DNA from: Elainellaceae cyanobacterium
GTDB taxonomy: Bacteria > Cyanobacteriota > Cyanobacteriia > CAZCXK01
Length of the DNA stretch: 40,069 nucleotides
Direction of reading: 5' to 3'
Assembly (NCBI GenBank): GCA_051117555.1
Contig: JBNPEG010000015.1
Span: 18,650-58,718, forward strand
The notes below the pieces were generated by a model. It saw nothing but the letters and a program-made list of their open reading frames with translations, did not search any database and was not told the origin of the DNA. Positions 1 through 40,069 of the stretch are shown piece after piece. Numbering within the stretch: the first letter of the stretch is position 1; each line of letters opens with the position of its first letter. A program made the position numbers and the translations under genes.

Positions 1-150
1 ATCGCTCACACCGTAAGCAAAGCGATCGCTCACACCGTAAGCAAAGCGATCGCTCACACCGTAAGCAAAGCGATCGCTCACACCGTAAGCAAAGCGATCG
101 CTCACACCGTAAGCAAAGCGATCGCTCACACCGTAAGCAAAGCGATCGCT
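1..150. repeat. 24-bp tandem repeat (ATCGCTCACACCGTAAGCAAAGCG), 6 copies plus a partial, truncated by the window edge
   Basis: Six identical units at 1-144, then ATCGCT. Each unit junction forms HIP1 (GCGATCGC). Confidence 0.97.
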
Positions 151-204
151 CCGTAAGCGTGAGAATCGGAAAGAGAAAAACCAAGCAGAAACAGGAAAAG
201 TATC

Positions 205-912
205 TTAAAACGGGAAGGGTTTCCAGGGAATCCATTGATTCCAGAGTTTCATCATTGTTCCATCGGCAATCAGCGCATCGAGTGTTTCGTTGAGGGCCTG
301 GTGAAGCTGAGGTTCTTCTTTGCGAACCGCAACACCAAATGGAACGCGAGTCGGTACGCTAAAGGCAATTTCCAAATCGGGGTCTTCGTCTGCGGCAACG
401 AGCAATACGAGTTCATCATCAATCAATGCATCGATGTCTCCGCGTCGTAGCGCTGCCAGCATGTCAGGTAAAACCTGATCGCTCCCTGGATAGGAAACCG
501 TTGTCACACCCGGAAACGTGGCTGCCAGCGCGATATTGGTGCTATCCGCAAGCCCTCCAACTTTCAGCCCCGCTAAATTGTCTACCGAATGAATCGATCG
601 CCCCGTTTTGACCAATACGGCTTCATCAAATAGCCCATATGGACGGGTGAAATGTGCCCATGCTTTGCGCTCGTCCGTGATGGCTTGATTAAACCAAACG
701 ACATCGTAGTGTCCGGTTTGGAGACTCAGATAAAAATCGTCCATTCGCAGGTTAAACCAGACGGGGGCTAGTCCGAGGCGATCGCACACAGCACGGGCCA
801 GATCAGGCTCATAGCCGAGTCGCTGATTGCCTTCGACATAGCTCATTGGTCGAGCATAAAAGTCGCTAGAGGCGATCGACAACTGGCCTGGTTTGACGGT
901 TGTAACATGCAT
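205..912 (-). CDS. Solute-binding-protein family 3 (amino-acid-type) fold protein, no signal peptide
   Basis: 235 aa with SBP_bac_3-like motifs: RPMSY, GYEPDLARAVCDRLG, LQTGHYDVV, ITDERKAWAHFTRPY, LRRGDIDAL, DGTMMKLWNQW. Confidence 0.85.
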   Translation of the reverse strand: MHVTTVKPGQLSIASSDFYARPMSYVEGNQRLGYEPDLARAVCDRLGLAPVWFNLRMDDFYLSLQTGHYDVVWFNQAITDERKAWAHFTRPYGLFDEAVLVKTGRSIHSVDNLAGLKVGGLADSTNIALAATFPGVTTVSYPGSDQVLPDMLAALRRGDIDALIDDELVLLVAADEDPDLEIAFSVPTRVPFGVAVRKEEPQLHQALNETLDALIADGTMMKLWNQWIPWKPFPF

Positions 913-1081
913 ACGTTTGTTTAGGGTTGGCAGAATAGAGGCAGCCGGGTAAGGCGAGCAGACTGTAGCAAACCGTAACGCTCACGGACACTGTCTATAA
1001 AAGCACCCGGCACAGTCTAACGATTAAACAGGCGAGAGAACCCATAAATCGTGCCCGAAAATACAGTTCTACAGTAGCGGC

Positions 1082-1095
1082 CTTGTTATAACAAG
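1082..1095. promoter_or_regulatory. Perfect 14-bp palindrome CTTGTTATAACAAG, candidate operator
   Basis: Exact palindrome in the divergent intergenic region, 38 bp upstream of the ATG at 1134. Function is inferred. Confidence 0.4.
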
Positions 1096-1133
1096 CACGG
1101 GATACGCCAAATTATATAGGGGGAAAGGGGCGT

Positions 1134-2036
1134 ATGATTCGCGAACCTATTCAGATTGGTGATGCACAAATCGCCCGGTTCCAAGATGACGGCTTCTTAG
1201 TCATCGAAAACCTGCTCGACGCAGATTGGGTGACGCGCATCACGGATCGACTTGATCCGTTATTTTCAGGAAAATTTGAAACAGGAATCTATCCAGACGA
1301 ATGGCACTGGCGACCTGGGATTGGCAAACCAGATGCCACCCGGCAAATGTGTAACGTCTGGAAAAGCGATCTCACGGTTGCCAGCATTACCCTCTCTGCA
1401 GAGCTTGGACGCATCATTACGCGCCTATCAGGATGGCCAGGAACTCGCATCGGGCAAGACAGCTTATGGATGAAGCCTCCCGGAGCGAAAGAAATTTCAC
1501 TACACCAAGACGCCACCTACATCAGTTACATCGATCCGCCCGAGATGACGACCTGCTGGATTGCTCTCGACGACATGACCGCTGAGATTGGCACCTTAGA
1601 ATATGCAAAAGGGTCGCATCAATGGCCCTTAGTGACGCAAACGGGTGAATTTCATGTGCCCTCAGAAGGCTACAGAGCCGCCATGGAACGCGCCGCTATG
1701 GAAGTGGGCATCGACCATCCCGAAATTATTTATATCGAGATTCCAGCAGGGAGCTGCGTCATTCACCACGGCAATGTGTGGCATGGCTCGGGAGCCAATC
1801 AGCATCCCAATCGCCCTCGTCGCAGCCTTTCTCTTCATGCGCTGCGATCCGATGCTGCATTTCAGCCGGGTGGAGGCGGCTATATCTATGGTCGCTATAA
1901 GCGCATTGGCGATACCACGATGGATGAAAGTTTTTTCCCGATTCTTTGGACACGCGATGGATATCGCACTCCATTCTTAGCGGATTATTGCGGTGATGCC
2001 TTGCAGGCCAAATCTCCTGAGGCTTTGGGTGTTTAG
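1134..2036 (+). CDS. Phytanoyl-CoA dioxygenase (PhyH) family Fe(II)/2-oxoglutarate dioxygenase
   Basis: FQDDGFLVIENLL start, HQD plus distal H (VWHGSGAN) facial triad, TCWIALDD, G-LEY-KGSH, RRSL. Purine-rich RBS upstream. Confidence 0.9.
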   Translation: MIREPIQIGDAQIARFQDDGFLVIENLLDADWVTRITDRLDPLFSGKFETGIYPDEWHWRPGIGKPDATRQMCNVWKSDLTVASITLSAELGRIITRLSGWPGTRIGQDSLWMKPPGAKEISLHQDATYISYIDPPEMTTCWIALDDMTAEIGTLEYAKGSHQWPLVTQTGEFHVPSEGYRAAMERAAMEVGIDHPEIIYIEIPAGSCVIHHGNVWHGSGANQHPNRPRRSLSLHALRSDAAFQPGGGGYIYGRYKRIGDTTMDESFFPILWTRDGYRTPFLADYCGDALQAKSPEALGV

Positions 2037-2046
2037 CAAGTAAATG

Positions 2047-2134
2047 TAGCAATCCTAGATGGGATGTGAGTGGTGGGGCGGGCAACGCCCGCTCCATCAC
2101 TCATACACACTTCACAAGCGATTTAAGATCGCTA
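2047..2134 (+). mobile_element. MITE-like dispersed repeat, family 1, copy A (88 bp)
   Basis: Imperfect terminal inverted repeats TAGCAATCCTAGAT / ATTTAAGATCGCTA and an internal GC-rich hairpin. Homologous to 12552-12612, 18224-18303 and 34911-34987. Confidence 0.75.
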
Positions 2135-2189
2135 TGGTTCAACCAAATTATGGTTTGATATGGATTGACATTGTGATTGATTGATCGAT

Positions 2190-3350
2190 ATGCATGAGGC
2201 GATCGCAGGCATCTATAGCTTCTCATTTCCCACGTCGATTCGGTTTGGAGTGGGGTCTCGTCACGATATTCCGGAGGCGCTGAGCATCAATGGCGTTCAG
2301 CGACCAATGGTTGTGACCGATCGTGGAGTTGCCCCCTTACCGTTTTTTCAAGATATTCTCACTGAGCTTAGGTCTGCGAGCTTCTTAGTCGGCGTTTTTA
2401 GTGACCTAGAGGGAAATCCCGTTAAATCTCAGGTGACTGCCGGTGTCGAGGCGTTTCATGACCATGAAGCCGATGCCATTCTTGCCATTGGTGGTGGGGC
2501 TGCGATGGATGTTGCCAAGGCGATCGCCCTGATGGTGTATCATCCAGGCGACCTGTTTGACTACGAAGACGGCAAACCCGATGCCCGCCCCGTCGATCAG
2601 CCCATTCCGTATCTAGCTGCTATCCCAACAACAGCCGGAACGGGCAGCGAAGTAGGGCGCAGTACCGTCATTTCTGACGACGAGACTCATGCGAAGACGA
2701 TCATGTTTTCGCCGCGTATTTTGCCTCAGCAGGTGTTTGCCGATCCTGAACTGCTAGTTGGGTTGCCACCCCAGATCACGGCTGCGACCGGCATGGATGC
2801 GCTGACGCACAATGTGGAAGCTTATCTTGCAAGAGGGTATCAGCCCATGTGTGACGGCATCGCTCTCGAAGGCGTGCGTCTGGTTGGCAAATATCTGGCT
2901 CGGAGTGTTCATCACGGGGATGATCTCGAAGCGAGAAGCGCGATGCTAGCTGCCGCAATGATGGGCGCGGTCGCCTTTCAAAAAGGGCTCGGCGTGACTC
3001 ATTCCTGTGCTCATGCCCTTTCGACAGTCTATGACTTACACCACGGGCTTGCCAATGCCTTGATGATTCCCTATGCGATGCAGTTTAACTTAGCAGCGGT
3101 GCCTGATAAGTTAGCGATGCTGGCAAAGGGGGTTGATGCGCGATCGCCATCCGGGGAAGGATTTATCACATGGCTAGAGTCGTTACGAAAAGAGATTGGC
3201 ATTCCGACAACGCTGGCTAGCGTAGGGGTTCAGTCTGACAAGCTAGAAAGGCTTGTTGAAGTTGCCTACGCAGATGGCTGTCATCCCTTGAATCCGAGGG
3301 TTTGTACGCCGGAAGACATTCGCGAGATTTATCTAGCAGCACTGGGATGA
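2190..3350 (+). CDS. Iron-containing alcohol dehydrogenase
   Basis: Motifs FPTSIRFG, GGGAAMDVAK, PTTAGTGSE, DALTHNVE, HSCAHAL, HHGLANA. ATG at 2190 preferred over TTG at 2181. Confidence 0.92.
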   Translation: MHEAIAGIYSFSFPTSIRFGVGSRHDIPEALSINGVQRPMVVTDRGVAPLPFFQDILTELRSASFLVGVFSDLEGNPVKSQVTAGVEAFHDHEADAILAIGGGAAMDVAKAIALMVYHPGDLFDYEDGKPDARPVDQPIPYLAAIPTTAGTGSEVGRSTVISDDETHAKTIMFSPRILPQQVFADPELLVGLPPQITAATGMDALTHNVEAYLARGYQPMCDGIALEGVRLVGKYLARSVHHGDDLEARSAMLAAAMMGAVAFQKGLGVTHSCAHALSTVYDLHHGLANALMIPYAMQFNLAAVPDKLAMLAKGVDARSPSGEGFITWLESLRKEIGIPTTLASVGVQSDKLERLVEVAYADGCHPLNPRVCTPEDIREIYLAALG

Positions 3351-3532
3351 CTCGGCAACACGATAAGAGGGGCGATCGCTTCACTAGAACTTTATAAAAC
3401 TGGGGGATATATCCCCCCTCTCTGTGAAGATTGTGCAAACTTTCCTGATCCCGCCCTCGTGTGTAACTAAAAGCGCATCTACTCCTTCTCATAAACAACT
3501 ATAAGTAGTTATACGGTCATCCAAGTCTTGCA

Positions 3533-4225
3533 ATGGGGTTGCTCCGAATGACCCAATACACACAAGTTGATAATCTTACTGCGATTCGTATTTCTCCTGC
3601 CTTACTTTTTAAAGATATTCATCCGTCAATCTGTTGCCCTTACAAGCGTCTGATCGACATATTCGGGAGCGTTGTTGGACTTCTGATCTTATCCATCATA
3701 TTTATTCCAATTGCGATCGCCATCAAGCTCGACAGCCCGGGTCCGATTTTTTATAAGCAAGAAAGATATGGGCTGCACGGACGAACGTTTGTGATTCGGA
3801 AATTTCGTTCGATGGTGCCCAACGCCGATGAATTGAAAGCCTTAGTACCGAATGAGGCAAAAGGCTTGATTTTCAAAAATGAGTCTGATCCTCGCATTAC
3901 TCGCCTCGGCGCATTCTTACGTAGAAGCAGTCTCGATGAATTCCCTCAGTTCTGGAATGTCCTGATTGGAGATATGAGCCTGGTAGGAACTCGTCCCCCA
4001 ACTGCCGACGAAGTCAGTCGATATAGCGATCGCCACTGGCAACGACTCAGCGTTAAACCGGGTCTGACTGGAGAATGGCAGGTTAGCGGACGTTCGAATA
4101 TCAAAGACTTCGAGAAAATTGTTGATCTCGATCTCAACTATCAGACTCGATGGAGTCCCATTTACGACCTAGTTTTGATCTGGAAAACAATTCGCGTCTT
4201 GATCTTTAAAGACGGTGCCTTTTAA
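3533..4225 (+). CDS. Bacterial sugar transferase (monotopic phosphoglycosyl transferase)
   Basis: KRLIDI followed by a hydrophobic helix, then KFRSM, DPRIT, SLDEFPQFWNVLIGDMSLVGTRP, KPGLTG-WQVSGRS. The start could be 3548. Confidence 0.92.
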   Translation: MGLLRMTQYTQVDNLTAIRISPALLFKDIHPSICCPYKRLIDIFGSVVGLLILSIIFIPIAIAIKLDSPGPIFYKQERYGLHGRTFVIRKFRSMVPNADELKALVPNEAKGLIFKNESDPRITRLGAFLRRSSLDEFPQFWNVLIGDMSLVGTRPPTADEVSRYSDRHWQRLSVKPGLTGEWQVSGRSNIKDFEKIVDLDLNYQTRWSPIYDLVLIWKTIRVLIFKDGAF

Positions 4226-4472
4226 TGAATCACACACCATAAGCCGCAAAACAACTTAACTCTTCTAAGATTTGCAAGCATTCTGGCAAGGTGTCCCACT
4301 AGATTGTCTACAACTAGAAATAGGGGGCAGCATTGTGTAATGTAAAGAAGAATTGCCGCATCGTTGGCAGAGTTAGTCTGTTGGGTCGGGTTTAAGTGCA
4401 GCAATCTGTCTTGATTACTTTTGATTAATGGATGTAGGCTGCCTCCAAATCTGATATTTGGAGAGATGCATT

Positions 4473-5012
4473 ATGTTTAGCAAAATTTTAGTGGGTCTTG
4501 ACACCTCTGATATGCATCGGCATGTCTTTGAGGAATCTGTGGCGATCGCAAAAGCAAACCATAGTAAGTTAATGCTGCTACACGTCCTATCTCCTGAGGA
4601 AGAAGGCAGCCCAGGGCTTGCCCTATATGCAGGACCTAGCGTGTATCCCGTTCCCGATGAAGCCTATCTTGCAGCCTATCGCCAACAGTGGGACGATTAC
4701 GAAAAACAGGGGTTACAATTTCTGCAAACTCTCACCAACGAAGCTACCGAAAAAGGGATTTCCACGGAGTTTACCCAAGATTTTGGCAACCCTGGACAAC
4801 GCATTCGACAGATGGCTAAAACCTGGGATGCTGACCTGATTGTGCTAGGGCGACGAGGGCGTTCGGGACTAACCGAGCTGTTTTTAGGCAGCGTTAGCAA
4901 CTATGTCATGCACCATTCGAAATGCTCTGTGCTCATTGTTCAGGGAGATGGTGCCCCCCAATCTGCCGATTCACAATCAGAGAAAGAAGAAATGACATCC
5001 GCATCTGAATAG
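4473..5012 (+). CDS. Universal stress protein (Usp family)
   Basis: MFSKILVGLD, LMLLHV, ADLIVLGRRGRSGLTELFLGSVSNYVMHH. GGAGAG RBS precedes the ATG at 4473. Confidence 0.93.
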   Translation: MFSKILVGLDTSDMHRHVFEESVAIAKANHSKLMLLHVLSPEEEGSPGLALYAGPSVYPVPDEAYLAAYRQQWDDYEKQGLQFLQTLTNEATEKGISTEFTQDFGNPGQRIRQMAKTWDADLIVLGRRGRSGLTELFLGSVSNYVMHHSKCSVLIVQGDGAPQSADSQSEKEEMTSASE

Positions 5013-5299
5013 GCTCTGAATTGGGCATCTGAATGGGCATGGCGGAGGGTCTCTCCCCTCTGACATCCAATCCGGTGAGTTCAAATGTCCGAAGCTATAG
5101 TACATTCAGGATGGGTGCTATGTGCCCAAGGATGCCTCCTCAGGACCTCCTCAGGATTGTAGGCTCCGTTTGAAAGGTGCTCTATTAATGATGATGATGA
5201 AGTAAAACGTTGAGGGTTATAGTCGAAGTTGAACGGTTTCTGCGACGGACTTATCTACAATGGGTAGATTGGGAGGCGTTATCACAATAGGTAAAGGCA

Positions 5300-8110
5300 G
5301 TGGCAATGAAGCGTCAGAACATTAGTATCCTCGCAATTATCTCTTGGAGCAGCGTTTTTCTCGCATTTTTGTTGCTCTCTGCCGGCACAGTCTACGCTCA
5401 ACCGATGCGCTCTGATAGTTCGATGTTGCTGGCTCAAGCGACTGATACTGAGGGGGCCTCGGCTGACGATCTAGAACAGCTTCGTCAAGATCTAGAGCAG
5501 CTTTCGAGGCAACTTCAGCGCGAGCGGGATGCTCAGGAACGCGAGCGGGAGCTACAGGCAGAGTCGCAGGCAGCCGCCAACCGTTCAATCAGCCGCACCA
5601 CAACGCTGTTTAACGTGATGCTAGCTGTGTTAGCGCTTCTATTGGCAGCGGCGATCGCCGGTTTGTATCTTCTGCGCCGCTCGGTTATTCGAGAAGTGAC
5701 CGAAATCGTTCAATCTCATCTGAAAGAACTCGGCGATCTAAAAGGGCAAATTGACAGCGCAAAGCAGGAAGTCGGAACGATTCTCCGCGATTTTGAAGAC
5801 TTTGCAGATGAAACGGGTGAAGAAGCCGATACGTTTCAGAAACAGGTCAACGCTCGTAAAGAATCACTCAATCAGCTATCGGGGGAGTTAACTCAAGTCA
5901 AGCAAGAGGCGATCGAGTCATTACAGGCGACCCTAGAATCCGCTCAGCAGACTCTAGCGAATCTAGAGGGTGAGTTTGCGTCACGAATCGCTGCTCTTCA
6001 GTCTGAGGTCTTGGGGCAAAAAGATTCGGTGATTCAAAAATTTCGCAATTCAGAATCAGAGTTTGCCGCACAATTGGCAGAGTTTCAAAGCAATGCATCT
6101 CGACAAAAAGATGCAGTCTTTGAACATCTTGGCAACCTGGAGGCTAGATTATTGCCCCAGCTTGACGAACTTCGTTCAGACGTACAATCACAGGTTCGTC
6201 AACACAAAGACACAACGGTTCAAAATCTGACGCAACTCGAACGCGAATTTGGTGAGCAGTTAGACGAATTGCAGTCGAGCACCTATGGACAACGAGAACA
6301 AATCCTGGAGAATTTGAAGCGCTTAGAGGCTGAATTCTCAACTCTGTTGGTTGAACTGAGAACGGGGGCAATCGAGCAAAAGGATGCTGCCTTCGGGCGA
6401 TTCAAGCAAATCGAAGCTGAGTTACGCGAGCAAATCTCGGCATTGCGTGCCAATGTAGAATCCCAACGGGATGAAATTCAACAATCTCTTCAACGGTTGC
6501 AGGGTGATTTTACTGCCCAGCTATCTGAGTTTCAGGCCGATACAGAATCGCAGCGAAATTCAATTCGAGGCACGCTAGAACGATTAGAGTCAGAATTTGA
6601 AACGCAACTCTCCGAGCTGCAAACTGACGCTCAGGCTCAAAAAAATGCAGTCCGCGACAATCTGCAACGACTAGAAGAGGAGTTTGAGTCACAGAAGGCG
6701 GCGTTACAGTCTGAAGGTCAAAGTCGAAAAACCGAAATTCGTGACAATCTAGAGCAGCTTCAGTCAGAGATTTCTTCGCAGCTTTCAGCATTGCAAACGT
6801 CGGCAGAAAATCGCCAAAAAATCCTCTTTGAGAATCTAGAAAAAGCAGATGCTGAGCTGTCTGACCAACTGGCAGACATTAAGTCGATCGTGAAAGACCA
6901 GAAGGAAAAGCTGCGTCACAATGTTGAGAGTTTAGAATCAAAATTTGCATCTAAGCTGTCCGAGTTGGAATCTGGTGCGGAAGGGCAGCGAGAAGCCACC
7001 CTCGAAACCTTTAAGACCCTTGAGCGAGACATGGCAGAACGGCTCACCGCCTTTGAGTCTGATGCTCAAGCTCAAAAAGATGCGATCTTAAAGAAACTAG
7101 CTGAAATTACACCCGAATTTATTGCAGATTCGTTTGTCAGCGAGGCGCAGCAGAAATTTAAGAATCTAACCGAGCAGCTCGATGTCTTGAAGTCCAACAA
7201 TCCAGAGCTGTTTTTGACGATTGATGATTACGTTAAGGAAGCAGACGCATTATTTGAGAGGGGGCGCTATGACGAGGCGATCGCCACCTATGATAAAGCG
7301 CTTGAGATCAAGCCCAATACTTTTCGATTGTGGTATCAGCGGGGTTTAGCCTTTGAAGAACTGCGCCAATTTGATGAGGCGATCGCCTCCTATGATAAAG
7401 CCATCGACATTAGCCCCGATGATCCCAATCCTTGGTATCACCGGGGGCTATTGCTCAAAGAACTCCGGCAGTTTGAAGCAGCCGTTGCCGCCTTCGATGA
7501 AACCGCGCAAATTCAGCCCAGTGATCACAAAGCATGGCTTAATCGAGGCATCTCCCTGAATCGACTAAAACGCCGTGACGAGGCGATCGCCTCCTTTGAT
7601 AAAGCTGTTGAAATCAAGCCCGATTACCACGAAGCATGGGTCAATCGAGGTGTAGCACTGGGCATCCTGCAGCGACATGATGAAGCCTTTGAATCGTTTG
7701 ATAAAGCCGTACAGGCGCAAGATGACGATGCGGTCGCTTGGTTTAATCGAGGGTTGGCACTAGAAGAGCTCAAACGCTATGACGAGGCGATCGCTTCCTT
7801 TGATAAAGTGATTCAGCTCAATCCTACCTCGCCCAAGGCGTGGGTTAATCGGGGCGCCTGCCTGATTCAACTGCGTGATTATCGGGAAGCGATTCTCAGT
7901 TTTGAGAAGGCACTAGACTTGCAGCCTGACTTTGCACCTGCCTACTACAACAAGGCGATCGCGCAAATTCGTCGCAACGAGATTGATCCAGGCTTAGAAA
8001 GTCTTCAGCAAGCGATTGATCTAAATCCTCGCTATCGCGAAGAAGCCAGAACAGAACCTGCCTTCGACCGGATGTGGAGCGACGACTGGTTTAGACAACT
8101 GGTCGAATAG
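5300..8110 (+). CDS. Membrane-anchored coiled-coil-rich protein with about 8 C-terminal TPRs
   Basis: Signal-peptide-like N-terminus (TVYA-Q), a TM segment (LFNVMLAVLALLLAAAIAGLYLL), a long helical repeat region, then AW-NRG...EAIASFDKA repeats. The start could be 5306. Confidence 0.88.
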   Translation: MAMKRQNISILAIISWSSVFLAFLLLSAGTVYAQPMRSDSSMLLAQATDTEGASADDLEQLRQDLEQLSRQLQRERDAQERERELQAESQAAANRSISRTTTLFNVMLAVLALLLAAAIAGLYLLRRSVIREVTEIVQSHLKELGDLKGQIDSAKQEVGTILRDFEDFADETGEEADTFQKQVNARKESLNQLSGELTQVKQEAIESLQATLESAQQTLANLEGEFASRIAALQSEVLGQKDSVIQKFRNSESEFAAQLAEFQSNASRQKDAVFEHLGNLEARLLPQLDELRSDVQSQVRQHKDTTVQNLTQLEREFGEQLDELQSSTYGQREQILENLKRLEAEFSTLLVELRTGAIEQKDAAFGRFKQIEAELREQISALRANVESQRDEIQQSLQRLQGDFTAQLSEFQADTESQRNSIRGTLERLESEFETQLSELQTDAQAQKNAVRDNLQRLEEEFESQKAALQSEGQSRKTEIRDNLEQLQSEISSQLSALQTSAENRQKILFENLEKADAELSDQLADIKSIVKDQKEKLRHNVESLESKFASKLSELESGAEGQREATLETFKTLERDMAERLTAFESDAQAQKDAILKKLAEITPEFIADSFVSEAQQKFKNLTEQLDVLKSNNPELFLTIDDYVKEADALFERGRYDEAIATYDKALEIKPNTFRLWYQRGLAFEELRQFDEAIASYDKAIDISPDDPNPWYHRGLLLKELRQFEAAVAAFDETAQIQPSDHKAWLNRGISLNRLKRRDEAIASFDKAVEIKPDYHEAWVNRGVALGILQRHDEAFESFDKAVQAQDDDAVAWFNRGLALEELKRYDEAIASFDKVIQLNPTSPKAWVNRGACLIQLRDYREAILSFEKALDLQPDFAPAYYNKAIAQIRRNEIDPGLESLQQAIDLNPRYREEARTEPAFDRMWSDDWFRQLVE

Positions 8111-8239
8111 GCATTGTTTGCATTAATGAATGCATGAATTTTTCGTAGACTGGGATGTCACCAGGAAACCCGTTAAATCAAATTGGGGACAATAGAAGTA
8201 GTTTGCATCTTTAACGCGCAAATTGCCAAAACATCGACT

Positions 8240-10250
8240 ATGCGCTTTGTTCCGAATGATTCTCTTTTTAGTGACCAATGGTATCTCCTCAATGTAGGTC
8301 AATCCGTTAGTACGGGGCAGTGGGGCGGGTTAGCCGGTGAAGACCTCAACGTTTTGCCGGTTTGGGAGCGCGGCATCACGGGGCAAGGGGTCGTCATCGG
8401 CATCGTGGATGATGGGTTGCAATATGACCACCCCGATTTGAGCACTAACTATCGCAGCGATTTGAGTATCGACATTGTTGATGGTGATGCTGACCCCCAT
8501 TCCCCTGTTGGCTGACGAAAACTTTCACGGAACCTCTGTGGCTGGCATTGCAGCCGGTCGAGGAGGAAACGGCATCGGTATTACAGGGGTTGCCCCAGAT
8601 GCCTCCCTCGCAGGAATTCGCTTAATCACCACCCGTATTGTGAGTGATCGCCAAGAAGCCGCCGCAATGTCCTATCGAAATCAAGAGATTGCTATTTATA
8701 ACAACAGTTGGGGACCTGCTGACACCGCCGAATTAGCAGCCCCGGGGCCTCAGTTCTTAAACGCACTAAAAAATGGCGTCAAGCGAGGTAGAGGAGGGCT
8801 TGGCAGCATTTTTGTTTGGGCGGCAGGCAACGGCAGGCAGCAGAGCGACAACGTAAATTATGACGGGTATGCCAATTCTCGTTACACGATTGCCGTTGCG
8901 TCAGTAACCCCCTTTGGACGACAGGCTAACTACAGCGAACCGGGTGCATCCATTTTGGTCTCAGCCTTTGGAGACGGCGATTTTATAGGCATCACATCGG
9001 TCGATCTGGAGGACACCGAAGGTTACAACTCATCTGGGGAAGGCATCTTTGGCGTTAACTATGCCGATTTTGACTATACCAACGACTTCGGAGGCACATC
9101 CGCCTCTGCACCCATGGTGTCAGGCGTCGTTGCCCTCATGCTAGAGGCAAATCCAGCGTTATCATGGCGAGATGTTCAACACATTTTGGTGAATACGGCA
9201 CGGCACAATGATCCCCTCGATACTGACTGGCGCTTCAACGGAGCCGGACACCTCGTTAATCACAACTACGGATTTGGGGTCGTTGATGCCGAGGCCGCAG
9301 TTAACGTTGCTCAGTCTTGGATACCCGTTGCTCGTGAACGGTCGTCTAAATCGGGTCGAATCCAAGTCAGGCAAGAGATTCCTGATAATGACCCAACGGG
9401 CTTGGTGTCAACAGTTACGGTAGAAGACAATCTTAAGGTGGAATGGGTCGAAGTCGTCTTTGATGCCGATCATCGATCGAGTGACGATTTAAATGTGGTG
9501 CTGGTGTCGCCCGATGGCACGGAGTCGGTGCTGGCAGAACAATTCAATGCCCGAGGGATTGACCACGGCGATTACAACAACTGGCTGTTTACGTCTGCTC
9601 GTCAGTGGGACGAATTTGCGGTCGGCACGTGGAGGTTGCGCGTTTCGGATACAAGCACCGCTCACAAGGGCACATGGAACGCTTGGACATTACGAATCCA
9701 TGGAACACAAACCTTTGTCGAGACGCCGTGGGCCGATGAGCTGGTTGGAACTAGCGGTGATGATGCGATCGCCGGGAAGCAGGGTAACGATCGGCTGATA
9801 GGGTTAGGCGGCAGCGATCGCTTAGTGGGTGGCAGAGGACGCGATCACCTCAACGGTAACGGTCATGCAGATAGTCTGCTAGGCGGCACCGGCGGCGATC
9901 GCCTATTCGGGAATCAGGGGCGAGATACGCTAGACGGCGGTCATGGCAAAGACCATCTAGACGGCGGAATTGGCAAAGACACTCTCATTGGAGGTCTGAA
10001 AACCGACTTTCTTACTGGGGGGCGCGGACGCGACACCTTTGTATTAGAAAAAGGGGTCGGGCGGGACACGATTCTAGATTTTAAGATCCAGCGCGATCGC
10101 CTGGGAATGTCTGACAATATCAGCTTCGACGATCTCGATATTATTGAGCGCGGTGCAAATACGTTAATCAAGCACGGGCGCGATCGCCTCGCCCTCGTGT
10201 TAGATATCGACCCTCATCAGCTCGATCGCCATGATTTTGTGACGATCTGA
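8240..10250 (+). pseudogene. Frameshifted S8 (kexin/furin-like) serine peptidase with P-domain and RTX Ca-binding repeats; pseudogene, phase variant or sequence error
   Basis: The catalytic Asp (GIVDDG) is in ORF 8240-8515. His (HGTSVAG), oxyanion Asn (WAAGNG) and Ser (GGTSASAP) are in ORF 8475-10250. Deleting one C from the C5 run at 8494-8498 fuses them. GGxGxDxL nonapeptides lie at the C-terminus. Confidence 0.85.
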
Positions 10251-10320
10251 TTCACAACACTTCAAAGCTGCTGTACTCAAAGCTGCGTATATCCATTCTA
10301 GGAAACCCCCAAGACTCCCT

Positions 10321-11274
10321 TTATCTCAGCGAATCTCGAAGGGTTTGTTCGGGCGATCGCGGTTGCCAGCCAAGGGTTTGACATGCTTTGGTTGCATCGA
10401 CTCTGACACAGCGATCGTAAATATAATGCACGCGTTCACGGCTGATGGGGGGTTGCCACGTGAGCAGACGACCCACGGGGGTGAGAATTGTGCCAACCAG
10501 CCGCACGATCGGTTCAGGAATTTCGATGGGGACAGACATTCCGGTTTCTTGGCTGAGGAATTCAAACATATCGCGAGTCGTCATATCGCCCGCCGAAAAG
10601 ATATAGTAGTCCCCGCGATTTCCCTTTTCAGCCGCCAACAGCATCCCGTCAACGAGATCATCCACATGCACAATGCCGGTGACGCGATCGCCCCCTGCCC
10701 AGACTCGGAGTTTTCCCTTGAGAAACGTCTTTAAAACAGGACCAAAGTGCGGATCATCCGCTCCAAAGATGCCAGATGGCATCACGCTGACGACATGAAA
10801 CCCTTGGGAAGCAGCCTGATCGACAAGCTGTTGAGCGAGATATTTCGTGCGATCGTAGGCCGATGAGAAATCTTTTTGAGTCCGTTCAAAGGTTTCGTTG
10901 ATTACCTGTCCTTGCGTGTCCCCAAAAACGCCGATGGTGCTGCAATACACCATTTTCGGCACTCCCAACTCCCGTGCAACCTCTAATACAGCCCGGGTGC
11001 CTTCGACGTTGACGGTTTCCATCTTGGCATCATCAACCAAACCCAGTTCGACATAGGCGGCAATGTGAAAGACCACGTCAGCGTCTGCCATGCCGGTTTT
11101 GAGAGCATCGCGATCGGTAATGTCGCCCTGCACGAATTGAATGTCGCAATCTGCCAATCGAGACAAGTCGCTCGTTTTGCGCACCAGCCCAGCGATTGTA
11201 TCTCCTCGTTGATTGAGGGCATGCGCCAGATGAGAGCCTGTAAATCCATTAATGCCGGTAATAAATGCTTTCAT
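10321..11274 (-). CDS. NAD(P)-dependent epimerase/dehydratase family extended SDR (HpnA/DFR-like)
   Basis: ITGINGFTG, GDITD, VFHIAA, VNVEGT, YCST, YDRTK (YxxxK), VHVDD. Its ATG overlaps the upstream stop (ATGA). Confidence 0.9.
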   Translation of the reverse strand: MKAFITGINGFTGSHLAHALNQRGDTIAGLVRKTSDLSRLADCDIQFVQGDITDRDALKTGMADADVVFHIAAYVELGLVDDAKMETVNVEGTRAVLEVARELGVPKMVYCSTIGVFGDTQGQVINETFERTQKDFSSAYDRTKYLAQQLVDQAASQGFHVVSVMPSGIFGADDPHFGPVLKTFLKGKLRVWAGGDRVTGIVHVDDLVDGMLLAAEKGNRGDYYIFSAGDMTTRDMFEFLSQETGMSVPIEIPEPIVRLVGTILTPVGRLLTWQPPISRERVHYIYDRCVRVDATKACQTLGWQPRSPEQTLRDSLR

Positions 11275-12428
11275 AGTGACTTCTCGTAGATGCGGTACGT
11301 TTTATAAATTTTGCCCCCTGCCGCCTCGGTCACCTTTCGTGAGGGATAGTTGTCTTCATAGACATACCCCAGTTCGGCTTGCTGATACGGAGCACGCTTG
11401 TTTGCGGTGCCGCCTTCCATTCCGAGATAAATCAATGCCAGCGGTACGAGCTTGCGAATAAATTCGGGCAAGGAACAAATCACGATGACACGAGCCTGAT
11501 TAATCATGCGGCGATACCACAAAAATTTGAGAATGCCCCACCCATTCAACCTCCCATTGACGTGTTTGAGAGCGATGTTATAGTCGGGCAACGCCATAAA
11601 GAAACCAATCATGTTGCCGTTGTACTCCGCAATCCAGAAGATGTCGGGGTCAACTAGGCTTTGCAGCTCCTTAGCTTCTTCCATGAATTCGTCTCGGGTG
11701 CGAGGAGTCGAGCTGTAATTGTTGGCAAAGGCAGTCGTAAACAGCCGATAAAGCCCCTCACAATCGCGTTTAAATTCGTCTCCTTTGGTGTGCAGCTTAC
11801 GAAACACGACCCCTGATTTTAATGCAATGCGATAGCCCTTCTCAAATTCAGACGGTAACGGTTCACCTGGAAAATGATAGGCATAGGCATCTTTCGCTTT
11901 TTGCCAACCGGCTTGCTCCATAAATTGAGGGTAATAGGGAGGGTTGTACGGCATCAGCATATAGGGCGATGAATCAAAGCCATCGACCAGCATTAGGCAG
12001 CCATTGTGGGTAGACAGATTAATTGGACCGCGAACCGTCGTCATGCCGCGATCGCGCAACCAGTCACAGGCCGCATTGAACAACGCCTGGGCGATGTTGA
12101 AATCATCAATGCATTCAAAAAAGCCAAATAGCCCAATTTGCTCTCCTTCTCGCTCGATCAAGCGCTGATTCACTGCGGCAACGATGCGACCGACGGCTTC
12201 AGTTTTATCGTCCGCTTCACGAATTGCGATAAACGGTTGTAGTGAGCCGTATTCTAAAAACGGATTCTCGTCTGAAAAATTTTTAGCAACGCTGCTGCGA
12301 AGCGGCTGCACCCAATGAGGATCGTTCGCATACACCCGTTTGGGCACGTCCAGAAATTGTTCTATTTCGTTCGGAGTCGTGACCGCGCGAATGTGAACCG
12401 TTGCTGACGTGCTAGTTGCAGTAGTCAT
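11271..12428 (-). CDS. GNAT-fold N-acyltransferase of the YghO / bacterial ceramide synthase (bCerS)-like family
   Basis: VYANDPHWVQPL, NPF, VGRIVA, GLFGFFECIDD, WLRDRGMTTVRGPINLS, LVDGFD...MPYNPPYY, ALPDYN, ELGYVYEDN, KTYRIYEK. Family recognised from memory of these motifs. Confidence 0.75.
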   Translation of the reverse strand: MTTATSTSATVHIRAVTTPNEIEQFLDVPKRVYANDPHWVQPLRSSVAKNFSDENPFLEYGSLQPFIAIREADDKTEAVGRIVAAVNQRLIEREGEQIGLFGFFECIDDFNIAQALFNAACDWLRDRGMTTVRGPINLSTHNGCLMLVDGFDSSPYMLMPYNPPYYPQFMEQAGWQKAKDAYAYHFPGEPLPSEFEKGYRIALKSGVVFRKLHTKGDEFKRDCEGLYRLFTTAFANNYSSTPRTRDEFMEEAKELQSLVDPDIFWIAEYNGNMIGFFMALPDYNIALKHVNGRLNGWGILKFLWYRRMINQARVIVICSLPEFIRKLVPLALIYLGMEGGTANKRAPYQQAELGYVYEDNYPSRKVTEAAGGKIYKTYRIYEKSL

Positions 12429-12551
12429 GATCGTTTTTGGAGAGAAATGATGCTAGTATCCCCAAATTAAATCATTTGCTGCGCTGTTTGTGGGGCGATC
12501 GCGTGTCGTTTCTCGGAGTGTCTGCGTGGGGCAATATGGCGGTATGCGCTT

Positions 12552-12612
12552 GGGTTGAGTACGGTGGTGCGGGGCGCGACCCCCACCACTCACAACCCAT
12601 GTGGGATTGCTA
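12552..12612 (-). mobile_element. MITE-like dispersed repeat, family 1, copy B (partial: left end plus hairpin)
   Basis: The minus strand reads TA-TAGCAATCCCACATGGGTTGTGAGTGGTGGGGG...CCCCGCACCAC...CAACCC. The right terminus is not recognisable. Confidence 0.65.
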
Positions 12613-12740
12613 TATTTGACAGTATCTAGGGAGAATATCTAGAGACAAGATAAGTAGATTCGATGAAGAACCGTCTCTATCGAGATTAGAAGGTTATATT
12701 GAGCACATAATCTGTCTCACTCGTATACTCAACCTGTATT

Positions 12741-13001
12741 ATGGATCGCCTCACCATCCAAGACGCTCAACAACAACTTCTTGATTTGCCCAACCAGCTT
12801 GCTAACGAGCCTGTGATTATCACCCGTGATGGTCAACCTGTAATGGCAGCGATGAGCTATGAGCAATTGACGTCCTTGCTTGAAACGTTAGATATTTTGG
12901 CAGATACGGATTTTGCAGACCTTCTGCAACACAGTATTTCCCAGGCAGACCGGGGTGAAACATTTTGTTGGGATGACGTTCAAATTCAGCTTGATGTATG
13001 A
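12741..13001 (+). CDS. Type II toxin-antitoxin antitoxin, Phd/YefM family
   Basis: 86 aa acidic protein with LTIQDAQQQL...EPVIITRDGQPVMAAMSYEQLTSLLETLDIL. ATGA overlap with the downstream toxin. Confidence 0.9.
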   Translation: MDRLTIQDAQQQLLDLPNQLANEPVIITRDGQPVMAAMSYEQLTSLLETLDILADTDFADLLQHSISQADRGETFCWDDVQIQLDV

Positions 13002-13315
13002 CCGATTCGTCTCGCTATACAATTCGCGTGACTCCGCTCGCCCTTCAGCGGCTGGCGCGTATCACTGACCCCTGCGATCGCGACGCAATTGGCGATCGCA
13101 TTCGTCATCTTAATCACGAACCAGAAACTCAGGGTCACCCTCTGATTGGCAAACTCTTTGGCTATCGAAGCGTCAAAGCGGCTAATCATTGCTATCGAAT
13201 CGTGTATCGATTAGAGCACCGGGCGGTCGTCGTGCTGATGGTTGAGCGTGAGCATCATAACGGGGCTGCTCGAACGCCTATAGACTTAGTACGAGATTAC
13301 TATACTATAGGGTAA
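12998..13315 (+). CDS. Type II toxin-antitoxin toxin, RelE/ParE family
   Basis: YTIRVTPLALQRL, P..QGHPLIGKLFGYRS, YRIVYRL, VVVLMV. Coupled to the antitoxin. Confidence 0.85.
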   Translation: MTDSSRYTIRVTPLALQRLARITDPCDRDAIGDRIRHLNHEPETQGHPLIGKLFGYRSVKAANHCYRIVYRLEHRAVVVLMVEREHHNGAARTPIDLVRDYYTIG

Positions 13316-13334
13316 GTTTTGCCAAATTTAAGCC

Positions 13335-13826
13335 ATGAGTCTTATAAGCAAACGTCTATCTGTCAGTGAGCTGAGCGATCGCATTTTAGACATGGCAAAA
13401 ACCGGCGTGTATCGCCAGTCGGTGCTTGAAGCATTAGCGCCCCTTGCGACTCAAAAAGAGATTCGGTTGGCGATCGCCTACGCAAAAAAGTTTGGGCTCC
13501 ATTCGGTTTCGAGTTTGCGAGATACAGAATTGGGAACCTACTATCAGCTCGATGTTGCGAAATACGAGTCATTACGCCACGCGTTGCATTGCTCGATTGA
13601 GCTAAATGATGAGCACCTGTTTAAGTCGGCTGTCGACTTAACTCAGACCATTCGAACCATGCTTGTGAGTGCTAAAGCTCTCGCAATTAGTTTATTGACG
13701 ATTGGAATACTCAGTACATTTATCAATCATGGACAGGTGAATCTAAGTATATTCGCAGGGGCGATCGGCGTAGCAGGGGTATGGCTAATTCAGCGCATTT
13801 TGGCACAGCGAGTGTTGCCTCGCTAA
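13335..13826 (+). CDS. Hypothetical protein with a soluble N-domain and two C-terminal TM helices
   Basis: 163 aa ORF starting 19 bp after the toxin stop. Hydrophobic segments LAISLLTIGILSTFI and LSIFAGAIGVAGVWLI. Confidence 0.75.
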   Translation: MSLISKRLSVSELSDRILDMAKTGVYRQSVLEALAPLATQKEIRLAIAYAKKFGLHSVSSLRDTELGTYYQLDVAKYESLRHALHCSIELNDEHLFKSAVDLTQTIRTMLVSAKALAISLLTIGILSTFINHGQVNLSIFAGAIGVAGVWLIQRILAQRVLPR

Positions 13827-13842
13827 CCCAAGCCTACCTAGC

Positions 13843-13908
13843 TCAAATTAGCAATTCAAACTAGCGATTTCAAATTGCCGATTTCAAATTGCTGACGTGA
13901 AATTGCTG
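13843..13908. repeat. Degenerate 13-14 bp tandem repeat (TCAAATTGCCGATT-like), 5 copies
   Basis: TCAAATTAGCAAT, TCAAACTAGCGATT, TCAAATTGCCGATT, TCAAATTGCTGACG, TGAAATTGCTG, lying between the CDS stop and the tRNA 3' end. Confidence 0.75.
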
Positions 13909-13916
13909 CTATCGTA

Positions 13917-13989
13917 CGAGCATGAAGGGATTCGAACCCCCGACCCTCAGAACCGGAATCTGATGCTCTATCCACTGAGCTACATGCCC
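13917..13989 (-). tRNA. trnR: tRNA-Arg(CCG)
   Basis: The minus strand reads GGGCATGTAGCTCAGTGGATAGAGCATCAGATTCCGGTTCTGAGGGTCGGGGGTTCGAATCCCTTCATGCTCG. It has a cloverleaf with anticodon CCG, a TTCGAAT T-loop and no encoded CCA. Confidence 0.97.
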
Positions 13990-14048
13990 TTGCAAAATGT
14001 CTTGCATCTCTGGCGAGTATAGCATTTCTATGATTTCTTTGAGGATTT

Positions 14049-14531
14049 ATGACCTATAAGCTCCTATTCGTCTGTTTGGGCAACATTTGCCGATCGCCCT
14101 CTGCTGAAGGGATTATGAATCATCTCATTCAGCACTATCACCTCCAACATGAGATCGTTTGCGACTCATCTGGGACATCGGATTATCATATCGGTAAGCC
14201 ACCCGATGAACGAATGACGCTAGCTGCCTATCAACAAGGAATCCAGCTTAAGGGACAAGCTCGTCAGTTTCATCCTCGTGATTTTGAAGCCTTTGATTTA
14301 ATCCTCGCAATGGATCGAGACAATTACGCCGATATTCTGAGCCTTGATTCTACTGGGCAATATCGCCATAAAGTGAAGCTAATGTGCGATTTCTGCCGTC
14401 ACTATCCTGATAAAGAAGTCCCCGATCCCTATTATGGGGGGCCAGAAGGCTTTAATTACGTGATTGATTTACTACTCGATGCGTGTAATGGGTTAGTCGA
14501 ACACATCAAACGCGTTCAAGGAATTCGATAG
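14049..14531 (+). CDS. Low-molecular-weight protein-tyrosine phosphatase
   Basis: P-loop VCLGNICRS, DLILAMD and VPDPYYGG. GAGG RBS. Confidence 0.95.
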   Translation: MTYKLLFVCLGNICRSPSAEGIMNHLIQHYHLQHEIVCDSSGTSDYHIGKPPDERMTLAAYQQGIQLKGQARQFHPRDFEAFDLILAMDRDNYADILSLDSTGQYRHKVKLMCDFCRHYPDKEVPDPYYGGPEGFNYVIDLLLDACNGLVEHIKRVQGIR

Positions 14532-14608
14532 ATTGTCCATCTGATTAGAGGGTCTGGTTTATTCGTTGTAGCGGCATCTACGAGCTATTACGGAGATGTA
14601 ACCTTTCC

Positions 14609-14842
14609 CTAGAGACTCGATTCATCCGAATCGGGAGGGTCGTCATCTGACGTGTCATCACCTACGACCCATTGGCTCAACCGTCCAGACAGTTGAGCAA
14701 CGCCAATTCCTAGGCTAACAACGACAAGCCAATACAGCGCTTGGGATAGGGTTGGCATCCCATCGAGCGTAAGCGCATCCGTCAAGGTATCCAGTCCAAA
14801 CACGGGTGTGTTAATCTCCACATTTATTTTCTTGAATTGCAC
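14609..14842 (-). CDS. Possible small single-TM protein with an acidic tail
   Basis: 77 aa with a GTG start, one hydrophobic helix (ALYWLVVVSLGIGVA) and a D/S-rich end. No family recognised. Confidence 0.3.
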   Translation of the reverse strand: MQFKKINVEINTPVFGLDTLTDALTLDGMPTLSQALYWLVVVSLGIGVAQLSGRLSQWVVGDDTSDDDPPDSDESSL

Positions 14843-14912
14843 GTAGTTTAAGCTACCGATAGGGTGTCGATTTCCTAGATGTGTGCTCCCATCTTCCGCA
14901 TATCTACTTATA

Positions 14913-15002
14913 TAGCCCTACGGGCTTAGGTTTGTGTGGTAAGCTCCCGCGCCACGGGGGCTCACCACCCGTTCAACGTTATAGCGAGAGAGCGTACGGC
15001 TA
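14913..15002. mobile_element. MITE-like element, family 2 (90 bp), flanked by TA
   Basis: TA-TAGCCCTACG ... CGTACGGCTA-TA (11/12 inverted match including the TA). Internal hairpin GTGGTAAGCTCCCG / CGGGGGCTCACCAC. Only one copy in the window. Confidence 0.5.
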
Positions 15003-15337
15003 TATCTTTATTTAGGTTTTATTCAACTTTACAGGCGCTTGACTAGCCCCGAACAGGAACGGTGCAAGTATAGAAATACACGTCCGAGAATTTGCGTAGT
15101 CAGATGTTGCCCCCTATCGACTCGCAATATGTCAGGGTCATAGTCTTCAACTAACCTGTCCCGGATGTTGTTCTTATCAGGGGATCGCCATTTAATGAAT
15201 CTGTTTGAAGTCACCCATTGCAAATGGATGAGCTTGATAATAAACCGCTCAAACTGCTTGCCTCTGGCTTTTGCAGGAATGCTGTTGAATGAGCCTATTG
15301 AATGAGTCCCCGTATATTCGCCCCTCGACTCCGAATC

Positions 15338-15787
15338 ATGAATGCACTAATTAAGGTTTTGTTTTTGCATAGGCAGCCTCGATGTCTTCAAGGATTCACG
15401 CTGATTGAACTTTTAGTTGTCTTTGTTGTGTTAGGTATATTGGCGGCGATCGCCCAACCCACCCTTCTGAGCCACGCCCGCCGAGCAAAAGAAGCTAACG
15501 CCAAAGAATATTTGGGTCAGATTAATCGCGCTCAACAGATGCACTACTTAGAGTTTCGACAGTTTGGTGATTTACCCGAGCTTGGCATCGAAGATGATAT
15601 TCGCTACTACCAAGTCAGCGTAGTCATCAGTCCTCAAGAGGTGATGACCTTAGCTGAACCTAGAACGCCTGAGCTTCAAGGGTTTGCAGGAATCGTCAGC
15701 ATTAATACGATTAACAATGTTGAGCTAACCGAAACTGAAGTGTGTGAAGGCTCACCTGGTCAAGCCCCGACGCGAACGGATTGCTGA
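15338..15787 (+). CDS. Type IV pilin-like protein
   Basis: Prepilin motif G-FTLIELLVVFVVLGILAAIA, KEANAKEYLGQINRAQQMHYLE and a C-terminal Cys pair. ATG at 15338 preferred; 15302 is possible. Confidence 0.9.
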   Translation: MNALIKVLFLHRQPRCLQGFTLIELLVVFVVLGILAAIAQPTLLSHARRAKEANAKEYLGQINRAQQMHYLEFRQFGDLPELGIEDDIRYYQVSVVISPQEVMTLAEPRTPELQGFAGIVSINTINNVELTETEVCEGSPGQAPTRTDC

Positions 15788-15813
15788 CGCTGAAATTGGC
15801 GCATTCTGCAACG

Positions 15814-16575
15814 CTATCGCTGTAACACACCATCTTCTAGATACAGGACGCGATCAGCGATATCTTTGATCCGAGGATCGTGAGTCACCATCAATACGGT
15901 GCATCCTCCCTCTTTGGCAAGATGCCGAAGGAGTGAAATCACCATGTGACCGCTCTGAGAATCAAGAGCAGCGGTCGGTTCGTCTGCCATGATGATGGGC
16001 GGATTCCCTGCTAGGGCACGGGCGATCGCCACCCGTTGTTTCTGACCCCCTGACAAATCGCGGGGTAAGCTGCGTAGCTTGTCTCCTAAGCCAACCTGAT
16101 CTAATAAATCGACTGCTTTCTGACGCGCTGTGCGATCGCGCATTCCTCTCACTTTCAGCGATACCGCAATATTTTCAACGGCGGTCAGTGCTGGGAAGAG
16201 ATTAAATCCCTGAAAAATAAAGCCAATATTACGCAAACGAAATCGAGCTAGCTGAGTTCGAGACATTTGAGTAATGTCGCTTCCCAACAAATGGACGCGA
16301 CCGTGAGTGGGCGTTAAAATGCCCCCAAGAATTGACAGCAGTGTCGTTTTCCCAGACCCAGACGGCCCCATCAATAGCTGAATATCTCCGGTCGCCACTT
16401 CTAAGTTGATATTTTTCAATGCAGCATAGTCCTGATTTCCGCTTCGGAAAACCATTCCAATATCATGGGCGGCGATCGCCAGCGCTTCGGATGTCATGGA
16501 AGGGGTTAAATTGCCAGCACCACTCTTTGCTGCACTCTGGGCAAATGTATTCGGATTAATTTGAGAAGCAGTCAT
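15814..16575 (-). CDS. ABC transporter ATP-binding protein, DevA/LolD-like
   Basis: Walker A GPSGSGKTT, GFIFQGFNL, LSGGQKQRVAIARAL, ADEPT and VTHD. ATG at 16575 chosen over TTG at 16662. Confidence 0.93.
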   Translation of the reverse strand: MTASQINPNTFAQSAAKSGAGNLTPSMTSEALAIAAHDIGMVFRSGNQDYAALKNINLEVATGDIQLLMGPSGSGKTTLLSILGGILTPTHGRVHLLGSDITQMSRTQLARFRLRNIGFIFQGFNLFPALTAVENIAVSLKVRGMRDRTARQKAVDLLDQVGLGDKLRSLPRDLSGGQKQRVAIARALAGNPPIIMADEPTAALDSQSGHMVISLLRHLAKEGGCTVLMVTHDPRIKDIADRVLYLEDGVLQR

Positions 16576-16773
16576 GTGTCGTGTATGTTCCGAGTAGCAG
16601 TCTTCACGATATCTAGGAGGGCAAACCTGGCCGTCAAACTGAAGGGGGTAACTATTCAGCAATAGACCGCAAATTTAATCAGGGAATTAAGATCATGAGT
16701 TACACCCATAGTTCTAGTTTAGTCAGCCTGGTCAGTTAGCTCGGTAACGAGTAACACGGAAGCCAAGCTGAGG

Positions 16774-18027
16774 TCATGCCTTAAACACGATTGCCGGATC
16801 AACATGAGTAACCTTTTGAATCGCAAATAGCGCCGACCCCACACACATAAAAACAGTGATGCCAAATACCCCGGTCGCCATTAGGGGAGTGATCAAAATC
16901 ATGATGCCTTGAGTGTTAAAGGTCCAAATTCCTAATCCGAGGCACAACACCATGCTCGGCGCATATCCCAAAACAGCCATCCAGAGAGCTTGCTCGATGA
17001 TTACCCCATAGATTACTCGGTCAGACGCTCCCATTGCTTTAAGGGTGCCATATTCCTTCAGATGGTCGGCAACCGATGAGTAGAGAATCTGCCCAACAAT
17101 CACCATGCCGACGATCATGCCGACGGCGGCGCCAAGCCCTAACACAAAACCGATGCCTGTTCGCAGCCGCCAGTAATTTCGAGTACGACTCGCCATTTCT
17201 TCACGAGTGTAGACAGCAACGTTTGGAAGGGTATCTGCTAACCGCTGTTTGAGAATGTCCAAATCCTGATCCGGCGCTGCACGAACCAACACATACGAAA
17301 TCGGATCGGATAGATTGAGAGGCTCAACGTCGGTGTCAGTTAGAGTATCCGTCTCTGATGAGTCTTGGCGTTCATAAACCGTTGTACAATCGAGCCCTCC
17401 ACCCGCTTGAACGGCACATTGAACACTCGACGACAGACCTGCTGTTGAGTATACCTTGGCATTCCTCAACGACGTGAACACTATCGAACTTGATACGATC
17501 GATTGAGTTCCTCGTGCTAAGCCCACCAATCGAACGACTTCAGAGTTGATTTCTGCCTCTGAACCGACTCCCTCAAGATTCAGTGAATCGAGACTCGACT
17601 CATCAATGATGATGGTGCGAGGCTCTGTCAAATCGCCAATTTGACCCGCTGTAATATCTTGTAGCCTAAACAACTGACCATTGGGATTAAACCCAATAAT
17701 CCGAACGGGTGCGATCGTTCCTGATGCGCCCCGCCACCGCCCAGTTGCCAAAAGCAATGCTTCAGCCCGTTCGACTCCTTCAATCTGTTCAGCTTGAGAA
17801 ACTCGTTCGAGGGGCATCGGTTGCGTCAGCTCAAAATACACCATTTCCTCAGCCGCTATCCAAATATCGGCCTCAGAATCATCAATCAGTTGCGCGGTTG
17901 AGCGAGTAAACCCATTTAGAATACCAATTTGAATCGTTACTAAACTAACCGCAAACATGATTCCTGCTTGGGCAACGAGAAATCTTGGAATGTCTTCAAA
18001 GAGATTCTTGCGTGCGATTGAAACCAT
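16774..18027 (-). CDS. ABC transporter permease, DevC/MacB-FtsX family
   Basis: IARKNL...RFLVAQAGIMFAVSL, ADIWI, QILYSSVADHLKEYGTLKAMGA and DPAIVF. One plus three TM layout. Confidence 0.92.
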   Translation of the reverse strand: MVSIARKNLFEDIPRFLVAQAGIMFAVSLVTIQIGILNGFTRSTAQLIDDSEADIWIAAEEMVYFELTQPMPLERVSQAEQIEGVERAEALLLATGRWRGASGTIAPVRIIGFNPNGQLFRLQDITAGQIGDLTEPRTIIIDESSLDSLNLEGVGSEAEINSEVVRLVGLARGTQSIVSSSIVFTSLRNAKVYSTAGLSSSVQCAVQAGGGLDCTTVYERQDSSETDTLTDTDVEPLNLSDPISYVLVRAAPDQDLDILKQRLADTLPNVAVYTREEMASRTRNYWRLRTGIGFVLGLGAAVGMIVGMVIVGQILYSSVADHLKEYGTLKAMGASDRVIYGVIIEQALWMAVLGYAPSMVLCLGLGIWTFNTQGIMILITPLMATGVFGITVFMCVGSALFAIQKVTHVDPAIVFKA

Positions 18028-18062
18028 ACCGCAATAGAAAATTGATAGGCTGCACCACTATT

Positions 18063-18143
18063 GTTACAGAGTGTTATCGTTACAGAGCGCGTTTACAGAG
18101 CGCGTTTACAGGGCGCCGCTATAGAGTGCGGTTACAGGGTGTG
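18063..18143. repeat. Degenerate 13-bp tandem repeat (KTTACAGAGCGCG-like), 6 copies
   Basis: Units at 18063, 18079, 18092, 18105, 18118 and 18131, about 35 bp upstream of the permease start. Confidence 0.8.
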
Positions 18144-18223
18144 GTATGAGAGTGGGTTGATCAGTTGCTCAAGTTGATCAATTTAAACTGCTCTATAGAC
18201 ACACTGCTCTGAAAAATCAAATA

Positions 18224-18303
18224 TAGCGATCCTAAATCGTTTGTGAGTTGGTTGTGAGTGGTAGGGCAGGCGGCGCCTTACCACAACCCATCTGGGATTG
18301 CTA
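18224..18303 (-). mobile_element. MITE-like dispersed repeat, family 1, copy C (80 bp), TA on both flanks
   Basis: TA-TAGCGATCCTAAATCG...CCATCTGGGATTGCTA-TA. Its reverse complement aligns to copy A. Confidence 0.78.
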
Positions 18304-18733
18304 TATGACGAATATAGTTTGGCGTTGTTGACCCGATGAAGGCATATCTAAGTCCAAAACCGAAATTATTTCTCAAGAGATATTATTTAAAGAAAAATTT
18401 TCGGGCGTGGAATGGATGTCGTTTGCCAGACTCTGCCAATTTAATATGCTTTGTATGAATTGGGAGTTAGGCGTGTGCCAGTAAATTTGCCTATTCAAAA
18501 GCGTCCACTAAAGATGATTTTGAGGGTTTGAGATGAGCAACCCCATCAAAACCGTTGATAAATCTATATGAAAAACTGTAAACAAATCTTGCTATGAATC
18601 CGAGCAGACTCTCATAATCAAGACGTCATTTAATAATAATATGCCGATTTAATGGGTGTGCAGCTTTGTTGCCAAGGCTGACGTTTAACTCGTTAAAGTA
18701 GGGTTAGAAGAGAATTTAGGAGCGATCGCAACA

Positions 18734-19207
18734 ATGGGTCTGATTAGAAAGTTGCTAGGTAGCATCTTTGGTTTTATCAAAGGAATCTTTGGTTTCCTGG
18801 GCGGGTTGCTAGGGATTGGAAAATCATCTGAATATTTTCTTGAGCTAGATGATTCTCAGGATGCTTCCCAGTCTAATGCCAATACTAATGGTGTAGCGAG
18901 TCAGGACAAGTCTGCCAGCGCTACAAAGCCTGCTCAAGCTAAGCCAAGTCAGTCTGAGGCTCAGCCAAAATCCCCGTCAGCTAACACCTCTACGTCTCAG
19001 CCTTCACCATCCAAACCTCAGCCTATGTCCCAGCCTAAGCCTGCTCAGGTCGCTGCTTCATCCAGTAAGCCTGAGCCGGAAATGAAGACATTTGCGCCTA
19101 ATTTTATGTTGTCTCTGTCAACTAAGAACGGTCGCCGTCGGCCTGGTCCTAGCATGAATCCGTTCTTGGATATGGCAAAAGATATGAAGTCACCTGGACG
19201 GGCATAG
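18734..19207 (+). CDS. Hypothetical cyanobacterial protein: amphipathic N-helix, S/P/Q/K-rich linker, C-terminal RRRPGPSM motif
   Basis: 157 aa with an AGGAG RBS. YFLELD and TFAPN...RRRPGPSMNPFLDMA blocks flank a low-complexity region. Confidence 0.8.
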   Translation: MGLIRKLLGSIFGFIKGIFGFLGGLLGIGKSSEYFLELDDSQDASQSNANTNGVASQDKSASATKPAQAKPSQSEAQPKSPSANTSTSQPSPSKPQPMSQPKPAQVAASSSKPEPEMKTFAPNFMLSLSTKNGRRRPGPSMNPFLDMAKDMKSPGRA

Positions 19208-19311
19208 TTCTTGGTGTCCCAGACTGGGAGCGTCTTAGCTGACTGATAAAGCTCTAAGTGCTGGCGGATATCTCGCGTACCAATATGAGAATTCGACCCA
19301 GGTCGACCCAT

Positions 19312-19333
19312 AAAACCCGCACACGCGGGTTTT
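19312..19333. terminator. Likely bidirectional intrinsic terminator
   Basis: AAAACCCGC-ACAC-GCGGGTTTT between convergent genes. Confidence 0.75.
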
Positions 19334-19352
19334 GTTTGCTTAGAAGCGTTTT

Positions 19353-20453
19353 TTAATGAGTCGGATATAGAAAAACGAGCCCACTGTAAATCTGAAATGC
19401 AGGGTCCCAATTTGTGCTTGATTTACGAAACAGATCGATATGCGTTTCAAAGGTTTCGACGAGATCGAGATGGTCTAAAGCAGTTTCGGCAAAGCTTGTG
19501 AAACTATTGGCTGTCGGCACATTATTGAGGTTTCGGTCGAGCACCTGAAGCAAGCTATTCCATCGAAGCCGGAGTGTAGACTGACTGCCGCCTGTATTGC
19601 CATTTTGCTGAGCGCTAAACTGGATTCCGTGCTGAAACTGATAACTTCGGTCACAAATTCTCAGAATGCAATGTCGTTTTGGAAGATGCAAGTCGCAGAT
19701 TTGGGCATAGTCTTGGGTCTTTTCCTTACGGGTAAGATTATTTCGAGCATCTAAATCAACAACATTTTCAAATATAGGAAGCAGTGCTCGTACCTGTTGG
19801 CTCACGTCTGACCAATCAAAGGTCAGGGTGCCCAGGTGCCCCGATTCATTTTGACAAACAACCGACGGTTGAGGCGAGGTTGTCTGAATATATTGAACTC
19901 GAAACATTCGAATCTTGCGAATCTGGGATAGGGCCACCCAAAATGCTGGAATCCCTGCATTGCGAAGTTCTTTCCCATAGACTTGCAGTTCGCCGATTGT
20001 CCCGGTGCGATAAAGTCGCCAGCCTCGACTGGGTAACTGGAGTTGTGCAGTATAAGGGTCGAGATTCATAATTCGTGCCAGGCTTTGAGCCGCGGTCTTC
20101 CTTGCGTCGCCATGAATCGGTTCTAACACTAAGAATCCCGATCCTGAGTTGCCCGCGTGATCTGCCATTTCTTCTGCTCGGGCGATCGCCTGCTGACGGT
20201 TCTCGCGTTCGGCCACCTCAAGCCGAATCAACCCTTGTCGGGCTTGGAGTGCCACTTTAGGGTTCAACACATCGCGTAAGAGACTGCGATACAGTGTTTC
20301 GGCAACGTCAGGTTTGCCGCTGGCCTCATTCAGCATTGCCGAATAAAGACGCACCCAAGGATCGTCAGGAAATTGCCTAAGCAGAGGCTTGAGCAATTGA
20401 GCGGCCTTTTTATAATTTTTTTGCTCAAATGCAGCAGCGACGTCTTCAATCAT
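19353..20453 (-). CDS. Hypothetical protein with an N-terminal TPR-like region
   Basis: 366 aa. AFEQKNYKKAAQLLKPL...PDDPWVRLYSA...AETLYRSLL forms TPR-like helices; the remainder is unassigned. Confidence 0.8.
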   Translation of the reverse strand: MIEDVAAAFEQKNYKKAAQLLKPLLRQFPDDPWVRLYSAMLNEASGKPDVAETLYRSLLRDVLNPKVALQARQGLIRLEVAERENRQQAIARAEEMADHAGNSGSGFLVLEPIHGDARKTAAQSLARIMNLDPYTAQLQLPSRGWRLYRTGTIGELQVYGKELRNAGIPAFWVALSQIRKIRMFRVQYIQTTSPQPSVVCQNESGHLGTLTFDWSDVSQQVRALLPIFENVVDLDARNNLTRKEKTQDYAQICDLHLPKRHCILRICDRSYQFQHGIQFSAQQNGNTGGSQSTLRLRWNSLLQVLDRNLNNVPTANSFTSFAETALDHLDLVETFETHIDLFRKSSTNWDPAFQIYSGLVFLYPTH

Positions 20454-20686
20454 GCTAACGGTGAAAATCCTTATGACGTGGTGTTGACTGATTTGCGATA
20501 GTTAGGATGCGCTGGAGTTAATCAGGATGGTGTGGCACACCGCGCTCTACACCACCATGTCTATAGTTGACGCAATTACAAAGCGATACACTCGGCATTG
20601 CCCGATGCGTTTTTACTTAATCTCTAGCTTAAAAGGATTGCTGCCGTTATGACCGATGAATGAGCGGAGACGTGTCTGATTGAAAT

Positions 20687-21418
20687 TTATTTGTTTAGAG
20701 GATACGTGCGTTCGAGGGTTGCGGCTATGATGGCAAGTGCCGCAATCGGGGCCGTTGTCGCTCTCAGAATGCGGCGACCCAGTGAGACTGGCTGCCATCC
20801 GGCGGCGATCGCCGCCTCGATTTCTGAAGGTGTCCAGCCGCCTTCTGGTCCGGTTGCAAGGATCAGCGGCGAGGAGAGACTGGGCGACTCAATCGCGTCG
20901 AGCAGGAGAGTCGATTGATTGCGAGCGGCACAAATATAACGAGAGGTGCCGGGGTGGATAGACCATGCGGTCTGAGAAGAAACGGGATCATCAATTTGAG
21001 GAACAATCTGTCGCTCGGCTTGTTCGGCTGCTTCTTTGGCGATGCGCCGCCAGCGTTCAAGTTTGTTTGGGCTAGGGTTGAGTAGAGTGCGATCGCCAAG
21101 GATGGGTTGAATGTGAACAACTCCGAGTTCTGTGGCTTGGCGGACGATATCATCCATGCCCGTTTTGGGAAGGGCAACCATCAAACCAACTGACAGCGGC
21201 AGTTCATTAGAAATGGGAATTGGCTCTAGAAGCTGTGCGTCCAAGTGTGCGGTTAGTTGGGCGAGCCACCAGTGCCCTTGCCCGTCAAGTGCGATAAAGC
21301 GATCGCCCGACTGCAATCGCAACACTCGATTTAAGTAATGATATTGATCTGACGTCAGGGTTATGATATCCCCTTCAATCTGGGCGGAGGCGATCGCTAC
21401 CCGCTGAAGATTTGACAT
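20687..21418 (-). CDS. rsmE: 16S rRNA m3U1498 methyltransferase RsmE
   Basis: HYLNRVLRL, QATELGV, RWRRIAKEAAEQAER, GPEGGW and SLGRRILRATTA. Confidence 0.95.
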   Translation of the reverse strand: MSNLQRVAIASAQIEGDIITLTSDQYHYLNRVLRLQSGDRFIALDGQGHWWLAQLTAHLDAQLLEPIPISNELPLSVGLMVALPKTGMDDIVRQATELGVVHIQPILGDRTLLNPSPNKLERWRRIAKEAAEQAERQIVPQIDDPVSSQTAWSIHPGTSRYICAARNQSTLLLDAIESPSLSSPLILATGPEGGWTPSEIEAAIAAGWQPVSLGRRILRATTAPIAALAIIAATLERTYPLNK

Positions 21419-21441
21419 GTCGCCTGCTCATAGATCTGGCA

Positions 21442-21777
21442 TTAACCCAAAATTCCAAAATAGGTGAGAACCCAATCCGTCACCCCCGTATTGATTAGTT
21501 CGTGGGTTTCCCCAGGTTTTACTACAACACATGTTCCCGAACGGAGGGCGTGAGCTACCCCATCCACATAAATTGTGCCACTGCCCGTTTCGACAAAGAA
21601 GACTTCGCTCATATCGGTATGGGCATGAGCGCCAGCGACCTGTCCTGGCTTGAAACATGCCTGAGAAAAGTACACCAGATTGGGAGCATCTCCAACCGTA
21701 AGCATGACCTTTTTTTGAATATTAGGATTATGGGAGACAGATTCTTGCGGGATGGCTGATAAGGAAACAGACTTCAT
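21442..21777 (-). CDS. Cupin domain protein
   Basis: AHAHTDMSEVFFVETGSG and VKPGETHELIN match cupin motifs 1 and 2. Confidence 0.9.
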   Translation of the reverse strand: MKSVSLSAIPQESVSHNPNIQKKVMLTVGDAPNLVYFSQACFKPGQVAGAHAHTDMSEVFFVETGSGTIYVDGVAHALRSGTCVVVKPGETHELINTGVTDWVLTYFGILG

Positions 21778-21940
21778 AAGATGATTAGGCCGCCTTTCGA
21801 CCGAATTCTATTTCCCCCGGTTATAACATCAGCCCAATCTCAGGTTAGAATCTCAATCTCTGACGCTCCAATGCGTAAAAATCTCAGTGGTTTGAATTGC
21901 AATGCCCGTAGGGCTACGAGAGATGATATGAAGAATTTTT

Positions 21941-21973
21941 AGGTTCCTAGATTCTTCAAAAATCTAGGAACCT
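21941..21973. terminator. Perfect 13-bp stem hairpin, possible terminator or stabiliser
   Basis: AGGTTCCTAGATT-N7-AATCTAGGAACCT downstream of the YHS gene. No U-tract on either strand. Confidence 0.4.
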
Positions 21974-22051
21974 GTGACTGGTTAGATTGCCGCTAATCTT
22001 TTCGGGCAGTTCTAGTACTCACCAAAGTAGCTTGAACCTGTAGGCAAAAAT

Positions 22052-22840
22052 TTACCACCAGAGAGATGCAGTCGTAAGGATATCAGGCCAATTTGCGTTG
22101 GCTTTGGCGATGTTACCAGCAACATCTTGCAGCCACTGTTGCTGCACCTCTAGGCTGTAGTTCAGGTATAGCTTACCATCCACAATTTCCCACGCCTCGG
22201 GGTCAATCGGTGCCAAATTTCCCTCAGCCATTGCCTTAGCGCAATATCCACCGTATTCAGGGGCGAAGGCTTCAGGGTTGCTGGCAAACTGGTCGCGGTG
22301 TTCGGCACTCGCAAATAGCCAGGTTGCTCCCATCCATTCATAGGAATAGTTACTGCCGCCCTGCACGACTTCTCCCTCAGTAAAATAGGCGACTGGGTCA
22401 ATTCCACGAATCGCAACGCCATCGATCGCAAAGATCTGGGGTGCAGCGGTTTCAAGTGCTCCTGCACAGGGGTCGGCACTGGCGCACGGATTAGCAGCGC
22501 AGGGGTCGGCACTAGCGCAGGGGTCAGCACTGGCGCACGGATTAGCAGCGCACGGATCGGCACTAGCACAGGGATCAGCAGCACAGGGATCAGCACTGGC
22601 GCAGGGATTAGCAGCACACGGATCGGCACTAGCACAGGGATCAGCAGCACAGGGATCAGCACTAGCACAGGGATCAGCGCTGGCGCACGGATTAGCAGCG
22701 CAGGGGTCGGCAGCAGCACAGGGATTCACCTCTGACGCGCATGGATTGGCATTAGCAGGTGTACGAAATGCAGCAATCCCAGAGGTTCCAAGAGTCACCA
22801 CGGAGGCAATGGCGACTAGCGCCAGATACTTGATTTTCAT
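22052..22840 (-). CDS. Secreted YHS-domain protein with N-terminal Cys-rich [DN]PCA repeats
   Basis: Signal peptide ending in ANA, 17 [DN]PCA units, then AIRGIDPVAYF, WLFASAEHRDQFASNPEAFAPEYGGYCA and IVDGKLYLNY. Confidence 0.9.
   Translation of the reverse strand: MKIKYLALVAIASVVTLGTSGIAAFRTPANANPCASEVNPCAAADPCAANPCASADPCASADPCAADPCASADPCAANPCASADPCAADPCASADPCAANPCASADPCASADPCAANPCASADPCAGALETAAPQIFAIDGVAIRGIDPVAYFTEGEVVQGGSNYSYEWMGATWLFASAEHRDQFASNPEAFAPEYGGYCAKAMAEGNLAPIDPEAWEIVDGKLYLNYSLEVQQQWLQDVAGNIAKANANWPDILTTASLWW
22460..22747 (-). repeat. Coding repeat of mostly 15/18-bp units encoding 17 x [DN]PCA
   Basis: 96 codons. The units differ at synonymous positions while the peptide is conserved. 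Confidence 0.95.
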
Positions 22841-23167
22841 AAAGATAATTTCCCAAGTAATTGTGGACTATGCACATTCATGAATTGAGTACATATAGCT
22901 ACCAGTGAACTTGGGTTGGATAAGCTAGCGCTGATAGGATTATTAATTTTAGATGAGATTAACGTTGGGTGAAATCAACGCGCGATCGCCCGACTTAGGA
23001 ACGTAGATGAAAACCTGCCAAATTTTCACGTTTGCAGGCATCGCACGCCGTACCCTGATCTAGAAATTCTACGTGGCTCCATTTAATCTCCCTCCCAGGG
23101 GCAAGGTTTATAAAGAAAAAAAGTTCCAAAATTCTGAGTAGCTTTACAATTTGAAATATGCTTCTCA

Positions 23168-23185
23168 TGCAATACGTGTATTGCA
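23168..23185. promoter_or_regulatory. Inverted repeat TGCAATAC-GT-GTATTGCA, candidate operator
   Basis: Perfect 8-2-8 inverted repeat about 50 bp upstream of the ATG at 23237. Function is inferred. Confidence 0.4.
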
Positions 23186-23236
23186 GGGGAGCTTGCTTAT
23201 CGTATCTGTTGTATTTTGCTCGCTCTGAAGGGGTCT

Positions 23237-24568
23237 ATGGACATTTCCTTATTTAGGTCAGTTGCTCGTCAGTATGAACATTTGCGTCAAGTGAATACGG
23301 TTTCGATGATGAATGTCATCAGCCAGACCATCGAAGACCAGATTATCCAACATCAAATACCGTTAGATTTCTATGTCGGATTTCAACGGTTTTCTCATTT
23401 TCCGGATCAGCTTCGACGATATGCCCGATTAGGGCGCACCTGTCGCCGGGTTTATGTGTTTGGTGTTGCTGATTATCCTCCGCCTTCAGTTCCGGGTATT
23501 GAGTTCATCGAAATCTCACCCACGTCGGCACTGGCAAGCGAATGGTTTTTACTCGTCAACACGCCTAATTTTTGGGCAACCTTAGTGTCTCAAGAAATGG
23601 ATGGGCAAGATCCGGTGACCGGGGGACGACAATTTGACGGATTTTGGTCCTATGACGAGCAGGTCATTGAACGACTAGCGTTACTGATGTCGCAAATTAT
23701 GGAAATGCCGTATCACCCTCTTCAACAACGTAACTATCATCAGCAAAGCGACCATATTTCTGAGATCAGTAACCGAATGCTGGAACTGCTGGGGAAATCG
23801 GAAAAAATGAGTCAGCGCCGATGGGTCCAGCTTTGTACGACGCAGAAACTGGCTGAACTGTGTTCTGGATGCTCGTCAAATTTACTTCATGATGTTGCGC
23901 GTATATTGCACACTATTCTCGGTGCATCGGGGGTTGTGATTGCATTGAGTACGTCCGACACCGAATACACGGTTTCGGCAATTGATGGCGATGCGAGCGG
24001 CAAAGGGTGGAAGATGTCGGTTGCAGAAGGCATGATTGGGCGCGCCATTCAGCAGCGACGCGTCATTCAAATTAACGATGTAGAACTTGGACATGAGCAT
24101 GATGTGTTATTGCCGTCAGCCCGGTCATTGATTGCGGTTCCTATCGTCAACCGCCATCTCTATGGCGTGATTGCGATTGGTCATACCAACCCGAATCACT
24201 GGAGTTCTGACGAAGGAGAAACATTACGCACCTGTGCCAAAATCTTGGCATCAAAAATCGAGCAGGAGACTCGGTTGCCTGAAAATCCGAGTCCATCGCT
24301 GCTCGATATGAATTTATCGCTTGATCCAACCTTACGGTTTGAGCAGTTCATGTTTGAGCATCAACGCAATGTTGCATACTTGCTTGCCCTTTATCGAAAA
24401 CTACGAGTGCTAGGCAATCTCACGCCGTCTCATGTCCATATTCTTAGCCACATCGAAACGGCGTATAAAAAGTTAGTCAAATCAACGAAAGAGGCAAAGC
24501 AGTTGTTGCACCAGCAGCGATCGCTCAATTCAAAAGCTGAAACAAAATCAACCACCATCCAGTCTTGA
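23237..24568 (+). CDS. DICT sensory domain plus GAF domain protein
   Basis: SQTIED, GFQRFSHF...RYARL, VYVFGVAD, LASEWFLLV, FDGFWSYD (DICT); GMIGRAIQ, SLIAVPI, YGVIAIG (GAF). ATG at 23237 preferred over TTG at 23216. Confidence 0.85.
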   Translation: MDISLFRSVARQYEHLRQVNTVSMMNVISQTIEDQIIQHQIPLDFYVGFQRFSHFPDQLRRYARLGRTCRRVYVFGVADYPPPSVPGIEFIEISPTSALASEWFLLVNTPNFWATLVSQEMDGQDPVTGGRQFDGFWSYDEQVIERLALLMSQIMEMPYHPLQQRNYHQQSDHISEISNRMLELLGKSEKMSQRRWVQLCTTQKLAELCSGCSSNLLHDVARILHTILGASGVVIALSTSDTEYTVSAIDGDASGKGWKMSVAEGMIGRAIQQRRVIQINDVELGHEHDVLLPSARSLIAVPIVNRHLYGVIAIGHTNPNHWSSDEGETLRTCAKILASKIEQETRLPENPSPSLLDMNLSLDPTLRFEQFMFEHQRNVAYLLALYRKLRVLGNLTPSHVHILSHIETAYKKLVKSTKEAKQLLHQQRSLNSKAETKSTTIQS

Positions 24569-24625
24569 CGATATCTCAATCCGGAAATTGGGATGCGCCG
24601 TTGAGTTTCTGGATGCCGGTCTGGT

Positions 24626-26551
24626 CTATGTCAGAGTGTCGAGATATGAGGCGATCGCCTCAGTCGCGATTTCGGTCATGGGTCTACCCTGAAGCGTTGA
24701 CGTGGCCTTGAGTTTTTCATAGACCTCGTCCCGCACGCCAATTCGATAGCGAGCCTTACCGCTTGATTTTTTAGAGCTTGCAGATGAAGCCGGTTGATAA
24801 CTCGCCGCAAATGTTCGCAGAGCCTCAAAGCCAACTCGATGGCAAAAATCACCAAAGCTTTCAGGATTCGGTCGTCGCTGTTGCTCTTCCTTGAAATAGA
24901 CCAATAGCGGCTCTAGAGTGGCTTCCAAATCCTCACTCGCCATCTTGTCGAGATAGGGTTCGGCCAGGCGAGTCTGATTGGGATCAGCCCCCAACCATAC
25001 CTGGTAAGCGCCTGGAGCCTGACCAACAAAGCCGAGTTCGGCAAGATATGGACGAGCGCACCCATTAGGGCAACCCGTCATGCGAATCACGAAGTGCTCC
25101 TCCGGAAGCCCAAGTTTTTTAAGAAGGGTACGAATCCGGTCGAGCATTCCAGGTAGCGCGCGTTCTGACTCCGTAATTGCCAAACCACAGGTGGGCAAGG
25201 CGGGGCACGCCATTGAATAGCGAACCAGCGGGTCTATATCGTTTTCCCCTTGAATGCCGTGGCGATCGAGAATCTGTTGAATGTCTCGCTGCTGGGCAGG
25301 CTCAATCTCGTACAAAATCAAGTTGTGGTTTGCGGTCAGGCGAATGGGCAATGCGAAAGCCGCTTCAATTTCTCGCAGAGCCGCTTTGAGCTGGAGCGTA
25401 TCGGTGTCTTGGATGCGACCATTCTCGATAGAAATGCCTAAAAACAACTTGCCGTTGCCTTGTTCGTGCCAGCCCAGGAAGTCTTTGTACTCAAACTTCG
25501 GCAAAGATTTGTAGGGTTGAAGCTCTTTGCCAAAGTAGTCTTCAACCGTTTTCCGAAACTTCTCCAGGCCCCAGTCATGGAGCAAATATTTCATGCGGGC
25601 GTGACGACGATTGACGCGATCGCCATAGTCTCGTTGAGTCGCAACGATGGCCTTAAGTAAATCATAGACATCATCTTTGTCTATGTAGCCAATGGGATCA
25701 GCAAGACGAGCAAAGGTTTCTTCCTTGTTGTGGGTGCGCCCCATGCCCCCACCAACTAACACATTAAAGCCCTCAAGTCCGCCCTGGTCGTTCATCATCA
25801 CAACCAGGCTGACATCTTGCGAATACAGATCGATCGAGTTGTCTCCGGGCACCGTCACCGCACACTTAAATTTGCGCGGCATATAATGGTCACCGTAGAT
25901 GGGCTCTTCGCTGCCGTGAACTAGAGTGCCGTTCCCATTCTGCTGACGTGCCGCAACGACATCAGGATGCTCTTCTGCCGTCATAAACTTTTCGTCGTCG
26001 AGCCAAATTTCGTAGTAGGCTCCGGTCTGCGGAGTGAGAAGATCCGCGATGCGATTGGCATAGTCTTGAGCATATTGATAGTCTTGGCGATTCTTGTAAG
26101 GGGCCGGAGGTGCCATCACATTCCGGTTTAAGTCTCCGCAGGCTCCCAAGGTCGATCCCATGTTGCGAATGATGGTGGCAATGACTGTCTTAAGATTTTC
26201 TTTGAGCACACCATGGAGTTGGAATCCTTGACGAGTCGTGACGCGCAGCGTTTGATTGCCGTATTGATCGGCCAGCTGATCCAGCACTAGATACAGCTGG
26301 GCTGGAATATATCCACCCGGATTACGGGTTCGCAGCATAAATTGATAGTCTTTTTCCTGCCCTTTCACCCGATTATCGCGATCGTCTTGCTGATACGAGC
26401 CGTGAAACTTGAGAATTTGCAGACCATCGTGACTGAAATGCGTCGTATCTTGCAAAATTTCAGTTGCAACAGGCTCTCGCAGGGCATTGCTGCGTTCTTT
26501 AATGCCTTCTAGCTTAGAGACTTTTTGAGGTTTTGTTGGAGTAGTTACCAT
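24626..26551 (-). CDS. sir: Ferredoxin-dependent sulfite reductase
   Basis: [34 protein letters not shown] and PRKFK. Siroheme/4Fe-4S ligands CPALPTC and GCPNGC. Confidence 0.96.
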
Positions 26552-26773
26552 TTTTTATGTAAACCGGATGAGCTAACACAGGTCGAATACCGAAGCGGTG
26601 GGTGGGTAAGGAGTGGGGAGTGGCGATCCATCTCCGGTAATCCGATAGGAATTAGGGAGTATTTGAATAAACTAATTTTATCATCCTATCCCTTATCCAG
26701 TTTGAGATTAATCATTAGAATTTAGGGATTGAAGAAGATGGGGAGATGCCTAATTATTTGGATTGAATTCAGA

Positions 26774-28246
26774 TTATTTAATCATGGCTTCAAGGGTCGT
26801 TTGTAAGTCGTTTGTGAGTTGGGCGATCGCCGTGCGTCGATTGGTTTGATAGGCATCCCATCGATCGGATACCGACAGCGGCTCACCCACAGTAATCTGC
26901 GCATATTGAGCCCCCAAATCAGGTCTCTGAATGCGGGATTTCCCCGTAATTTGCGTCACCGTTTTCCAGACGAGCAGCGTAGTATCAGCAAACCGTTCAA
27001 CGGTGGGCTTTTCCGCCACATATTTACCGGTCACGCTCACAAACGTCTCGACCAGGCGCATGTGCCAGATACGCAGGTCAGCCTCCTCGGCAATCAAATC
27101 GGCTAACCCCCGCTCAACCGGAGACAGAGATTCTGCATTTTTCAAATCGTCTCGATAGATGCGGTTCCATCCGGCTTGTTCGACCCGACGGCAGCGATCG
27201 CTCAAATTGCCCTTGGGTTTGACCTCAAATGATTGCTCAGCAACATTGAGCGCTGCATTCAGCAACACATGTAGCCGTTTAGCCAGCCGTTCATTGGCTT
27301 CAGAGGGATGTAAGTTTTTGGGTGTGGGCGCGTCTGAGGATGAGTCTGTTTTGGGCAGATCCATCTCGATGATTTGGTGATAATACTTGCGATAAAACTC
27401 TTCCATTAGTGAGAGCAAATGCTCACCCATACGATAGAGGCGGCGATAGAGAATCTTTTCTTGCTCCAGGGTTGGCTCGACTCCATTTTGTAAGTCGGCA
27501 AGCTGACTCATGCCATTCCCGGTGTCCGTGTCCGAGAGAGGCGGTAGCCCCATCTCGAGTTCTAGCTGAGTCATGAGCGATTCGAGGGACTTCCAGGGAG
27601 CCTCTACATAGCGATATTGAATGCCCAGCGGCACAATCATAACGGGTTCTGACCGATTGGCTTTGCGGAGATCTTCAACGCACCAAAAACCGAACTGTGC
27701 GATCCCCGGTTCGATCGGGCTGACAATTTCATTGTGACCATTGGTGGCTCCTTCCGGGGCGATCGCAATCGGAAATCGCCCGTCTGCAAACAGATTGCGC
27801 ACCGACCGCAAGCCAATCACATCTAGCGATCCGCGCCGAATCGGAGTCCCCCCTAAGGTAGAGGCAAGCCAGCCCACAAACTTGCCTGCCCAGAGTGGAA
27901 TGCCGCGATCGTAAACAAAATGAGCATGAACAGGCGACTGAACTGAATAGCCATTCTGATGAGCATAGCGGGGAATCTGATTCCAAAGTACGTTCGCAAC
28001 GCAGGGGGGATCGCTTGTCGTCGGGTGGCGAAATGCAATCAAAAAGCGCACCTCTCCCGTCTGAAACTGCTCATAAAGACGTGCCAGCTTTTCAGCGTGA
28101 TGAATATCGACCTTGCGGATTTGCTTATACCATCGCAACCAAAATGGCAGGAGCGATCGCCCAATTCGCAAAACTAGTGGATTAAATCGAGGCGGAATAA
28201 ACTCCAACGGGGGCTGAGCGCGTGTAATCGGATGTGGCAATGTCAA
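26774..28246 (-). CDS. Phospholipid/glycerol acyltransferase (PlsC-like) family protein, long form
   Basis: HX4D motif (HPTTSD), GGTPIRRG, APEGATNG and IVPLGIQY. Confidence 0.85.
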   Translation of the reverse strand: MTLPHPITRAQPPLEFIPPRFNPLVLRIGRSLLPFWLRWYKQIRKVDIHHAEKLARLYEQFQTGEVRFLIAFRHPTTSDPPCVANVLWNQIPRYAHQNGYSVQSPVHAHFVYDRGIPLWAGKFVGWLASTLGGTPIRRGSLDVIGLRSVRNLFADGRFPIAIAPEGATNGHNEIVSPIEPGIAQFGFWCVEDLRKANRSEPVMIVPLGIQYRYVEAPWKSLESLMTQLELEMGLPPLSDTDTGNGMSQLADLQNGVEPTLEQEKILYRRLYRMGEHLLSLMEEFYRKYYHQIIEMDLPKTDSSSDAPTPKNLHPSEANERLAKRLHVLLNAALNVAEQSFEVKPKGNLSDRCRRVEQAGWNRIYRDDLKNAESLSPVERGLADLIAEEADLRIWHMRLVETFVSVTGKYVAEKPTVERFADTTLLVWKTVTQITGKSRIQRPDLGAQYAQITVGEPLSVSDRWDAYQTNRRTAIAQLTNDLQTTLEAMIK

Positions 28247-28441
28247 AATCTCCTAGCGGTTGGCAACCATCTACCCAAAAGTGCCCAAAAGGTGTCCAAA
28301 AGTAAGACCCTGATTAACCGGGCTATGGCATGTATCCGTCTCTCGGTAGTTGTTTGCAAGAAGGTATTTTTACACCTTATTCATAATGGCTGCAATTCCG
28401 GACGCATTGATGTGCTGTTCGCTGAACCGGAGTAAAGAATT

Positions 28442-30826
28442 ATGACCGTTGCAAATGTATCGTCCCCCCAATTGCCTCTCTCGTCAGAGGATCTGCGGAA
28501 AATGCATGCCTATTGGCGTGCGGCTAACTATCTCTCAGTTGGGCAAATTTATTTGTTAGATAACCCGTTGCTAAAAGAGCCCCTCAAACTTGAGCATATT
28601 AAGCCTCGCCTGTTGGGGCATTGGGGAACCACGCCGGGGTTGAACTTTATTTATGTTCATCTGAATCGAGTCATCAGCGCGATGGACTTGAACATGATTT
28701 ATATTACCGGGCCAGGACATGGGGGCCCCGGACTCGTTGCCAATACCTATCTCGAAGGCACTTACAGCGAAATCTATCCGAATATATCTTCAGATGAAGC
28801 CGGCATGAAAAAGCTGTTTAAGCAGTTTTCGTTTCCAGGGGGAGTTCCTAGCCACGTTGCACCTGAAACGCCGGGATCGATTCATGAGGGGGGAGAGTTA
28901 GGATATTCGCTATCGCATGCTCACGGTGCCGCATTCGATAATCCTGATCTGATTGTGGCGTGCGTTGTCGGAGACGGGGAAGCCGAAACAGGCCCTCTTG
29001 CAACTAGCTGGCATTCTAATAAATTTCTTAATCCGGTGCATGATGGCGCGGTATTGCCAATTTTGCACCTCAATGGGTATAAGATTGCCAACCCGACCCT
29101 TTTGGCGCGTATCGGACAGCATGAGCTTGAAAATCTGTTTATTGGCTATGGCTATAAGCCATATTTTGTAGAAGGGTCTGATCCTGAGACAACCCATCAG
29201 TTGATGGCAGCGACGCTAGATACCGTCATCCAGGACATCAAGGCCATTCAGAAAGAGGCTCGTCAACACGGCCACATCGAGCGTCCCCAATGGCCCATGA
29301 TCATCATGAAAACGCCTAAGGGATGGACGGGACCTGACGAAGTCGATGGCAAAAAAACAGAGGGCTTCTGGCGATCGCACCAGGTTCCGCTATCGGGGAT
29401 GGCGAGCAATCCTGAGCATGTCAAGGGCTTGGAAGCCTGGATGAAACACTACAAGCCAGAGGAACTCTTTGATGAGCAGGGCACATTGATCCCCGAACTG
29501 GCAGAACTTGCCCCAACGGGCGATCGCCGCATGGGAGCCAATCCCCATGCGAATGGGGGAGTCCTCCTGCGAGATTTGATCATGCCCGATTTTCGCGATT
29601 ACAAGGTTGACGTACCCAACCCTGGGGCAGTCATTGCTGAAGACACTCGTCAAGCTGGTATCTTCTTACGCGACGTGATGCGTCTCAATGCTAAAAACTC
29701 CAACTTTCGGATCGTTGGTCCTGATGAAGTGGAATCAAATCGCCTAGGTGCCGTCTTTGAAGTCACCAATCGCGCTTGGGTCGCTGAGCATCTGCCTGAA
29801 GATGAACATCTTGATGTCGGCGGGCGAGTCATGGAAATCTTGAGTGAGCATACCTGTCAGGGCTGGCTAGAAGGATATTTGCTCACCGGAAGACATGGAT
29901 TTTTTCCGTGCTACGAAGCTTTTATCCACATCGTAGATTCCATGTTTAATCAACACGCGAAGTGGCTCAAAGTCTCGCGGAATATCCCGTGGCGTCGTCC
30001 CATTGCCTCTCTCAACTATCTGCTAACCTCCCACGTCTGGCGGCAAGATCACAACGGCTTTTCTCATCAAGATCCCGGCTTTATCGATCACGTCGTCAAT
30101 AAAAAAGCAGACGTGATTCGGGTCTATCTTCCACCCGATGCCAATACGCTGCTGTCCGTTGTCGACCATTGTTTGCGGAGTCGCAATTATGTCAACGTCA
30201 TCGTTGCCGGAAAACAACCCGAGCTTCAGTTCTTAAATATGGATGCAGCTATTAAACACTGCACGGCTGGAATCGGCATCTGGGAGTGGGCAAGCAACGA
30301 TCGCGAAAGTGAACCTGACGTGGTGATGGCATGTGCCGGTGATGTACCCACGATCGAAACCTTGGCAGCCGTGGATATGTTGCGTCACTTTTTCCCAGAG
30401 TTGAAAGTACGCGTCGTTAACATTGTCGATTTGATGAAGCTGCAACCTGAAGAAGAACATCCGCATGGATTGTCAAATAAAGACTTTGACGCGATTTTCA
30501 CGACCGATAAGCCCATCATCTTTGCCTATCATGGCTACCCGTGGCTGATTCATCGCCTGACGTATCGGCGGACCAATCACAAAAATCTCCATGTCAGAGG
30601 CTATAAGGAAGAAGGCACGACAACCACGCCGTTCGACATGGTTGTCATGAATGACCTCGATCGCTTCCATTTAGTCGGCGACGTCATCGATCGGGTTCCG
30701 AAGCTCGGCTATGCTGCTGCCTATGCCAAGCAAGATATTCGCAATAAGCTCATCGAGCATAAAGAATACGTGCATCAGCATGGGCAAGACATGCCAGAAG
30801 TGCGGAACTGGAAGTGGCCTCACTAA
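28442..30826 (+). CDS. xfp: Phosphoketolase (XFP family)
   Basis: [28 protein letters not shown]-binding GDGEAETG...[14 protein letters not shown] and [14 protein letters not shown]. Confidence 0.97.
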
Positions 30827-30851
30827 TGGCCTACCTTGGTCAAGCTCCTCT

Positions 30852-31124
30852 TTACTGACTGATTGGCTCTATCTCATCCGGATAGAAGCTATACATAACC
30901 TCGGTTCCAACCTCGTCTGTGTAGGTTGTAGAGGTATCGGGATCGTAAAGATGAACGACGATTTCGTTGATGCTAGCCTCGTCTTTGTCAATCTCGATAG
31001 GAGGAGCTTGGAAGGTTTCTGGATTACTTCTTACAATGCCAACTACCACACCAAATTTATATTCCTTCTCATCTGGTGTGGGTTGAAACGAGCGTTTAAG
31101 GCGTACAAGTTCGCCTAGTTCCAT
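30852..31124 (-). CDS. Small acidic hypothetical protein, possibly SH3-like
   Basis: 90 aa from the ATG at 31124: MELGELVRLK...KFGVVVGIV...IVVHL...SFYPDEIE. Confidence 0.65.
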   Translation of the reverse strand: MELGELVRLKRSFQPTPDEKEYKFGVVVGIVRSNPETFQAPPIEIDKDEASINEIVVHLYDPDTSTTYTDEVGTEVMYSFYPDEIEPISQ

Positions 31125-31235
31125 TGCAACAAATCCTGCGATCGCACCCCTGACAATGCTGCTGCACACTACAAGCAACAACAGCACCTCACCCTACCAT
31201 GTTCATTCACTACGCCATTTCCCGGTAAGCGTCTA

Positions 31236-31463
31236 CTACTGCCCAATCCCAAGCTCTTTCTTGCTTTTCTTGAGCTGTTTCCAGAGTGATTTGAGCTGCC
31301 CAAACGACTCTTCTGGCGAGAGTTTGCCCGATGTTTCTAAATTGCAGATATAGCCAACTTGCTGAGCAAACTCTTGCAAATTTGCATTAAACACTAGATT
31401 TTCTGGCTTAACGTTTCCCCGATATCTGGAGCGAGGGTATAAAAAATCGTGTTTATCTGTCAT
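31236..31463 (-). CDS. Small conserved cyanobacterial hypothetical protein
   Basis: FLYPRSRYRG...PENLVFNANLQEFAQQVGYICNLETSGK...LWKQLK, a motif recognised from cyanobacterial proteins. Function unknown. Confidence 0.85.
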   Translation of the reverse strand: MTDKHDFLYPRSRYRGNVKPENLVFNANLQEFAQQVGYICNLETSGKLSPEESFGQLKSLWKQLKKSKKELGIGQ

Positions 31464-31769
31464 GTCGGTCTCTCACTCAGTGCAATAGGATTCAAATCTA
31501 GAAAATTAAAGTCAGGAAAAAATTGATTGAGGTCACATTCTATAGAGAATTTTAACCTGATCTTAACCTATCAGAAATCTGATGAATGGCGTAGATTCCT
31601 ATAAAACTTTATGGAAGGATTAACTGCCGAGGAGATGAATTGGATACCATCAAACATTGTCCAACTTTGAAGATACGCCGTAAGGGCTAAGCGAGGACAA
31701 ACCCCCTGGATGATAGAGTCTTGATGTAACGACAGCCCAATTAGCGAGTCTACCCATCCCACTAGAATC

Positions 31770-33077
31770 ATGACTGTTTCTCCCTATGCTGCTCTTCATC
31801 AAGAGTCTTTGTCCCTCAAGCACAGCGAATTTACTCAGGTTTTATCCAGCATTGAAAATTTGCTAATCATTCAAGATTTAGACGGCGTGTGCATGGGGCT
31901 TGTTAAAGATCCACTGCATCGAGTCATGGATACGGACTATGTGCAAGCAACTCAATCATTTGATGGTCATTTTTATGTCTTAACGAATGGCGAACACATC
32001 GGACAGCGAGGCATAAACAGCATCATTGAACGGGCATTTGGAGATGCCGATCGGGTGAAGCAAGATGGGCTATATCTGCCTGGTTTGGCAGCCGGTGGAG
32101 TACAGTGGCAAACTCGGTCGGGAGAGGTGTCTCATCCTGGAGTCAGTTCTGATGAACTTGCATTCTTAAAGGAAGTGCCGAGTCGTATTCATGCCAAAAT
32201 CCAGCAGTTTTTTGACGCCCACGCCACCGAATTACCCGACGATATATCGACTAACGTCATCGATCAGTGCATCCAAGTCTCTGTGCTCGACAATGTGGCA
32301 TCTCCAACCGCAAATCTGAACACGTGTCATGAAGTGCTCATTGAGCATCCGATGCTGTATCGCGCTCTCCAACACGCCATAGAAGTCCTGATGAATGAGC
32401 TGTTGCACGATGCTGAGCAGCGAGGACTGGGGGATTCATTTTTCGTCCACTATGCGCCAAATTTGGGACGAGACGACTCGGGTGATGAACTCGTCTGGTT
32501 TGCTCAAGGCAAGGAATCTGGAACAACGGACTTTCAATTTATGCTGCGCGGAGCCATCAAAGAAGCTGGAGTGTTAGCGCTGCTAAATCGCTACTATCAC
32601 GACAGAACGGGGATCTATCCGCTTGGTGAAGAGTTCAGTGCTCGACAGGCTCCCAAACAGCACGCCGCCCTTGTCGACTTGGTGAAAACTAACTTCGATC
32701 CTGCCTTGATGCCTATCATCGTTGGTGTAGGGGATACGGTGACGAGTAAGGCGGTTGACGAGGGCGATCGCCTGGTGTTTAAGCGAGGAGGGAGCGATCG
32801 CAACTTTCTGCAACTCATTCAAGACATCGGCCACGAGCTAGATACCGGCAACATCATCGCCTACGTTGATAGCAGTGGCGGAGAAGTCAAAAACCGCAAA
32901 CCCCTCCCCCTCGATACCGTAGATGAAGCGTTGATCGTCTTAGAAGGCCCTGGCGATTCGCGAGATGTAGACGATCCGCTCACGCTCAATGTTGTGTTTC
33001 CGGGAGGATATCAAGAATACACAGCTATATTCAAAAAAGCGGCTGAGGCTCGGCAGCGGACTATCTACGGGCACTAG
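31770..33077 (+). CDS. stpA: Glucosylglycerol-phosphate phosphatase (StpA/GgpP)
   Basis: LIIQDLDGVCMGLVKDPL (HAD DxD), VLTNGEH, YLPGLAAGGVQWQ, GTTDFQFM, GVGDTVTS and RGGSDR. Confidence 0.93.
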   Translation: MTVSPYAALHQESLSLKHSEFTQVLSSIENLLIIQDLDGVCMGLVKDPLHRVMDTDYVQATQSFDGHFYVLTNGEHIGQRGINSIIERAFGDADRVKQDGLYLPGLAAGGVQWQTRSGEVSHPGVSSDELAFLKEVPSRIHAKIQQFFDAHATELPDDISTNVIDQCIQVSVLDNVASPTANLNTCHEVLIEHPMLYRALQHAIEVLMNELLHDAEQRGLGDSFFVHYAPNLGRDDSGDELVWFAQGKESGTTDFQFMLRGAIKEAGVLALLNRYYHDRTGIYPLGEEFSARQAPKQHAALVDLVKTNFDPALMPIIVGVGDTVTSKAVDEGDRLVFKRGGSDRNFLQLIQDIGHELDTGNIIAYVDSSGGEVKNRKPLPLDTVDEALIVLEGPGDSRDVDDPLTLNVVFPGGYQEYTAIFKKAAEARQRTIYGH

Positions 33078-33269
33078 GCTGCGGGCAATTAAGCAGATTA
33101 CAAGCAGGTGGATGGATTTGAAACTGTGCTGCGGATTCGGTCATGACTGCAAGGTGAGCACAGCAATGAGCTGAATCGAGGCTTAAGCTGATCATTAATC
33201 GATTCTCAGGACGAAATCATCTGTCTTCGATACTGTGAGGCAAAACAAAGATAACCCCAAGGAGACACT

Positions 33270-34037
33270 ATGAAACTAGATGGTCAGGTTGCCTTAGTTA
33301 CGGGTGGAAGCGGCGGGATTGGTCAAGGTATTTCGATTCGCCTTGCCGAAGAAGGTGCTGACGTGGTGATTAACTATCGATCTGACCTCGAAGAAGCCCA
33401 AGAAACTAAAGAAAAAGTCGAAGCGGCGGGGCGCAGCGGGTTGATCGTGCAGGCGGATCTGAGCAAAATGGAGGATATCCAACGGCTCGTTGCCGATAGC
33501 ATTCAGCACTTTGGCAAGCTCGATATCCTAATCAACAATGCTGGGGTAGAAAAAAGCGCGTCCTTTTGGGAGGTGACCGAGAAGGACTATGACATCGTTA
33601 TGAATGTCAATCTCAAAGGGGCTTTTTTTGCGGCTCAAGCGCTTGTCAAACATCTGATTGAAACTGAACGTCCTGGACGCATCATTAATATTAGTTCAGT
33701 CCATGAAGAACTGCCGTTTCCTCACTTCACGCCATACTGCGCCAGCAAAGGTGGCATGAAAATGATGATGCGGAACATGGCAGTAGAGCTAGGCTCCTAC
33801 GGCATCACGGTCAATAATGTGGCGCCCGGAGCGATTGAAACGCCCATCAACACCCAACTTTTGAACAATCCAGAAAAGCTCAACGCGCTGCTAAAAAACA
33901 TTCCGCTCAATCGCCTCGGCCAGCCCCATGATGTCGCTGCGCTAGTCGCGTTTCTAGCGTCGCCTGATGCAAGCTACATCACTGGATCGACTCTTTATGT
34001 AGATGGAGGATTACTCTGGAATTATCAGGAGCAGTAG
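33270..34037 (+). CDS. Glucose 1-dehydrogenase-like SDR
   Basis: TGGSGGIG, INYRS, NNAG, NISSVHE..P.P.F..YCASKGG, APGAIETPIN and VDGG. AGGAG RBS. Confidence 0.88.
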   Translation: MKLDGQVALVTGGSGGIGQGISIRLAEEGADVVINYRSDLEEAQETKEKVEAAGRSGLIVQADLSKMEDIQRLVADSIQHFGKLDILINNAGVEKSASFWEVTEKDYDIVMNVNLKGAFFAAQALVKHLIETERPGRIINISSVHEELPFPHFTPYCASKGGMKMMMRNMAVELGSYGITVNNVAPGAIETPINTQLLNNPEKLNALLKNIPLNRLGQPHDVAALVAFLASPDASYITGSTLYVDGGLLWNYQEQ

Positions 34038-34045
34038 AGTAGGTG

Positions 34046-34774
34046 TTACACATCTGCTTCGTGACTGGTGTTTTGAGATGCCCCGTTTAGGGTGTGTTCT
34101 ATTTGTGTAAAGTAGATAGTGCGAATATCATCGGGTAACGCTGCTTCTAGCCGCTGATAGCCTTGACGAAGCTGTTCTTTTACCTCAGACGCTGAGATGC
34201 GATCGCCCTCTGCCTGGAGATGCGCCGCAATGCGAGTGTCGCTCCAATGAAACGTTTGCGTCATCAAAACCATGAGGCGTTGCATGGGAGGCAAGCGATC
34301 GATTGCTTGCTCAACATAGCACCACAGCGGCGGTGACGCATCAGCAAGGGAGTAATGAATCGACTCAACTGGAGGGATAGGGGCTTGGTTAATACAAGCG
34401 GCTGTGACGTTAATCAGCCAACTCTGCAACTGAATAGATTTCGATTTCGATTTAGAGGTTGATCCCACGTTGGGTGACTCTAATTGCTTAGACGGAAATT
34501 GCTTAGACGGAGTGATCTGACGCAAATCTAATCCGCGCAGTTCATGAAAAATATGGCGCCACGTCACGGCAAATAGGTATTCTGCTTGAACGGGCGATCG
34601 CGCTGAATGCCGAATCAGGCTAAACACAATCGAGCTATATCGGCAAAACAACGCAACAAAATATTGCCCAGAGTCAGGATGTCGCTGCAGCAGTGTCACT
34701 AACTCTTGATCACTATAGTGAACTAGAGACTTGACGAGGGGATGACTACATTCAGAAAAAATTGGCGGTTGCAC
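34046..34774 (-). CDS. Sigma-70 ECF-like protein (divergent region 2 and region 4)
   Basis: SDQELV...FVALFCRYS, SWLINVT and AIDRLPPMQRLMV...SDTRIA. GTG start. The usual DxxQ motif is absent. Confidence 0.7.
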   Translation of the reverse strand: MQPPIFSECSHPLVKSLVHYSDQELVTLLQRHPDSGQYFVALFCRYSSIVFSLIRHSARSPVQAEYLFAVTWRHIFHELRGLDLRQITPSKQFPSKQLESPNVGSTSKSKSKSIQLQSWLINVTAACINQAPIPPVESIHYSLADASPPLWCYVEQAIDRLPPMQRLMVLMTQTFHWSDTRIAAHLQAEGDRISASEVKEQLRQGYQRLEAALPDDIRTIYFTQIEHTLNGASQNTSHEADV

Positions 34775-34910
34775 AATACCGATTTACTGAGTCCAGCACA
34801 TTAAAGAGTACGACTATGAAACTAAGGTCGGTTGCCCTTGATTCTACTCGCTTTCGTTGCACGGCTACGCTGAAATATTAAGGTTTAAAGACTCCCCACC
34901 TGTGATGATC

Positions 34911-34987
34911 AGATGGGTTGTGAGCGGTGGGGCGGGGCCGCCCGTCCCACCGCTCACACACAATTTACAAGCGATTTAGGATCGCTA
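34911..34987 (+). mobile_element. MITE-like dispersed repeat, family 1, copy D (left end truncated)
   Basis: AGATGGGTTGTGAGCGGTGGGGCGGG-GCCG-CCCGTCCCACCGCTCACA...ACAAGCGATTTAGGATCGCTA-TA aligns to copy A. Confidence 0.75.
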
Positions 34988-35169
34988 TATCATCCAAAAA
35001 TAGCGGAGAGGCGTGAAACTTAAGAACAACTTTCAAGATTTATAGAACTTCCTCATCAATTCCCTACCCGTTTGTTCAGCCAATGGACGATATACTGTCC
35101 ATAGTGTTAAGCAGAAACTTTACACGATAAGCAATCCAGTTCCTAACGTTCACTCGACACTCAGAAAGC

Positions 35170-36288
35170 ATGAATCCAGGAATCGACTTACAAGGAAGCT
35201 TTATCCACATCCTCACCGATTTAGGGCTCCCTATCGGAGCCGCAAAACTCGTGTGGATTCCCTTACCGATGCTGGTTATTCTGATCGGCGCGACATTTGC
35301 TGTATTGGTCACGACATGGCTAGAAAGGAAAATCTCAGCCGCCGCGCAACAGCGAATCGGTCCTGAATATGCAGGCCCTCTAGGAATGCTGATTCCGGTA
35401 GCAGACGGGCTCAAGCTGCTTGTCAAAGAAGATATCTTGCCTGCCAAGGCAGATCCGTGGCTATACACTATGGGTCCCGTTTTAGTTGTAGTCCCGGTAT
35501 TTCTCTCCTATATTGTGGTGCCGTTCGGACAAAATCTTCAAATCACAGATTTAGGTGTCGGTATTTTCCTCTGGATTGCGCTGTCGAGCATTGCTCCTAT
35601 CGGCCTATTAATGTCCGGATATGCATCCAATAACAAATATTCGCTTTTAGGGGGGTTGCGAGCCGCCGCCCAGTCAATCAGCTACGAGCTCCCCCTAGCG
35701 CTCTCCGTGTTGGCAGTTGTCTTAATGTCAAACTCGTTGAGTACGATAGACATCGTTAATCAGCAAGCTGACTTTGGCATTTTGAGTTGGAATGTGTGGC
35801 GTCAGCCTGTTGGTTTTATCATCTTTTGGATCGCTGCATTGGCAGAATGTGAACGGCTTCCCTTTGATTTGCCAGAGGCCGAAGAAGAACTCGTGGCCGG
35901 ATATCAAACGGAGTATGCCGGAATGCGGTTCGGTTTATTCTTCTTGGGAGCATACGTCAATTTGGTGCTTTCCGCCCTGCTTTTTGCGGTCTTGTATTTA
36001 GGGGGATGGAGTTTTCCCATTCCTGTTGAGTGGATCGCAGATTGGCTTGGAATCAGCGAAACGACACCTTGGCTTCAAGTTATTACTGGCGCCTTGGGTA
36101 TCGCAATGACCGCATTCAAGGCATACCTGCTTATCTTTCTCGCTATTTTGTTGAGATGGACAGTGCCTCGTGTACGGATTGACCAGCTTCTCGATTTAGG
36201 ATGGAAGTTTTTGCTTCCTGTTTCTCTTGTCAATCTGTTGCTGACTGCCGGTCTTAAGCTCGCATTTCCAATGGCATTTGGCGGATAA
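35170..36288 (+). CDS. ndhA: NDH-1 subunit 1 (NdhA/NuoH)
   Basis: [54 protein letters not shown] and PRVRIDQL. Confidence 0.98.
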
Positions 36289-36405
36289 TTAAGCCTGCAT
36301 TCCCTATAGCTATCCAAAATCATCATTGTTGCCCAGGTCAAAAAATCGCTAGCCTAAAGCTAGACGCGGTTTAAGCAGACCATTTTTGAGAGAGAGTGAC
36401 ATCCC

Positions 36406-37023
36406 ATGCTGAAGTTTCTCAAGCAAGTCAGTGACTACACCAAAGGAACTGTTCAAGCGGCGCGATATATCGGTCAAGGGCTTTCTGTGACGTTTGATCA
36501 CATGCAACGCCGCCCTGTCTCAGTTCAGTATCCGTACGAAAAGCTGATTCCTTCGGAGCGGTATCGCGGACGCATCCACTTTGAGTTTGATAAGTGTATT
36601 TCATGTGAAGTCTGTGTTCGAGTGTGCCCAATTAATCTCCCCGTTGTAGATTGGGAATTTAACCGAGAAACCAAGAAAAAGAATCTCAAGCATTACAGCA
36701 TCGACTTTGGAGTGTGCATATTCTGCGGCAACTGCGTAGAGTATTGCCCTACAAATTGTTTATCGATGACCGAAGAATATGAAATGGCGAGTTACGATCG
36801 CCACGAGTTGAATTATGACAATGTGGCTCTCGGTCGATTGCCCTACAAAGTCACTCAAGACCCAATGGTACAGCCTCTGCGCGAGTTGGCCTATTTGCCT
36901 AAGGGAGTCACCAATCCTCATGACTTGCCGGCTGGATCTCGGCGGGCAGGTAAGATGCCAGAAGAAATTCTGGACGAGATGGAAGATGAGGACGCTGCGG
37001 CGACATCGGAGAGTGCAAAATAA
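36406..37023 (+). CDS. ndhI: NDH-1 subunit I
   Basis: Two CxxCxxCxxxCP ferredoxin motifs and QYPYEK...RGRIH. Confidence 0.98.
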
Positions 37024-37165
37024 GCTGCATTATGTAGATTGCGTGCAGATGTCGTGCAGGCGCACTTGAGTGAAGTGCACGTCATCAGGTTTGACCATGG
37101 GGCTGCGAATCGAAAGTATTTGGGATGCTTGTGACAATTAATCGTGAGGCGAGGAGAGTATCAAG

Positions 37166-37792
37166 GTGAATTTAGCTGATGGAGTCCAGATTGTTTCCCT
37201 AGGGGTGTTGGGAGTCATGATGATTGGCACAGCGCTTGGTGTTGTCCTGTTGTCTAATATCGTGTATTCCGCATTCCTGCTGGGTGGCGTATTTATCAGC
37301 ATGTCGGGCATGTTCATCTTGCTCAATGCGGGTTTTGTAGCAGCCGCCCAGATTCTTATTTATGTGGGTGCGGTGAACGTTCTGATCTTGTTCGGAATTA
37401 TGCTCGTCAATAAAGATGAAGATTTCGCGCAAATTCCAAATGCATGGATTGGGCGGACAGCGACTGCGGTGGTGTGTCTAGGGCTATTCGCTTTGCTAGG
37501 AACCATGATTTTGGCAACACCCTGGTCACTTTCAACGGCACCCAGCGCAGGTGACGGAGCAACCGTCGAAATTGGGAAACACCTGTTTAGTGATTTTCTA
37601 CTACCGTTTGAGCTGGCGTCTGTATTGTTGCTGATGGCATTGCTAGGGGCGATTGTGTTGGCACGGCGCGAATTCTTGCCGGACGACGAGTTAGAGCAAG
37701 TTGCTAAAGCTCGTCAAGCTGAGTTTATGCTAGCGGAGCGCCCTCGGGAGCTATCAACTGCTAGCAGCAGCCGAAATGCTTCGCAAGAATAG
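37166..37792 (+). CDS. ndhG: NDH-1 subunit 6 (NdhG/NuoJ)
   Basis: [26 protein letters not shown] and [14 protein letters not shown] start after GGAGAG. Confidence 0.96.
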
Positions 37793-37839
37793 CGAGATCG
37801 ATTGTCAAGGCATTTGAAGACGTTGGGAGTCATGGTGAT

Positions 37840-38145
37840 ATGCAACTTGAATATTTTCTTTTTTTAGCCGCGGCGTTATTTTGCATCGGTATCTTTGGTT
37901 TGGTAACGAGTCGAAATGCGATTCGAGTCTTGATGTCGATTGAGCTATTGCTCAATGCAGTCAATCTCAATCTATTGGCGTTTTCAAATTACTTAGACCC
38001 TGCAACCATTAAAGGTCAAGTGTTTGGTGTATTTGTAATCACAATTGCAGCGGCTGAATCAGCGGTGGGCTTGGCAATTGTGCTTTCAATTTATCGCAAT
38101 CGCGACACGGTGGATATGGAGCAATTTAATCTCTTGAAATGGTAG
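37840..38145 (+). CDS. ndhE: NDH-1 subunit 4L (NdhE/NuoK)
   Basis: [30 protein letters not shown] and FNLLKW. Confidence 0.97.
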
Positions 38146-38149
38146 TGGC

Positions 38150-39073
38150 GTGAAGCTAAACCAGGTCATCATTGCCCACAAAGCAGGAGATGCGCTCAGC
38201 AAACGCTGGGCAGAAAAATGTGCTAAACAGCTTGAGAATCGGAACTGTAGTGTATTGATGGGGCCGAGCGGAACCAGCGATAATCCGTATCCGGTGTTCT
38301 TAGCGTCGGCTCCTCAAAGTATCGACCTGGCTGTGGTGTTGGGGGGAGATGGCACTGCTCTTGCGGCTGCTCGAAATTTATCTGCCGATGGCATTCCGAT
38401 TCTGGCAATCAATGTGGGCGGTCATCTTGGTTTTTTAACCGAATCAAGTGATGAGTTTAAGGACACTGAGCACGTTTGGGATCGGCTCCTGCAAGATCGG
38501 TTTGCAGTGCAGCGACGGATGATGCTACAGGCGACTACCTATGAACGAAACAATCGCCTTCCTCTAGAACCCATGAGCGATCGCTATTTGGCACTCAACG
38601 AGATGTGTGTCAAGCCCGCCTCTGCCGATCGCATGATTACATCCATCCTCGAAATGGAGATTGATGGAGAAGTGGTCGACCAGTATCAGGGGGATGGGTT
38701 GATTGTTGCAACGCCAACCGGCTCAACCTGCTATACGGTGGCGGCAAATGGGCCAATTATTCATCCTGGAATGGATGCGATCGCAGTAACTCCGATTTGC
38801 CCGCTCAGCCTCTCTAGTCGCCCCATCGTCTTGCCGCCCGGATCGGTTGTGAGCATTTGGCCCCTTGCTGATCGAGACCTGACAACCAAGCTGTGGATGG
38901 ATGGGGTGTTGGCCACCTCGATTTGGCCGGGTCAGCGAGTCGATATTCGCATAGCAGACTGCCAAGCAAATTTTATTATTCTAAGAGAAAACTATTCTTA
39001 CTACAAAACGCTGCGCGAAAAGCTCCAGTGGGCAGGTGCGAGAATTCACTACAGCAACAATCATCGCAATTGA
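38150..39073 (+). CDS. nadK: NAD(+) kinase
   Basis: VLGGDGT, GHLGFL, ALNE, GDGLIVATPTGSTCY and VTPICP. Confidence 0.96.
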   Translation: MKLNQVIIAHKAGDALSKRWAEKCAKQLENRNCSVLMGPSGTSDNPYPVFLASAPQSIDLAVVLGGDGTALAAARNLSADGIPILAINVGGHLGFLTESSDEFKDTEHVWDRLLQDRFAVQRRMMLQATTYERNNRLPLEPMSDRYLALNEMCVKPASADRMITSILEMEIDGEVVDQYQGDGLIVATPTGSTCYTVAANGPIIHPGMDAIAVTPICPLSLSSRPIVLPPGSVVSIWPLADRDLTTKLWMDGVLATSIWPGQRVDIRIADCQANFIILRENYSYYKTLREKLQWAGARIHYSNNHRN

Positions 39074-39095
39074 TCTAGGCTGACACCCTGCATAC

Positions 39096-39180
39096 GCAGC
39101 TCAGTATTGTGCAGCTCAGTATTCAGACGATATTCAACAGCGCGATATTCAACAGCGCGATATTCGATAGCGCGATCGCC
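39096..39180. repeat. Two adjacent 15-bp tandem repeats
   Basis: GCAGCTCAGTATTnn x2, then nnCGATATTCRAYAG x3, ending in HIP1. Starts 22 bp after the nadK stop. Confidence 0.8.
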
Positions 39181-39396
39181 CTCCGTGTCGTCATCCCCAG
39201 CCAAGGCGTAGGCGGTTGCGGCTTTACATCGTCTCAAGCGGATACTCAAAACGCAGTCGATATCTTATATGTGTTGGGCTACGCGGAACGGTTTGAATGG
39301 AGTCGGGCGATCGCCATTCCTGACGGCGGCATCACGATTCAGCGCGACCAAGGAGACATCCTGCGATATCTCCAGCGCGATCGATTAGTGGAATAG
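39172..39396 (+). pseudogene. Probable 3' remnant of a small cyanobacterial hypothetical gene
   Basis: LYVLGYAERFEWSR...GDILRYL resembles a cyanobacterial LGYA..WS family recalled from memory. There is no credible start, because the 5' part of ORF 39109-39396 is tandem repeat. Confidence 0.4.
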
Positions 39397-39468
39397 GCAA
39401 ACAGCTCCCAGAGATGTTTAGACACCCTTGGGAGCTGATACGGCTATCATGCATTAGTTTGAGCGGTC

Positions 39469-39818
39469 TTTCCTTTAATTCGAGACTCGTTTCCTTTAGA
39501 TTGAGACTCATTTCCTTTAGTTCGCGTCTCATTTCCTTTAGTTCGCGTCTCATTTCCTTTAGTTCGCGTCTCGTTTCCTTTAGTTCGCGTCTCGTTTCCT
39601 TTAGATTGAGACTCGTTTCCTTTAGATTGAGACTCATTTCCTTTAGATTGAGACTCGTTTCCTTTAGATTGAGACTCGTTTCCTTTAGATTGAGACTCAT
39701 TTCCTTTAGATTGAGACTCGTTTCCTTTAGTTCGCGTCTCGTTTCCTTTAGTTCGCGTCTCGTTTCCTTTAGATTGAGACTCATTTCCTTTAGTTCGCGT
39801 CTCGTTTCCTTTAGTTCG
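39469..39818. repeat. 21-bp two-allele minisatellite, 16 full units plus a partial
   Basis: TTTCCTTTAG-[ATTGAGA or TTCGCGT]-CTC-[G/A]. The first unit is a hybrid. Confidence 0.97.
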
Positions 39819-39874
39819 TTGCGCTAATTCATTCGAACGCTGAGGCAAACTTTTCCTTTGAATTCAATTTTCTT

Positions 39875-40020
39875 GGTGTTGCTGATCAGAGGGATGAATC
39901 TTGGAGGAACGGGTTCTCCTGACGGAGACGCTAGCGTCTCTTGAATGCCGCAGGCGCTACGCGGACCGCCCGTACAGTCAGAATTCATATTCATAAATCA
40001 TCTCTGAATTCAGCAACGCC
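39875..40020. mobile_element. MITE-like element, family 3 (146 bp)
   Basis: Imperfect 23-bp inverted ends GGTGTTGCTGA-N4-AGGGATGA / TCATCTCT-N4-TCAGCAACGCC enclose short GC-rich palindromes such as GAGACGCTAGCGTCTC. No clear target duplication. Confidence 0.55.
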
Positions 40021-40069
40021 CCTGGGATTGGGAGGAGTTAATACACGTTCTGCCACCTAACAGTTGATG

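Follow-up and report, generated by a model that had tools for sequence, protein, structure and literature searches.

The window, that is, the whole stretch of 40,069 nucleotides that was analysed, carries on its minus strand a two-gene unit consisting of an upstream gene for a 385-aa GNAT protein and a downstream gene for a 317-aa extended SDR (Table 1). The junction of the two genes reads ...TCACTATGAAAGCA..., and the TGA stop of the GNAT gene and the ATG of the SDR gene overlap within ATGA, an arrangement suggestive of translational coupling. According to the locus coordinates, the same abutment of GNAT end and SDR start recurs in the loci L037, L040, L049, L050, and L051. A preliminary description of this DNA had reported the two-gene unit with its ATGA overlap, a series of eight motifs in the 385-aa protein, and the GxxGxxG and YxxxK motifs of an extended SDR, and all of these were recovered. 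Counted by regular expression, each of the eight motifs occurs once and in the order given, namely DPHWVQPL at residue 36, GRI at 80, FGFFE at 101, RGPINLS at 133, LVDGF at 147, MPYNPPYY at 159, LPDYN at 280, and KTYRIY at 376. The SDR contains G7xxG10xxG13 (GINGFTG, from residue 7) and Y140xxxK144 (YDRTK, from residue 140). Because orthologues are found in 15 other genomes of the 201 sampled, GNAT and SDR are real conserved genes and not chance ORFs. A promoter and terminator scan of positions 10000–13000 yielded nothing usable.

Table 1. Features of the two-gene unit in the window and the partner gene on another contig of the source genome (G000).
Feature	Location	Strand	Basis or context
GNAT gene: 385-aa tandem-GNAT N-acyltransferase, YghO/bCerS family	11271..12428	-	ORF, ATG start, stop codon included
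SDR gene: 317-aa extended SDR, 3beta-HSD/HpnA-like, putative NADPH-dependent ketoreductase	10321..11274	-	ORF, ATG start, stop included
ATGA stop/start overlap joining the GNAT and SDR genes (putative translational coupling)	11271..11274	-	Junction sequence
Module AOS, very divergent alpha-oxoamine synthase	G000:C54:54499-55809	-	Beside Rieske oxygenase and MFS transporter

The earlier proposal that the 385-aa protein is bCerS-like was supported at the level of family by both sequence and fold. The protein is 28% identical to intact E. coli YghO over 379 of its 385 residues (E 3e-54), and a search of the source genome with E. coli YghO returned the window GNAT as the sole match. In PMC9386255, the yghO gene ECD_02850 is paired with aca of Caulobacter (CC_1154), and ECD_02852 is paired with epi (CC_1164). 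The characterised GNAT relatives work on long-chain bases (PMC11087976). In Pfam, the GNAT protein gave just a weak match to Acetyltransf_1 (21.5 bits, cut-off 20.7); no family-specific model for it was found in Pfam or NCBIfam, and E. coli YghO itself matched none. The AlphaFold model (pLDDT 93.8, pTM 0.90) contains two GNAT domains in one chain, and its top Foldseek matches are the tandem GNATs 7q3a, 2wpw, 2c27 (MshD), and 5kf1 (E 1e-14 to 1e-12, TM about 0.55–0.70). A PDB sequence search produced only spurious low-complexity matches, and the ESM Atlas only generic GNAT cluster names. In a quick tree of 100 rows, built without a mixture model and with no Bacteroidota or Caulobacter sequences included by name, 16 cyanobacterial GNATs formed a clade of their own (SH-aLRT 96), distinct from that of the YghO/bCerS proteins of proteobacteria (25 rows, support 99). 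The latter contains E. coli YghO and the other Spt-linked genes. The YghO family also includes lineages without a nearby AOS, among them 13 of the 25 rows of the proteobacterial clade, as well as PilZ-fused forms.

The SDR matched the Pfam families Epimerase (E 2e-40) and 3Beta_HSD (E 9e-32). Its NCBIfam matches, HpnA (196.6 bits, cut-off 367.65), SdmB (135.8 bits, cut-off 600), and OleD (about 98–110 bits), are all below cut-off. Since the E. coli CerR homologue, Epi, likewise has HpnA and OleD as its top NCBIfam matches, these matches point to a broad subgroup of SDRs, not to one function. The SDR and Epi are 23% identical (pairwise E 3e-15) and are not reciprocal best hits; the best match of Epi in the source genome is a paralogue on contig C5, and the SDR, searched against the E. 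coli chromosome, scores best with a different SDR (53.8 bits vs 38.2 for Epi). Caulobacter CerR has been reported to be periplasmic (PMC11087976), whereas in the cyanobacterial SDR the Rossmann motif starts already at residue 7, with no extension ahead of it. The protein also has no strongly hydrophobic segment (maximum KD19 1.34), and these features may point to a location in the cytoplasm.

The preliminary description had cautioned that no Spt gene lies in the window. This is correct, and a candidate alpha-oxoamine synthase (AOS) was found instead on contig C54, unlinked from the GNAT-SDR pair in the source genome. The search proposed there, for an Spt-clade AOS distinct from BioF and Kbl, yields a separate AOS that falls outside the Spt clade and below the cut-offs of the NCBIfam Spt models, with 176 bits against NF047600 (cut-off 640), 165 against NF047599 (cut-off 500), and 118.5 against NF047603 (cut-off 670). 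In the tree, Spt, the Rhodothermales AOS, and fused AOS form a clade with support 100/95, and the module AOS clade lies outside it on a stem of 3.59 changes per column. The invariant columns, read from an alignment with E. coli Spt, BioF, and Kbl (A3), show that the catalytic residues are kept: H136, D222, H225, K263 (the PLP-Lys, in TFSK), and the carboxylate-binding R382. The alignment also shows three insertions and a 4-residue deletion adjoining the carboxylate-binding Arg. Because of the long stem, the insertions, and the deletion near this residue, the substrates of the module AOS may differ greatly from serine and a palmitoyl thioester. When the profile of the module AOS was compared with solved structures, the serine palmitoyltransferases 3a2b and 8guh ranked first (158.5 bits), and Kbl scored 137 bits. 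The neighbours on C54 include an OlsC-like acyl 2-hydroxylase (269 bits), a GH3 protein that matches OlsH (88 bits) and no other NCBIfam model, and a Rieske protein for which the sterol oxygenase SdmA is the nearest model (239.3 bits, cut-off 600); none of them reaches its NCBIfam cut-off.

The distribution of these genes was followed in a phylum sample of 201 genomes, in which the class is represented by the source genome and 77 others, with 23 families in all. The sets of genomes with orthologues of the GNAT, of the module AOS, and of the SDR are identical and number 16 each. Besides the source genome, the carriers are 15 of the 77 others of the class, spread over nine of the 23 families. 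Orthologue identities range from 57 to 92% for the GNAT (BLAST and HMMER), from 73 to 98% for the module AOS, and from 58 to 94% for the SDR; all other AOS matches in the 201 genomes are at most 37% identical to the module AOS, and the SDR has no match at E<=1e-50 in any non-carrier genome. Within one family (f4), three of four genomes have all three genes and the fourth (G194) has none. Because the sampled genomes are related, this perfect co-occurrence rests on fewer than 16 independent events. The AOS gene is immediately upstream of the GNAT gene in 12 of the 15 other carriers, and the AOS co-occurs with the pair in all 16. The SDR gene abuts the GNAT gene in seven of the 16 carriers and lies within 7 kb in nine. 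An orthologue of the Rieske oxygenase gene occurs in 11 of the 16, always adjoining the AOS gene, and an MFS efflux-type transporter gene is divergently linked in nine loci. The module has no ACP or acyl-activating gene as a constant part.

What the sequence data show is homology, the fold, catalytic residues that are intact, strict co-occurrence, and, in relatives, synteny. The reactions and the sequence in which they take place, the choice of amino acid and cofactor, and the idea that the substrates are lipids are inferred. The reading somewhat favoured here is that the GNAT-SDR pair supplies two of the three enzymes of a conserved lipid module of cyanobacteria, the product of which would be a ceramide-like N-acyl amino alcohol. 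The divergent PLP-dependent AOS encoded on C54 would condense an amino acid and an acyl thioester into a 2-amino-3-keto compound. The 385-aa tandem-GNAT protein would then N-acylate the amine of this product, and the coupled 317-aa SDR would reduce the 3-keto group with NAD(P)H to yield the N-acyl amino alcohol, a ceramide-like lipid. The Rieske oxygenase probably hydroxylates or desaturates the product, and the divergently transcribed MFS transporter probably moves it. As far as can be judged from sequence, the module is a variant of the Spt-bCerS-CerR scheme and probably makes an N-acyl amino-alcohol lipid. The preliminary description had assigned to the pair the acylation and subsequent ketoreduction of an amino-ketone; this is well supported by the genomics, through the co-occurrence with the AOS in 16 of 16 carriers and the synteny, but a ceramide in the strict sense is not. 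It had also placed the proteins with bCerS and CerR, and this placement failed at the level of clades, since the GNATs group by themselves, reciprocal searches did not pair the SDR with the CerR homologue as best hits, and the AOS is outside the Spt clade. The description had itself named branching outside the bCerS and CerR clades as an outcome that would refute its reading.

The closest known counterpart is the proteobacterial pathway of Spt, bCerS (Aca, CC_1154/CCNA_01212; YghO), and CerR (Epi, CC_1164), which comprises the same three enzyme classes; bCerS and CerR were represented in the comparison by their published E. coli homologues and not by the Caulobacter sequences, for which PMC10331486 gives the accessions A0A0H3C8X0 and A0A0H3C8X7. 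In their gene clustering, the cyanobacterial relatives resemble E. coli and Caulobacter (PMC9386255). Each cyanobacterial protein, however, belongs to a separate clade. The proteobacterial pathway has AcpR and AasR, whereas the cyanobacterial module is without a dedicated ACP or acyl-ACP synthetase; it adds a Rieske oxygenase and an MFS transporter, and the insertions and deletion of its AOS are unique to it. Related loci were sought with a single YghO query; most of those returned were from Enterobacterales, and none was from Caulobacter. E. coli K-12 lacks the spt cluster. In a natural strain of the species, yghO is divergent from a series annotated in RefSeq as spt, acyl carrier protein, NAD-dependent epimerase/dehydratase, and fatty acyl-AMP ligase, and the Spt of this strain passes NCBIfam NF047599 (599.9 bits, cut-off 500). 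An AOS gene lies directly upstream of a YghO homologue in two Rhodothermales genomes and one proteobacterium, and a Pseudomonas locus was used as the centre for a sample of 251 Pseudomonadota genomes. Three proteins, P0157 (780 aa), P0199 (777 aa), and P0222 (648 aa), are fusions of an AOS domain with a YghO-like domain and so present the same unit in the same order as the cyanobacterial AOS and GNAT genes. The best NCBIfam match of the fused AOS domains is the serine palmitoyltransferase NF047600. These domains fall inside the Spt clade and the GNAT parts elsewhere in the tree, with the cyanobacterial genes separate. In a further protein, P0232, a YghO-like domain is fused to an AMP-binding domain. 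That a non-canonical AOS can start bacterial sphingolipid synthesis has been reported for SgaA (a PKS) and SgaB (an AOS) of Pseudomonas fluorescens MYb115 (PMC12134224). In likeness to this system, the source genome encodes a fused KS-AT-DH-ER-KR-ACP-AOS protein of 2686 aa. Orthologues of this fusion are present in 10 of the 201 genomes, six without the module and four with it, so the PKS-AOS is not a constant partner of the pair and was rejected as an obligatory one.

A narrower version of the favoured reading, in which the AOS is a divergent serine palmitoyltransferase and the pair makes ordinary dihydroceramide, is considered unlikely. It would account for the three shared enzyme classes, for the position of the GNAT within the bCerS/YghO family, and for the finding that, among solved structures, the AOS profile matches serine palmitoyltransferases best. 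From a Scytonema species, a lipid of the ceramide type with no known genetic basis has been reported (PMC8895605), and a Scytonema sp. protein, P0107, is among the orthologues (69% identity), but from a species other than the one in which the lipid was reported. Nostoc punctiforme, reported to have a single AOS and no sphingolipids (PMC8895605), fits as well. Against ordinary dihydroceramide, the score of the AOS with NF047600 is less than the 236 bits obtained with bioF, its top NCBIfam match; the AOS lies outside the clade that unites Spt with the Rhodothermales and fused enzymes and has an altered loop by the substrate-binding Arg; and the SDR is not a CerR orthologue.

It is also quite unlikely that the module yields, in place of a membrane lipid, a specialised metabolite that is small or does not belong to membranes, such as a short-chain N-acyl amino ketone or alcohol that serves as a signal or exported product. 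The patchy distribution within the class, the divergently linked efflux-type transporter, the strong divergence of the AOS, and the many YghO-family lineages without known substrates are all compatible with such a product; AOS enzymes also make quorum-sensing autoinducers, and NF005526 is among the weaker matches of the module AOS. The long-chain bases used by the characterised GNAT relatives (PMC11087976) argue for a lipid, however, as do the occasional acyl-lipid enzyme neighbours (OlsC-like, OlsH-like GH3, and SdmA-like Rieske proteins). Identities of 57–98% across nine families and single-copy genes seem to fit a housekeeping role in lipid metabolism better than a natural-product cluster of the variable kind.

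The third reading, which is very improbable, takes the SDR and the Rieske oxygenase together as an SdmA/SdmB-like pair for oxidation and decarboxylation of a polycyclic or methyl-branched (hopanoid- or sterol-like) lipid, the overlap with the GNAT gene being incidental. SdmAB has been described as a Rieske oxygenase that works with a reductase, and a cyanobacterium has functional homologues of it (PMC10202945); this sterol C-4 demethylation pair likewise unites a Rieske oxygenase with a 3beta-HSD-like SDR acting on a lipid. HpnA and SdmB are indeed the best NCBIfam matches of the SDR, and SdmA that of the Rieske protein. All three scores nevertheless fall far below the cut-offs (367, 600, and 600), those of the module with SdmA and SdmB amounting to a quarter to two fifths, and the E. 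coli CerR homologue shares HpnA and OleD as top matches. The SDR tracks the GNAT and AOS, with which it occurs in 16 of 16 carriers, and not the Rieske orthologue, which is present in only 11; where located, the SDR gene is never next to the Rieske gene, yet it abuts the GNAT gene in seven carriers. Weakest of all, and scarcely credible, is the reading in which the unlinked AOS is simply BioF of biotin synthesis and the substrate of the pair has no connection with it: bioF is the top NCBIfam match of the AOS, and no ordinary BioF of about 390 aa was found in the source genome or in G158 of the same genus, but the 14 other carriers each also have an ordinary BioF-like gene (32–36% identity to the module AOS), the 185 non-carriers retain BioF without the module AOS, the BioF proteins of cyanobacteria group in a separate clade (support 100/97), and, because bioB was not found in the source genome, a biotin role for the AOS is not needed there.

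The preliminary description had stated that sphingolipids are not an established cyanobacterial lipid class, and this agrees with a 2022 study which states that for cyanobacteria neither a genetic basis nor any sphingolipid enzyme had been reported (PMC8895605). No description of this cyanobacterial module was found in the literature searched, which covered few subscription journals. It is conceivable, though doubtful, that a sizeable minority of cyanobacteria makes an undescribed sphingolipid-like membrane lipid through a third, independently diverged AOS lineage together with bCerS-like and reductase lineages of its own. If so, sphingolipids of cyanobacteria would for the first time have a genetic basis; lipids of the ceramide type have been reported from two species, Scytonema julianum and Moorea producens. 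Amide-lipid biomarkers in mats and soils might then also have a new source. An AOS combined with a YghO-family acyltransferase, in some cases as a fusion, is found repeatedly in distant lineages. This recurrence is relevant to the order of the steps in bacterial ceramide synthesis, which is disputed, and to the number of times that sphingolipid-like chemistry has arisen. The module is a concrete set of three genes with two frequent accessory genes and is present in culturable strains. In a large protein collection, at least 120 protein clusters were found at 68–93% identity, and the named matches among those listed include Allocoleopsis franciscana, Mastigocladopsis repens, Trichocoleus, Coleofasciculus, and Leptolyngbya. 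No RNA run was among the sequencing runs listed; four metagenome DNA runs contain 5–22% of the sampled words.

The 385-aa GNAT protein of the YghO/bCerS family and the 317-aa extended SDR are encoded side by side in the window. The preliminary description presented their genes as a two-gene unit with an ATGA overlap, and both ORFs and the four common bases were confirmed. Each of the eight motifs that it quoted for the 385-aa protein was found once, in the order stated, and the SDR motifs G7xxG10xxG13 and Y140xxxK144 are present in the 317-aa protein. The pair is flanked by unrelated genes, a convergent subtilase gene with RTX repeats downstream and a divergent Phd/YefM-type pair upstream. The alpha-oxoamine synthase (AOS) was not visible in the preliminary description because the module is split over two contigs in this genome (G000).

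Location of the module genes, the second AOS-type gene and neighboring features in G000 (C54 and C132 are contigs; positions without a contig are those of the window)
Feature	Position	Strand	Basis or remark
GNAT ORF, 385 aa	11271..12428	minus	ORF listing
SDR ORF, 317 aa	10321..11274	minus	ORF listing
ATGA common to both ORFs (4 bases)	11271-11274	minus	sequence
Stand-alone module AOS, 437 aa	C54:54499-55809, likely GTG start at C54:55809	minus	start set by 426-429-aa orthologues
PKS-AOS, 2686 aa, KS-AT-DH-ER-KR-ACP plus C-terminal AOS domain	C132:13543-21600 (loci L005, L036)	minus	single-module PKS
OlsC/LpxO-like acyl 2-hydroxylase, 258 aa, and GH3-family protein, 563 aa	C54, L033:13332-15840	minus	beyond MFS gene
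Subtilase / P-domain / RTX-repeat gene	8183-10250	plus	two overlapping ORFs, 8183-8515 and 8475-10250
Phd/YefM-type antitoxin, 86 aa, and 105-aa ORF	12741-13315	plus	4-base overlap
936-aa protein	5300-8110	plus	

The distribution of the genes was determined in 201 genomes drawn evenly from the phylum: G000, 77 others of its class and 123 of other classes. Orthologues of the GNAT (57–92% identity, BLAST and HMMER figures) were found in 16 of the 201 genomes including G000; these carriers are related to each other and represent fewer than 16 independent events. Orthologues of the module AOS (73–98% identity) and of the SDR (58–94% identity, E<=1e-122) occurred in exactly the same 16 genomes. The remaining AOS matches in the sample were at most 37% identical and resembled ordinary BioF of ~390 aa, and no SDR match in the sample reached E 1e-50 outside the 16 carriers. 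The carriers are spread over 9 of the 23 families of the class; the complete set of three genes is present in three genomes of family f4 and entirely absent from a fourth, G194. Synteny was examined by tblastn on flanks of 12–17.5 kb from the 15 other carriers. The AOS lies directly upstream of the GNAT in 12 of these 15, and elsewhere in the genome in G000, the same-genus G158, G017, and G190. With G000 included, the SDR and GNAT genes are directly adjacent in 7 of the 16 carriers and no more than 7 kb apart in 9, and the SDR is retained even where unlinked. Rieske oxygenase orthologues (55–89% identity) were present in 11 of the 16 carriers, every time beside the AOS: the gene precedes the AOS in 7 of the searched flanks and also accompanies the unlinked AOS in G158, G017, and G190. 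A Rieske paralogue of ~36% identity is common elsewhere in the sample. In 8 of the 15 flanks, an MFS gene is transcribed divergently from the module. Together, co-occurrence and synteny form the pattern expected for three enzymes of one pathway, and it is very probable that GNAT, module AOS, and SDR act in one.

The genome of G000 (6.06 Mb, 256 contigs) contains only two AOS-type genes. On C54, a Rieske oxygenase gene precedes the module AOS; on the far side of the Rieske gene is a divergent MFS transporter gene, and farther out are genes for an acyl 2-hydroxylase resembling OlsC and for a GH3 protein. The catalytic residues (His, Asp, His, PLP-Lys, and Arg) are all retained in the module AOS; its sequence also contains three insertions (11, 12, and 7 residues) and lacks 4 residues immediately ahead of the Arg. 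In a 38-row tree (careful search, LG+C20) the module AOS formed a fully supported clade (100/100) whose stem is 3.59 changes per column long. This clade lies outside two others, one uniting Spt with Rhodothermales AOS and fused AOS (support 100/95), the other consisting of cyanobacterial BioF (100/97). Long branches meet in this tree, as the tool warned, so the exact position of the module AOS is unsure; its separation is not in doubt. The preliminary description had proposed searching for an Spt-clade AOS distinct from BioF and Kbl; the stand-alone AOS found here lies outside the cyanobacterial BioF clade and outside the Spt clade as well. Searched as a profile against solved structures, the module AOS matched serine palmitoyltransferases best (158.5 bits), followed at 127–137 bits by Kbl, SPTLC2, BioF/Kbl, ALAS, and cysteate acyltransferase. 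An ordinary serine-derived dihydroceramide is an unlikely product of the module; we lean towards a ceramide-like N-acyl amino-alcohol lipid.

In the proposed pathway, the AOS would join an amino acid with an acyl thioester, probably acyl-ACP since neither a carrier nor a ligase is dedicated to the module. The tandem GNAT would then N-acylate the amino ketone and the SDR would reduce the ketone; this order of acylation and reduction is borrowed from the Caulobacter model. The chains may be decorated by the Rieske oxygenase, in G000 possibly also by the OlsC-like hydroxylase, and the product may be moved by the MFS protein. The C54 hydroxylase scores 269 bits to OlsC, and the sole NCBIfam match of the GH3-family protein is lyso-ornithine-lipid synthetase OlsH (88 bits). 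GH3 genes also occur near the module in three other carriers (loci L039, L041 with two copies, and L043).

The second AOS-type gene, the PKS-AOS on C132, is reminiscent of the SgaA/SgaB sphingolipid PKS system in fused form. Its AOS domain is 35% identical to E. coli Spt, versus 26% for the module AOS, and orthologous domains (59–91% identity) were found in 10 of the 201 sampled genomes, 4 of the 10 being module carriers. The PKS-AOS gene is preceded by genes for a GT4 glycosyltransferase and a PMT_2 protein. An ordinary BioF of ~390 aa was not found in G000 or G158, which have just the module AOS and PKS-AOS; a BioF-like gene is present in the 14 other module carriers. In G000, bioD is present and bioB was not found at E<=1e-10, suggesting that the biotin pathway is incomplete or that the assembly has gaps.

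The 385-aa protein gave a marginal Pfam match to Acetyltransf_1 alone (21.5 bits, cut-off 20.7) and matched no NCBIfam model. Its alignment with E. coli YghO is full-length, at 28% identity (E 4e-53 for the K-12 copy, 3e-54 for an intact copy). A gene listing in PMC9386255 gives 'aca: CC_1154, yghO ECD_02850' and 'epi: CC_1164, ECD_02852' as dihydroceramide N-acyltransferase and reductase genes. On this published basis, YghO is homologous to Caulobacter bCerS and the SDR encoded by E. coli 'epi' to CerR; comparisons with bCerS and CerR ran through these E. coli homologues, not Caulobacter or Bacteroidota sequences. In a natural E. coli strain, yghO is divergent from genes annotated in RefSeq as spt, acyl carrier protein, NAD-dependent epimerase/dehydratase, and fatty acyl-AMP ligase, and the Spt of this locus exceeds the cut-off of NCBIfam NF047599. 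The AlphaFold model (89 sequences in the alignment; pLDDT 93.8, pTM 0.90) was closest to tandem GNATs, namely MAB_4324, the clavulanate tandem GNAT, mycothiol synthase, and glucosamine N-acetyltransferase (E 1e-14 to 1e-12). A tree of 100 rows (IQ-TREE quick search, LG+G4, SH-aLRT only) retained every third full-length sequence of 150 representatives and omitted the other two thirds and fragments. In it the 16 cyanobacterial GNATs formed a single clade (support 96), with the lone representative P0125 as sister (99), weakly joined (81) to a clade of homologues from non-photosynthetic classes within the phylum. E. coli YghO and the Spt-linked genes fall in a separate proteobacterial clade (25 rows, support 99). 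The suggested bCerS likeness therefore holds for the YghO/bCerS family, by full-length homology, and does not extend to the Spt-linked proteobacterial clade.

The wider family comprises 6658 clusters at 50% identity (E<=1e-3), 931 of them at E<=1e-30. Three database proteins (P0157, P0199, P0222) fuse an AOS domain, with serine palmitoyltransferase NF047600 as top NCBIfam match, to a YghO-like domain. A YghO homologue was found in 18 genomes of a 251-genome Pseudomonadota sample; Spt cluster genes lie near it in 5 of the 18 fetched loci (ACP present, Epi and FAAL in most), and another AOS is directly upstream of it at locus L124. The same arrangement of AOS and YghO homologue occurs in two Rhodothermales genomes. 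Overall, the fusions, Spt clusters, and adjacent genes reveal that coupling of AOS to a YghO-family acyltransferase is recurrent in distant lineages, not universal. Other family members carry an AMP-binding domain (P0232) or an N-terminal PilZ (c-di-GMP-binding) domain (P0142, P0172). Some YghO homologues of non-photosynthetic Cyanobacteriota classes (loci L129, L132, L133) have N-terminal extensions of ~400–640 residues that match no Pfam or NCBIfam model.

The SDR matched Pfam Epimerase (E 2e-40) and 3Beta_HSD (E 9e-32), and its NCBIfam matches, all under cut-off, were HpnA (196.6 bits), SdmB (135.8 bits), and OleD-type models (98–110 bits). It shares the top matches HpnA and OleD with the E. 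coli CerR homologue, to which it is 23% identical (E 3e-15). Orthology to CerR was not borne out, there being no reciprocal best hit with the E. coli homologue in either direction. The nearest solved relative is the uncharacterised oxidoreductase 3wj7 (131 bits), and human sterol-4-carboxylate dehydrogenase is among the weaker structure matches. An Arg-Lys after the second strand goes with NADPH use in SDRs. The Arg-Lys just past the second strand of this SDR (LVRK, residues 30–33) suggests NADPH as its cofactor. With the Rossmann motif beginning as early as residue 7 and no leader sequence in front of it, the enzyme is predicted to be cytoplasmic, unlike Caulobacter CerR, which a passage in PMC11087976 describes as periplasmic.

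The scheme is the same as that of Spt-bCerS-CerR, but each cyanobacterial protein represents a separate lineage, and the set is accompanied by different accessory genes. For these reasons the module is classed as a variant of that scheme, and its proteins are not assigned to the orthologous groups of bCerS or CerR. A statement in PMC8895605 is that no genetic basis for cyanobacterial sphingolipids has been reported. A literature search found no published description of the cyanobacterial module; supplements to bCerS survey papers may list cyanobacterial matches.

Further features lie around the pair. The subtilase gene, present as two ORFs in the window, is a single 677-aa ORF in the same-genus genome (L037:5046-7076), an indication that the window sequence carries a frameshift or a sequencing error. 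The Phd/YefM-type gene and the 105-aa ORF, which has no Pfam match, are directly upstream of the GNAT gene and divergent from it, and are probably a type II toxin-antitoxin pair. The 936-aa protein begins with a signal-like N-terminus, continues in a long repetitive stretch that resembles a coiled coil and is rich in Q, E, and L, and has TPR-like repeats at its C-terminus.
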